A stretch of 64,000 bases of DNA from Candidatus Woesearchaeota archaeon (GTDB lineage: Archaea > Nanobdellota > Nanobdellia > Pacearchaeales > GW2011-AR1): contig CAZNJU010000001.1 in NCBI GenBank assembly GCA_964573625.1, positions 589,879 through 653,878 of the forward strand, in the 5' to 3' direction. Position numbers and translations under genes: made by a program. Numbering within the stretch: the first letter of the stretch is position 1; every line of letters begins with the position of its first letter. Below, piece by piece: positions 1-64,000 of the stretch. Under the pieces are notes generated by a model that did not search any database, had not been told where the DNA came from, and was given only the letters and a program-made list of their open reading frames with translations.

Positions 1-209
1 CGATTGGGATTATAGTCTCGCTTCATAATATCTGCAGTAGGCTGTTGCACAATAGGCATTCCTTCTATAGTAAACAGAGTTCCCTCTGGATACGCTCTTT
101 CTGGTTCGTTTCTTCCAGGAATTTCATCGGTCATAAGAATATTCAATAAAGTCGACTTTTAAACCTATCTAAAAAACCTTTAAATACCGTTATCCTTTGT
201 TCTCATTAT

Positions 210-366
210 CCTCCCGTAGCTCAATGGTAGAGCACTCGGCTGTAGACAAAAGTCTAGCGCAGACGTTCCGTTCAGGATAAGAGTGAAGCGCGACAAGACC
301 ATACTCGTGAGAGTAGAGGCGTACGACAGTACCCGAGGCACCGCAGTTCGATTCTGCGCGGGGGGA
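210..366 (+). tRNA. tRNA-Tyr(GTA) with an 86-nt intron (246-331) at the canonical 37/38 position
   Basis: Acceptor CCTCCCG/CGGGGGG with C1:G72 and A73 (archaeal Tyr identity); D arm GCTC/GAGC; anticodon stem CTCGG/CCGAG; T arm CGCAG-TTCGATT-CTGCG. BHB: CTGT(240-243)/ACAG(326-329) helix with AGA and TAC bulges. Confidence 0.93.
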
Positions 367-398
367 GTTATTACTTTAAAGTTACGTTAAAACAAAAG

Positions 399-406
399 TT
401 TAAATA
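399..406 (+). promoter_or_regulatory. Archaeal TATA box (TTTAAATA) of a probably leaderless gene; representative of several
   Basis: The same octamer ends 21 nt before the ATG at 399-406/428, 1455-1462/1484, 4762-4769/4791, 19488-19495/19517 and 24612-24619/24641; CTTAAATA at 57453-57460/57482. Confidence 0.8.
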
Positions 407-427
407 TATGTTCTACTTTTAAGAAAC

Positions 428-1141
428 ATGAGAATAAATTTCAGCAAGATTCTGCGTGACAAGGAATATCCTCAAGATCTTTTAAAGAAATTGCCTGAAG
501 ACACATATTGTGAATATAGTCGTCGTATAGAAGCCTTCTTAGAGAAATTTCGGTACAATCTTCAAGCTCTAGATGAAAGATTAACCACTGGAATTCAAGA
601 TAGACTAACCTCAAAAGGATTTGATGTTCAGAGAACCTCGTCCGCTACTTTCTACAGTGCAAATCCTGTATCAATTTCTGTTTCATTAAATTCTCAACTT
701 AATAATTTGGACGGTCGTGTAGGTGCAGACTATAGATTCTTTGATAATATTGATAAGAAAAAGATCAGTGAGAGGGCTATTCCTCGGAAAAATTTACTGT
801 TCATGAAAAGAAGCGATCGAGTTGTTCCAATATATCAGGAAGTGCCAAATGTAATTGTAAAAGGAAAAGTGCAATACGACTGGTTTAAAGAGTATGATCC
901 TTCACCAGTTATTTTCGCGTTATCTGAAGAAGGTTATGCATCTTCAGTAGTACAAACCATCGATGAGTTAAAAGAAATTGCCGCGATTGCAAGGTCTAAA
1001 AGAGACAGTGAGATTGAATCCATGCTTCGACGTGCGAGAGAGGAAGGAAGACGTCAAGGTTCTGCATCAAATGATGACAGTAGCGCGCTTTTACCTTTAG
1101 GAATAGGGGTTGTAATAGGGCTTGCCTTAGCTGATGATTAA
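428..1141 (+). CDS. Hypothetical protein with a C-terminal coiled coil and hydrophobic Gly-rich tail
   Basis: 237-aa ORF behind a TATA box; ends LLPLGIGVVIGLALADD. Confidence 0.75.
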   Translation: MRINFSKILRDKEYPQDLLKKLPEDTYCEYSRRIEAFLEKFRYNLQALDERLTTGIQDRLTSKGFDVQRTSSATFYSANPVSISVSLNSQLNNLDGRVGADYRFFDNIDKKKISERAIPRKNLLFMKRSDRVVPIYQEVPNVIVKGKVQYDWFKEYDPSPVIFALSEEGYASSVVQTIDELKEIAAIARSKRDSEIESMLRRAREEGRRQGSASNDDSSALLPLGIGVVIGLALADD

Positions 1142-1170
1142 TTCTACTAGGCGTTTTAAAGAGAGATAAC

Positions 1171-1413
1171 ATGACAGAAGAATCATATTTTGGAAGGGAA
1201 AGAAGAGTTGGTTACTTTGGGTTTTTCAGAGAGGTATTTTCCTATATCTTCACAGGCAATCGTGAAGCATATGACCGGATTCAACATGGCAGAAAATACT
1301 CTCCTCAAGATCATTCCGATACTCTCTCTTCAGTGCGACTGACTCGTATACCTCGCGCAAGACTAACTCCTATAAGGCGTATAAGACTTACCAGAATACG
1401 CAGAGTCAAATAA
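1171..1413 (+). CDS. Small hypothetical protein with an Arg-rich repeated C-terminus
   Basis: 80-aa ORF; tail RLTRIPRARLTPIRRIRLTRIRRVK. Confidence 0.6.
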   Translation: MTEESYFGRERRVGYFGFFREVFSYIFTGNREAYDRIQHGRKYSPQDHSDTLSSVRLTRIPRARLTPIRRIRLTRIRRVK

Positions 1414-1483
1414 CCATTTTCATACCCCCTATAGAGTGACAACAAATAGGAAGATTTAAATATAAATGTCACTCGTGTAGAAC

Positions 1484-2479
1484 ATGGAGCATAAGACTAT
1501 CACCGCAGGGATTATTGTGAGTATTCTATTAGTCGCAGTTTTACCTATTATTGCAATGGAAGAGCCCTATGCAGCAATATCAGGAAGCGTTATTGCTGAG
1601 CCTTCGCAACAGACATCTGCCCGTAATGTTCTTTTATCGTTTAAAGACACAAATACTAACTGCTCATTATCAGGCGATCTATATCTTAACAATCAACTCT
1701 ACGGTGCTGTCGAGGAAGGGGAAATCGCAGTAACTGAATTACCTTCTAACTCTCTCATCGCAATCACGGGTAAAACAAGTCCGTGTTTCGGAAAAGATTC
1801 AAACATGTCTTTCTTTCAGTCATGGACGCTAACGAATGGAGACTACTATTATTTCGTTAATACCTCGGTTCCATTTCACTCATATGTCAGCCCACGACAA
1901 CCACCAACATTAACGGCAATGCAACAGTTCGTCAGACCAGATGAAGCGCGCCCAGCATTAGCACGTGTTAACCTTAACGGTAATAATCCAATGGTTGAAA
2001 ATCTTGATAGAATTGCACAATTTCCTCTAGCTTACATTTCAGACAGTTCATTGTTCAATCGACGCGACTACTGGCAGACTCCCCGAGAGACACTTATGCA
2101 TAAAGAAGGAGATTGTGAAGACTGGGCAACAACTATTCTTTCACTCATGCGAGCATATTACCCTTCGGTTGAATGTTACGATGCTCTCTGGTCAACACAC
2201 GTGAGCGTGTTCTGCAGCGTAGACAACAGTTTCATTATGTATGATCAAGAACATACTCGCCAGGCAGTTTCATTTATTCCAAATCCTACACATGATGAAC
2301 TAATAACGCAGGAAAATCGTCGCGAGGCACGAGCATTCCTCAAAGGCTATTTCAGTGAGTTCGGCATTCGTTCAGATGAACGTGCACTACAAGCGTTATA
2401 CAACGATAAGTCAATAAAAACATTCGATTCTACAGAGTCTTTCATTACATGGATGTTGAATGAAAGCAATGCATTGTAA
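1484..2479 (+). CDS. Secreted or membrane-anchored transglutaminase-like cysteine peptidase
   Basis: N-terminal TM; YWQTPRETL..EGDCEDWA motif followed by His and Asp. Confidence 0.75.
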   Translation: MEHKTITAGIIVSILLVAVLPIIAMEEPYAAISGSVIAEPSQQTSARNVLLSFKDTNTNCSLSGDLYLNNQLYGAVEEGEIAVTELPSNSLIAITGKTSPCFGKDSNMSFFQSWTLTNGDYYYFVNTSVPFHSYVSPRQPPTLTAMQQFVRPDEARPALARVNLNGNNPMVENLDRIAQFPLAYISDSSLFNRRDYWQTPRETLMHKEGDCEDWATTILSLMRAYYPSVECYDALWSTHVSVFCSVDNSFIMYDQEHTRQAVSFIPNPTHDELITQENRREARAFLKGYFSEFGIRSDERALQALYNDKSIKTFDSTESFITWMLNESNAL

Positions 2480-2527
2480 TATAATTCTTCCCAACAAATC
2501 TTATAAAAGGAAGCAACATAGAAAAAT

Positions 2528-3559
2528 ATGAAATATCTTGTTATTTTCGCGTTTTTGATGCTTCTTCCATTTGCCCATGCAGCCTGTCTTACTTCATCAG
2601 ATGAGTATGCAGTTGAAGTTGTCGTCCCCAATTACACTATTTTCGGGATTAGTCAATTCGCTCAGATTAAAGGCACATCCTACCAGGCACTAAGCCAGTA
2701 TAGTCCTAAACTTCTTGCCCAGTTTAAAGAATCAAAAGATATACCTGGACTGGATGTTCGGATACAAATTCCAACTAAATCGACGCAGATCAGAAAGCCA
2801 TATACGAGACTCGTATCATTCAGCGTACCAGGAACGATACGTTCCTCAGGTGCATCCACATTTGCAGGCTGGTCTGGTGTATGTAATGATATTACCTGCG
2901 CGTATGACAAAAACAATGTGCGAGTAACGGGAGATAGATCCTCAAATCAGGTTATTGTGGAATTTAACATGGAACTTCCTGCCTGTTCATCATCCTGTCT
3001 AGGTACTTGTTTTGCAGGACCAAAAGAGTCAAAATGTCTTGCCTTACCAATAAAACGCGATCTTGATCAGATAGTAAGATATCTTAACGCGAGTTCAACA
3101 TTTGATCCGCTCCTTCAATCATATCGTAGCGGAGATTCAGATTATCTTATACTGGATGATATTGCTCCAACAGAAAGCGTCTCAACTGATTGGAGAGAAG
3201 CCATCAAGCAAGAACTAGTGTTTCTTGACGCACGAGGAATCGTTTCAATTTCACCATCAGATATACAGTCAATTTCATCAATCGCTTCACAAGGGCTTGC
3301 AGGCCACAATCATAGAATCGTGTACGATTCGTCTGATAATTCATGGAAACAATACAGTCAAGCAAATGGAAGCACACTCACCACAGATATAGATTGTTCA
3401 ACATACACTCTTCCAATTATTAAAGAACCAGCAAAACTTAAAACATATTACTTGATTCCGCTCATTCTTATTATCTTTGGCCTTGTTCTTTTGATCATAC
3501 TCGTTATAACAGCACGTATAGTCAGTCACAATAGAAAACATGTCCGCAAAAAGATTTAA
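2528..3559 (+). CDS. Secreted protein with a C-terminal TM anchor
   Basis: Signal peptide, paired Cys, C-terminal hydrophobic helix plus basic tail. Confidence 0.75.
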   Translation: MKYLVIFAFLMLLPFAHAACLTSSDEYAVEVVVPNYTIFGISQFAQIKGTSYQALSQYSPKLLAQFKESKDIPGLDVRIQIPTKSTQIRKPYTRLVSFSVPGTIRSSGASTFAGWSGVCNDITCAYDKNNVRVTGDRSSNQVIVEFNMELPACSSSCLGTCFAGPKESKCLALPIKRDLDQIVRYLNASSTFDPLLQSYRSGDSDYLILDDIAPTESVSTDWREAIKQELVFLDARGIVSISPSDIQSISSIASQGLAGHNHRIVYDSSDNSWKQYSQANGSTLTTDIDCSTYTLPIIKEPAKLKTYYLIPLILIIFGLVLLIILVITARIVSHNRKHVRKKI

Positions 3560-3604
3560 AAACTTCTTGCGTGTCAAAGCACTAACTAAAATATCTTTTT
3601 TACC

Positions 3605-3712
3605 ATGAAAGGAAAAAATAACTGGGAAGAAGAGCTGGACGATGATGACGCCGACGATGATGAAGACGAAGGCGAAGATTCTTCGGATGGCGACAGCTTC
3701 GCCGACGAATAA
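3605..3712 (+). CDS. 35-aa highly acidic micropeptide (not in the ORF track)
   Basis: MKGKNNWEEELDDDDADDDEDEGEDSSDGDSFADE; fills the gap between two genes. Confidence 0.55.
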   Translation: MKGKNNWEEELDDDDADDDEDEGEDSSDGDSFADE

Positions 3713-3721
3713 AGTTCGTTT

Positions 3722-4738
3722 CTAGTTTGAAATCATAAGCTCAAATTGATTGTTGCTCTCTGAGAGCTCGCTAATTTGATGATCTGGATCAAGTACAAAT
3801 GTGACTCTGGTCGCTGATCGTGGAATCTTTAGATTTTCAACCGTAAGTGTTTTCTTAGTACCAATTTCTAAGTTGTCTAGATAGAACTCTTTCACAGTCT
3901 GACCGTCAGCCTGAACAACAAGTTTTACTTTATCAGCAGATGCAAGTCCCTGGTTAATCATCTCAACAGCAAAATTGAGATACGGTCCTGATTTGCTTGC
4001 ATTAGCACTAACAAAAGAAAGATCCGAGCTCGTCGGTACAGAATACAGCTTATTTATTTTGTCAATAAAATAATCATCCACTTTTTGATCGCAATCAAGT
4101 GTTGGATACAATATGCTTCCAGGATTAGTATTATGGTCAAATCCAAGAACGTGAAGCAACTCGTGAAGGGCAATAGCGGGCTGAGAGCATCGCTCATCAC
4201 GGTAAAGAGATATTTTGCCTGATAGTATGACTGCATACACAGAAGTATTGAGAACTTCCGTAGGACCACCCTCTCCTGCAACGAAATGATTCTTTATCTG
4301 AGGTTCCGGAGCAAGTTGCGAACACGTAATAGTAAGCTCTGCATCATCGCGGGAAACCATATCAAATGTCAGGCTTGTCTTATCTTCAAAATAATCCATA
4401 GCCGCACGTACTTGCGTTTTCTTATTATCATTGCATGCAGACTCAATATAATAAGTGATTGTAGATGAGGGGAATCGCATATTAGGATAAAACTGTTGGC
4501 TCTCATCAGATGCTTGATCTGAAGGTCTTTGTGGCCGCTCAACATCAGCTGGAACAACGGGAACAAGCGCGTGCATTTCGCCGGGAGCGTTTGAGTAAAT
4601 AATATAGCCTATAGCACTGACTGCGAGAAGAGAAATTACAAGAAGAAAGACCGTTGCTGCGCGCATATCTATGAGATAGACTAGGATTATATAAACGATT
4701 CGCTGGAAAAATTCATACGTATTCATGCTCAGCTTCAA
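3722..4738 (-). CDS. Matrixin-like (M10/metzincin) metalloprotease with a C-terminal CARDB-like domain
   Basis: HELLHVLGFDH zinc motif; N-terminal TM; C-terminal LDPDHQISELSESNN. The true start may lie further downstream. Confidence 0.85.
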   Translation of the reverse strand: MKLSMNTYEFFQRIVYIILVYLIDMRAATVFLLVISLLAVSAIGYIIYSNAPGEMHALVPVVPADVERPQRPSDQASDESQQFYPNMRFPSSTITYYIESACNDNKKTQVRAAMDYFEDKTSLTFDMVSRDDAELTITCSQLAPEPQIKNHFVAGEGGPTEVLNTSVYAVILSGKISLYRDERCSQPAIALHELLHVLGFDHNTNPGSILYPTLDCDQKVDDYFIDKINKLYSVPTSSDLSFVSANASKSGPYLNFAVEMINQGLASADKVKLVVQADGQTVKEFYLDNLEIGTKKTLTVENLKIPRSATRVTFVLDPDHQISELSESNNQFELMISN

Positions 4739-4790
4739 ACTCGCTTGAAGCTATCTCTATGTTTAAATAGAATATATTCTACAAAAGAAC

Positions 4791-7019
4791 ATGAAAAAAG
4801 CATATCTTATTGCAGGAATTGTCGTAGTGCTCTTTGCAGCGGCAGTACTCTATCAGTCACAATCTCCGGCTGTTGCAGGTAAAACGTTTTCATCTGTTGA
4901 TGAACTTAAGAATATCCTTGAACAGAGCAATACATATTCAAACGAAAGAGGTTATAATACGATGGGTGGACAGGGAGCAGCACTCACAAGCGCTGAAAAA
5001 GACTCTGTAGGCACGCCCGCACCAACCGCTCCTGCTTCAGACGCAGCTTCAACATCTTCACATTACGGCACGACTAACGTCCAAGTCGAAAATGTCGATG
5101 AGCCTGATATTATGAAGAATGACGGACGTTATCTATACGTCGTATCAGAAGGCTACGTTTCAATTATCGATCCTTCATCACACTCTTTGATCTCCAAGAT
5201 AAAAATAAATGGAACTGTTCAAAATATATTTATCAGCAATGATAAACTCATTGTCTTCGGTCAAGAATCATATGGATATGGAAGATGCTTTGATTGTGTC
5301 GAACCAGCAGTAGCCGTTGACGCCACAGCACCAACAGTAGACTCAAAAATCGCTCCAGGTATTCTCCCAACACGTTACGGTTCAGCAAAATCATTCATTC
5401 TTGTATATGACATTTCCTCTCGTTCAGAACCGATAGAGGAACAGGACATAACGTATGATGGAACAATGTATGATGCACGTATGATTGGCTCACGAGTGTA
5501 CGCTATAACGCAACAGCCTATTTTCACACAGGGCGGAAATGTAGTTTTCCCAGCTGTTGCGTATCGTGGAGCAGAATCAAAGATTGCCCTAGGAGATATA
5601 TCTTACTTTGGCGTTCCAGACTCATCTTATCAGCTTACAACGATATTCACGTTTGACGCCTCCGATTCAGAGAATGTTAATCATGCAACATTCCTTACAG
5701 GCTCAACGCAAACAATCTACGTTTCAGAGAATAATATCTATCTGGCTTCGCAAAAATATCTCTCATACCCTTCATATGAGAAAGAGTTTATGAGCAGAGT
5801 CTATCTTGATAGTGTAGACAGCGCCACACGTAATGACATTGAAGCAATACTTGCTCGAGATCCATTTACCACACAAGATGCGCAGGATATTCAAGAACGT
5901 TTTGCAGAGTACTATAATCATCTTTCACAAGAAGAGAGAGATACATTCAATCAAGACATAACTACTAAACAACAGGATTTTGATGCGTGGGTTGCCAAAG
6001 AAACACAAAAGACGATCATCGATAAAATCGCTCTTGATGGCTCCCGTATTGATTATGTTGGAAAGGCTGAAGTTCCAGGCACATTAATCAACCAATTTGC
6101 TCTTGACGAACATAAGGGTTATTTGAGAATTGCAACAACCACTGGAGACACGTGGTCACAATCCTCTCTTAATCATGTATACGTTCTCGACACAGATATG
6201 AATATCGTAGGCAGCCTCGAAAACCTTGCCAAAACAGAGCGTATCTATGCTGTACGATTCATCGGCGACCGTGCGTACATGGTTACGTTTAAGCAGATTG
6301 ATCCACTCTTCGTTATTGATTTAAGTGATGAAACAAACCCTCGCGTTCTCGGCGAACTTAAGATACCAGGTTATTCAACATATCTTCATCCGTATGATGC
6401 AACACATATCATCGGAATAGGTCAAGACACCTCAGGAGATATTCAGGAAGGCTCAATTCGTGCAGCTATTCCAGCAGGTCTCAAGATCGCACTGTTCGAT
6501 GTAAGTGACGTCGAGCATCCTCAAGAGCTCGCGCACACTACTATTGGAAGTCAAGGCACGTACTCACAAGCACTTTACGATCACAAAGCCTTTCTCTTTG
6601 ATGCTCAGACAGGGCTACTTGCTCTTCCCGTAAACGAGTATGTTTTGTCAAATAACTATGGTTCACGGGAGACGTTCAACGGATTATATGTCTATCACGT
6701 TGATACGACAGACGGATTTACTTTAAAGGGAAAGATAACTCACCTTAATGCTTCTGAACTGGTTGAAATGAGCACACAAGGATACGCTTCATATGGTTAC
6801 GAAGCTCAAATTGCACGAAGTACTTACATTGATGAAACACTTTACACGCTGTCCTCGCGTACTATCCAGGCAAACAGCCTTTCAACATTTGAGAAAGTGT
6901 TCTCAATAAATCTTCCTCGTGATACACCTAATGTAATCTATTACGCGCAGGGCGGTGCAAGTTCAGCAGGTTCACCAGGTAATATCGATGCAGTTGCCGT
7001 TGCCCCTCCGAGCGGATAA
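4791..7019 (+). CDS. Secreted beta-propeller domain protein (COG4880-like)
   Basis: TNVQVENVDEPDIMKNDG, INQFALDEH, ERIYAVRF, TFKQIDPLFVIDL, GELKIPGYSTYLHP motifs. Confidence 0.88.
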   Translation: MKKAYLIAGIVVVLFAAAVLYQSQSPAVAGKTFSSVDELKNILEQSNTYSNERGYNTMGGQGAALTSAEKDSVGTPAPTAPASDAASTSSHYGTTNVQVENVDEPDIMKNDGRYLYVVSEGYVSIIDPSSHSLISKIKINGTVQNIFISNDKLIVFGQESYGYGRCFDCVEPAVAVDATAPTVDSKIAPGILPTRYGSAKSFILVYDISSRSEPIEEQDITYDGTMYDARMIGSRVYAITQQPIFTQGGNVVFPAVAYRGAESKIALGDISYFGVPDSSYQLTTIFTFDASDSENVNHATFLTGSTQTIYVSENNIYLASQKYLSYPSYEKEFMSRVYLDSVDSATRNDIEAILARDPFTTQDAQDIQERFAEYYNHLSQEERDTFNQDITTKQQDFDAWVAKETQKTIIDKIALDGSRIDYVGKAEVPGTLINQFALDEHKGYLRIATTTGDTWSQSSLNHVYVLDTDMNIVGSLENLAKTERIYAVRFIGDRAYMVTFKQIDPLFVIDLSDETNPRVLGELKIPGYSTYLHPYDATHIIGIGQDTSGDIQEGSIRAAIPAGLKIALFDVSDVEHPQELAHTTIGSQGTYSQALYDHKAFLFDAQTGLLALPVNEYVLSNNYGSRETFNGLYVYHVDTTDGFTLKGKITHLNASELVEMSTQGYASYGYEAQIARSTYIDETLYTLSSRTIQANSLSTFEKVFSINLPRDTPNVIYYAQGGASSAGSPGNIDAVAVAPPSG

Positions 7020-7050
7020 GATTTATAAATCTTAAACTCCAGGATATTCA

Positions 7051-7827
7051 ATGAAATATGCGTCGATTGCATTTGCAGCGTTCATTATAGTAATTCTTTT
7101 TGTGATTCCATCCGTCGCAGCAATTACTTCTGTAATCACTGTTCAGACAAAGAGCCCACTACACGGAGTAATTATTCGAGTCAAAAGTCCTCCAAGTCAA
7201 GAAATCATCGACAGTGTTTACGGGTACACTGACGCTTCAGGGAAGGCAGTCATGAATTATACAACCTCTCTTACTCGCGCAGCTTTCACAATTAACGTTG
7301 TCAAGGAAGGAATCGTAAAAGATACAAAAGAGATTGATAATGTCACGTTAACCTCTCAGCTGGCATATTCATTCTTTGATGAACCAACGACTCCTCCTGT
7401 AACTACTCCAACAAGCACATCTACTAACGTAACTCCTGCAACTACCACTACCACTACGACTGAGCCAGCAACAGAAACAGGCACAATAACGGGCAAGGTA
7501 ACCGGTTCTGAAGGATCCTACCCAGCTATCATGTGGTACATTCTTGTTGGAACATTATTACTAGGTATTGCCGGATTTTTTGTGACTCGATATGTGCGCA
7601 CAAGCAAGACGCACTCATCACCTGGTCCACGCCCTCCAACACGTAATGAAATTCTTAAGAGTCAGAAAACAGCGCCAAGTCCAACAATGGAAGCAAGTCT
7701 TCGTCAAGCACAGATAAAAGTCAAGCAAGCCCAGGAAGAGCTTGATAAAATAACGCGTGTTCGAGAAGCCGAACAGCGAATGCAGGATGCAGCTCGTGAA
7801 CTAGAACGCGCTAAGAAAGGATTCTAA
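7051..7827 (+). CDS. Membrane protein with a Thr/Pro-rich linker and cytoplasmic coiled coil
   Basis: Signal peptide, PTTPPVTTPTST linker, TM helix, coiled-coil tail. Confidence 0.75.
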   Translation: MKYASIAFAAFIIVILFVIPSVAAITSVITVQTKSPLHGVIIRVKSPPSQEIIDSVYGYTDASGKAVMNYTTSLTRAAFTINVVKEGIVKDTKEIDNVTLTSQLAYSFFDEPTTPPVTTPTSTSTNVTPATTTTTTTEPATETGTITGKVTGSEGSYPAIMWYILVGTLLLGIAGFFVTRYVRTSKTHSSPGPRPPTRNEILKSQKTAPSPTMEASLRQAQIKVKQAQEELDKITRVREAEQRMQDAARELERAKKGF

Positions 7828-7995
7828 CGTCTTCTTGTTAATTCAGGAGTTCTAATTTGTTTAGTAAGCCAGGTTATCCAGAGGGCGACGATTAACAGAA
7901 GCAATAAAAGAACTAACCCGCTTATAATCGCGTTTTGGTAAGGAAAATACATATACCTTCTATGAGTATGCGTATTAAATAGATTTCCGTGAGTT

Positions 7996-8247
7996 CTATT
8001 TTACACGGTAGTGAAAAAATAAAGATTCCTCTTGATCGACACGCTCTACTACTCTTCCTTTGCTAACATGATAACTCCGACGTAGTTCCTGAATTCCTTT
8101 ATTCCCTAGTGCTGCTCCAAGCATACAAACCCCTCCTACAAAAATCCCTATACTTACAAAAGGAGCCGTTAATAATGTTTCAAGCAAAGAATCTGTTTCC
8201 TGGCTTCCAGGAATGTCCATATCAACTCCATAGTTGTTTGAATCCAT
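7996..8247 (-). CDS. Small hypothetical membrane protein, paralog of 11442-11750
   Basis: Shared NKGxQExxRxYHxxxGRxVER motif. Confidence 0.65.
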   Translation of the reverse strand: MDSNNYGVDMDIPGSQETDSLLETLLTAPFVSIGIFVGGVCMLGAALGNKGIQELRRSYHVSKGRVVERVDQEESLFFHYRVK

Positions 8248-8335
8248 GATAAAAAAGATATAATTCTAGTTATAAATCCTTTGATGCACTCGTAGTTAGC
8301 AAAACCTTTATTAGGGCACGTATTTCCCTAGCTTT

Positions 8336-9088
8336 ATGAAAGATGAAAGGAGGACATCACATATGGAATCCAAACAAGTAGCCTCTTCAGAGTCAGGCAA
8401 TCCCTGGAAATGGGCATTTATTGTTCTTGTAGGGTTTGTTATAGTAGGTGTTCTAGCCTTTATAGGCGGACGCTATACCGGAAATGTCGTTTCTGACAAT
8501 CCACAACCTGTCCCTGCCGTCGTAAAAGACGTTTCAATAGATGACGATGCTATACTCGGTGATAAAGATGCACCTGTCACAATTATCTCTTTCTCTGATG
8601 ATCAATGTCCATTCTGCAGAAAATTCTCTACAGAAACATTGCCTCTTATTAAGAAAGATTATATTGACACGGGAAAGGTCCGCTTCGTATTGCGAGATTT
8701 CCCCCTACCGTTCCATCCTGCAGCTGAAATATCAGCAGAAGCAGCTGAATGCGTACGTGAAAAGGGCGGAGATGGCGCATACTGGAAAATGCAGGACATA
8801 ATTCTTGCAGAGCAAAATAAGCTCGATAGCGGAAGCCCAACAGGCGCAGTCACAAAGACCGTAGAGTATGGAGAAGCCGAACTTAAGACCTGGGCACAAT
8901 CATTGGGATATGATATATCCTCATGCCTCTCAAGTCATAAGTACAAGGACGAGATTGCAAAAGATCTTGCCGACGGACAAGCTGCAGGAGTTCAAGGAAC
9001 CCCTACATTCTTCGTAAATGGAGAAATGCTCTCAGGAGCACAGCCTTACTCATCGTTCAAGAGCGCAATTGAAGCCGCTCTCAAGTAA
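8336..9088 (+). CDS. DsbA-family thioredoxin-fold oxidoreductase
   Basis: CPFC active site, RDFPL and GVQGTPTFFVNG motifs, N-terminal TM. Confidence 0.9.
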   Translation: MKDERRTSHMESKQVASSESGNPWKWAFIVLVGFVIVGVLAFIGGRYTGNVVSDNPQPVPAVVKDVSIDDDAILGDKDAPVTIISFSDDQCPFCRKFSTETLPLIKKDYIDTGKVRFVLRDFPLPFHPAAEISAEAAECVREKGGDGAYWKMQDIILAEQNKLDSGSPTGAVTKTVEYGEAELKTWAQSLGYDISSCLSSHKYKDEIAKDLADGQAAGVQGTPTFFVNGEMLSGAQPYSSFKSAIEAALK

Positions 9089-9137
9089 CGTTATTTTTTA
9101 TTTATTTTTATTTTTTTATAGTAATCTCTTTAAAAAA

Positions 9138-9728
9138 ATGAACCCTCGTAACATAGCCAGGCAAAAAAAGTATTGGATTGTTCTATTAGGGATTATCTTA
9201 ATAGGCGGCGCGGTAACCTTTGCTTTCTATTCTAACGATCATATTCTAGGCGAAACACATATACATGCAGATTTCAAAGTTTACCTCGAAGGAAAGGCCT
9301 ACAACTTCTCTCAGCTGAAATATATGTCAAATGATACGTTCTCAACAAACCGTTTTATTCATATGCACGATGGTAAAGGAAACATCATCCACCAGCATAT
9401 AAACGGTGTAACTCTAGGGAATTTCTTCAAAGGGCTGAACATGACTTTTAACAGTACATGCTTTGTAACGGACACTTCTTTCTGCAATAGTAAAACAAAA
9501 ACACTTAAATTCTATGTAAACGGTAATCGTAACATGGAATTTAACCTCTACGAGCTTAAAGATGATGATCGTATCCTTATTACCTACGGAAACGAGTCTT
9601 CCGAAGAAATAGATCTACAACTCGCGTCCATAACTGCTGATGCATGTATTCAATCAGGTACCTGCCCCGAGCGAGGCACACCAAGCAATGAATCAAGCTG
9701 CACTACCTCAGGAGGATGTGTCATATGA
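9138..9728 (+). CDS. Conserved membrane-anchored hypothetical protein
   Basis: HIHADFKVY and IHMHD motifs, Cys-rich C-terminus. Start refined to the ATG at 9138. Confidence 0.7.
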   Translation: MNPRNIARQKKYWIVLLGIILIGGAVTFAFYSNDHILGETHIHADFKVYLEGKAYNFSQLKYMSNDTFSTNRFIHMHDGKGNIIHQHINGVTLGNFFKGLNMTFNSTCFVTDTSFCNSKTKTLKFYVNGNRNMEFNLYELKDDDRILITYGNESSEEIDLQLASITADACIQSGTCPERGTPSNESSCTTSGGCVI

Positions 9729-10180
9729 TAACATGTCCCGTATGTAGTAAACAATTTTCCTCGCAAGAAGCACTGACAGAGCACACAAAGGTAGCTCATC
9801 CATCCTACAAGCCTAAGGAATCAAAAAAGTATATTTTCTATTTCGTCTTACTCGGAATAGCAGCTATTGTAATGTATTTTCTATTTCTTGCACCAGGCAA
9901 GTACGACTCATTTGCACAATGTATAACTGAGAAAGGCGCAACTATGTATGGTGCATGGTGGTGTCCACATTGCAAGGATCAAGAGGCACTATTCGGTTCC
10001 TCGTTCAAACATATAAATTACGTAGAGTGTTCAACACCAGACGGCAATTCTCAATATCCTGTATGCGACAATATTGGAATAAAGAGCTATCCTACATGGA
10101 TATTCGCAGATGGTTCGCGAACAAATCAGCTCACGCTTGAAGAATTAAGCCAGAAAACGTCCTGTCCTCTTCCAGCATAA
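9716..10180 (+). CDS. C2H2 zinc finger + TM + thioredoxin-like domain (VKOR-partner type)
   Basis: CPVC..H..H finger; YGAWWCPHC motif; SYPTW. Confidence 0.8.
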   Translation: MCHMITCPVCSKQFSSQEALTEHTKVAHPSYKPKESKKYIFYFVLLGIAAIVMYFLFLAPGKYDSFAQCITEKGATMYGAWWCPHCKDQEALFGSSFKHINYVECSTPDGNSQYPVCDNIGIKSYPTWIFADGSRTNQLTLEELSQKTSCPLPA

Positions 10181-10750
10181 CTACGTTTGAGGGTTTATCC
10201 ATCCGTCAAAACCATCAAAAAATTCATCATCGCCTCCCATTTCATCATAGGCTCTCTCATCATTTTCCTGGATAGCTTTTCTTTTATTTTCAGATTCCAT
10301 ATACGTAAGATGATACTCTTCTTGATCAATATGTCCGTTTAGAATTCCATACGTTATCTCATTTCTCCTAGTGAGACCTCTATGTCCGTCGCGTGTCTCT
10401 TTAAGCAAGTATTCTGCTCTATCTCTAATGCTTCGAGGTAACTCTCTTTGTTCTCTCTCCAATTCACGTTTTTTCTTATGCTGAGAGCGACTGTAGATAA
10501 CGGGAACAAAGGACAATCCCCAACCAACAAATCCATTTTCAGTAAATCGAAAATAAGGAGACTCCGTCAAATCCATACCTGCTGCAAAAGAAAGCGAGAG
10601 GAGACCTGCAAGAGAGGAAGCATAAGCTCTGCGTTTAGCCCACGGGTATTTTTTGCGAGCTTTTTTCAACTGAGCATCTAAGTCCTGTAAAGAACTCATA
10701 CTAAAACAGCTCTTTTCATGATTAAAAACATTTCTATCATGATAATCCAT
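10181..10750 (-). CDS. Hypothetical membrane protein
   Basis: ORF with two hydrophobic segments; start uncertain. Confidence 0.55.
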   Translation of the reverse strand: MDYHDRNVFNHEKSCFSMSSLQDLDAQLKKARKKYPWAKRRAYASSLAGLLSLSFAAGMDLTESPYFRFTENGFVGWGLSFVPVIYSRSQHKKKRELEREQRELPRSIRDRAEYLLKETRDGHRGLTRRNEITYGILNGHIDQEEYHLTYMESENKRKAIQENDERAYDEMGGDDEFFDGFDGWINPQT

Positions 10751-10776
10751 AAAAACTACTCTTTCTTCAAAAGTTC

Positions 10777-11331
10777 ATGAAAGAAATGAAACAACACGGT
10801 CTCGGATTCGTACAAGTATTCTGGGGCGATGGCAAAGGTAAAACAACAAGCGCATTAGGGACGGCATTACGCGCATGCGGCAATGGATATCGTGTACATC
10901 TTATTCAATTCATGAAAAATGGCGCAGATACGTTAGAAGAGCAAATACCTGGTGAAATCAAAGCGCTCGTACATTTTCCACAATTCACGTACAAACGATT
11001 CGGTACAGGAGGATGGGTCGTTAAGAAACCAACAGACGCGCAGATAGCTGCGTGCAAAGACGCCTTAGCATACGTCAAGTCATGTTTCAAAAAAGATTAT
11101 GATATTATCATCGCAGATGAAATATTATATGCAATTCAGCTCGGTCTACTAACTGAAGATGATATTCTTAATTTAATCGATAGCAAACCTGCAGATAAAG
11201 AGCTTATTCTCACCGGCTCTCACAAGCCCTACGAACGCATTTTCCAACGTGCAGATCTCGTTACTGAAATCAAGAAAATTAAACATCCATATGACTCGGG
11301 ATTTATAGCCCGAAAAGGCTTAGAATACTGA
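10777..11331 (+). CDS. btuR: Cob(I)alamin adenosyltransferase, CobA/BtuR type
   Basis: GDGKGKTTSALG P-loop, IQFMK, DEI, ELILTG, ADLVTEI..IKHPY..G..ARKGLEY. Confidence 0.9.
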   Translation: MKEMKQHGLGFVQVFWGDGKGKTTSALGTALRACGNGYRVHLIQFMKNGADTLEEQIPGEIKALVHFPQFTYKRFGTGGWVVKKPTDAQIAACKDALAYVKSCFKKDYDIIIADEILYAIQLGLLTEDDILNLIDSKPADKELILTGSHKPYERIFQRADLVTEIKKIKHPYDSGFIARKGLEY

Positions 11332-11332
11332 G

Positions 11333-11403
11333 TGGACCCACCGAGAATCGAACTCAAGCCTCTCGACTGCCAGCCGAGCGTACTACCACTGTACTATGGG
11401 CCC
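11333..11403 (-). tRNA. tRNA-Ala(GGC)
   Basis: Full cloverleaf: GGGCCCA...CTCGG-CTGGCAG-TCGAG...TGGGTCC A; G3:U70 present. Confidence 0.95.
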
Positions 11404-11441
11404 TAACAATTCTGAGAAATCAAGGTATTAAAAGATGACTA

Positions 11442-11750
11442 TCAGTGCGCACGATCAGCGGCGACGTACTCAAAAAGAAGTTCGTCATGATCTTGTAAAC
11501 GTTCTACACTTCGCCCACGGAGGCTATGATAGGCTCGTTTAGCCTCTTGAAAACCTTTATTCACAATCATTGTTGCACAGATGGTCGGTACATAAACGCA
11601 AGATAGAGCAATCGCTACACCCGTACTGATGACTTTCACAAGACCTGAAGTTTCAGGATATTGCCCAATTACATCTGCCTCAGTGATTTCTTCAGCGGCG
11701 AATGGACGATATGATCCAGGTTCTATCATAAAAACACGTGTTTTAGACAA
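11442..11750 (-). CDS. Small hypothetical membrane protein, paralog of 7996-8247
   Basis: Shared motif; lies next to the 5' end of tRNA-Ala. Confidence 0.65.
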   Translation of the reverse strand: MSKTRVFMIEPGSYRPFAAEEITEADVIGQYPETSGLVKVISTGVAIALSCVYVPTICATMIVNKGFQEAKRAYHSLRGRSVERLQDHDELLFEYVAADRAH

Positions 11751-11808
11751 ATTTAAACGTATCGTTTTTCACCGAAATCTTTAAAAGTTTATTCCTTTCC
11801 AGAAAGGT

Positions 11809-12081
11809 ATGACTATAAAACCAATCGGTGACCGCGTATTACTCAAAACAATTGAACGAGAAGAACGCACAAAATCAGGAATTTATCTGCCTAAAGACGC
11901 AGAAAAAGAAAAGAAAGAAGGAATCGTGGAAGACGTCGGCACAGATAAAGACGGACGCGCGTTACCTCTGAAAAAAGGAGATCGCGTCATGTATGGAGGA
12001 TATAGCTCTGAAGAGTTCGAATTTGAAGGGAAAACCTATTTAATCATTGACTTTAAGGATATCTTAGCGAGGTTAGAATAA
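11809..12081 (+). CDS. groES: Co-chaperonin GroES
   Basis: IKPIGDRVLLK, TKSGIYLP, GDRVMYGGY motifs. Confidence 0.93.
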   Translation: MTIKPIGDRVLLKTIEREERTKSGIYLPKDAEKEKKEGIVEDVGTDKDGRALPLKKGDRVMYGGYSSEEFEFEGKTYLIIDFKDILARLE

Positions 12082-12426
12082 ATGGTTCAAGCAAACACAG
12101 GATTAGAAAAAAATGTAACAGCTCGTGTCTGGGGAATACCTGTAGAACTTATTCCAGAACAGACAGAAATATCCCGATACGGATTCGGAGGTCAACGCCT
12201 AAAGTATATCGGTGACGAGTTTGCCGACGGAGGAAGCAGACGTTCAATATTTCTCTCTCACGATCAAGACGGAAGTCAACCATATATTTCACGAGTAGTT
12301 ATTCCACACCAAAACGATGCTCACGGAACGTCACTCGCGATGACTGCGGCCGTAGAGACAAGAACTCTTCAAAGTATGCCTGGATACGAACAGCTGTTCA
12401 ACATATTATTCAAAAACAAAAGATGA
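12082..12426 (+). CDS. Hypothetical protein between groES and groEL
   Basis: 114-aa ORF abutting the groES stop and overlapping the groEL start. Confidence 0.65.
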
Positions 12427-14030
12427 CAAAACAAATAATTTTTAGCGAAGAAGCACGACGCGCATTACAACGCGGTATTGACAAAGTTGCAAACATTGTC
12501 AAAGTTACACTCGGTCCACGTGGACGTACCGTTATCCTTGATAAAGCTACAACTCCACTTGTTTCTAATGATGGGGTTACAATAGCGAAAGAAATCGAGT
12601 TGAAAGACAAGTTTGAAAATATTGGTGCTAAACTTGTCAAGGAAGTAGCTTCACAAACACAGGATAAAGCAGGCGACGGAACAACAACTGCCACGGTTCT
12701 CGCACAATCAATGATTACTGAAGGTCTAAAAAACATTGCAGCAGGTTCTAATCCTGTCGAAATAAAACGAGGGATAGAAATTGCAACCGAAAAAGTAGTC
12801 CAGTACATAAAGTCACAATCAACGGAAGTTAAGGACAAGCAGAAGATAGCACAGGTTGCAACTATCTCTGCAAATAATGATGAGAAAATAGGCTTCCTTA
12901 TTGCTGAAGCAATGCACAAGGTAGGCAATCACGGCGTTATCACCGTAGAAGAAGCTCAGAGCATAGATACAACTCTTGATGTCGTAGAAGGCATGCAATT
13001 TGATCGAGGCTATCTGAGCCCGTACTTTGTCACGGACCATGAAAAAATGGAAAGCTCGTACGAAAATCCTTACCTTCTTATTACCGATCAGAAAATATCC
13101 AAAGTTAAAGAAATTCTTCCTATTTTAGAGATGTGTGCACAGGAAAGCAGACCCCTCGTAATTATAGCCGACGAACTAGAGGGCGAAGCACTCACAGCGT
13201 TGGTTATCAACTCAATTCGCGGCGCGTTGAAAGTATGCGCGGTAAAGGCCCCAGGATTCGGAGACGAACGTAAAGACATTCTGGACGATATCTCTATACT
13301 TACAGGAGCAACAGTAGTTGCATCAGATCGCGGAGACAAATTAGAAGAAATGGATATCACTTCACTAGGTAGCGCAAAAAAGATTAAAGTAACTAAAGAT
13401 GCAACAACTATTATTGAAGGAAAAGGTTCAAAAGACAATATCGATAAACGCGTTCAGAGCATACAATCTCAGATAAAATCAGCTGACGCAGAGTATAAAC
13501 GAGATGAATTACAAAAACGCCTTGCAAAGTTAAGCGGCGGAGTTGCAGTCATAAATGTTGGTGCTGCTACAGAAACCGAGCTCAAAGAGAAAAAATTGAG
13601 AATTGATGATGCCTTACATGCAACGAAAGCGGCAGTGGAAGAAGGCGTCGTTATTGGTGGCGGTCTCACACTGTTCCATTCAATAAAAGTTCTAGACAAT
13701 CTCAATCTATCACTAGGTGAGACTATCGGAATATCAATCGTACGTCGCGCTCTCGAAGAACCGCTCCGTCAAATTGCGTTCAATGCAGGTAAGGAAGGTT
13801 CAGAGGTTGTTGCAACTATCAAATCTCAAAAAGACCCTGCGTACGGATTTAACGCAAAGTCAAGCACGTATGAAGATCTCTTTAAAGCCGGAGTTATTGA
13901 TCCTACGAAAGTAGTTCGCACTGCCCTCCAAAACGCCGCAAGCATAACAGGGATGGTTGTCACAACCGAAGGCCTAATAGCAGATTTCGATGATGAGAAG
14001 GACGAAAAATCAGATCAGATCATCATCTAA
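12423..14030 (+). CDS. groEL: Group I chaperonin GroEL
   Basis: [43 protein letters not shown] motifs; no GGM tail. Confidence 0.97.
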
Positions 14031-14063
14031 TTAGCTTTATAAAATACAACGCGTTATAGTTCT

Positions 14064-14822
14064 ATGAGTAAAGAGGTTTCAATGCGTAAGCTCCTTACAA
14101 AAGGACGTTGCTTATTTCTCGCATATGACCAAGGACTTGAACATGGACCGACAGACTTCAACGACAAGAACGTTGATCCTGCATATATTATTGATATAGG
14201 AAAGAAATCACGTGTAAATGCACTTGTCTTTCAAAAAGGGATTGCGGAAAAATATCAAAAGGAAATAAAGTCCTCCAAAATTCCTCTTATTCTCAAATTA
14301 AATGGAAAGACGAGTCTTGCTTCAGGAGAGCCTTTCTCGACACAGCTCTGCACAGTAAAAGAAGCCTTGGCGTTAGGAGCTAGCGCAGTAGGATATACAA
14401 TTTACATAGGAAGCGAGCATGAAGCGCAAATGCTGGAGCAGTTCGAGCAGATAGCACGAGAAGCGCATGCAAAAGGCATTCCGGTAATTGCATGGGTTTA
14501 CCCTCGAGGAAAATCGCTTGAAGGTAAGTCAGATAGAGATTTGTTAGCGTATGCAGCCCGAGTAGGTCTCGAGATAGGTGCAGACATGGTTAAAATTCAC
14601 TGGCACGGTAAAAAAGAAGATTTGCAATGGGCAGTTAAAGCAGCAGGCAAATGCAAGATAGTTATTGCAGGCGGTCTCAAGGCGAACGAGAAAGAATTTT
14701 TAACGCAGGTTAAAGAAGCACTTTCGATAGGTGTAACCGGCCTAGCAATAGGTCGCAATATATGGCAACATCCTAAGCCAGTAGAAATAACTAAAAAGCT
14801 TCAGAGAGTCATTTGGGGATGA
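14064..14822 (+). CDS. Class I fructose-bisphosphate aldolase (DhnA/archaeal type)
   Basis: LAYDQGLEHGP, WVYPRG, ADMVK Schiff-base Lys, IAGG, GRNIWQ. Confidence 0.9.
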   Translation: MSKEVSMRKLLTKGRCLFLAYDQGLEHGPTDFNDKNVDPAYIIDIGKKSRVNALVFQKGIAEKYQKEIKSSKIPLILKLNGKTSLASGEPFSTQLCTVKEALALGASAVGYTIYIGSEHEAQMLEQFEQIAREAHAKGIPVIAWVYPRGKSLEGKSDRDLLAYAARVGLEIGADMVKIHWHGKKEDLQWAVKAAGKCKIVIAGGLKANEKEFLTQVKEALSIGVTGLAIGRNIWQHPKPVEITKKLQRVIWG

Positions 14823-15394
14823 AATTTGAAAGTAAACACATCGCAATCCTTATAATCGCTCTTGCAGTCATTGCAGTAGTTATATTCACTATGAAATCAT
14901 CACCCTCCGTATCAAATCCAACAAAAACTATCTTTGGACCTACAAAAGTTATGCTCGAAACAACGAGAGGAAACATAACTATTGAACTCTATGAAGATAT
15001 GCCTATTACTGCAGGCAACTTCAAAAAACTTGTCGAAAAAGGATTTTACAATGACACTATTTTTCATAGAGTTATACCTGGTTTCATGATTCAGGGCGGA
15101 GACCCAACAGGCACAGGAATGGGTGGACCTGGTTACGTCATAAAGGATGAGTTTACTTCTAACAACCGCAACGATCGCGGTACGATCGCAATGGCAAATG
15201 CCGGTCCAAACACAGGTGGAAGCCAGTTCTTCATAAATGTCGCAAGCAATAATTTCCTAGATACAAAACATCCTGCATTCGGAAGAGTTATTGACGGAAT
15301 GAAAGTCGTTGATGATATTTCAAGCGTCAGCAGAAACTCTCAAGACAAACCAATACGAGATGTTAAAATAATAAAAGCATACGTTATAAATTAA
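14819..15394 (+). CDS. Cyclophilin-type peptidyl-prolyl isomerase with an N-terminal anchor
   Basis: FHRVIPGFMIQGGDPTGTG, MANAGPNTGGSQFFIN. Confidence 0.95.
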   Translation: MKFESKHIAILIIALAVIAVVIFTMKSSPSVSNPTKTIFGPTKVMLETTRGNITIELYEDMPITAGNFKKLVEKGFYNDTIFHRVIPGFMIQGGDPTGTGMGGPGYVIKDEFTSNNRNDRGTIAMANAGPNTGGSQFFINVASNNFLDTKHPAFGRVIDGMKVVDDISSVSRNSQDKPIRDVKIIKAYVIN

Positions 15395-15442
15395 TTCTAT
15401 CAGTTAAAGATATATAAACCGCTATCACGTTTATAAAAAGAG

Positions 15443-16084
15443 ATGATAATCATCAACACTAAGAATTACAAAAGGGGTGCTGAGTTACTTAAATTGGCAC
15501 AGCTCGTACAACAGCACGATTTAAAGATGATCATGGCTGTTCCTGCTTCAGATGTCAGGTATATCGCAGGCAAGAGCGCACTTACGGTATTTGCACAACA
15601 CGTTGACTACGTTGCAGATGATAAAAGCACAGGCCATGTAAGTGCACAATCAATCCGTGATGCAGGAGCATTTGGGACACTACTTAATCACTCTGAACGT
15701 CCGATTTCATACGACATCCTACAGAAAACAATTGAGCAATGCACTCGTGCTAAACTTACAACGGTTGTTTGCGCAGATTCACTTCAATCTGTCAAGAAAA
15801 TTCTCCCGTTAAAGCCTTCCGCAATAGCTTTCGAAGATCCTGCACTTATTAGCACAGGAAAATCAATCACTTCCTCAAAAGCACATGATATTCAGAAATT
15901 CGTCGCTCTTCTCAAAGGCAAACCAATACTTCCTATTTGTGGCGCAGGTATATCTACCGAAGGGGACGTTCAAGCAGCGTACAAGTTAGGTTGCAAGGGA
16001 GTTTTAATTGCATCAGCTATCGCCGCAAAACCGCTCTCACAAACAGAATCACTTCTAGAAACACTCGCTTCTCTTCAGCGTTAA
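15443..16084 (+). CDS. tpiA: Triosephosphate isomerase, short archaeal type
   Basis: INTKNY, GTLLNHSER, AFEDPALISTG, ICGAGI, GVLIASA. Confidence 0.9.
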   Translation: MIIINTKNYKRGAELLKLAQLVQQHDLKMIMAVPASDVRYIAGKSALTVFAQHVDYVADDKSTGHVSAQSIRDAGAFGTLLNHSERPISYDILQKTIEQCTRAKLTTVVCADSLQSVKKILPLKPSAIAFEDPALISTGKSITSSKAHDIQKFVALLKGKPILPICGAGISTEGDVQAAYKLGCKGVLIASAIAAKPLSQTESLLETLASLQR

Positions 16085-16494
16085 GGAGATACACTCACGC
16101 GAGGGTAATCGTAATGACTGTTTACAATATTTGCAAGACGTGAGAGTCTTTCTTTTGAAAGAGTAATAGCAAACAGGTCAATATAACTAATAACCCTGTC
16201 TCCATCAACATCCGCAGTCTCAAGTAACTCACCCATCTTACACGGCTTTGCTAGTCTCTCCATATCTCTGTCTTCAATTCGCGACTTAATCATGCCGTAT
16301 ATCGAGGGTTGTACACGATATATTTTCTTCTCTTCGTCTTTCAAAGTTACAAAGGCATATTCTTTATTCTCTGAAATAGTAAACGAAGGCGCATCAAGCA
16401 CGAGATGTCGATTTTGGGAGAGAGAAGGGTTATAGCAAGAAGAGGAAGCAATTATAGAACCAACAAGGCCTAAACCAAGAAGCCGTTTCATCAA
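16081..16494 (-). CDS. Hypothetical lipoprotein-like protein
   Basis: Signal-like N-terminus followed by Cys; DVDGDRVIS loop. Confidence 0.6.
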   Translation of the reverse strand: MMKRLLGLGLVGSIIASSSCYNPSLSQNRHLVLDAPSFTISENKEYAFVTLKDEEKKIYRVQPSIYGMIKSRIEDRDMERLAKPCKMGELLETADVDGDRVISYIDLFAITLSKERLSRLANIVNSHYDYPRVSVSP

Positions 16495-16567
16495 TTAGCT
16501 AATTAGTTTTTCTATATAAGCATTGTGTTTCCACAACCCTTATAATATGCAATTACTGTCACGTATC

Positions 16568-17956
16568 ATGGCTCCTATGATTATGCTCTTAGGTGCGACA
16601 GGTGATCTTGCAAAGAAAAAATTGATTCCTGCACTCGCACTATTGTTCAAGAAAAAGAAACTTGTTAATGTGCCCATTGTTTGCATAGGGAGACGTGAGT
16701 TAACAAAAGATCAATATCTCGATTTGATAGAGTTTACGAAATTACAAAGTCTTTCGTATGAAGATGTACGTCGTTTCAAAGACAGTATTTATTATGTCCG
16801 CCTCGACCTTGAAAAAACTAGCCATGATGCGTTTGCACATGATATTTCATATATAGATCAGCAATATCAATGCAAAGGAGACAAAATCATGTACTTTGCT
16901 TTGAGCGCAGATCTCTTCAGTCCAACAATCAAAACGCTTGAGCAGGCAAAGGTTTTCTCAGGAGAGGGTTTCAAGCGAATCGCGTTTGAAAAACCATTTG
17001 GATTTGATCTTGCTTCAGCAGAATCTCTCAACAAAACTCTAACACGTGTTTTCACAGAAGATCAGATTTATCGCGTTGACCATTATCTAGGCAAAGAGCT
17101 TGTTGACAATATTCTTACAATCCGCTCAAATTATCTTTTCAATACTCTCTGGAGCGCCAAACACATTGACAATGTCCAAATTGTTATCTCGGAAGACATG
17201 GGAATTGAAGGACGAGGAGAGTATTACGATAAGTCAGGAGCAATCAGAGACGTTATTCAAAACCATGCGTTGCAGATGCTCTCTCTTATTTCGATGGAAC
17301 TCCCCAAAAAAACTGACGCATATTCAATTCAGAAAGCAAAGTGCGATGTACTAAAAAAAGTTACCTCTGTACGAGCTCAGGACATTATACTCGGACAGTA
17401 TAAAGATTATGCAAGCGACTCTCACGTTTCTAACTCGCAAACCGAGACGTTTGCCGCATTTAAAACAGGCATAAACACTCCAAGATGGAAAAATGTTCCA
17501 TTCTATATTAAATCAGGAAAATATCTTGATAAAAGATATACTGAAATAAATCTCGTACTCAAGAACCATAACTCGCGCGGTAACAACGTGATAAGTATAC
17601 GTATTAATCCACAGGAAGGAGTTGCAGTCCAGTTCGATATGAAGTCAGCAGCGAATAATCAATTAAAACCAGTAGCCATGGAGTTCTGTCACAGATGCGA
17701 GTTCGGAGTCAATACTCCGGAGGCGTACGAGCGTCTCTTCTCTGAAATGATAGACGGCAATCATATGCTCTTCCCAAGTTGGCAAGAAATAAGGCAAAGC
17801 TGGATAATCACTGATGCACTTAAGAAGGTTATCACACAGACAAGAGTTCCATTACATGATTATGCAAAAAATACGAATGGTCCGCGTGAATCACACGATC
17901 TTCTAAAGAAAGATAAAAGAGAGTGGATATACTTTGAGAGGAAACTGACAACATGA
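16568..17956 (+). CDS. zwf: Glucose-6-phosphate dehydrogenase
   Basis: GATGDLAKKK, FEKPFG, RVDHYLGKE, RDVIQNH, PEAYERL. Start refined from the TATA position. Confidence 0.95.
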   Translation: MAPMIMLLGATGDLAKKKLIPALALLFKKKKLVNVPIVCIGRRELTKDQYLDLIEFTKLQSLSYEDVRRFKDSIYYVRLDLEKTSHDAFAHDISYIDQQYQCKGDKIMYFALSADLFSPTIKTLEQAKVFSGEGFKRIAFEKPFGFDLASAESLNKTLTRVFTEDQIYRVDHYLGKELVDNILTIRSNYLFNTLWSAKHIDNVQIVISEDMGIEGRGEYYDKSGAIRDVIQNHALQMLSLISMELPKKTDAYSIQKAKCDVLKKVTSVRAQDIILGQYKDYASDSHVSNSQTETFAAFKTGINTPRWKNVPFYIKSGKYLDKRYTEINLVLKNHNSRGNNVISIRINPQEGVAVQFDMKSAANNQLKPVAMEFCHRCEFGVNTPEAYERLFSEMIDGNHMLFPSWQEIRQSWIITDALKKVITQTRVPLHDYAKNTNGPRESHDLLKKDKREWIYFERKLTT

Positions 17957-18516
17957 AACCAATTTTTATCATAGAACATCTCGAGCCGCGTGTCTGGAGA
18001 TGGTGTGAAATAGAATACGAAAGCATATCTAAAATAGTTGATCACGTATGGTTCACTAATCTTGCACGTGGTAGCAAACCTCTTGAAAAATATGGGAAAG
18101 TCATTAAGCGCTCAGTCCGTGAACTCGATTTGAAAAGAGTGTGCGTGCTTGATCCAGAAGCTACACAGACGCTAACGTCTGAAGACAAAAATAAATTTGA
18201 TTATTTTGTATTTGGAGGCATTTTAGGAGATTATCCTCCAAAGAAAAGAACAAAAAAAGAACTCACAAAATTTCTTCCCAATGCGTCTGTGAGAAATATT
18301 GGAAAGAAACAGTTTAGCACAGATAACGCAGTCTATGTGACGCATGAAATTCTTAATGGCAAAAAACTTGAGGATATTCCATTTCAGAACAAGATAACTA
18401 TCCAACTAAATAAAATAGAATCCATTGATCTCCCCTATTATTATCCAATAGTCGACGGAAAACCTCGGATGAGTCCCAAGCTTCTCACTTATTTAAAAAA
18501 GAAGAAAGGTTTCTAA
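17953..18516 (+). CDS. SPOUT-class SAM-dependent methyltransferase (Sfm1/COG2428-like)
   Basis: IIEHLEP..W..IEY, VLDPEA, FVFGGILGDYPP, QFSTDNAV. Confidence 0.85.
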   Translation: MKPIFIIEHLEPRVWRWCEIEYESISKIVDHVWFTNLARGSKPLEKYGKVIKRSVRELDLKRVCVLDPEATQTLTSEDKNKFDYFVFGGILGDYPPKKRTKKELTKFLPNASVRNIGKKQFSTDNAVYVTHEILNGKKLEDIPFQNKITIQLNKIESIDLPYYYPIVDGKPRMSPKLLTYLKKKKGF

Positions 18517-18755
18517 TATCGTATCTCAAGTCTCTTTATTTTAGCTTCCATTACAAGTGACGCAGGACATTTTGTCTTTGAGAAAGCACAAATAGCGCAG
18601 CATTGCGCCAGGGGTGTCACAATACGTTGTTCACACTTAGGACAATTGAAGAACGGCAAGCTAGCCTCGTACGCTATTTCTAATCTGGATTTTTCATTGC
18701 ATAACGGACAGAGCAACGTAACTCTTTTAGGAATTCGCATCACTTTTTTTCGCAT
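18513..18755 (-). CDS. Cys-rich zinc-finger protein (GDCCVxC-like)
   Basis: CPLC, CPKC, CCAIC, KCP. Confidence 0.7.
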   Translation of the reverse strand: MRKKVMRIPKRVTLLCPLCNEKSRLEIAYEASLPFFNCPKCEQRIVTPLAQCCAICAFSKTKCPASLVMEAKIKRLEIRY

Positions 18756-18806
18756 AATTCAAATAAAAAGATGAGATTTTTATATCTGTGCTTTTTTACT
18801 CGCTCA

Positions 18807-18880
18807 GGGGACATGGTCCAACTTGGTTAGGATTTGCGCATGGGGTGTGCACGGTCCGGGTTCAAATCCCGGTGTTCCCA
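18807..18880 (+). tRNA. tRNA-Pro(GGG)
   Basis: GGGGACA...TGCGC-ATGGGGT-GTGCA...CCGGG-TTCAAAT-CCCGG-TGTTCCC A. Confidence 0.92.
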
Positions 18881-18932
18881 TTAACAGAGAAACCTGATTT
18901 TTCATTCTTTTAAAAATATTAGATTATTCAGA

Positions 18933-19412
18933 TTACTTACTTTTATTTTTTGGAAAGTATAGATCGAAAGATTTACTCATTAAGTAGAAAATAGCTAATA
19001 TACCTGTTACCAAAGGAGCAATTAGTAATAAACCTCCAAGAATCAAATGCCTCGTAAAAAATATTGGAAAGATATTAATTATATTTGCTAAGAGTGCTAA
19101 ACCTGTGGCAATTAATAAAGAAATAAAGGTTACAGTCATTCCTAAGTCATAGGAAAAAGCTTCAAACTTTTTTAGTTTCAAAGAATTTTCCAAAGAACGA
19201 TCATAACCTGCGCGAAACGCAACAATTATAGTATATATGAAGAAAATAAAAAGAGCCGTGGGAAAAAGAGTTTGTGATAAAACAAATAGAACTCCTTCTA
19301 CAGTAAAAACTTCGTATTTAGTCCCCTTAGGAATATATTGTAAAATTCCAAACAACATAGCTAGTAAAACAGCAATTATCGTAAGACGCAAAGTTGTTTT
19401 GTTTTCGCCCAT
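18933..19412 (-). CDS. AT-rich multi-TM hypothetical protein
   Basis: Four hydrophobic segments; lies downstream of tRNA-Pro. Confidence 0.65.
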   Translation of the reverse strand: MGENKTTLRLTIIAVLLAMLFGILQYIPKGTKYEVFTVEGVLFVLSQTLFPTALFIFFIYTIIVAFRAGYDRSLENSLKLKKFEAFSYDLGMTVTFISLLIATGLALLANIINIFPIFFTRHLILGGLLLIAPLVTGILAIFYLMSKSFDLYFPKNKSK

Positions 19413-19516
19413 ATTTATTCTTTTTTAGTCAGTTTAAAAATTTTTATATACTTTAAAAAATAGGAATTCAGTTATATTTCAAACACGTTTAAATAGAATA
19501 CTCTCCATAATTATAG

Positions 19517-20113
19517 ATGGTGAAACAAAAGACATTTTTCAAATTCTTTGGCGCATTGTTCATAGTAACAGGAGCCGTAGCCATAACCTACAGCATTACA
19601 ACGGGAATGACTACGCAGGTAATCTGGTACTGCTATGCCGCACTCATAATCAATGGAATCGCGTTACTCAGAAGAGATGGAACACTCATAGGAAGTCAAC
19701 TCATGGTGCTAACCGTGCCGTATATTGCATGGAACGTTGATTTCTTCTATCAGCTCATTACAGACACACCCTTATGGGGAATTACAAGTTACTTCTTCAT
19801 ACCAGGTTTATGGCTTCCTAAATTAACTACCTTGCAACACATAATTACTATTCCAATACTGCTTTACGCACTATCGCACACAAAAATGCGCAACAAAGAT
19901 GCATGGAAACTAGGAAGCATGACTATTGTAATAGTCTTTATCCTCTCGCGAGCATTCACACAACGCATTGACAATGTAAACTGCGTATATCATTCGTGCA
20001 TCACATTCATCACGTTGACAGTATGGTATCCTCTTTTCTGGTTTATTGCAATGTTAGCAATGATGGGGGCAACCTATTACTTCCTTATACGTTTCGAATT
20101 GACTGAAACGTAA
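19517..20113 (+). CDS. Integral membrane protein
   Basis: Several TM helices, VFWYC-like and NVNCVY motifs, TATA box. Confidence 0.75.
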   Translation: MVKQKTFFKFFGALFIVTGAVAITYSITTGMTTQVIWYCYAALIINGIALLRRDGTLIGSQLMVLTVPYIAWNVDFFYQLITDTPLWGITSYFFIPGLWLPKLTTLQHIITIPILLYALSHTKMRNKDAWKLGSMTIVIVFILSRAFTQRIDNVNCVYHSCITFITLTVWYPLFWFIAMLAMMGATYYFLIRFELTET

Positions 20114-20191
20114 GCTTTTTAAAATGAGAATTTCTTATAAAGAGGTAATAGAGAAATAGAAGTCGTATAATACGCTTTTTTCATTATCATC

Positions 20192-21733
20192 ATGGAAACA
20201 TCCATAAAAGATTTAACACAAGAACACACAAACAAGTCGTTTAACGTAAGAGGGCTTGTAATGAAAGTCGTCCAGACAGGTGGACCTACGTTATTCGTCG
20301 TTTCAGACGGTACCGGCACACTTGCGCTAAAAGGATTTGACGGAGCAGGCGTCCGTGCATTCCCACAGGTTAATGAGGGAGACGCTATTGATGCACTCAT
20401 AAAACTCCAAGAGTACAACGGAGAAATTGAGGGAGAAATAAAGAAACTCCATAAACTTCCTCCACACGAACGACAGAAAGTGCATGATATGATTGAAAGC
20501 GAATTCAGAAAGAACGCTCGCCCAACAAATACTAATTTTATGGCTTCAAGTCCACTACTTGAGAAAATGAAAGATCGTTTCATTGCCGCAGCTACCGAGA
20601 TACGCATGGCTATTCTTAAAGGACGTCCTATTATTGTCAGACATCATAACGACTGTGACGGTTACAGCTCAGGATATACCTTAGAACGCGCAATCATCCC
20701 CCTTATTCAGCAGCATCACACCGATCCAAAAGCAGCATGGGAACACTTTGCTCGAGCACCATGTGCCGCGCCATTCTATGAAATCGAAGATTCCATCAAA
20801 GATATATCTCGCGCATTATCCAATGTAGCAAAATTCTCTGAAACAATGCCTCTTATTGTCATCGTTGATAATGGTTCAGGTATGGAAGACTTACTCGGTA
20901 TACAGCAAGGCCGTGTTCATGGAGCAGATTTCATAGTCGTTGACCATCACTTCTTTGAGCAAGATGTTATTTCCTCTCAAGTGTTAGTACATATTAATCC
21001 TTTTCTTGTCGGAGAAGATGGTAGCACGTATTCAGCAGGGATGTTATGCACAGAACTTGCTAAATTCATCAATCCAGCTGTAGATCATATCGACCATATT
21101 CCTGCAATGGCTGGATTCGCTGACAGAATAAAGAATCCAACCGTATTAGAGCAATATCTCAAAATGGCCGAGGCAAAAGGGTACTCGCGAGAAATGCTCT
21201 ACGAAATTGGCGGCTTGATAGATTATGTCAGCTCAAAACTACGATTCATGGAAGCTCGTGAATACCTACGGGCAGTTTTCGGTGAAAATATGGAAAAGCA
21301 GAAAGCACTTCTAGCGATTATGACTCCACACATTCGTCGCCTTGAGGCAAACGGACTTGCTGTAGCACGTTCAGCGTTCCAGAAAGAGCATATTCATGAG
21401 ACTACTTTTGCCATCTTGCCTATTGAAGAGACGTTCTCCCGAGGCACCTATCCAAAACCAGGTAGATGTGTTGGGTTACTACATGACTCTCTTCAAGAAA
21501 TCGAGAAAATAACTAACCTTGTTACAATTGGCTTGTTAACGGATGCTATAACTATTCGTGCAACAGACGGCGCAAACTTCTCAGTTCATGACTTTATTGC
21601 ATATTTGAAAGAAATACTTCCAGAATCCTTCCCAGAAGGTGGCGGACACAAGAACGCAGGCTCTATCAAGTTCATACCTTCACAGCAGAAACACGTACTT
21701 AACGCATTACGTTCATTTATTAAGAAAAGATAA
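20192..21733 (+). CDS. Archaeal RecJ-like DHH phosphoesterase with an N-terminal OB fold
   Basis: HHNDCDG, DNGSG, VDHH, GGGH motifs. Confidence 0.88.
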   Translation: METSIKDLTQEHTNKSFNVRGLVMKVVQTGGPTLFVVSDGTGTLALKGFDGAGVRAFPQVNEGDAIDALIKLQEYNGEIEGEIKKLHKLPPHERQKVHDMIESEFRKNARPTNTNFMASSPLLEKMKDRFIAAATEIRMAILKGRPIIVRHHNDCDGYSSGYTLERAIIPLIQQHHTDPKAAWEHFARAPCAAPFYEIEDSIKDISRALSNVAKFSETMPLIVIVDNGSGMEDLLGIQQGRVHGADFIVVDHHFFEQDVISSQVLVHINPFLVGEDGSTYSAGMLCTELAKFINPAVDHIDHIPAMAGFADRIKNPTVLEQYLKMAEAKGYSREMLYEIGGLIDYVSSKLRFMEAREYLRAVFGENMEKQKALLAIMTPHIRRLEANGLAVARSAFQKEHIHETTFAILPIEETFSRGTYPKPGRCVGLLHDSLQEIEKITNLVTIGLLTDAITIRATDGANFSVHDFIAYLKEILPESFPEGGGHKNAGSIKFIPSQQKHVLNALRSFIKKR

Positions 21734-21981
21734 TTACAATTTTTTCAATTTTCTCTTTAATTGATGCTTTCTTCGTGTTCTTCGTATTAGTTTTCTCATA
21801 CTATCTACAGAAAAAAGTGATTCTTAAATGTTTGCTCGTTTCTTACGGTTGCTAAAAGTCTGTTTAATAAGCTTTAAATAGCCTCCAGGTTTTTTACACG
21901 TACTAAATATAGCACTAGTCTGCTTGATTTAAACGGATGTTATCTTAAGATAGCATTTCGGCTTCAGACTTCAACTTTTAT

Positions 21982-22962
21982 ATGACTATAACACAAACCC
22001 TTCCAACTGAGAGAGAACCAGCTCACACTGCGAGCCCTTTAGAGCAAGCGCTCAAAGACCTAGAGGAAGCTCGGAAGCAAATCAAGGAGATAAAAGACGA
22101 ACTTGACGCAAGTTTTGCGTTAGTCAGGAAACACACACCACCCCCAAATTACAATGGTTTACTTCGAGGATTTGATGTATATGGACAGTCAATCCCCCTA
22201 GATGGACATGATGGAGGAGACTTAGTCAAATGCATTAATTTCAATGATCCGCAGTATAAATTGAATCTGCTTATTAACCGAGCACGAGATCGCGGCGACG
22301 ATGTAATGGCTCGAAGGCTGGAGAAGAGCCGGTCACGATTTGGACTCGTATTAATTGATGTATCAGGACATTCAAGAAGAGAGTCAATCCCTGCAGCATT
22401 CGTTTACAACTCATATTCTATGGGTATTGCTGATGAACTAGCTACCCATGGCAAGATTACGCACGGTCTAGATGAACGAGTGAACGATCAAGCCTATGTT
22501 GACCCGCTAGATGTCAAAATGGTTACCGCTGTAAGAACAATCATCAATAAAGATGGCAAGGGGATATTTACCACTGCAGGGCATCCAACACCATATATTT
22601 TTAGAGCGGGTGAAAAAAAGTTCGATATGTCTATTCAAAAACAGTGGGATAGAAGTTTTCCGTTCGGTATTTTGCCTTCTAAAGCGTACGCTGAAAGCGC
22701 AGGAATCCCCGGCCCTATGTGGGATCAACCTTCTCTGAATCGTTTCACACTTGGACGCGGAGACAGTATGCTCTTATACAGTGACGGCTTAATGGATCAC
22801 GGACCAAAAGATAAACGATGGTTCCCCGGATTTGCGGAAGGTGTTTTCAAAAGAACACACACATCATCAGCAAAAGATATAGTTGAAGCGCTCACAGAAG
22901 ATATTGTCAGTTATTCAACTCAACAAGATGATATAACGCTCTGCGTTATAAAAAGAGAGTAG
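21982..22962 (+). CDS. PP2C/SpoIIE (RsbU-like) Ser/Thr phosphatase with an N-terminal coiled coil
   Basis: GGDLV, LIDVSGH, AGHP, LYSDGL, DDITL. Confidence 0.88.
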   Translation: MTITQTLPTEREPAHTASPLEQALKDLEEARKQIKEIKDELDASFALVRKHTPPPNYNGLLRGFDVYGQSIPLDGHDGGDLVKCINFNDPQYKLNLLINRARDRGDDVMARRLEKSRSRFGLVLIDVSGHSRRESIPAAFVYNSYSMGIADELATHGKITHGLDERVNDQAYVDPLDVKMVTAVRTIINKDGKGIFTTAGHPTPYIFRAGEKKFDMSIQKQWDRSFPFGILPSKAYAESAGIPGPMWDQPSLNRFTLGRGDSMLLYSDGLMDHGPKDKRWFPGFAEGVFKRTHTSSAKDIVEALTEDIVSYSTQQDDITLCVIKRE

Positions 22963-22964
22963 CG

Positions 22965-23744
22965 TTAAAGACCAGGGTTTCCGTCAGTGCAGAATGGTCT
23001 TCCACTTGTTCCATGAGCACACGTCCCACTAGCGCAACATATCGAAGGGTAATGTGGATTCGTTCCAGGGGGTGGAGTAGGTTCTTGACTCGGACAGAGC
23101 ACTTGGCCTGTTCCGCAACTATTTGCTGAACAGACCTGAAATGAGTTGATAGGTGCAGGAGCTTGAATGGTAGTACATGTCTGAGAGGAAGTGCAACAGA
23201 ACTCATCACACGCACTAGTTCCGGTAGGACATCCGTTTTTCGTCTTTGTTGTACATATTGCATGCCCATACGCACTTGTGCATTTCGTTCCCGGCGGACA
23301 ACATGTATCCGTTGAGTAACTCCACCTACTGCAGAGAGTCCATCCAGTCCCAATAGACTCACATGACGTTTTGTTATTAGGTTGGCAGTACGGTTCACTA
23401 TCAACACTACTACATTTGTACAATCCACCATTCGTTCCCGGACAACATATTTTACCTGCTGATTTTGCACACTCAAATGTTCCGGAAGGGCATGTAAAAT
23501 TAGTGGGCGGAGTGACGCAATTTCCATTTGTACATATCCCTAAAGAGCCACCAGCTAGCACAAGGTTACCCGCAATTACTGTTTTAGCACTCTGACTGGA
23601 AAGCGCGCAAGCCGTTCCATCAGGTTGATTATCGCAACTTGAAACAGGAGGGCTAAAGTTAATTGAAGGGTATAGAATTGAAAACACTATTGCAGCAACA
23701 GCAACAAGTACTAAAAGAATTACAGTAAACTGAACCCCTTTCAT
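22965..23744 (-). CDS. Membrane-anchored Cys-rich repeat protein
   Basis: N-terminal TM, 28 Cys, four C-C-CC-C-C units. Confidence 0.8.
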   Translation of the reverse strand: MKGVQFTVILLVLVAVAAIVFSILYPSINFSPPVSSCDNQPDGTACALSSQSAKTVIAGNLVLAGGSLGICTNGNCVTPPTNFTCPSGTFECAKSAGKICCPGTNGGLYKCSSVDSEPYCQPNNKTSCESIGTGWTLCSRWSYSTDTCCPPGTKCTSAYGHAICTTKTKNGCPTGTSACDEFCCTSSQTCTTIQAPAPINSFQVCSANSCGTGQVLCPSQEPTPPPGTNPHYPSICCASGTCAHGTSGRPFCTDGNPGL

Positions 23745-24070
23745 ACAACAATCCAGTAATAAGCGTTAATAAGTTTATCGAGCCTAGAAGCAACTAATCA
23801 AAAACCAGCTTGCTTGCGAAGTGCATCTCGTGAACTTGTATCTTTCTTCACGTTCTGTTGACCCATTTCTCTTCGAGCTCTGTCACGTGCCGCCTTAAAT
23901 TCTTCAAGTTTGCGGTCGTAATCAGGATCTTTGAAATCGTTTGCTCGTGCCATTCTCTACTTTAACAAGTGGAGATTAAAAATGCTTCGGTGGTGCGATA
24001 TATCTTTCACAACAGGGTAAACAACAAACTGTGCGAACTGGATTGTTGAACTAAGACGTACAGTTTCTTC

Positions 24071-24547
24071 TTAAGGTTTAAACCAGCCCAGCATCATATC
24101 ATAGCTAAGTCTTTCCATCTTATAGAGCAGCGTTTCCCCTTCTGGGAGATCATGGATACGACTTACAGGAATATCTAAGATTGCATGGTGAGCCATATGA
24201 GCTCCGTGAGGTGTAATCGCGTGCGCAGTGAGAATATATCTTTCGGGATTAGCATCTCCCATATCTACTCTTTTACGCGTTACGGTTATACTATCTGACA
24301 AGCATCGCTCTTTAGGGCATTCTCCATACAATTCTATTTCTGCCCTCATGTCTGGCTCGCTTTGAGGAGTAAATCGTAACCAGCGTGCAATTCTTTTTTG
24401 TCCATTTTGATATAATGAAGCGTTGATTGCAGGATACGTTCCGTCTCTCACAGAGCATAGACTAACGGGTAGCTGTTCCCAAATCAAACGTACACGATTT
24501 GCTTGTGCATCTCCTAGGTCTTTAGGTAAGATTATTTTATTTTTCAT
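24071..24547 (-). CDS. Hypothetical protein
   Basis: 158-aa ORF with its own upstream AT-rich promoter-like region. Confidence 0.6.
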   Translation of the reverse strand: MKNKIILPKDLGDAQANRVRLIWEQLPVSLCSVRDGTYPAINASLYQNGQKRIARWLRFTPQSEPDMRAEIELYGECPKERCLSDSITVTRKRVDMGDANPERYILTAHAITPHGAHMAHHAILDIPVSRIHDLPEGETLLYKMERLSYDMMLGWFKP

Positions 24548-24640
24548 AGTTTAGCTCGTCTAAAACCCTATATAAATCTTGTCATATGTTACCACTTGAT
24601 AGATACATAAATTTAAATACTATCTTCTAACACTTTTTTT

Positions 24641-25855
24641 ATGGAAGAAGTAATCTCGGGTTGGCATTACGATAGAATACTTACACAGAGGAAAGGAGAA
24701 ATTCAAATAGCGTATGCTGAACAAGAGCGAATTAAAAGATTAAATAAAGAAAATCTTGCGAGATATCAAATTATTGAACGCACTAAAAGCTGGGCCAAAC
24801 ATGGATTAACCCCTGAAACTGCCGCTGAGAATGTTGCCATAGGTAAAACAACTCTAAAAAAAGATTACACTCAAAAAGCGGTTAAGGAATATGATCTTAC
24901 CAGAAAAGCTCATCCTATTCTTATTGGGCCTGCAACGCTCGATAGTTTGTTCGAATCAGAACCAGATCGTATGGACTATATTAAAGAAGGAAAATTTCCT
25001 TTTGATGATGTTTTCTTTGAATTTATGGAACCAGTTGATCATCGTTTGCCAGGTTATTCTCTCTCTGCCAAGATATGTGGTCTCCAACTTAATAAAATTC
25101 CAGTTTATCATGAAGACTCTGGCCAAAAAACTGATATATATAATCTTGCTACCTATTTCAGCTTAGAAGATGGAACGTATGGAGAAATAGTTGCGCCAAT
25201 TCTCCAAAAAGAGCAACTGTCTCTAGAAGTATGTGTAAGGCTTCCTCGTAATAAGGAAAGACTCGTCATGACAAGAGATATCAAAACAGAAGGGGAACTT
25301 GCTCAACTAGGGGCAATCTCAAACTGGAGAAGGGATAAAGATATGCCTCCGCATCATCCTTATCATTTTACTAACCAGCCTCCTGAATTTGATTTTCCTT
25401 TAGAAAATGTAGACTTAACGGAAGTCACTTCATGTATAGGTAGCTTGAATACCCTTGGAGTAAATATCATTAATTTCATTAATGCACAAAACGTTACTTT
25501 GGTTCCCCACGATAGAAAAGTAAGAACTCGAATTCTACGTCCAGGTAATCGCCCTATTGTTCACGAAGCGAACGCACCTTACCATATTGTAAGCATTGAT
25601 ACTAAATTCATTGATGTTGAAGAGGACAGAGAATCTACTGGGACCCTTCCATGGAGGGTGTACGTAAGAGGACATAATCGAAAGTACAGAGACGATCAAG
25701 GCACTATCCGATTGGTAACCTGGGTTACTCCTCATGTGCGTGGGCCAGATGGCGCTCCTTGGAGACACCACAGGTATGCGGTTTTAGCTGAAATGCTACA
25801 GAAGGAAAGAAACGATCTAACGCGATACGTTCCTAAAATTCCTCAAAATGATTGA
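24641..25855 (+). CDS. Hypothetical protein with a C-terminal VRGH..W..PHVRG motif
   Basis: 404-aa ORF with TATA box; the motif is of a type I associate with phage and MGE hypotheticals. Confidence 0.75.
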   Translation: MEEVISGWHYDRILTQRKGEIQIAYAEQERIKRLNKENLARYQIIERTKSWAKHGLTPETAAENVAIGKTTLKKDYTQKAVKEYDLTRKAHPILIGPATLDSLFESEPDRMDYIKEGKFPFDDVFFEFMEPVDHRLPGYSLSAKICGLQLNKIPVYHEDSGQKTDIYNLATYFSLEDGTYGEIVAPILQKEQLSLEVCVRLPRNKERLVMTRDIKTEGELAQLGAISNWRRDKDMPPHHPYHFTNQPPEFDFPLENVDLTEVTSCIGSLNTLGVNIINFINAQNVTLVPHDRKVRTRILRPGNRPIVHEANAPYHIVSIDTKFIDVEEDRESTGTLPWRVYVRGHNRKYRDDQGTIRLVTWVTPHVRGPDGAPWRHHRYAVLAEMLQKERNDLTRYVPKIPQND

Positions 25856-25920
25856 AAATTAAAAACGTAGCTATTCTAGATTATTTTACAACTATTTTAT
25901 CTCTGGGACATATCGTCCCT

Positions 25921-25933
25921 ACGCCCGAACCGG
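25921..25933 (+). repeat. 13-bp att-like direct repeat (reverse complement of a tRNA-Asp 3' end)
   Basis: Identical to 52141-52153. Confidence 0.75.
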
Positions 25934-26095
25934 ACAGCCTCGGTTTGTTCGATGCCCTTCTCAACATGGGGGAACGAAGCTAAATCCGAACGCCCGATGC
26001 GAACGAATAGAGATGATTGAACGCTCTCTTTGAAAGATGCGTTTTCTAATTTATTATACTCATCGTAGTATAAATACTTTTCCTTTTTACCGTCG

Positions 26096-26332
26096 CTAAT
26101 TGAGCAATCTGATTCCATGGGCAAACACGATTTCAATTACTTTTTCTTCTTTAAGTAAATACAAAACTTCACGGCATTGTACTTTAGTTATAGAAAAGTT
26201 TCTGCATATTTTCTGATAGACATCTGCAAATGGAACAATTATCTTTTTCGTATCGCGTTGAACTTCTTCCAATCTCTGAAGAAAGATAGCATACAATCCC
26301 CTTGAGGTATCAATTTGTTTTTGTTGCTGCAT
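26096..26332 (-). CDS. Small winged-HTH-like protein
   Basis: FADVYQKICRNFSITKVQCREVLYLL pattern; divergent from the pilin operon. Confidence 0.55.
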   Translation of the reverse strand: MQQQKQIDTSRGLYAIFLQRLEEVQRDTKKIIVPFADVYQKICRNFSITKVQCREVLYLLKEEKVIEIVFAHGIRLLN

Positions 26333-26611
26333 GTGGTTTGTTTAAATCAATATTACATTCTTCGCATAATTTCATAAGAACATCAACCCAATGCGGCCTT
26401 TCTACATCCTGATCTGATTTACTCTTCAATTCTTTTTCCATACTACTTTGTTTGATTAGATAGTTTATAAAAAACAGGAACAAAAAATAATGTAAAAATT
26501 AATTTTATTTCAATTCTGATCTTTTCTTATTTTTTCTATCACTTTTTGTACTTGGACATATTTAATTTGCTTTTGTATCGACCTTTTATGAAAACGTATA
26601 AGGAGGTTCGT

Positions 26612-26947
26612 ATGAAAAAACAATCCTTATTGTTAGCAGGCCTCTTAGTAGTCATGCTTTACGGCTTACCCTTAGTGGTTGCGTTTGACTTTAATCAAAC
26701 CATAACGCCTGAGCAACAAGCAACCTTTGACCACATTCTAGAGCCCGTAATGAAAATATATAATTTAGTAAAGTACACGGCAACAGGGGTAGCGGCTATG
26801 GTTCTCTTATTTGCAGGCATTAGTTATATTACTGGAGGATCAGACCCCAAGAAACGAGATAATGCCAAAGGAATGGCGATGTATACAGTAATTGGCTTAG
26901 TCGTTATTTGGGCAGCCCCGTTAGTGGTTCAATTCATAGTAGGCTAA
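26612..26947 (+). CDS. TrbC/VirB2-like pilin
   Basis: AGGAGG RBS, signal peptide, two TM helices, GSDPKKRDNAK..MY...GL motif. Start refined. Confidence 0.8.
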   Translation: MKKQSLLLAGLLVVMLYGLPLVVAFDFNQTITPEQQATFDHILEPVMKIYNLVKYTATGVAAMVLLFAGISYITGGSDPKKRDNAKGMAMYTVIGLVVIWAAPLVVQFIVG

Positions 26948-26948
26948 G

Positions 26949-27338
26949 ATGAAATGGCTTATTGCGTTGTTTCTTATAGCTGGAAGCGTGGCTCTTGCGT
27001 TATATGCAGAGCCCGCTCTAGCATGCCCTTCGCATATTTATTGTTCTAACTTTACCCAACCCGACAAGATAGAAGATTGCCACTATGTCCTTCAGCAGAA
27101 CCTTCATCACGAAGAAGAACAAGATCTCTTGTGTATTTTATGGGATCAAACGTATGGCACTAATGGTCTCTATCAACCGCCTTCTGGTTCAATCAATACA
27201 ACCGTTTCTTTACCTTATCGCGAAATAGACAATGGTTCGTTTATTCTTGCAGGTAAAATCCTAACGATCATATTAGTCAATTATTGCGTAGTCTCTATTG
27301 GCAAATCGTCACTTATACTGAGGTTATTCGGCTTATGA
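26949..27338 (+). CDS. Membrane protein of the pilin module (paralog of 63230-63619)
   Basis: AEPALACPS.IYCSNFT shared with the paralog. Confidence 0.75.
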   Translation: MKWLIALFLIAGSVALALYAEPALACPSHIYCSNFTQPDKIEDCHYVLQQNLHHEEEQDLLCILWDQTYGTNGLYQPPSGSINTTVSLPYREIDNGSFILAGKILTIILVNYCVVSIGKSSLILRLFGL

Positions 27339-27398
27339 TGTTAATTGAAAGGAGGGTGCTTTAGAAGGGCTTAAATATCGCCCCCAGAGTGGATTTTT

Positions 27399-27761
27399 AT
27401 GGTAAGAGTACCGGACTACATTAAGGCAAGACAGCGATCTCTTGAACAGGTTACTACTGCTCGAAATATGTTTGGATCAGATAATGTTGAAGTTCTCGGT
27501 AGAGACACAATGTATCCATGTCATTTCTTCGTTAAATCTCAAGAAGGACAAGAAGTAGTGAGATTTTATGTAAATCTAGATGATCAGAAGATAGATACCT
27601 TACCAAGAACATACGATTCGGCCAAGAAACTTGCTAGAAAATATGAATCTAAAGACGGGCGTGGTTCATGGAACGTAAAAAGAAATGGTCGTCGTGAAGA
27701 ATTAATTGAGAAAATAAAATTACCAAAGCACGATATACCTAATTGGTCGACTGCGGTTTAA
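27399..27761 (+). CDS. Hypothetical protein inserted in the pilin module
   Basis: Absent from the paralogous module at 63 kb. Confidence 0.6.
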   Translation: MVRVPDYIKARQRSLEQVTTARNMFGSDNVEVLGRDTMYPCHFFVKSQEGQEVVRFYVNLDDQKIDTLPRTYDSAKKLARKYESKDGRGSWNVKRNGRREELIEKIKLPKHDIPNWSTAV

Positions 27762-28552
27762 TTAATCTCGGCACGTGTCTGCCTCAAAAGCTGTTTGAGT
27801 TTCTGCTTAGTGTCATCAATGCCCCTATTCAGCCGTTCTTGCAATTAACACTTAATCTCTTATCAGAACCCATTAATCTTAACCTCTTTGTGAATATGTG
27901 GGTTATTGTCATTTATTGTTTATCGATGTTCTATGCGCTGTTGCTCTTAGCATCTGGCTTTAACTTCATGATTTCAGGTTATGACTCAGCCAAACGAGAG
28001 AACGCAAAGAGCTGGCTCAGAAACGTGGTTATTATGATTGTGCTGGTTCAAGCATCCTTCTTTATCTACCAACTCGCTATTGATTTGTCCGCAAGTGTAA
28101 CCTCTGCTACACTTACCTTAGTTGATCACAATTTCTTTCTCATCACGCTCAACAGTATTTCCGATCTGGGAATGGCGTTACTCTTCGGACTCATTTACAT
28201 CATGACGCTTATTGTAACGTCTTTGGTGTTGGTTATTCGGTATACGTTTGTAGCGATCGGCGTGGTCTTGTTTCCCGTAGCTATTTTCTTTTATTTCATG
28301 CCGCCTCTAAGATCGTATGGCTCGTTGCTCCTTAATTTCTTAGGAAGTGCTATTTTTATCACGGTTATTGATGCAATACTATTAGCCGGCTTCTCGCAAT
28401 TGGTAAACGTGAGTATCTTTGGCAATATGAAAGTAATTGTGCTTATTGCAGCCTTTCTATGTATCAGCGCCTTCATGCTCTTTATTCTCTGCTTTAGTAT
28501 TGTCAAAGCAGGCTTTAGCGTCTATCATGAAGTAAAGAGGTTCAAGTCCTAA
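27743..28552 (+). CDS. Polytopic membrane protein, VirB6/TrbL-like position
   Basis: About 6 TM segments; lies between the pilin and VirB4 genes; TTG start. Confidence 0.65.
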   Translation: MVDCGLINLGTCLPQKLFEFLLSVINAPIQPFLQLTLNLLSEPINLNLFVNMWVIVIYCLSMFYALLLLASGFNFMISGYDSAKRENAKSWLRNVVIMIVLVQASFFIYQLAIDLSASVTSATLTLVDHNFFLITLNSISDLGMALLFGLIYIMTLIVTSLVLVIRYTFVAIGVVLFPVAIFFYFMPPLRSYGSLLLNFLGSAIFITVIDAILLAGFSQLVNVSIFGNMKVIVLIAAFLCISAFMLFILCFSIVKAGFSVYHEVKRFKS

Positions 28553-31506
28553 TGGTCTACGAAATACCACAACAACTTGAGTATAAGGAAAAGATCATGT
28601 TTGGTCTTACGTTCAAGCAACTTGCATACGCGTTGCTCTTTGCACCATTTATTGCGTTCTTGTTCTTCAAAACAAGTCTTCCGTTCTATCTTAAGATGTT
28701 CTTCTCTATCAATCTGTCAGGATTGGCGGTCGGATTTATCTTTCTCGATCTAGACAAACATCTGAAGAATTGGACTATCTGGTTGAGAAGTAGAAAAATC
28801 GTAAAACCAGAGAAGCGAGCACAGCTCATTCCTATTAAAGAGATCAAAAACAACATAATTATTAATAAAAAAGGAAAGAAGATTGCGGTTCTCAAGATCA
28901 CTCCGATTAATTTCTCCATAAAGCCCGAAAATGTAAAAGAAACAATCTCGGCCATGTTTCAAAAGTTTCTCAATAGCCTTGACTTTCCCGTTCAAATCGT
29001 CATGAATACAGAAACACTGGATTTACGCGACTATCTTACCGAAGTTGATAAGAAAATACAGCAAAATAAGTTGTTTGCAGAGCTTTTTACGAAATATAAA
29101 GAACATTTAGAAGCAATTACACAACAGAATAAAGTCATGAACAGAAACTTCTACTTGGTCATTCCTGAAAAGAACGATATAGAAATTCAGCTACAATTAT
29201 GCAAGAATAAACTGGAAAGTATTGGCCTCAGAACGTCTCGTGTCCTTAATGCTGAACTGAGCAAACTAACGAATCACTTTTTTGAATGTGTAGAAGAAGA
29301 CGGATCACTTATTCCCCCTACTATAGAAAATACGCCTTCCTATGTGAAAGTAGGTACTACGTTTCATAGAACCATTGCAGCCTATGGCTATCCGAGAACC
29401 GTAGAAGCAGGTTTTCTAGATAAAATCGTAAGCAGTTCAGGTAATTTTGATCTTTCGATTCATATTGAACCGTATGATATTGAAACCATGATGGTAGATA
29501 TCAATAAAGAGCTTCAAAAGCAGCGAGCTGACCTCTTTAGTGCTAAATCCAAAGGTATTTTGAATCCGAGTTTAGAGATCAAATACAAAGACACGAAAGG
29601 AGTGCTTACCAACCTTCAGAAAGGTGTAGAGAAGCTTTTCAATGTAGGTCTCTATATTAATTGCAGAGCTGCAAGCAAAGCAGAACTTGACCTGCTTACT
29701 CGAAAAGTAGAGTCAGAACTTAATGCGTTGCTCATTATTCCTAAACAACCTTCTTTTAGGATGCTTCAAGCCTTGCAATCGTGTGCTCCTTTGGCGATGA
29801 ATCATCTGAAAATCCGTAGAAACGTGCCTACCGGTGCGTTATCGGCTTTCTTTCCCTTTACTTCTTCATTCCTACAAGCTGATGCAAATGGTATTTGGTT
29901 CGGACTCAATAAAAATAACATTCCTATTATCAAAGACATCTTTAGTTTGAGCAATCCTAATGGTTTTTGCCTTGCAAGTTCTGGTTCAGGGAAAAGCTAT
30001 ATGGCCAAACTCTTCATTGCGCGGCATTTGATGAATGGTACGAAGGTCATGGTTATTGATCCACAAGGAGAGTATCGCGGTCTGGTAGAACGGTTTAAAG
30101 GGCAACGTATTGATTTAAGCAGGTCTTCTAACACGATTATTAATCCGTTAGACCTTATGGGACATGAGTACGCGGAGAAACGTCTTGCGCTGATGGATCT
30201 GATGCCTTTAATGCTGGGTGAACTGACCGAACCCCAGAAATCGTTTATTGATGTTGCTCTTACAACCGCCTATGAAAATTGCGGCATTACAAATAATCCT
30301 GAAACATGGAATAACAAACCCCCTATTCTAGAAGATATCCTACGCGTATTGACTAGTATGGAACGAAAGGCCAGTAGCTTAGAAAAGATGACGATTCGAA
30401 GCATTTCCAATCGATTACGCATGTACGTTGATGGTGTATTCTCATTTCTCAATAAGCAAACGACAATCAATTTCAATAATCGGTTTGTTTGTTTTGATAT
30501 AGGAAGCTTACCTAAGCAAGTAAAGCCAGTCATGATGTTTCTGGTGCTTGACTATGTATACATGAAGATGAAGAGCGATCTTGAAAGAAAGCTCTTAGTA
30601 ATAGATGAAGCATGGTCTATTCTGAGCCGTGCAGAAGAAGCTTCGTACATCTTTGAAATCGTCAAAACGTGCAGGAAGTTCAATTTAGCGCTGTTCCTTA
30701 TTAATCAAGAAGTAGAAGGGCTCTTAACATCTGAAGCAGGAAAGTCAGTTCTTGCTAATAGTTCGTATACTCTATTGATGCGTCAAAAACCAGCCGTTAT
30801 CAAAAGCATCCAAAATACGTTCTCACTTAGCGAGACAGAGCGCATGTTTCTTCTTACCGCAGCCGTAGGAGAAGGCCTCCTTATCTTAGATGATGAACAC
30901 TCAGAGATTCGTATTGTTGCGTCTGAAGAAGAACATGCAGTTATAACCACTAATGCGGATGAGCGATTGAGTCAGCAAAAGACTAATCCTCAAGATCATG
31001 TTCAAAAACAAAAGTCAGTCAGTATAACCGTAGATTCAGATAAGCGATTCTATTTATCGCGTAATGTATCCAAAGATAATCGAGACTATCTTCTCTCAAA
31101 GGGCTACGTTTTAGCTGCTCATAAGAATATTCATGGAAAAAAAGAAAGCTATCTCTTAAAGAAACGAGCAAATGAGAATATGGAACATTTCTTTCTTACG
31201 TTTGACATTGCCGAGTATCTGAAGACTTTAACAGACCAAGTTTATTTGTATGAAACGACTAAACCAGATATCGTTTTCGAACTTAAGGGAAAAAGGTATG
31301 CGATTGAAGTTGAAACCGGTAAAACACTTCAGACTTTTAGAAAACAGTTAGATGAGAAAATAGCTGTACTCAATGAAGAATACGAAAAGAGATGGTGTTT
31401 TGTAGTTACGAACGAGAACTTTGCTCCAACTTACAATACATTAGGAAAAACATTCACAAGAACGACGTTTCTTAAACAATTTTCAAAATGGATTAAAAAG
31501 GTCTAA
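28552..31506 (+). CDS. PrgI/VirB3-like + VirB4-type ATPase + C-terminal PD-(D/E)xK-like domain fusion
   Basis: EKIMFGLTFKQL N-terminus; ASSGSGKS Walker A; VIDPQGEY; VIDEAW Walker B; KPDIV..YAIEVETG C-terminus. Confidence 0.85.
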   Translation: MVYEIPQQLEYKEKIMFGLTFKQLAYALLFAPFIAFLFFKTSLPFYLKMFFSINLSGLAVGFIFLDLDKHLKNWTIWLRSRKIVKPEKRAQLIPIKEIKNNIIINKKGKKIAVLKITPINFSIKPENVKETISAMFQKFLNSLDFPVQIVMNTETLDLRDYLTEVDKKIQQNKLFAELFTKYKEHLEAITQQNKVMNRNFYLVIPEKNDIEIQLQLCKNKLESIGLRTSRVLNAELSKLTNHFFECVEEDGSLIPPTIENTPSYVKVGTTFHRTIAAYGYPRTVEAGFLDKIVSSSGNFDLSIHIEPYDIETMMVDINKELQKQRADLFSAKSKGILNPSLEIKYKDTKGVLTNLQKGVEKLFNVGLYINCRAASKAELDLLTRKVESELNALLIIPKQPSFRMLQALQSCAPLAMNHLKIRRNVPTGALSAFFPFTSSFLQADANGIWFGLNKNNIPIIKDIFSLSNPNGFCLASSGSGKSYMAKLFIARHLMNGTKVMVIDPQGEYRGLVERFKGQRIDLSRSSNTIINPLDLMGHEYAEKRLALMDLMPLMLGELTEPQKSFIDVALTTAYENCGITNNPETWNNKPPILEDILRVLTSMERKASSLEKMTIRSISNRLRMYVDGVFSFLNKQTTINFNNRFVCFDIGSLPKQVKPVMMFLVLDYVYMKMKSDLERKLLVIDEAWSILSRAEEASYIFEIVKTCRKFNLALFLINQEVEGLLTSEAGKSVLANSSYTLLMRQKPAVIKSIQNTFSLSETERMFLLTAAVGEGLLILDDEHSEIRIVASEEEHAVITTNADERLSQQKTNPQDHVQKQKSVSITVDSDKRFYLSRNVSKDNRDYLLSKGYVLAAHKNIHGKKESYLLKKRANENMEHFFLTFDIAEYLKTLTDQVYLYETTKPDIVFELKGKRYAIEVETGKTLQTFRKQLDEKIAVLNEEYEKRWCFVVTNENFAPTYNTLGKTFTRTTFLKQFSKWIKKV

Positions 31507-31598
31507 ATTTCCGATACTTGATTGATTTTTATAAGCCGTAAAAAGCTCAAATTTGCCGTTTATAGGCTTTTTCCCGAGTACATGAAACAGATTATTCT

Positions 31599-32135
31599 TT
31601 ATCTAAAATAAAAAGTCCCTCTACAATTTTCCGGCATAGTGCTTGGATTTGATTTACGAATTATCTTCGAATCGACAGCCTCACCACCAATCCAAACGGG
31701 CCCGAAATCTATAGGGACCCCATTTAATTTAGTATCAATTTCTAGAGCTACAGCAAGTTTTGAAGGACCGTCAGCGTATTCTCTCAACCCTGCCTTATCC
31801 CCTACGGGAGCTCCTAAAAAAGTAACGCACGAATAGAGACCTATATCATTAGTTGCTATTCCGAACATTCTTTTACCGAAACTCGTAAAAACCATAAGCG
31901 CTCCTGGAGCACCAAGAGAATCTTTTACCATGCCTTTTTTACCTTCCCAAGCAGCCACATTTTGAATTCTACCATATAACGTGGCTCTCGATGGTCTCTC
32001 TCGCACAATAATTCTTCCTAAAAGATCCTTGGCAACATCTTCAGCAGGTCTAGCGAAAAAACTTCTATCAAGTTTGCTCTTTTCTGAAGAAATGTAAAGA
32101 TCCCCTGATTTGATATAACTCATCAATGGTAACAT
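31599..32135 (-). CDS. 3-methyladenine DNA glycosylase (MPG/AAG) homolog with a degenerate active site
   Basis: FFARPAEDVAKDLLGR and DGPSKLAVALEI are present; GRIVETEAY is replaced by GRIQNVAAW. Confidence 0.75.
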   Translation of the reverse strand: MLPLMSYIKSGDLYISSEKSKLDRSFFARPAEDVAKDLLGRIIVRERPSRATLYGRIQNVAAWEGKKGMVKDSLGAPGALMVFTSFGKRMFGIATNDIGLYSCVTFLGAPVGDKAGLREYADGPSKLAVALEIDTKLNGVPIDFGPVWIGGEAVDSKIIRKSNPSTMPENCRGTFYFR

Positions 32136-32173
32136 AACATAACCTTTATAAACTTATTGGGAGCCCTATTTCC

Positions 32174-35100
32174 ATGCAAAAAAGACCCAATTTTAATGAA
32201 CTATGTGAGGAAAAGGCAAGGGCCGGGGATAAACATGCCTCGTATATACTGAGAAGAGCGAGTGATACTGGAGGTGTTCCGTTACAGATCGAAATAGATT
32301 ATGAACGAAAAAGGCTTGAATCATACGAGCGTGCAGGTATAGAAACGTATAAAGTAGTGACAAAAACAGGCGAACAGACAAGAACACTCGGAGACTTACG
32401 AGCCCAAATAGGAAGAGCAGAAGAACTAGGGATACTTGATGGTAGCCTTTCTATGAGCTATGAAGGAGCAAAAAGAGTATATGAAAAAGTACGCGATATT
32501 ATATCAAAAAAAAATTCTAGTGATAGAAAAGGTTCTTCAGGCAAATTCCTTGAAATATTAGATGCTTTTGATCCCGCCCGAGATAGCGATCTTATTGCTA
32601 CAGGGGCTTTTGTCCTTGATCCACAAGTACGAAAATATGTTGATGGGAGATTAGAAGGATTGTATAAGGCAGTGTTAAGCGTGGGTTCGCATAAACGTTC
32701 AGGTTATACTCTACCTGTTCATGAGTCAAGACCCTCCTTTGCCGGCGGAGACGTAGTCTCTCCACGATTAAAGGCATTGTTAGAGTCCATTCCGGAAGCT
32801 AAAACAACTGAAGAAGAGGAGAATCAAAAAGCACTTAAACTACTTATACACAAAAGAGCAGAAAGAGATGTCTTCCCTCTCTTTAAGCATGATGTTGGCA
32901 GTGCATTTTCACAATTAGAGAAGCTACTAGGTAAAGAGAAAAATCTGCATCTTCGTCAAGAATATGAATCATTAAGAGATGTCTATCAAAAATATCTGGA
33001 ATTTGAAGTACCTGGTGTAAACCCTAATTTTGTCGATCCAACTACGGGGCAGAAAGATGTTTTGCCTTCGTTACATCAAAGGATTGGTATTTATGGGATT
33101 GTTAAAAGTTTAGATGATAACGGACGATTTGGAATTTGGGACGGCGGTGGGACAGGTAAAACAGCACAAGTTATTTTGGCACAGCCGCTTATAGAGCGCA
33201 AGTTAGCGGAGCGAGGACATATTTTTAACAGAGCAGTGATTGTGGGGCCCAATCCTTCAAAAAGAGCATGGAAGAAAGGATTGATAGGAAGCGATACTGA
33301 GAGATATTTAGCTGAGCCGCAAAATGTGTTTGTTATTAACGGTGAACAAAAGACTGACGAATTACTTGACAGGATGGGCAAGGCTAAGTGGATCGTAACT
33401 AATTATGAGCAACTTATAACGCGCGTTAATGGAGACGACAGACTTCTTGTAGATGTATTGACTGATATGGGTGTGGACTTAGTAGCATTTGATGAGGCGC
33501 AGCACATTAAAGGACAGAGAAATATGACTCGTGGCGGAAGCACAAGAGAGCCAACGTTAACTCAAAGCGCCGCTGCAAGACAATTAGCTCTTCAAGCAAA
33601 ATGTTTTGTTCCATTATCGGCAACTCCTATTTCAAATGGTCTTGATGATTTTGCAGTCCTCTATCATCTTATTAACCCTGAAGAACTTAAAGACCCAAAG
33701 AAATTTCAGGATAAAATTAAAGATTCTCCAAGAAAACTTTACACGTTCTTTCATGAAAAGTCAGTGCGTAGAACGGCAGAAGACATTAATGAGGAATTAG
33801 ATTGGTCAGAAGATATTTGTGAGGTCGAGTTAGACGAAGTTCAAAGGCAAATTTACGATCATATTGTTACACATCGTCCTGGAAATTGGATGACTCAAGC
33901 TCGAAAAGCGCTTACTGATCCGCGACTTGTCGATCCTGAAATTTTAAAGAATGTAGGAGTTTTAGGACAAATTACCCACAGAAATTCGGCTAAGTATAAG
34001 GCATTGGAGGAATTGTTAAAATCTGATGATGGGCCCATAGCGCGCGGAGAGAAATTCGTGGTGTTTTCTATGTTAATGGAAGGGGTAACTCAGAAAGGAA
34101 ATGAAAATCTTCAGAGGAGATATGCTGAAATGGGAATAGCACAAGAATATGATAAATTACAGCTTGACCTATCAATAGATTCATTATTAAGTCAAGCACT
34201 GAAAGACGAATATCAGCGAGACTTTAAAATAGGAGTAATTGATGGTACGGTAGACGCTTCTAAGGAAAGAGATAAGGTGGTCGAAGGCCTTGCTGGTGAA
34301 TTATCAGGTATTGTATGCACAACAAAAACCGGCGGAGAAAGTTTAGACTTTACAGCAGCTAATTGGATGTATTTCTTAGATAAAGACTTTAAACCAGACA
34401 CAGAAGAGCAAGCTATTTGGAGAGAATTAAGACGGGGACAAAAAAGAAAAGTTAATATTTGGCATCTAGAAGCCCTAGATACACTTGAAGAAAAGCTTGA
34501 TGTATATGTAGAAAAGAAAAGACTTACAGCAAAAATAGCAATGGATGGTCATCCTCCTACGAAAGAAGAATGGGAGCTGCTTGATGACACAGAAGGTAAG
34601 CGCCTAGGAGACCTAATAAAAAGAGGGCTAGGTGGAAAGTCTATTAACGTATATGATGCGCCCATCACAGAGATCTCTGACTTTGAAGCAAAGAAAAGAA
34701 CTGGTAGAGGGGGCAAGCATTATGGAACAGGTGTTTTCGATTATACTACTACTGAAGCTCAAGAAATTATGCGTCTTATTGGTCAAAAGCCACAAGAATG
34801 CTGGTTCGATCCTAACTTTGTAGAGCTTTACATGAAAGCACTTCCTAACTTATCTACACATGTTACTAATCTTGCCCGTGTTGCAGATTTAGTAGCTCGA
34901 GCAAAACGAGGAGAGATAGAGTTCCCAGGAAACGTTCTTGCTGAAGCTTCCGGGCCATCGATGCTCTATCGTGCTTACCAAGAATTAAGACCTCTTATAG
35001 AAAAACGAAGACTTGCAGTGCCTAAAGTCACCGATAGAGATTTATCTCCGATTATGTTGGCTGAAGGAACCAATCCGAACAAGATTCTCGGCGATATGAC

Positions 35101-35725
35101 TGGAAAAGATAGCACGTTACAGGCAGAAAGTTTTGATATGGTAGACAACGGATCTCTTGCTCTATTAAGAAATCCTGCAGAGGTTTATCAATCATTACTC
35201 GAATCTCATCGTATCTTGAAGCCAGAAGGGTTACTTGAACTTACTCTTAAGAATAAACGATTTTTGGACAGCGGTGAAGATGACAAAATTATTGGATTTC
35301 ATGCAGGATTAGAACGACTCGGATTTAAGGTTCTAACAGGAAAGAATGAAGGATTTGCCATAAGCAAAAATCTTACGAGAAGACTCAAAGATATGCATGG
35401 TGAACATTTTGCAGAAGCGTATGCTGCTAAATTGGCTAATACTTATCTGCTCGTAGCACAAAAAATGGACAATCCTGTTCACGTCCACTCTGATAATTTC
35501 TGGTTTGAAACCATATATCCCGAAGCAGAAGAAGATAAGGCTCATGAGCAAACCCTTCAAGGACCTTCCTCGCTATCATCTTTAAAGGTGAGGAGCAAAG
35601 GAGCGAAAATAAAGAGAGAACCAAGAGCAAAAGTTACCGAAACGAACGATTTCATTCATTTAGCGGATAGCAGCGGAAATGTTCATTCTGTGAGAAAAAA
35701 ACAAGGAGAAGATAAAAATGAGTAA
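32174..35725 (+). CDS. SNF2-family helicase/translocase fused to a class I SAM methyltransferase-like domain
   Basis: GGTGKT, DEAQ, SATP, GGESLDF, EEQAIWRE..RGQ. C-terminal VLAEASGP, DRDLS..ML, ESFDMV, HRILKPEG. Confidence 0.85.
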   Translation: MQKRPNFNELCEEKARAGDKHASYILRRASDTGGVPLQIEIDYERKRLESYERAGIETYKVVTKTGEQTRTLGDLRAQIGRAEELGILDGSLSMSYEGAKRVYEKVRDIISKKNSSDRKGSSGKFLEILDAFDPARDSDLIATGAFVLDPQVRKYVDGRLEGLYKAVLSVGSHKRSGYTLPVHESRPSFAGGDVVSPRLKALLESIPEAKTTEEEENQKALKLLIHKRAERDVFPLFKHDVGSAFSQLEKLLGKEKNLHLRQEYESLRDVYQKYLEFEVPGVNPNFVDPTTGQKDVLPSLHQRIGIYGIVKSLDDNGRFGIWDGGGTGKTAQVILAQPLIERKLAERGHIFNRAVIVGPNPSKRAWKKGLIGSDTERYLAEPQNVFVINGEQKTDELLDRMGKAKWIVTNYEQLITRVNGDDRLLVDVLTDMGVDLVAFDEAQHIKGQRNMTRGGSTREPTLTQSAAARQLALQAKCFVPLSATPISNGLDDFAVLYHLINPEELKDPKKFQDKIKDSPRKLYTFFHEKSVRRTAEDINEELDWSEDICEVELDEVQRQIYDHIVTHRPGNWMTQARKALTDPRLVDPEILKNVGVLGQITHRNSAKYKALEELLKSDDGPIARGEKFVVFSMLMEGVTQKGNENLQRRYAEMGIAQEYDKLQLDLSIDSLLSQALKDEYQRDFKIGVIDGTVDASKERDKVVEGLAGELSGIVCTTKTGGESLDFTAANWMYFLDKDFKPDTEEQAIWRELRRGQKRKVNIWHLEALDTLEEKLDVYVEKKRLTAKIAMDGHPPTKEEWELLDDTEGKRLGDLIKRGLGGKSINVYDAPITEISDFEAKKRTGRGGKHYGTGVFDYTTTEAQEIMRLIGQKPQECWFDPNFVELYMKALPNLSTHVTNLARVADLVARAKRGEIEFPGNVLAEASGPSMLYRAYQELRPLIEKRRLAVPKVTDRDLSPIMLAEGTNPNKILGDMTGKDSTLQAESFDMVDNGSLALLRNPAEVYQSLLESHRILKPEGLLELTLKNKRFLDSGEDDKIIGFHAGLERLGFKVLTGKNEGFAISKNLTRRLKDMHGEHFAEAYAAKLANTYLLVAQKMDNPVHVHSDNFWFETIYPEAEEDKAHEQTLQGPSSLSSLKVRSKGAKIKREPRAKVTETNDFIHLADSSGNVHSVRKKQGEDKNE

Positions 35726-37067
35726 GAAAAGACCAAACGGCTATTGGCAAAATAGAAGCTATCTTGAAAGAGAATTTAGAAGAATAGCAGGAGAAATGGG
35801 ACGATTTCCTACTACTACCGAATTAGACGATATGGGATATTCTAATATAGTTAGGGCAGCAGTAGTTTATCATGGAGGTGTAAACGCCGTAAGAGAATCA
35901 TTGGGATACGATAAGCCTGTAGATAAAAGAACTAGAGAATCCCTTTGGCCTGATTTTAAGAAGTGGGAACAATACGGTGTTAATAATGGCTTTGATAAGA
36001 AGAGTCCTACCGAAATAAATGATAGCAAAAAGAAGAAAGATAGAGTATGGTTCAAAAAAGGCCAGAGAGCAGGATGGATAAGTGATTTTGATTTCAAGAG
36101 AAAGAGAATTGAAGGCCAATGGAAAGATGCTCAGACGTGGATAAGCGACGGAAATGCTAGAGGATATGACAGTAAAGGCCCAAAGGAATTGGCGGATTCT
36201 AAAGATAAATACGAAAGAAGTTGGTACAATAAAGGGCAAAGAAAAGATTGGGTCAAGGATTTCAATTTTAATAGGCAGTGTGTTCCTGTTACTTGGCAAA
36301 CTCAGGAGTCTTGGAAACAATATGGCGTGGATAGAGGATACGAAGATAGAGTATGTCATACATTAAGAAAAAGTAAAGACTTTCAAGAAAGATCGTGGTT
36401 AACAAAGGGGGAACGGGAAAAATGGATAGATCATTTTCAATTTGCTGAGCGTGAGCCTTCCAATAGATTATGGACTGAAGATAAGGTTGCAGAAGAATGT
36501 AGGAGAGTGGTTGAGAAAAAAGGATATTTGCCTTCAAATGGAGAACTTATTAAATTAGGTTTAGCGCCACTAGCTTCAGCTATCCCCAAACACGGAGGCT
36601 ATCCATATTTCAGAAAAAAGCTGGGTCTTAAGCAAGTTAGCAAGTTATCGGGCTATTGGCAAGACTGGAAAAACGTACAAATTGAATTAAAGGAAGTAAT
36701 AGGGAAATTAGGTCATTTTCCTACAGCAGTGGAACTCAGTCAACTAAAAAAACATAGTCTAGCTATAGCATTACATAAATATCATAAGGGCATATTTGCA
36801 GTACGCGCAAGGATGGGATATAAAGAATCTCAAAGAGCGCATGGAACGCTTTCTACAATGCAAGATGGGGAGTTGATTGAATACGTTAGACAGCATTATG
36901 GAGGAAAAACATTAAAAGAAATGCGTAGCCTAGACGGGTCTTTGCTCGGAGTTCTCTATAAAAGAAATTTAGTGAGAGAAATAGTAGAACTTGGTCTCGT
37001 CACAGCGCGAGGTATAGCAAGTGGCGGAAATTCTTTACTTGAGCAGTATGTAGGAGAGACTATCTAA
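35718..37067 (+). CDS. Modular HTH-like repeat protein 1 (A-B-B-B-A-A-C), tail SLLEQYVGETI
   Basis: Internal ~60-aa repeats read from the translation. Confidence 0.8.
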   Translation: MSKKRPNGYWQNRSYLEREFRRIAGEMGRFPTTTELDDMGYSNIVRAAVVYHGGVNAVRESLGYDKPVDKRTRESLWPDFKKWEQYGVNNGFDKKSPTEINDSKKKKDRVWFKKGQRAGWISDFDFKRKRIEGQWKDAQTWISDGNARGYDSKGPKELADSKDKYERSWYNKGQRKDWVKDFNFNRQCVPVTWQTQESWKQYGVDRGYEDRVCHTLRKSKDFQERSWLTKGEREKWIDHFQFAEREPSNRLWTEDKVAEECRRVVEKKGYLPSNGELIKLGLAPLASAIPKHGGYPYFRKKLGLKQVSKLSGYWQDWKNVQIELKEVIGKLGHFPTAVELSQLKKHSLAIALHKYHKGIFAVRARMGYKESQRAHGTLSTMQDGELIEYVRQHYGGKTLKEMRSLDGSLLGVLYKRNLVREIVELGLVTARGIASGGNSLLEQYVGETI

Positions 37068-37768
37068 TGACCGAGCCAAAACCAGCAAAAGAAAGAAAAG
37101 TTAGAACCGGAGCAACTAAGAAAGAAGATCACTTTTGGACAAAATATGAAAATGTAACCTCAGAATTAGAAAGAGTAATGACTGCTTATAGTTTTAAAAC
37201 AATTCCTTCTAAAAAACAACTTGATGAGGCGGGAGAAAGCTCCCTGGGCAGAGCTATCGGAATGCATGGAGGATTTAGAAAAATAAGGAAGTCCTTTGGA
37301 GAGAAAAAGATAATTACGAAAGTCGGTTCGTGGAAGAGTCAAGAGTATGCTATTGCAAGGGCTCGCGAGATAATGAAAGAGCATGGGTTTGAAAAACTTC
37401 CTGGTAACAAGGAGCTCATTAAATTAGGTTATATGAATCTTGTTCGTGCTATTTATACGCATCATGGAGGGTATCAAAATTTTAGAAAACTGCTCGGAGA
37501 AGAAAGCCCCTATCATAAGAGAGGAAGATGGCAAAGTCTTGACAATTGTGTATATGAAGTAATGAAAATTATGAAGGAACAAGGATTGGAAGAAGTCCCT
37601 TCTAGACGTTATATAGCTACATTCGGGAAATACGGTGGAATGATGTCAGCAATAGATCAGAAACATGGCGGTTTCAGTCGATTTAAAGAAGAAGTACAAG
37701 CAAGACAAGGAAATAATAGAAGTTCTCTTTTAGAATCATATGTGGGAGAAGAAGCTCATGAAGAGTAA
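37067..37768 (+). CDS. Modular repeat protein 2 (A-A-A), tail SLLESYVGEEAHEE
   Basis: Three W...E....P....L...G...L..AI...HGG...FRK..G repeats. Confidence 0.8.
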   Translation: MTEPKPAKERKVRTGATKKEDHFWTKYENVTSELERVMTAYSFKTIPSKKQLDEAGESSLGRAIGMHGGFRKIRKSFGEKKIITKVGSWKSQEYAIARAREIMKEHGFEKLPGNKELIKLGYMNLVRAIYTHHGGYQNFRKLLGEESPYHKRGRWQSLDNCVYEVMKIMKEQGLEEVPSRRYIATFGKYGGMMSAIDQKHGGFSRFKEEVQARQGNNRSSLLESYVGEEAHEE

Positions 37769-38702
37769 GAAAATGATAGAAGTTGAAAGAATAATTGGAG
37801 AACCCGTTGCAGACTACTTTAGAAGAGAGTATGAAGAGAATGATAGAAGCTCGACTTGGATAGCCGACCAAACAGGGATTGGCCCAGCTACTTCGCTTAA
37901 ATGGTTAAAAAGATTTGGAATACCGATAAGAGAAAAGTATCAAAAAAATAAAATACAGCCGCCAAGGAAAAAACCATCTAGAGCGAAGTTACAAAAATTA
38001 TACGTTCAAGAAGGGTTTAGCTTAAAAGATCTAATTAAAAAGTACAAGGTCTCAGACAAAACTATAAAAAAATGGCTAGGGGATTATGAAATTACACTAA
38101 GAGATCGAAGTCAAGCAGCATTGCCTCTTGGATTTCAGCGCCCTTCTAAAGAAGAATTAAACCACTTATATAACGTTCAACGGCTTGACTTGATTGATAT
38201 TTCAGACAAATATGGAGTAGGTCAGGGCACCATTAGTAGATGGATGGAAGAGAACGGCATAAAAAGAAGAAGTATTTCGGAAGCAAAATTGCCTGCCGGC
38301 TTAAAAGTTCCATCAGAGAAAGAGATGAGAGAAAAGTATGAAGTTAAAAGATTAAGTATGTTGGCCATTGCGCAAGAATATAATGTAAATCACAGTACGG
38401 TAGGTAGCTGGCTTGCGCTCCATGGGATAAAAAAGAGAAATAACGAAGTTTCTCCAGGCGAGTGGAAGAGTCTCGATTTTGGATTAGAGCAAGGAAAACT
38501 ATTTTTAGAAGGAAACCCAGAGCATAAAGAATTGCCTAGTTCAAACGTTCTCCGACAAAGAGGGTACGGAGGTTTAGCGAAAGCTATCAATAAATATTAC
38601 GGCGGATTTCCTATTTTTAGAGAAATGTTAAAAGATCATCTGGGTAAAACAAAAGGAGTACAAAATAAATCCCTTTTAGAATCATATGTGGAGAGACAAT
38701 GA
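37758..38702 (+). CDS. Modular repeat protein 3 (D-D-D-D-A), tail SLLESYVERQ
   Basis: Four HTH repeats ending W...GI..R, plus one A repeat. Start refined. Confidence 0.8.
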   Translation: MKSKKMIEVERIIGEPVADYFRREYEENDRSSTWIADQTGIGPATSLKWLKRFGIPIREKYQKNKIQPPRKKPSRAKLQKLYVQEGFSLKDLIKKYKVSDKTIKKWLGDYEITLRDRSQAALPLGFQRPSKEELNHLYNVQRLDLIDISDKYGVGQGTISRWMEENGIKRRSISEAKLPAGLKVPSEKEMREKYEVKRLSMLAIAQEYNVNHSTVGSWLALHGIKKRNNEVSPGEWKSLDFGLEQGKLFLEGNPEHKELPSSNVLRQRGYGGLAKAINKYYGGFPIFREMLKDHLGKTKGVQNKSLLESYVERQ

Positions 38703-48885: not shown

Positions 48886-49095
48886 TTACAAGTACGTCTT
48901 ATCCTTATCCAATAAGCCCTTTTCTTTGAGATGCTTAACTAACGCCTTCCTAATGACTTCCGCATCGGAATAAGAAGGATACTTCAGTCGCTTATGCTTC
49001 ACGCGTTTCATAACTGCTTCGTAGACCGAATCAGGTACTCGAACCGTGATGGTGTGCTTATAACGTCTTCCCATAACGGGAATTATCATCTCCAA
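48886..49095 (-). CDS. Ribbon-helix-helix (CopG-like) regulator
   Basis: TITVRVPDSVYEAV..SDAEVIRKAL pattern. Confidence 0.7.
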   Translation of the reverse strand: MEMIIPVMGRRYKHTITVRVPDSVYEAVMKRVKHKRLKYPSYSDAEVIRKALVKHLKEKGLLDKDKTYL

Positions 49096-49102
49096 GGTAT
49101 TA

Positions 49103-49158
49103 AAAGGTTTCGTTAGGCAATCTTGGTTTCCAGAGCGAATCCAAGCGAAACCTTTATA
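49103..49158. promoter_or_regulatory. Back-to-back BRE/TATA promoters forming a 10-bp inverted repeat
   Basis: AAAGGTTTCG (49103-49112) and CGAAACCTTT (49146-49155), each continuing into a TATA-like run on its own strand. Confidence 0.6.
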
Positions 49159-49309
49159 TACAATCTCTCCAGTTAAAAAAGTACTTATGGCGGCACAAAA
49201 GCCACACGTACAACCTCCAGATCTACGCGATACTCTTTCTTTATTCGGTTCTGTGTGTCAATATTCCTATATTGGATCAAGCGAATCATAAAAGAGGTGT
49301 TCCTATGGA

Positions 49310-49645
49310 ATGCCTAACAAAACACGAAATCCGTTGAAGAAAGAAGCGAAGAAGGAAGAATCCTTCCTTAGTCCTTTGCGTGAGCTTATAGAGATTTCTG
49401 GACCTATGACTTATAATGAAAGCGCGCAAGCTTGGAACATCATTCGCTTGAGAAAAGACATCTTGCACGAATTTCCAGAACTTAAGGACAAACAAGCTAG
49501 TTTTACCTATAGACTCACGATCCCTCGAACGTCTAAGGCTATGAAACGCCATTTTGAGGAAGCGACTAAATCAGAAGAGATTTTACCGATATTTCTCTCA
49601 TTTGCCAAAGTTACAAAGACTGATGAAAATATTCCTAAACAATAG
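49310..49645 (+). CDS. Hypothetical protein
   Basis: GAGGTG RBS upstream. Confidence 0.6.
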   Translation: MPNKTRNPLKKEAKKEESFLSPLRELIEISGPMTYNESAQAWNIIRLRKDILHEFPELKDKQASFTYRLTIPRTSKAMKRHFEEATKSEEILPIFLSFAKVTKTDENIPKQ

Positions 49646-49706
49646 GATTAATTGATTTATCTATCTAAGAAGTTAACTTTTTATAGATGGTTTAATTCAA
49701 TCAACC

Positions 49707-50186
49707 ATGAATATAGCCATGATTACTATTGCATTGATAATTTGGGCAATATGTATGATTTTAGTCTCAGCAATGACTTTTGGTGCAAGAAGATTCGGAA
49801 TAAAAGACAAATATCTCGGATTCGCTTGGGATATTTTCAAATACGTTACTGGCGCATTGTTTGGCTCGATAATAGGAGGCATAAATGGTTAATCAACAAG
49901 AGCTTTTATTCAATTATAGCTTGATTGTAATATTGATATCTATCGCCTTTACACTAACCGGATTTTTTGATTTTCCTAAATATTTTGTTAATCTGTTTAC
50001 AATAATATTTGTAATCTGGCTTGTTATAGCTTTGATTATATTATGGAGAGTTATAAGGTTTAGAAGATGACAAACAATATAATTACTGGAATTGGTGTAG
50101 CTGCGTTCGTAGGAGGAATAATATCAAGAAGAAAAGATATTGCCGGAATAGGCATTGCTATAATGATTCTAGGCGCATTCCTTTAA
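49707..50186 (+). CDS. Three overlapping tiny membrane-protein ORFs (49707-49892, 49885-50070, 50067-50186)
   Basis: Hydrophobic 39-61 aa ORFs with overlapping stop and start codons. Confidence 0.5.
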
Positions 50187-50197
50187 TTTCAATCCCC

Positions 50198-50569
50198 CTA
50201 CTTCACAAACTCAACACCAACCATCTTCTCAAACTGCCGATCACCTGTTAAAAACTTCAGATTATACTTAAGCGCAGTCACATACCCAATTGAGTCGGCA
50301 TATGATATCTTCAATTTCTTATTGCGATACCGAAAGCGAGAGGCTTCGATAGCGATCTCTTTACTTATTTCTATAAGGCTAAACGACAGTTGATTGAGAA
50401 ACGCCTCAGCCGTCTTTTCATTATGTAATTGCAGTAAATGATAGTACACTTCGGCAACATTCAACGTATTCGTGACGATCGCGTCTCCATCGTACCCTAA
50501 ATAATTCTGATTACCATTCAAAATCTCAATAATCGCATACGAATCAAAGAAATAACCAGAACTACTCAT
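50198..50569 (-). CDS. vapC: VapC-like PIN toxin
   Basis: FFDSYAIIE, LNVAEV, ISYADS, FLTGD..F. Confidence 0.88.
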   Translation of the reverse strand: MSSSGYFFDSYAIIEILNGNQNYLGYDGDAIVTNTLNVAEVYYHLLQLHNEKTAEAFLNQLSFSLIEISKEIAIEASRFRYRNKKLKISYADSIGYVTALKYNLKFLTGDRQFEKMVGVEFVK

Positions 50570-50810
50570 TGTCAGGCCAGAAGTCTCTGTCTATCTCGCG
50601 CATCACTTCTTCCGTAGACTTACGAGACTTACCAAGTTTCATCGACTGTGCAAACGCAAATACATCTCCTACCGTAGACACTTTACCTTTATTGACCATG
50701 AGTTCCACTTCAGAGCCTTCGCTCAGGTCTTGCTGCTCTACCACATGCTTAGGGAGAATAACTCCAAGTGAGTTTCCCCATCGTTTGACTCGAGCTATTA
50801 CTGGTTTCAT
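50562..50810 (-). CDS. vapB: AbrB/MazE-type antitoxin (VapB)
   Basis: VKRWGNSLGVILPK..EGSEVEL; overlaps vapC. Start refined. Confidence 0.88.
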   Translation of the reverse strand: MKPVIARVKRWGNSLGVILPKHVVEQQDLSEGSEVELMVNKGKVSTVGDVFAFAQSMKLGKSRKSTEEVMREIDRDFWPDNE

Positions 50811-50865
50811 ATAGTTATACTTGTATAACTTATATTTAAATGTTTCGACCTCGACTATTTCTACG

Positions 50866-52068
50866 TTAGGGAGAGACTGCATGTTCCTTAAGCTTACGAA
50901 CCAGAACTTCGTACACCTCCTTATCATTAATGAGCATATCGAGCATACTATTGATTCCTTTCGTTTCCGCTTCCTTGACTAATATCTCTTGCGCTGCCTC
51001 TTTGTGTAATACGAAGCCACAAACATTACAGAACTTGTTAGTTGTAGGATTAGACTGATGACAGCGTAAGCATGAAAGAGGCTTAAGCTTTGGTTCAATA
51101 ATCGTTTGTGCAGTCGCAATGTTATTCGCACGCAAGATTGCATCATCTGCATCTCTGCCCGACATGTGCACGTAAATGCCTGCCATCTTAGATCCCTGTG
51201 TCCACCCAAAGTAATGCTTCATAGCTGCTTCACTCATAATCTTAGCAAGATGTGTGGCTCTGCTATGTCTAAACAAGTGTGCATGCACATGTTTCTTAAT
51301 GCCTGCGCGTGATGCAGCCAGTTTAATCACATCTACCATACGAGTATAGGTCAAAAAACCGTTAGAGCTTTGCGGATTCCACCAGACCGGTGCTTCAGGA
51401 TCGAAATTCTTCGGATGCACATTAATCCATTGTTGTAAATACGGCGCACTATTAATCACTAATATCTTGCGCATACCGGTTTTACCATTGACAGTAAGGC
51501 GAGCACCATGTTGTTCAAACGAAATATGCTTAATACGCATGGTTCCAATCTCAGAAATCCTGCATCCCGATTCAGCAAGCGACGCAATCAAAGCCTTATT
51601 GCGGAAGGTATCGCACGCTTGTATCATTTGAAGTGATTCTTCTTCAGTTAGCAGCTCTTCAGGCAATTTTCGAGTGCTTTCATGCAGCGCAATAGAAATC
51701 CACTTGACTTCCAACGGATAAACGCCTTTATCAGTGATGCCTCGCATGTACCGATAGAGCTTACGAGTCATAACTTTGAAGCACTTCTTACTTTCAGGAG
51801 CTAAATCTGTCTGTTCAAGATCAGCAATAACGCGTCGTAAGTCCTTCTCAGTCGCATCTCCAAACGGCATGCCCAACATCTTGCTTAATTTTCGTACATC
51901 AAGCAAATACCGTCCAATCTTAGCGACACCAATCCCTTCACTTAGAAGATAATCCTTGAACGCGATAGCCGTTTCTTTATTAATGGGGCTCATATCTATA
52001 GAATTCTTAATGAGTGCAATCTGGCGATCCAGCTGCCCTTTGTAATCGTGTAAGTCTATCGTCATCAT
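50866..52068 (-). CDS. Tyrosine recombinase/integrase with a C-terminal zinc ribbon
   Basis: ESGCRISE, GKTG, HLFRHSR, FGW, IYVH; CLRC..CNVC. Start refined. Confidence 0.92.
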   Translation of the reverse strand: MMTIDLHDYKGQLDRQIALIKNSIDMSPINKETAIAFKDYLLSEGIGVAKIGRYLLDVRKLSKMLGMPFGDATEKDLRRVIADLEQTDLAPESKKCFKVMTRKLYRYMRGITDKGVYPLEVKWISIALHESTRKLPEELLTEEESLQMIQACDTFRNKALIASLAESGCRISEIGTMRIKHISFEQHGARLTVNGKTGMRKILVINSAPYLQQWINVHPKNFDPEAPVWWNPQSSNGFLTYTRMVDVIKLAASRAGIKKHVHAHLFRHSRATHLAKIMSEAAMKHYFGWTQGSKMAGIYVHMSGRDADDAILRANNIATAQTIIEPKLKPLSCLRCHQSNPTTNKFCNVCGFVLHKEAAQEILVKEAETKGINSMLDMLINDKEVYEVLVRKLKEHAVSP

Positions 52069-52140
52069 CGTGTCATGTGATAACGCATCCTCGGTGCTTT
52101 TTATAGCACGATCATCAGACGGGCGTGCAACCAACTCTAA

Positions 52141-52184
52141 ACGCCCGAACCGGGAATCGGACCCGGGTCTCCTGCGCGACAGCG
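52141..52184 (-). pseudogene. 3' half of a tRNA-Asp(GTC): att-site remnant
   Basis: Minus strand CTGTCGC-GCAGG-AGAC-CCGGG-TCCGATT-CCCGG-TTCGGGC-G. No matching 5' half seen; T-loop is degenerate. Confidence 0.8.
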
Positions 52185-52266
52185 CGATACCTCTTGAGGA
52201 ACCTAAGGGACTCGTTAAAAGCAGAGAATAGCAAACTGCTTTTTAAGAAAGCAGCCTTAGAGTCCG

Positions 52267-53418
52267 ATGAAAATAGATCCAAAGAAAAACAAAGAACGCT
52301 ACCTCGGGTGGCAGGAAAGCATCAAGCACGGCATTTCTGACATGAGTAAGGAGAACGCGGATATTCTGTTGCGTTACCTTGCAGACATGCAGTTAGGCGT
52401 TAATATTGCGTCGAAAAGCCCCAAAGGTGCACGAAGTTACGGGCGTTTAAACGATTTAAAAGATAAGATGCGCTTTTTCTCCAAACGATTCAAGGAGCAA
52501 TTAGGTCTTGATCACATTATCGATATTAACGAAGATCAGCTTATCCGTTTCTTCGCAGATATGCGAAACGGGGTATTCAAAAAAGCTGACGGTAGGCCCT
52601 ATACCGGAATAGATACCTTTGGACGCGTGTTCAAAGCGTTTTGGCACTGGCATATGAAATCCAATAAGAAAAAAGGTATTGACATCCCCGATATTACGAT
52701 AGATTTGGATACGCGTGGAGAAAAGCCCGATTGGGTCTATTTAACCGAAGAACAAGTCAAGCATCTGGCAGAGACTGCAAAATACAAGTATAAAGTCCTT
52801 ATTTTGTTCTTATTCGATTCAGGCATACGAGCACCTACGGAATTGGTAAACGTGCGTGTTTCCGATTTATACAATGACTGTAAAGAACTCAATATTCGGG
52901 AAGAATCCGCGAAAACGTTTGGAAGAAGAATAAAGCTTTTACTGTGTTCTGAACTGGTAAAACAATACATCAAAGATAATAATCTCAAGCCTGAAGACCA
53001 ACTCTTTCCGATCAATGCAACGGTTGCCAATAGACAACTCAAGCGATTTGCTAAGCGCATATTCAAAGACGAACCAAGTCCTGCGGGCCAGAGCTATTGG
53101 CAATTAAGCATGTATGATTTCAGGCACTGCTCGTGTTGTTATTGGTTACCTCGCTATAAGTCTGAAAGTGCATTAAAGTATCGCTTCGGCTGGAAAAAAT
53201 CGGACAAGATTCATTATTACTCGGAGTTGTTAGGTATGAAGGATACGATTTCAGAGGAAGATATGCTAATCGATACCACTAAAACTGATATTGAGAAGAG
53301 CCTCCAAAGAGCCGAAAATGAAAAAGCTCTTATGGAAGAAAAGATGCATGCAATGGAGTTACAAATGGCAACCGTTATGGAATTGGTTAAGCAGGTTGGA
53401 AGTTTGAAGAAAGAATAA
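52267..53418 (+). CDS. Second tyrosine recombinase-like integrase (divergent family)
   Basis: DSGIR, KTFG, YDFRH, FGW, HYY; C-terminal coiled coil. Confidence 0.82.
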   Translation: MKIDPKKNKERYLGWQESIKHGISDMSKENADILLRYLADMQLGVNIASKSPKGARSYGRLNDLKDKMRFFSKRFKEQLGLDHIIDINEDQLIRFFADMRNGVFKKADGRPYTGIDTFGRVFKAFWHWHMKSNKKKGIDIPDITIDLDTRGEKPDWVYLTEEQVKHLAETAKYKYKVLILFLFDSGIRAPTELVNVRVSDLYNDCKELNIREESAKTFGRRIKLLLCSELVKQYIKDNNLKPEDQLFPINATVANRQLKRFAKRIFKDEPSPAGQSYWQLSMYDFRHCSCCYWLPRYKSESALKYRFGWKKSDKIHYYSELLGMKDTISEEDMLIDTTKTDIEKSLQRAENEKALMEEKMHAMELQMATVMELVKQVGSLKKE

Positions 53419-53426
53419 ACTTGTCT

Positions 53427-54626
53427 CTATAAATTAATTTTAATAACGCTGGAGCGATTAAGATACGCACGAGTGCGTGGGAAAAAAGATCCGGATTTGA
53501 GATACAATGTCGTAATCTGTGACATGCGTGACTCGCTAAGGGATGGTTCTGCTTCATCACCTGCTTGTGCCAACGTAATTCCATCCATAATAACGCGACG
53601 TATGGGATCACGATAGCGCTCAGGTATAGCGCGTAAATCTCGTTCGAAACAATTCATCAAGTCATTATTCTCACATTCTACAACAGGGTTATCCTTTAAA
53701 GGCGCGGTAACTCTCTCAGATAATTGATAGTCGTTTCTTGAATGCCCATTGCGTTGCTTTCGATCTGCATCAAGACTTGCGATACTTCCACCGCGTATCC
53801 ACACATCACTATAGAAATGTTCAAAGGAATCAATCGGAAGTGCTCGTCGTTCCCACTCAGCATACAAATCTTCTTTAGAGGGAACAATTCCTTGAGATTC
53901 CTTGAACGTATGAGCAAATTTGGAAAATTCATCAAGACGCGTTCGATCTAAACGGGGTAAATGATCGCTTGCACGAATGCCATCTAATATGGCTCCGCGT
54001 ATACGGGGAGCGCAATACGTTTCAAATCGCACATTGCATGCAGGATCATATTTTTCTATCGCATCAAGCAGACCAACATTTCCTTCTCCTATCAAATCCT
54101 CCAAATCAACAAAATCAGGCAATTTAGTGTGCATTCGCTGAGCCACGTCACGTACGATTTTCTGTCCTTCAACCGCAAGTTTACTCCGATAGAGTTGATT
54201 ATGCGTTGTTGCATAGAGGTTTGCCAGATTAGTAAGTCCTTTAGCACCCGTCTCTGGAACACAAATATGAACATCCCCAACGTGAATGTACAAGTCAGGA
54301 ACACCTTCAATCGTATGTTCTTCAACGATTCTTCTTCCATCACGTTCAAGATTAAGTAATCCGTCAAAAGGCGCACCTACCTGCTCAGCAAGGAGATACG
54401 CTGAGACGAGAGGTGTTTGTTCAGGAGGTATATTTGACTGCCGCGATAGTAAATTGGCGACAAGCGCCCCTAAATATCCTTTTTTCTTATCTTGATGTGC
54501 TTGAAAAGAATCATCACGTAACGTCTGCATGAAGGTTCCGTTTAATCCTCGAGCTTTCAAGTCCGCTTCCGAAAGAATCGCGAGTAAGTCTTGCTCAGCT
54601 ATCTCACGATTTGGTCGTTCGCTCAT
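53427..54626 (-). CDS. Sigma-70 family (FliA/WhiG-like) protein with an N-terminal extension
   Basis: Region 2 DLEDLIGEGNVGLLDAIEKYDP..RFETYCAPRIRGAILD; region 4 GITLAQAG..LSESRMSQI. Start refined to MSERP. Confidence 0.85.
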   Translation of the reverse strand: MSERPNREIAEQDLLAILSEADLKARGLNGTFMQTLRDDSFQAHQDKKKGYLGALVANLLSRQSNIPPEQTPLVSAYLLAEQVGAPFDGLLNLERDGRRIVEEHTIEGVPDLYIHVGDVHICVPETGAKGLTNLANLYATTHNQLYRSKLAVEGQKIVRDVAQRMHTKLPDFVDLEDLIGEGNVGLLDAIEKYDPACNVRFETYCAPRIRGAILDGIRASDHLPRLDRTRLDEFSKFAHTFKESQGIVPSKEDLYAEWERRALPIDSFEHFYSDVWIRGGSIASLDADRKQRNGHSRNDYQLSERVTAPLKDNPVVECENNDLMNCFERDLRAIPERYRDPIRRVIMDGITLAQAGDEAEPSLSESRMSQITTLYLKSGSFFPRTRAYLNRSSVIKINL

Positions 54627-56638
54627 AAGCTTCTTTCCGTCCAACTTGATAGACTCTAATAAAATCACCAAACCTAAACCTCACAGGGGTTGATTTATTA
54701 TTAAGAGCAATATTCAATCCTCGTTGCTTGGCAAACCCTAACACTTTGGTGACTTCGTCAATTTTAATGCCGCTTGCTCGTGCAAGTTCAGGAATCGTAT
54801 AGGCTTGATTATATGCCTCAGTAAACGCTTGTTCAGGGTTAGCATCGGATCGCCGCATGTCTACTGCAGGAGAGCGTAACAAAGAATACACGCGATCAAT
54901 ACAGGTCTGTTCAACAACGTAAGCATGATGATCTGTTTTTTCTCCTGCTCGATACACAAACGGTTCAACTTTTTTCCCTACTTGATTAAGAATACCATGG
55001 AATCGTTCCATTACTGTCGTAAGATTAGCAGCTCCACGGGATGAACCATTGGCTTCAGCGAGTTTGTCATGAACCACTTCATAAAGTGTGGTGAATCCAT
55101 GCATCATTTTCTGTGCTTCCAAAAAGTCCTTCCCCAGCACTCCTTCCTCTTGTACATGGAATGCACTTCCTTCAGCCAAATACCGAATAGCACCAAGACC
55201 TTTCTCTGATAAACGTCCGAGATCAGTAAGTTGATACATCACCATCGGATGAATCTCACTTTTCAACGTTTCTCGCTCAGAAGTTGCTTGTAATTGTTCC
55301 CAGAGCTCTCCGCGTCGTTTAAGGAAATCTTGCAACGGGCTTTTTCCGCGCTCAGTATCTTCGAGTGCGAGTGCATCGATAACTGCTCCAATGACGGCTT
55401 GTTCATATCGCGGAACGGTAGTTACGGATGTAGGAACTAACGAAGGATGCTTATTATTGAGATAAATTGCATTTGTATCAGGATAGTGTCTGCCAGGAAT
55501 GATGGCATCAATATCATCTGAAAATTCTACTGATGTATTCTTATCAATACCCTCGACTTTGGCGCGTACTAATTGTGAGAGTGCTTTTTGTGTAATACGA
55601 TTGCGCTGTCCTTGTACTTTGGTAACCATAGAACGCTCGCTCGTATCGCGAGTATATTGTTCAACGACTCCGACGGCCTTTGCAAGAGTCTTTCCGAGTT
55701 CTACAACGCCCGGATGATCTTCTCTAAAGCGTCCACGATCAAAGAGAATTGCTTCCTCGAGACTGTCTGCATGGACAATGCCAATAATGCGGTCTCGCAT
55801 CGATAATCGATCTTGTCTCAAGAACGTTTTAGGATCTCCAATCTTGCGACCATTGACATACACATGTACTCCCGTCATGAGTGCTTTTTTGTTAGTTAAA
55901 TATAAATTACCTCTAATAGAACCCATGTGTTTGCCTTCGGTATCCAGTTTGAAGATGGTGGCACTTTCAATTTGTTTGGATTGTACTGCTTCTCCATTAA
56001 CGTAGACTTTGAAATCAGGAAGCAACGGAAGATCCCATTGAATACGGCGTTTTAATTCAGCAAGCGAGAAATTATCTCCTTCAGCAAATTTAAGGCCCTT
56101 AAGTAATAAACTGGTTCCATGCGCGTTGGGATCGGTTGAAACTTCTCTTCCCATAATAGGCTTATCAGAAGATACGCGCTCTTCAAGCTGTTCATGAATA
56201 ATGGTTTTTCTACCCTCTTGCTCAGTCGTTAACTTATAGCCGTTACATAACGAACGTAAAAGAATCGTTGCAACTCCAAACTTTCCAATGCGCATTCGTC
56301 CCGCCGCGCTAATCGGTTCTTTGATTTTAGGGCTGTCGCCTAATCGATAAAATGATTCAAGACCTTTTTCGGCCGTCATGCCTGAACCATTATCTTTGAG
56401 CCGCAGTGCATCCAATTCAGGACGGTAGTCGATATCAACGCGTGTTGCATCAGCATCGTACGCATTTGCGATTAATTCTTCTAATGCAGGAATAGTACCC
56501 GTTACAACGAGATTGGCAATAAGATCAGGAGCATTGCTTCCGAGATTACGCGTAAATGTTACGTCCCTTTCGCGAGGGGGGGGGGGCGATCAGGGTTTTT
56601 GAATTACTTTGAGCCGCGGAAACCGTAGATTTTGCCAT
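54604..56638 (-). CDS. GHKL (MORC/HATPase_c_3-like) ATPase, frameshifted at a C11 tract near its 5' end
   Basis: ELIANAYDADA, DNGSGM and GKFGVA lie in one frame; the ATG at 56638 joins it only with C10 or C13 (677 aa with C10). Confidence 0.82.
56576..56586 (+). repeat. G11 homopolymer (candidate phase-variation tract)
   Basis: Direct read; lies after codon 17 of the GHKL gene. Confidence 0.9.
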
Positions 56639-56910
56639 GCTAAAAGGTCTTCTTAATGGTTTTTAAGCATTTCTACAATGCTTCTTCTAAACTTTATTCT
56701 TAGTGCGTTGCTCTCACAACTATAATAATTCCAGATAATAGGAAAGCAATGATTGTAACGATATAGATCGAGGGATCGTTAAATCCAGCGAATAGGTTAA
56801 TCAATCCCGTAATTAAACTTACAAAAAAGACAATCCACAGAAGAACATCTAATTTTTTCATGGACACTTAAGAAAGAGTAACTTTATAAATTTCGCCTCT
56901 CTCGAATTAT

Positions 56911-57408
56911 ATGCCTCTCCTGCAACCTCGGAAGATACGCGGTTCGATGGATGATGGGTATTACACTCCTAATGATACGACTGATGCTTTTGCAACAACT
57001 GTGTATCGAGATATTGTTAGCGGACTACCTTTTACGTTTAGGGAAGAGATACGTGATGGAGTGCTTCTAACGAGAACTAAATTTGGTGTTTCAGCAGATA
57101 CGAGTCTTGAATTTTGGATGACGACTTCAGATCGTCGAGAGCAGTTCCCGCTATTTGGAGATGTATGTTTTCACCAGCCTAAATCAGCTATGGATGGGCA
57201 TGCATATCCGTACACGTTTTCAAAAGGCGAACGTTTCGCAGAAATGCTTAGATTAAAAGAACCGCCGTTCTATAGAATTGCTCATTTTACAGATACGCCT
57301 CTTGTCATTACTTCAGAAGCTTCCGATACTGTTCCTCTCGTTATACCCCAACCGCAATCAATGGTTAGATTACATCAGAAATTAAAAGCCCGCGGCGTCA
57401 TGCAATAA
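56911..57408 (+). CDS. Hypothetical protein
   Basis: 165-aa ORF with an upstream TTTATAAA. Confidence 0.6.
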   Translation: MPLLQPRKIRGSMDDGYYTPNDTTDAFATTVYRDIVSGLPFTFREEIRDGVLLTRTKFGVSADTSLEFWMTTSDRREQFPLFGDVCFHQPKSAMDGHAYPYTFSKGERFAEMLRLKEPPFYRIAHFTDTPLVITSEASDTVPLVIPQPQSMVRLHQKLKARGVMQ

Positions 57409-57481
57409 TTGCCAATTTAGTTACTACTCTTAAGATACAATGTATCGAAAAGCTTAAATACCTATTATTTGTAGAGAAAAT

Positions 57482-58219
57482 ATGGCCTTAAACCTCAATG
57501 ATCAGGCAGTACGATTGCCGTATGAAGAATTCTACGGAGAAGTACGAGCACAAATGCCAAAGCTCTTGGCGGACAAGCGTATGCCTCTTTCGGTAGCCGG
57601 TCTTATGGAACGACGCCTCAATTCTACTCAAACCGCTGAATGGAGAGATAATTATTTTGGCATGGGCGATGCCATTGCGTACAAAGGAGATGCTTTCAAA
57701 GTTGTTGCTGATGCACCTCTCTTGAGAGAACTAACTGCAAACACTCGGTTGAAAGCAGGCGCGGTACTGCTTGCCGATGGATTATATGAAACATTTGACG
57801 GCACTGAATTCTCACGTAAGGATTTGTCTAAAGTAATGGGTCGAGATTTGACTGCTGCCGATGCTAAGAAACATCCCGTCTGGCAAGCGCTTGCTCGCGG
57901 TGATCAAGGATTACTTGATGCTTATACGGATATGACGTTTGCTGATACAAAAGCTCGTTTTGGTTACACTGAAAACATGGGTGTTTATCTCGATGACTCG
58001 AAAGAACCACATGCACGGGCTTGGTTTGTCGGCAGGGCGTACTACAGGTCGCAGGCCAGTGGCGACTGTGATCTTGACTACAGGAGCGGTCGCTTGGTCG
58101 GGGTAGCGCCGGAGGCGCTCAGTGCGCCGGGTAAGGCTATTGTAATGCCTTCCCTTGAAACTGCATTGACTGTTGTGAACCAACATATAGGAAACAAATT
58201 GAAATTGCAACAGCAATAA
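57482..58219 (+). CDS. DGR target (variable) protein, probably CLec-fold
   Basis: Contains the VR (RAWFVGRAYYRSQASGDCDLDYRSGRLVGV) followed by 37 more codons. The fold is inferred from other DGR targets. Confidence 0.9.
   Translation: MALNLNDQAVRLPYEEFYGEVRAQMPKLLADKRMPLSVAGLMERRLNSTQTAEWRDNYFGMGDAIAYKGDAFKVVADAPLLRELTANTRLKAGAVLLADGLYETFDGTEFSRKDLSKVMGRDLTAADAKKHPVWQALARGDQGLLDAYTDMTFADTKARFGYTENMGVYLDDSKEPHARAWFVGRAYYRSQASGDCDLDYRSGRLVGVAPEALSAPGKAIVMPSLETALTVVNQHIGNKLKLQQQ
58017..58107 (+). repeat. DGR variable region (VR)
   Basis: Matches 58943-59032 except 13 substitutions, all at TR adenines, and one 1-nt indel. Confidence 0.95.
58105..58119 (+). promoter_or_regulatory. DGR target-recognition hairpin AGCGCC-GGA-GGCGCT
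   Basis: Perfect 6-bp stem with a GRA loop immediately after the VR. Confidence 0.8.
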
Positions 58220-58738
58220 ATGAATTCTAACGAAGAAGCACTTAGATTATTTTATCTAGACCATCTCTTTACTAAGTCAACAAAAAATGTAGAACCTATC
58301 TCTTTGGAATTCCTTTCTTCTACTTTCAATGAACTATCTGAAAGAGTTTTTTCTATGTCTTTTGAAGACATCTTAAAACAGATTCGTCTTTCTGAGACTT
58401 TAACTTTTTGGTCGTGTGCTTATTTGAACAAAAATTGTACTCAGATTGAACTTCCTATAGAAAAAGCATGTGCGGATGATAGACATATAGCCATAGATAG
58501 CCATCTTGTTTCTCAAGGGACTCTTTTATCAAGCCTCTTGGAAAAAGCATATCTCTTATCTGAATTGCGTGAAAGGATTGATTTTCCTAAAAAGTTTTCT
58601 CCATTTTTCTTAGATGAAGCATTCCCCATAGTACGAAAGTACGGAGAGTTATATGAGGTTTTAATGGGTAATCATCGAGTCATGGCTGCAATTGAACTTG
58701 GTCTAGAAAAAATTAAAGCGATATGTTTAGAAGAATAA
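58220..58738 (+). CDS. ParB/Srx-like domain protein within the DGR
   Basis: C-terminal PIVRKYGELYEVLMGNHRVMAAIELG motif; abuts the target stop codon. Confidence 0.65.
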   Translation: MNSNEEALRLFYLDHLFTKSTKNVEPISLEFLSSTFNELSERVFSMSFEDILKQIRLSETLTFWSCAYLNKNCTQIELPIEKACADDRHIAIDSHLVSQGTLLSSLLEKAYLLSELRERIDFPKKFSPFFLDEAFPIVRKYGELYEVLMGNHRVMAAIELGLEKIKAICLEE

Positions 58739-58812
58739 TCTTTTTTCAACATACATAATTGAGTATCATCTATCTTTTATAGCTCATTTCTAAACTCTTC
58801 TATCCTAGCTAA

Positions 58813-59034
58813 CTATGCAACAAGGATGCATAGAGTATCTGGGGCTACACGTCCTTTCATGACGGCGCTTCGGCGTCATAAAATACAGCTGCAACAGAAA
58901 TGAAGCGGCAGTGAAGGGGTATCCATGAAAGGGCTATTCCTGGGGCTTGGTTTGTCAACAGGGCGAACAACAGGTCGCAGGCCAATGGCAACAATAATCT
59001 TGACAACAGGAACGGTCGCTTGGTCGAATAGCCC
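58813..59034 (+). ncRNA. Putative DGR template RNA: structured leader plus TR
   Basis: Stems at 58813-58819/58827-58833, 58851-58861/58924-58934 and 58931-58939/59026-59034; a cUUCGg hairpin near 58870. Boundaries are approximate. Confidence 0.65.
58943..59032 (+). repeat. DGR template repeat (TR)
   Basis: AAC/AAT-rich copy of the VR. Confidence 0.95.
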
Positions 59035-60520
59035 ATGATGCTGCTAGGATATCATACTATGTACGAACAACTGTGCTCAGAAGAAAATCTTCTTAGTGCA
59101 TTTTACAAAGCGCGGAAAGGCAAGACACAGCGACATTATGTGCAAGTATTTGAAAAAGAGCTAGATAAAAATCTAAAGCAGCTAGAACAGGAGTTACGTA
59201 CTCAGACCTATCAACCTAAGCCCCTAACAACATTTGTTATTCGTGATCCAAAGACGCGTAAAATTTCTAAATCTCGATTCAGAGATCGAGTAGTACATCA
59301 CGCACTCATTAATGTTATCGGCCCCGTTCTACAAAAACGCTTTATTTATGATTCACATGCGAATCAGGTTGGTAAAGGAACGTTAAAAGCAGTTCAACGT
59401 TTCGAGCTCTTTAAACGAAAAGTGTCTCGTAATAATACTCGTCCCTGTTACGTGCTTAAATCAGACATTAGGCATTATTTTGAAGAAGTCGATCATGCTA
59501 TTCTTCTCAAGCTTATTAGTAAATATGTTCGAGACGAGCGCGTGATGTGGCTCATTCAACAGATTCTCGCTAACAATGTACATCTTTCCTTTAATGCGAA
59601 CTTTAGGACGCAGAGAGAGAGAGAGTACTAACAAGGGAATGCCCTTAGGCAATCATACTTCACAGTTCTTTGCGAATGTCTATCTGAATGAACTAGATCA
59701 ATTTGCAAAACACGTTCTTAAAGCACCGTATTACTTACGATACGTTGACGATTTTGCCATTTTATCTAACTCGTATTCAATGCTTCTACAGTACAAGGAA
59801 CGCATCAATGTGTTTCTAAAAGAGCATCTTAAACTTGAATTGCATCCTCAAAAATCTCATATTCTCTCGTTACATTCGGGCGTTTCTTTTCTTGGGTATC
59901 GCATTTTTCCGCATCACAAACTATTACGAAAACGTAACGCGCGTGCGTTTGAACGAAAGATGGGAAAATTGAGAGTTTTATACCACGAAAAGCAAGTTTC
60001 ACGAGATCAAGTGGTTGATCGACTTCAAGGATGGTTGGCTTATGCCGAACACGCCGATACGTACACTTATCGAAAAGAAATATTACGAAACTTTAATCGG
60101 TTTTTTCCCTTTAAAATAGAAAAAGCACTGTTGTCCAAAAGAGCGAGAAATTTCTATAAAAAAGTAGCTGCAAGTAAAATACAAGGAAGCGTTCAAAAAA
60201 CGCTCGACCTAGCAAGAAAAAAGATGTCAGTCACAGAAATAGCTACGCTTCGTAAAATAAAAGAAGGAACGGTCTGGGAACATTATGCAGAATTAATTGA
60301 ATACGGATGGTTGTCTATTTGGTCTATTCTTCCGCGTAAAACTATTGTAACGGTTTTACCCTATATACGAAACTCAAGTGATACTCTCACAACAATAAAG
60401 AGTCGGTTAAAAGTAAGCGGCATATCTTATGATAGTATTATGTGCGTTCGCGCCCATATACGATACAAGGAAAAAATAAAACGATGGTCAAGACGATATC
60501 ACAAAAATTATTTGGGATAA
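59035..60520 (+). CDS. DGR reverse transcriptase, split by a frameshift at (AG)7, with a C-terminal HTH
   Basis: Frame 1: RDPKTRKI, FRDRVVHHA, KSDIRHYF. Frame 2: GMPLGNHTSQFFANVYL, RYVDDF, FLGY. (AG)8 gives one 495-aa ORF. Confidence 0.93.
59612..59625 (+). repeat. (AG)7 dinucleotide tract at the RT frameshift
   Basis: Direct read CAGAGAGAGAGAGAGTACTAA. Confidence 0.92.
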
Positions 60521-60592
60521 AATAAAACATGAATAATCCAAGTAGAGAAAAGTCTATTAAATGCTAAATATCTCTTTTTCAGGGTATAAACG

Positions 60593-61609
60593 ATGAAAAA
60601 TCCACAAGGAATACCGTTAGGATTAGACCCAGAAGCGAAATCAGCTTCTAAAAACTTGCCCGCATTTCTTACTCCGCCTAAGGGTTCAAAGGCTTATCAT
60701 GGATTTCCACTTGTAAAGGACATAAGTGAGGACGGATTTACGTATGGAATGATTACCCAATTTGAGTCAAACACTAAAGAAGGCTACGACTCTGGAGATG
60801 CCTATGTAGAGGCTCCAGACGGCTCACGTGCAGGCATCGTGTGGGGAAGAGAAACCGCCTTTTCTCATAATATCATTACAAAAATAGAGAAAAATCGCTG
60901 GGGAGTTTATTACTTTGCAATCCCGTTTAAAATAAAAACGAAAGATGACATGAGAAAGGCATTCGATTTGATGCTCCCTTACCTAAAAGAATATTACCGC
61001 ATATCTAAGGCACACATAACGTGGAAAGATAATTTCAGAAGACTCAACAAAGAATTACATTCAATGCAGCGAGGGCCTGTACCCGATAACGAAATTGAAA
61101 AAGATATTTACATAGAACTTGATCAAATAACCTCCTATCTTTATTCTCGCCTCGGCTTGAAAGCACGATGGATAGGACTGATTAGATATCTCCCAAGCTT
61201 AAATGTGACTCTCCTCAAAAGAGATTTGTTAAACGTGAATCAATTGATCGAACAAAGAGGATGGTCTCACTTTAGGAAAAATAGGTTATTGCTTAAGGAG
61301 TATCTCCTGGTAACAGAAATAGTTGAAGTTGTCAAGACCGTTAAAGGAAAAGGAGTTTTCGAGTCTCAAGGAATAAAGAGCCGTAGCCAATTAGGACTTG
61401 AGGAAGAAGAGATTTACAGCAATCATATTATGGGGCTAGTTAAAGTAGCTACTGAAAGAAAAATGCCTATTGAGAAGTTCACCTTAGATAAAGAACTGAC
61501 TCATCATCTTTTCGAATTGTCAAAAGCTGAATGTAGAAAAGATACAAAAACAACTAAAATTTTATTGAAAAAAGTTCAGGATAGGATAAAGGTTCTTTGC
61601 AAAAAGTAG
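60593..61609 (+). CDS. Hypothetical two-domain protein
   Basis: N-terminal YHGFP..GDAYVEAPDGSRAGIVW motif of an uncharacterised family. Confidence 0.7.
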   Translation: MKNPQGIPLGLDPEAKSASKNLPAFLTPPKGSKAYHGFPLVKDISEDGFTYGMITQFESNTKEGYDSGDAYVEAPDGSRAGIVWGRETAFSHNIITKIEKNRWGVYYFAIPFKIKTKDDMRKAFDLMLPYLKEYYRISKAHITWKDNFRRLNKELHSMQRGPVPDNEIEKDIYIELDQITSYLYSRLGLKARWIGLIRYLPSLNVTLLKRDLLNVNQLIEQRGWSHFRKNRLLLKEYLLVTEIVEVVKTVKGKGVFESQGIKSRSQLGLEEEEIYSNHIMGLVKVATERKMPIEKFTLDKELTHHLFELSKAECRKDTKTTKILLKKVQDRIKVLCKK

Positions 61610-61676
61610 TCGTTTTAAGACGTAGAATATTTTGAGAGGTAAGATTTAAAAGTCTATAAAAACAAGGTATTTTGTT

Positions 61677-61748
61677 GCTCGCTTCGTATAGTGGTTAGTA
61701 CACGACCCTGTCGCGGTCGGAACGCGGGTTCGATTCCCGCAGCGGGCG
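61677..61748 (+). tRNA. tRNA-Asp(GTC)
   Basis: GCTCGCT...CGACC-CTGTCGC-GGTCG...GCGGG-TTCGATT-CCCGC-AGCGGGC G73. Confidence 0.95.
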
Positions 61749-61767
61749 ATTTTATCGTCGATAAATA

Positions 61768-61947
61768 CTAACTTAACTTCTTATTAATTTCAGTCAGAAG
61801 CAATTCAATCTTGGCAAGATGTGACTGCCCTTTCAGTTTCTGCCTGCATAATTCTCCTAATGAAGTTCCACTGTCTAGCGCTTGTTTTCGTAATGACTCT
61901 ATAACGTCTGTTTCTATTCTAAGATGGATTTGAAAGTTTTTTCTCAT
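61768..61947 (-). CDS. Small RHH/CopG-like protein (not in the ORF track)
   Basis: MRKNFQIHLRIETDVIESLRKQALDSGTSLGELCRQKL, 59 aa. Confidence 0.6.
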   Translation of the reverse strand: MRKNFQIHLRIETDVIESLRKQALDSGTSLGELCRQKLKGQSHLAKIELLLTEINKKLS

Positions 61948-62030
61948 CAGGATTTGTTACAATCTTCTTTTCTATTTTGAGCCGGTCAATTATCCTTCGC
62001 AATTCTTCAATAATGGTATCAGGATCAACT

Positions 62031-62594
62031 TTATTGTATTCCATGCACACTCCTGTTGAATTTCCTCGTCTCGTTCCCCCAGCAATCCCATCCTTTGACC
62101 GTTTGCCGTGCAAAAAGCTCAATACGCGGAAGATCTCCGAGCAATTCAACAATCTGATCGCGTATTTCGTCAGGCTTTCGACTGTGTTCACGCAGTGGAG
62201 AAAGGACGACCTGTCGGACTTTATTCGATTTTCGCTTCAGATTTCCTTTTAGTCCTAAGAGACAAACTTCTGCGTTAGCTCGCGTCCAGTTTCCCATACC
62301 CATAAAAGGTCGACCGTTATTCTTGTTCGTCTTAATCCATGTAAAGGCTACCGTAATATACCTAAATCCCCAACTCTTTAGCGTTTCAATACACTCAGGG
62401 AGGATCGGATAGGCTGCCCACATAAAGAGTGCACAATCCTCGTCAGCAATTTGTTGAGCGGGAAATTGCTTAATGATTTCAATCGGAATAGTAGGATATT
62501 TGACTTTCGTGCTATACTTCCACGGAGGATCAGCATAGATAATATTGTACTTCTTACGAAGATTGACCTTCCACGTAACGGTTTCTTTCGTCAT
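62031..62594 (-). CDS. MT-A70 family adenine methyltransferase
   Basis: IIYADPPW, CALFMW, SWGFRY..FTW.K, EHSRKP, IELFAR, WGNE. Confidence 0.93.
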   Translation of the reverse strand: MTKETVTWKVNLRKKYNIIYADPPWKYSTKVKYPTIPIEIIKQFPAQQIADEDCALFMWAAYPILPECIETLKSWGFRYITVAFTWIKTNKNNGRPFMGMGNWTRANAEVCLLGLKGNLKRKSNKVRQVVLSPLREHSRKPDEIRDQIVELLGDLPRIELFARQTVKGWDCWGNETRKFNRSVHGIQ

Positions 62595-62716
62595 GCTAAC
62601 TACTATCCAGAATTGCTTAAAACAAATCGGGGAAAAGTTAGTTATCTAACCAGTAGTCCATTGAGTAGTCTGTTTTCTCCCCGACTCGTTTTATAATATG
62701 TTACGAATAGGTAATC

Positions 62717-62902
62717 ATGAAAGATTGCTGCTTGGTTTGTGACGTTGAACTCGGAAACTATGAAACTGATTTGTGCAGCACCTGTTTTGGCTTCTTTCAT
62801 AAAAAATACAAAAATAGACTCAAGAAAGGCTTGGGACGCTTCAGAAAACACAAAGCGTTCTTGAATACATGGCGATCAACTGAAAAGGAGGTGGAAGAAT
62901 GA
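62717..62902 (+). CDS. Small zinc-finger-like protein
   Basis: CLVC..CSTC; coupled to the pilin gene with a GGAGG RBS. Confidence 0.6.
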   Translation: MKDCCLVCDVELGNYETDLCSTCFGFFHKKYKNRLKKGLGRFRKHKAFLNTWRSTEKEVEE

Positions 62903-63228
62903 AACAGCACTTACTGGCTTTTATGGTTGTGGCAATCTTGCTTATTATGCCTCACGTTAGAGCAGATCCGTTCAATCAAACAATAACTCCTGAAGAACAG
63001 GCAACGTTTGACCATATTCTGGAGCCCGTGATGAAAGTGTACAATATGGTAAAATATATTGCGACCTTCATTGCCGTAATTATTCTGTTATTTGCGGGTA
63101 TTAGCTATATGGTAAGCGGTTCTGACCCTAAAAGACGGGAGAACGCAAAGAGCACGGTTATGTACGTTATTATTGGACTGATTGTGATCTGGGCAGCGCC
63201 ATTAGTGGTACAATTTATTGTAGGTTGA
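62899..63228 (+). CDS. TrbC/VirB2-like pilin, second copy
   Basis: 65/85 residues identical to 26612-26947 over the mature part (hand count). Confidence 0.82.
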   Translation: MKQHLLAFMVVAILLIMPHVRADPFNQTITPEEQATFDHILEPVMKVYNMVKYIATFIAVIILLFAGISYMVSGSDPKRRENAKSTVMYVIIGLIVIWAAPLVVQFIVG

Positions 63229-63229
63229 T

Positions 63230-63619
63230 ATGAATAAACTCCTTATAGCAGGGATAGTCGCGTGGAGTCTGGCTCTTGCGTGTGCGGAGCCAGCTCTCGC
63301 ATGCCCTTCCCGTATTTATTGCTCCAACTTTACTGATCCGATGAAGCGAACTGATTGTAATACCATCGTTTCGCAGCATTTTCCGTTTGAAGAACAACAT
63401 GAAATACTCTGTACCCTATGGGACTATGGGTACGAATGGCGGGGCTACGAACCGCCGCACTACCCTCCGTTAAACACGAGTCTTGTGTTATCGTATAAAG
63501 AAATAGATACGAGTCGGTTCCTCACCGCTATGAAAATAACTACTTTTATTGTATTCAATTATTTTCTTTATTGTTTTCTCACTCGCTCTTCCTTTACAAC
63601 GAGATGGCGTGCAGCTTAG
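63230..63619 (+). CDS. Membrane protein of the second pilin module
   Basis: Paralog of 26949-27338. Confidence 0.75.
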   Translation: MNKLLIAGIVAWSLALACAEPALACPSRIYCSNFTDPMKRTDCNTIVSQHFPFEEQHEILCTLWDYGYEWRGYEPPHYPPLNTSLVLSYKEIDTSRFLTAMKITTFIVFNYFLYCFLTRSSFTTRWRAA

Positions 63620-64000
63620 TTAATCTCGGCTCGTGTCTGCCGCAGATGTTCTTTGAGTTCGTACTCGGAATCATTAACGCACCGATTCAGCCGTTTCTGC
63701 AGCTCACGCTCCATTTGCTATCAGAACCAATCAATCTACACCTGTTCATGCACTTTTGGGCGATTATTGTGTACATGCTATCGATGTTCTACGCACTATT
63801 GCTCGTGTCTGCAGGGTTTAGCATGATGCTCGCAGGCCCCGATGTAGAAAAACGAGAGAAATCGAAAGAGTGGCTCAAAAACGTCGTGATTATGATTATT
63901 CTTGTGCAAGCATCGTTCTTTATTTATCAGCTTATCTTAGACCTAGCGGCAGCCATGACCTCTGCTACACTAACGCTTGTCGATGGTAATTTCTTCCTCA
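63604..64000 (+). CDS. VirB6-like polytopic membrane protein, second copy (truncated by the window end)
   Basis: MACSLVNLGSCLPQMFFEF..INAPIQPFLQLTL matches 27743-28552. Confidence 0.8.
   Translation, partial: MACSLVNLGSCLPQMFFEFVLGIINAPIQPFLQLTLHLLSEPINLHLFMHFWAIIVYMLSMFYALLLVSAGFSMMLAGPDVEKREKSKEWLKNVVIMIILVQASFFIYQLILDLAAAMTSATLTLVDGNFFL

What the first reader, a model, noticed from the sequence alone, without database searches (positions are those of the whole stretch)
60150..60520. DGR RT carries a C-terminal RecQ-type helix-turn-helix extension
Seen: after the thumb region the RT continues ~110 aa: SVQKTLDLARKKMSVTEIATLRKIKEGTVWEHYAELIEYG... Knowledge: this pattern resembles HTH_40, found at the C-terminus of RecQ/RecS-associated proteins; model DGR RTs have no such domain. 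Inference: a built-in DNA-binding module that could recognise the VR hairpin, autoregulate, or compensate for the absent Avd.
Basis: partly seen in the sequence, partly recalled or inferred. Interest (0 to 1): 0.65.

Follow-up and report, generated by a model that had tools for sequence, protein, structure and literature searches.

The report
DGR reverse transcriptase with fused HTH_40 domain
The reverse transcriptase of this tiny archaeon's targeted-mutation element carries a real, conserved, strongly basic helix-turn-helix domain of the kind normally attached to DNA helicases, an undescribed but widespread variant that probably helps the enzyme hold its nucleic-acid substrate.

Summary
Residues 205-292 of the ORF at 59576-60520 (nt 60188-60451) match Pfam HTH_40 end to end (E 2.5e-13, 50.5 bits, cut-off 27). 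They follow the thumb of a genuine DGR reverse transcriptase; the model Bordetella enzyme (328 aa) stops at the thumb.

The fusion is not a one-off:
- All 120 best database relatives carry RVT_1 plus HTH_40.
- About 33 of 401 genomes sampled from the phylum have it; 119 of 401 have a DGR RT of this family.
- On an RT-only tree the HTH_40 forms make one cluster, which fits a single gain.

The domain is basic (median pI 9.75). It is modelled as a separate all-helical fold on a flexible linker. Elsewhere it sits beside RQC and HRDC in RecQ, Pif1 and ExoVII proteins, or is encoded just upstream of an SF2 helicase.

The "compensates for missing Avd" idea is not supported. Avd is absent from sister RTs without HTH_40 too, although the same scan finds Avd readily in viral DGRs. 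HTH_40 loci do have the target hairpin directly abutting the IMH (15 of 16, against 2 of 27). That fits target-site binding but is confounded by shared ancestry.

I found no paper describing this fusion. It is a new variant of a known kind, of moderate interest. In this genome the RT is out of frame at an (AG)7 repeat.

The parts
57482..58219 (+). DGR target gene (245 aa) with the variable repeat near its 3' end
   Evidence: ORF. It holds the VR. Homologous targets occur in 31 related loci (cluster 0).
58017..58100 (+). Variable repeat (VR)
   Evidence: 84-nt direct repeat with the TR, 87% identical. All 11 mismatches fall at TR adenines. A relaxed scan gives an 86-nt run with 13 A-site differences.
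58100..58119 (+). IMH G-run (GGGGT, 58100-58104) directly followed by a GC hairpin, AGCGCC-GGA-GGCGCT (58105-58119)
   Evidence: Sequence read. The TR side reads GAATAGCC at the same place. The same abutting arrangement is in 15 of 16 HTH_40-type loci.
58220..58738 (+). 172-aa ORF in the VR-TR spacer, function unknown, not Avd
   Evidence: Only a weak ParB_N hit (E 0.019, below cut-off). No Pfam family at E<=0.01. Related loci have no ORF in this spacer.
58943..59026 (+). Template repeat (TR), ending 8 nt before the RT start codon
59035..59631 (+). RT N-terminal half (198 aa, fingers and part of the palm), frame 1
   Evidence: RVT_1 profile positions 8-107. The RT HMM built here covers positions 1-176.
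59612..59625 (+). (AG)7 run where the RT reading frame breaks
   Evidence: Sequence. The two RT ORFs overlap here in different frames. This is the subject of earlier finding e1-5102154.
59576..60124 (+). RT C-terminal half (palm with LGNHTSQ and YVDD motifs, then thumb), frame 2
   Evidence: RVT_1 profile positions 111-205. The RT HMM built here covers positions 177-346, ending at residue 183 of the ORF.
60125..60187 (+). Basic linker (SKRARNFYKKVAASKIQG...) between thumb and HTH_40
   Evidence: Net charge +6 in the window copy. The equivalent segment of the full-length model has pLDDT below 50, so it is predicted to be flexible.
60188..60451 (+). HTH_40 domain (PF14493)
   Evidence: E 2.5e-13, 50.5 bits, profile 1-89 of 89. 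AF2 model pLDDT 88.4, all-alpha. Invariant T, H, L, I and near-invariant W in the recognition-helix motif TVWxH.
60452..60520 (+). Short basic C-terminal helix and stop codon; the ~85-aa Cys-rich tail seen in most relatives is missing here
   Evidence: Alignments. A tail HMM hits 17 of 25 HTH_40-type loci but not the window.

Best explanation
The region is the C-terminal accessory domain of a distinct subfamily of DPANN-archaeal DGR reverse transcriptases.

What is shown:
- The RT core is a bona fide DGR RT.
- After the thumb comes a flexible, lysine/arginine-rich linker and then an independently folding, all-helical HTH_40 domain. Its first half is a LuxR/GerE-like helix-turn-helix.
- The extension is strongly basic.
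- It was acquired once and has been kept across a deep clade.
- It comes from a module that elsewhere serves helicases and nucleases, either fused or as a small protein encoded just upstream of an SF2 helicase.

What is inferred:
- It acts in cis as a nucleic-acid-binding tether for mutagenic retrohoming.
- Its most likely job is to hold the RT-TR-RNA complex on the DNA target site (the IMH and the abutting GC hairpin at the VR end). That would match the position of the DNA-binding D domain that follows the thumb in group II intron RTs.
- It is an add-on to an already Avd-independent DGR lineage, not a replacement for Avd.

In this genome the RT is out of frame at the (AG)7 run, so the fusion protein is made only after slippage or repeat-length change.
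For: Domain identity:
- Pfam HTH_40 above cut-off and full length.
- phmmer with the 122-aa piece reaches Pif1-HTH_40 and RecQ-RQC-HTH_40-HRDC proteins.
- The best structural neighbour is the C-terminal domain of a RecQ (3IUO, prob 0.99, TM ~0.5). The HTH core overlays LuxR/GerE domains at 0.8-1.5 A.

DGR identity:
- TR/VR mismatches fall only at adenines.
- bRT is the top structural match.

Conservation and spread:
- All 120 best relatives carry PF00078 plus PF14493.
- 24 of the 80 best species-representative loci carry the fusion.
- About 33 of 401 phylum genomes carry it, against 119 of 401 with any RT of the family.
- The tree needs 2 state changes where shuffling gives 19.8.
- Invariant recognition-helix residues.

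Physical properties:
- pI median 9.75 and net charge median +10.
- Linker pLDDT below 50 while the domain scores 83-94.

Module origin:
- The HTH_40 plus Cys-tail unit exists as a stand-alone gene overlapping the start of an SF2 helicase gene in two genomes.
- Also found: HTH_40-HRDC-ExoVII and RQC-HTH_40.

Target-site link:
- The hairpin lies 0-4 nt after GGGGT, mostly with a GGA loop, in 15 of 16 HTH_40 loci.
- It lies 7-38 nt after it, mostly with a GAA loop, in 25 of 27 plain loci.

Not Avd compensation.
Against: - No binding experiment or complex model exists; nucleic-acid binding is inferred from charge, fold and domain company.
- The hairpin-geometry correlation rests on essentially one evolutionary event, because the HTH_40 forms are one clade. 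It may simply be inherited together with the domain.
- The hairpin also lies inside the target's coding sequence (GVAPEA), which constrains it on its own account.
- Plain RTs of sister clades work on similar targets with no such domain, so it is not essential to the basic mechanism.
- The one experimentally studied protein I recall as HTH_40-bearing (YpbB) is known for protein contacts with RecS and SSB, not for DNA binding.
- Foldseek E-values for the domain are weak (0.3 at best).
- The window copy departs from consensus at 5 of 22 well-conserved columns, and its RT is frameshifted.
Confidence: 0.55

Rival explanations
1. Avd-like cofactor in cis. The basic extension binds the RT's own TR RNA or the primer-template and so licenses cDNA priming. 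That is the job of the separate Avd pentamer in the Bordetella element.
For: The extension's pI (median 9.75) matches that reported for Avd, 9.5 +/- 0.7 (Wu 2018). No Avd is found in the genome. The domain is tethered next to the thumb.
Against: Sister RTs without the domain also lack Avd, while the same scan finds Avd in viral DGRs. The clade therefore primes without either. There is no fold or sequence relation to the four-helix-bundle Avd.
Confidence: 0.15
2. Protein adaptor. HTH_40 recruits the RT to a partner such as SSB/RPA, a helicase or the replisome, coupling cDNA integration to replication or repair. This would resemble YpbB bridging RecS to SSB.
For: The YpbB/RecS complex binds the SSB C-terminus, but RecS alone does not (PMC3000357). 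The stand-alone HTH_40 plus tail gene overlaps the start of an SF2 helicase gene in two DPANN genomes, the same layout as ypbB-recS. The domain is attached to many DNA-transaction enzymes.
Against: That YpbB contains HTH_40 is my recollection and was not tested here. The strong positive charge and the LuxR-like HTH with an invariant recognition helix fit nucleic-acid contact better. No conserved partner gene lies beside the RT fusions.
Confidence: 0.15
3. Transcriptional autoregulator. The HTH binds an operator in the cassette and tunes RT or TR expression.
For: The N-terminal half resembles LuxR/GerE/NarL DNA-binding domains.
Against: HTH_40 is otherwise found on helicases, nucleases and their partners, not on regulators. 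No conserved palindromic operator was noticed upstream. A catalytic enzyme tethered to its own operator would be unusual. No specific test was run.
Confidence: 0.07
4. In this particular genome the whole RT, extension included, is an inactive remnant and the domain does nothing.
For: The RT is split by a frameshift at (AG)7. The window's HTH_40 deviates at 5 of 22 well-conserved columns, at the high end of the family range.
Against: Both halves are otherwise intact, with no stops and with the catalytic motifs present. Deviation counts of 5-7 also occur in intact relatives. Many relatives are split at the same place, which an earlier follow-up read as a reversible switch. VR differs from TR only at adenines, so the element has been active.
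Confidence: 0.08

Closest known systems
Bordetella phage BPP-1 DGR (bRT-Avd-TR RNA; PDB 8UB7 and related)
   Same: The RT core and thumb have the same fold (TM 0.85 on the target, 30% identity). Also shared: adenine-specific TR-to-VR mutagenesis, and an IMH followed by a GC hairpin at the VR end.
   Different: bRT ends at the thumb and needs the separate Avd pentamer. Here there is no Avd anywhere in the genome. The RT carries a ~130-aa basic HTH_40 extension, and the TR abuts the RT start codon.
HRDC-type DGRs (architecture C of Wu et al. 2018, e.g. Treponema denticola)
   Same: A domain from the C-terminal region of RecQ helicases has been recruited to a DGR. HTH_40 and HRDC sit side by side in RecQ-like and ExoVII proteins.
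   Different: HRDC is a separate gene with near-neutral pI (6.9), and about half of those DGRs also have avd. HTH_40 here is fused to the RT, is strongly basic and never occurs with avd.
Plain nanoarchaeal/DPANN DGRs (Paul et al. 2015; e.g. SCGC AAA011-G17 = locus L032)
   Same: Same RT family, same layout (target, ORF-free spacer, TR, RT), same lack of a recognisable Avd, and the same trinucleotide-loop hairpin.
   Different: Their RTs stop after the thumb. Their hairpin lies 7-15 nt from the IMH, with a GAA loop.
D (DNA-binding) domain of group II intron reverse transcriptases (GsI-IIC RT, LtrA)
   Same: Both are a target-DNA-binding segment placed directly after the thumb of a related RT; this rests on established knowledge of those enzymes. 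Group II RTs are the next-best structural matches to the RT core.
   Different: There is no sequence or fold homology. The structural alignment beyond the thumb is poor (rmsd 9-15 A). The comparison is an analogy of position only.
HTH_40-bearing helicase proteins (Pif1-HTH_40, RecQ-RQC-HTH_40-HRDC, YpbB-like RQC-HTH_40)
   Same: Same Pfam family, reached directly by phmmer from the window's domain.
   Different: The catalytic partner is a helicase or nuclease, not a reverse transcriptase.

Membership tests
Diversity-generating retroelement (DGR) | TR/VR repeat pair whose differences fall only at TR adenines | tested here: met
   84-nt repeat with 11 mismatches, all at TR adenines. 13 of 13 in the 86-nt run.
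Diversity-generating retroelement (DGR) | RT of the DGR clade (motif 4 [ILV]GxxxSQ, YxDD, bRT-like fold) | tested here: met
   LGNHTSQ and YVDD are in the ORF. RVT_1 is found in both halves. A model of the closest intact relative matches bRT 8UB7 best, E 1e-18.
Diversity-generating retroelement (DGR) | Intact RT reading frame | tested here: not met
   The RT is split into 59035-59631 and 59576-60520 at the (AG)7 run. The element is a DGR with its RT currently out of frame.
Diversity-generating retroelement (DGR) | Accessory protein Avd (present in 74% of DGRs, not universal) | tested here: not met
   PF05635 best E 0.185 and PF22296 no hit in the whole genome. The flanking ORFs give none.
Diversity-generating retroelement (DGR) | IMH/IMH* pair and GC-rich hairpin downstream of the VR | tested here: met
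   VR reads GGGGTAGC where the TR reads GAATAGCC. The hairpin AGCGCC-GGA-GGCGCT is at 58105-58119.
Pfam HTH_40 (PF14493) | Score above the gathering cut-off over the full profile | tested here: met
   50.5 bits against a cut-off of 27, profile 1-89 of 89. 50.8 bits in the genome scan.
Pfam HTH_40 (PF14493) | Reciprocal similarity to helicase-associated members | tested here: met
   phmmer hits at E about 1e-4 on 717-993-aa proteins, which Pfam then labels PIF1...HTH_40 or DEAD-Helicase_C-RQC-HTH_40-HRDC.
Pfam HTH_40 (PF14493) | Helical fold with a helix-turn-helix, like solved members | tested here: inconclusive
   The model is confident (pLDDT 88) and all-alpha. The best PDB neighbour is the RecQ C-terminal domain 3IUO (prob 0.99), but TM is only ~0.5 and E 0.32. 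I could not confirm by sequence that 3IUO is HTH_40.
Pfam HTH_40 (PF14493) | DNA binding | not testable with these tools
   Only indirect evidence: pI 9.4-10.3 and a LuxR-like recognition helix.
Avd functional substitute | Presence tracks the absence of Avd among related DGRs | tested here: not met
   Avd families were not among those hit by two or more neighbour ORFs, either in 25 HTH_40 loci or in about 42 plain loci. The same scan found Avd in 14 and 13 ORFs from 24 viral loci.

The most novel reading that the evidence does not exclude
HTH_40 is the first dedicated target-DNA recognition domain of a DGR reverse transcriptase. It reads the IMH-abutting GCGCC-GGA-GGCGC hairpin, so the RT subfamily and its target sites form a private pair. 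That would explain how HTH_40-type and plain DGRs can coexist in one small genome without cross-talk. Genomes such as G167, G224, G296, G140 and G324 carry both forms. It would also give a handle on the unsolved step of how DGR cDNA finds and replaces the VR.
Probability: 0.2. Interest if true: 0.75.

Novelty: new variant of a known kind. Interest (0 to 1): 0.5.

Why it matters
Two steps of DGR mutagenesis are poorly understood: how the cDNA is brought to the variable repeat, and how the many Avd-less DGRs work at all.

Wu et al. 2018 noted that about 20% of DGR RTs have unexplained extensions of up to ~150 aa after the thumb. This work gives one large class of those extensions a domain identity, an origin in a helicase-partner module, a defined clade and a candidate ligand.

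The fusion is frequent in DPANN archaea, at about 8% of sampled genomes. Those organisms are among the heaviest users of DGRs. If the domain binds the target hairpin, it offers a direct biochemical route into target recognition, and a way to design orthogonal DGR-based diversification tools.

Tried and rejected
1. A word-indexed protein search restricted to the HTH_40 region found only the window itself and one relative. The domain is too divergent for shared 5-mers, so this gave no prevalence figure.

2. All-against-all BLASTP and phmmer clustering of neighbour ORFs recovered no Avd-like or other conserved accessory family. It found only target families, antisense artefacts and NTP_transf_2/HEPN pairs.

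3. I asked whether plain RT loci carry HTH_40 as a separate gene. None does within +/-6 kb.

4. I asked whether non-RT HTH_40 genes in DPANN lie near RTs. None does within +/-5 kb.

5. L047 is the one plain RT that groups with the HTH_40 cluster. It has no remnant of the domain in any frame.

6. A sequence search of the PDB found no solved close homologue, only LuxR-type HTH hits at E >= 7e-4. The RecQ-type HTH_40 protein P0168 did not hit 3IUO by sequence.

7. Among viral contigs, none of the 80 best RT relatives has HTH_40.

8. In the literature, no paper in the library links HTH_40 or PF14493 with DGRs. Paul et al. 2017 was not held, so I cannot exclude a mention there.

9. I rejected reading the 172-aa ORF as Avd. 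It has no Avd match and only a sub-threshold ParB_N hit.

Full report
**1. What is in the window**

The region 57.4-60.6 kb is a DGR cassette.
- A 245-aa target gene (57482-58219) carries the VR at 58017-58100.
- A TR lies at 58943-59026. The two repeats are 87% identical, and all 11 mismatches are at TR adenines.
- The VR ends in GGGGT (58100-58104), where the TR reads GAATAGCC. A GC hairpin, AGCGCC-GGA-GGCGCT, follows directly at 58105-58119.
- The RT starts 8 nt after the TR but is split. Its N-terminal half is 59035-59631 (198 aa) and its C-terminal half is 59576-60520 (314 aa). The frames diverge at an (AG)7 run at 59612-59625. An earlier follow-up treated that repeat as a switch, and I did not re-examine it.

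**2. The observation**

- Pfam places RVT_1 on residues 14-110 and HTH_40 (PF14493) on residues 205-292.
- The HTH_40 match scores E 2.5e-13 and 50.5 bits against a cut-off of 27, over the whole 89-position profile.
- An RT HMM built here ends at residue 183 of the ORF. The post-thumb extension is therefore residues 184-314, or nt 60125-60517.
- HTH_40 occurs only once in the 772,791-bp genome, which is 95% complete. That single occurrence is here.

**3. It is a recurrent architecture**
- A search of 5.8 billion proteins gave 5952 relatives. All 120 listed carry PF00078 plus PF14493. The names that sources give them are Woesearchaeota, Pacearchaeota or Nanoarchaeota "helix-turn-helix domain-containing protein".
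- A scan of one genome per prokaryote species returned 80 loci, all from DPANN archaea by record title, some bins mislabelled Methanosarcinales.
- With HMMs built here, 24 of those loci plus the window have the RT fused to HTH_40. The other 56 have an RT that stops within about 25 aa of the thumb, with no HTH_40 anywhere within +/-6 kb.
- In 401 good genomes sampled across the phylum, 119 have an RT of this family. About 33 have the RT-type HTH_40. Several genomes hold both forms.
- None of the 80 best viral-contig relatives has the domain.
- On a tree built from RT columns only, the HTH_40 forms make one cluster: 23 HTH_40 rows plus one plain row, SH-aLRT 90. The tree needs 2 changes of state where shuffled labels need 19.8.

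This fits one ancient gain that was then retained.

**4. The domain itself**
- Twenty-five copies are only about 40% identical to the window. They still keep invariant T, I, T, H, L and I, and a near-invariant W, in the motif QKTL...IKEGTVWxHxxxLIE.
- AlphaFold2 gives a confident all-helical fold of seven helices (pLDDT 88.4).
- In a full-length model of the closest intact relative (L001), the RT core and the domain are confident. The 25-residue stretch between them has pLDDT below 50, so the domain looks tethered.
- The RT core of that model matches the Bordetella bRT best (8UB7, TM 0.85 on the target). bRT has 328 residues and ends at the thumb.
- For the domain alone, the best PDB neighbour is the C-terminal domain of Porphyromonas gingivalis RecQ (3IUO, prob 0.99, TM about 0.5, E 0.32). 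After that come LuxR/GerE/NarL-type HTH domains, which overlay the first 42-46 residues at 0.8-1.5 A. Sequence searches give the same LuxR-type hint.
- The extension is strongly basic. The median pI is 9.75 (range 9.4-10.3) and the median net charge is +10; the window copy has +17. Wu et al. report pI 9.5 for Avd and 6.9 for HRDC.
- The window copy departs from consensus at 5 of 22 well-conserved columns. That is high but within the family range of 0-7.

**5. Where else the domain lives**

phmmer from the window's 122 aa reached proteins that Pfam describes as follows:
- PIF1...HTH_40
- DEAD-Helicase_C-RecQ_Zn-RQC-HTH_40-HRDC
- RQC-HTH_40
- HTH_40-HRDC

Within the same phylum I also found these forms:
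- RQC-HTH_40 proteins of about 228 aa
- an HTH_40-HRDC-OB-ExoVII large-subunit fusion
- a stand-alone HTH_40
- a 207-212-aa protein made of HTH_40 plus a Cys-rich tail

The same ~85-aa tail follows HTH_40 in 17 of the 25 RT fusions, though not in the window's sub-branch. It is homologous between the two contexts (E 4.5e-16 and 3.4e-14). In two genomes the stand-alone gene overlaps the start of an SF2 helicase gene. That layout mirrors ypbB-recS in Bacillus subtilis, where the YpbB/RecS complex binds SSB but RecS alone does not (PMC3000357). That YpbB is an HTH_40 protein is my recollection and was not tested here.

The RT thus seems to have captured a helicase-partner module. HRDC, the neighbour of HTH_40 in RecQ-like proteins, is already a recognised DGR accessory gene.

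**6.
- The genome has no Avd: PF05635 gives best E 0.185 and PF22296 gives nothing.
- The plain sister RTs have none either. In both groups the usual layout is target, then a 250-490-nt spacer with no ORF, then TR, then RT.
- Pfam scans of 79 neighbour ORFs from HTH_40 loci and 140 from plain loci showed no Avd family hit by two or more members.
- The identical procedure on 24 viral DGR loci found bAvd in 14 ORFs and 23S_rRNA_IVP in 13.
- Paul et al. 2015 likewise reported only ORFs of Avd-like size and charge in nanoarchaeal DGRs, not homologues.

Avd-lessness is therefore a property of the whole clade, and the fusion does not correlate with it.

**7. Testing the hairpin idea**

GC hairpins with three-base loops follow the VR in both groups. 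A systematic scan showed a difference between them:

| Loci | Hairpin start after GGGGT | Usual loop |
|---|---|---|
| HTH_40 type | 0-4 nt in 15 of 16 | GGA; consensus GGGGT(A/T)GCGCC-GGA-GGCGC |
| Plain type | 7-38 nt (median 11) in 25 of 27 | GAA or GCA |

A naive Fisher test gives p = 1e-8. The one plain RT that groups with the HTH_40 cluster has the spaced type.

Because the HTH_40 forms are one clade, this is in effect a single evolutionary event. In addition, the hairpin lies in coding sequence. It is a lead, not a demonstration.

**8. Reading**

The best-supported explanation is a cis-acting, tethered, basic nucleic-acid-binding module added to an already Avd-independent DGR RT. The VR-end target site is the most likely ligand. 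[quoted passage not shown] Four rivals remain:
- an Avd-like RNA or primer cofactor
- a protein adaptor to SSB or a helicase
- an autoregulator
- a dead copy in this genome

**9. Novelty**

Wu et al. 2018 recorded extensions of up to ~150 aa on about 20% of DGR RTs and found no motif apart from three weak MutS_I hits. Roux 2021 and the reviews I searched do not mention HTH_40. No paper in the library pairs HTH_40 with DGRs. Paul et al. 2017 was not available. Databases already label these proteins as HTH-containing, so the architecture is visible but undescribed. I class it as a new variant of a known kind, of moderate interest.

Noticed in passing
L002, L005-L012, L015-L019, L021, L023, L024 (RT C-termini); L085:2065-2694(-), L088:1663-2301(-): An ~85-aa Cys-rich tail (WYKR..C.RKCY.N..Q...C..KF......IC.LP) follows HTH_40 in 17 of 25 RT fusions. 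It matches no Pfam family. It is homologous to the tail of stand-alone HTH_40 proteins whose gene overlaps the start of an SF2 helicase gene. The window's sub-branch lacks it.
   Followed up: partly
window 58100-58119; VR ends of L001-L023 versus L025-L079: The position and loop of the VR-downstream hairpin differ by RT subfamily. HTH_40 loci have it abutting GGGGT with a GGA loop. Plain loci have it 7-15 nt away with a GAA or GCA loop. The difference is confounded by phylogeny.
   Followed up: partly
L095:375-2414(-): A DPANN exonuclease VII large subunit carries N-terminal HTH_40 and HRDC domains (HTH_40-HRDC-OB-Exonuc_VII_L).
   Followed up: no
L083, L084, L086, L087, L089-L093: Proteins of about 220-250 aa with RQC plus HTH_40 (YpbB-like) are common in the phylum. 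They are not near any RT.
   Followed up: partly
window 58220-58738: The 172-aa ORF makes this cassette's VR-TR gap 841 nt. In related loci the gap is 234-490 nt and holds no ORF, so the ORF looks like a lineage-specific insertion rather than a standard accessory gene.
   Followed up: partly
G167, G224, G296, G140, G324, G398: Single small genomes carry both an HTH_40-type and a plain DGR RT. G283 carries three HTH_40-type copies.
   Followed up: no
L023 (7497, 8463, 10965, minus strand): Three copies of the same IMH-plus-hairpin site, each with a second hairpin 30 nt on. This implies three target genes for one RT.
   Followed up: no
L006, L010, L012, L026, L027, L036, L037, L042, L045, L046, L058, L060, L063, L064, L078-L080: Many related RT genes, with and without HTH_40, are split into two ORFs at about the same RT position as the window (HMM position ~176-180 or ~125).
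   Followed up: no
neighbour ORFs of L001-L080: Nucleotidyltransferase/HEPN pairs and other toxin-antitoxin genes (PIN, ParE, YoeB, MazE) are frequent beside these DGRs.
   Followed up: no
G221:C43:36835-38263; G322:C52:1844-3258: In two genomes the RT and the HTH_40 part lie adjacent but in separate open frames. This could be a frameshift or a split into two genes.
   Followed up: no
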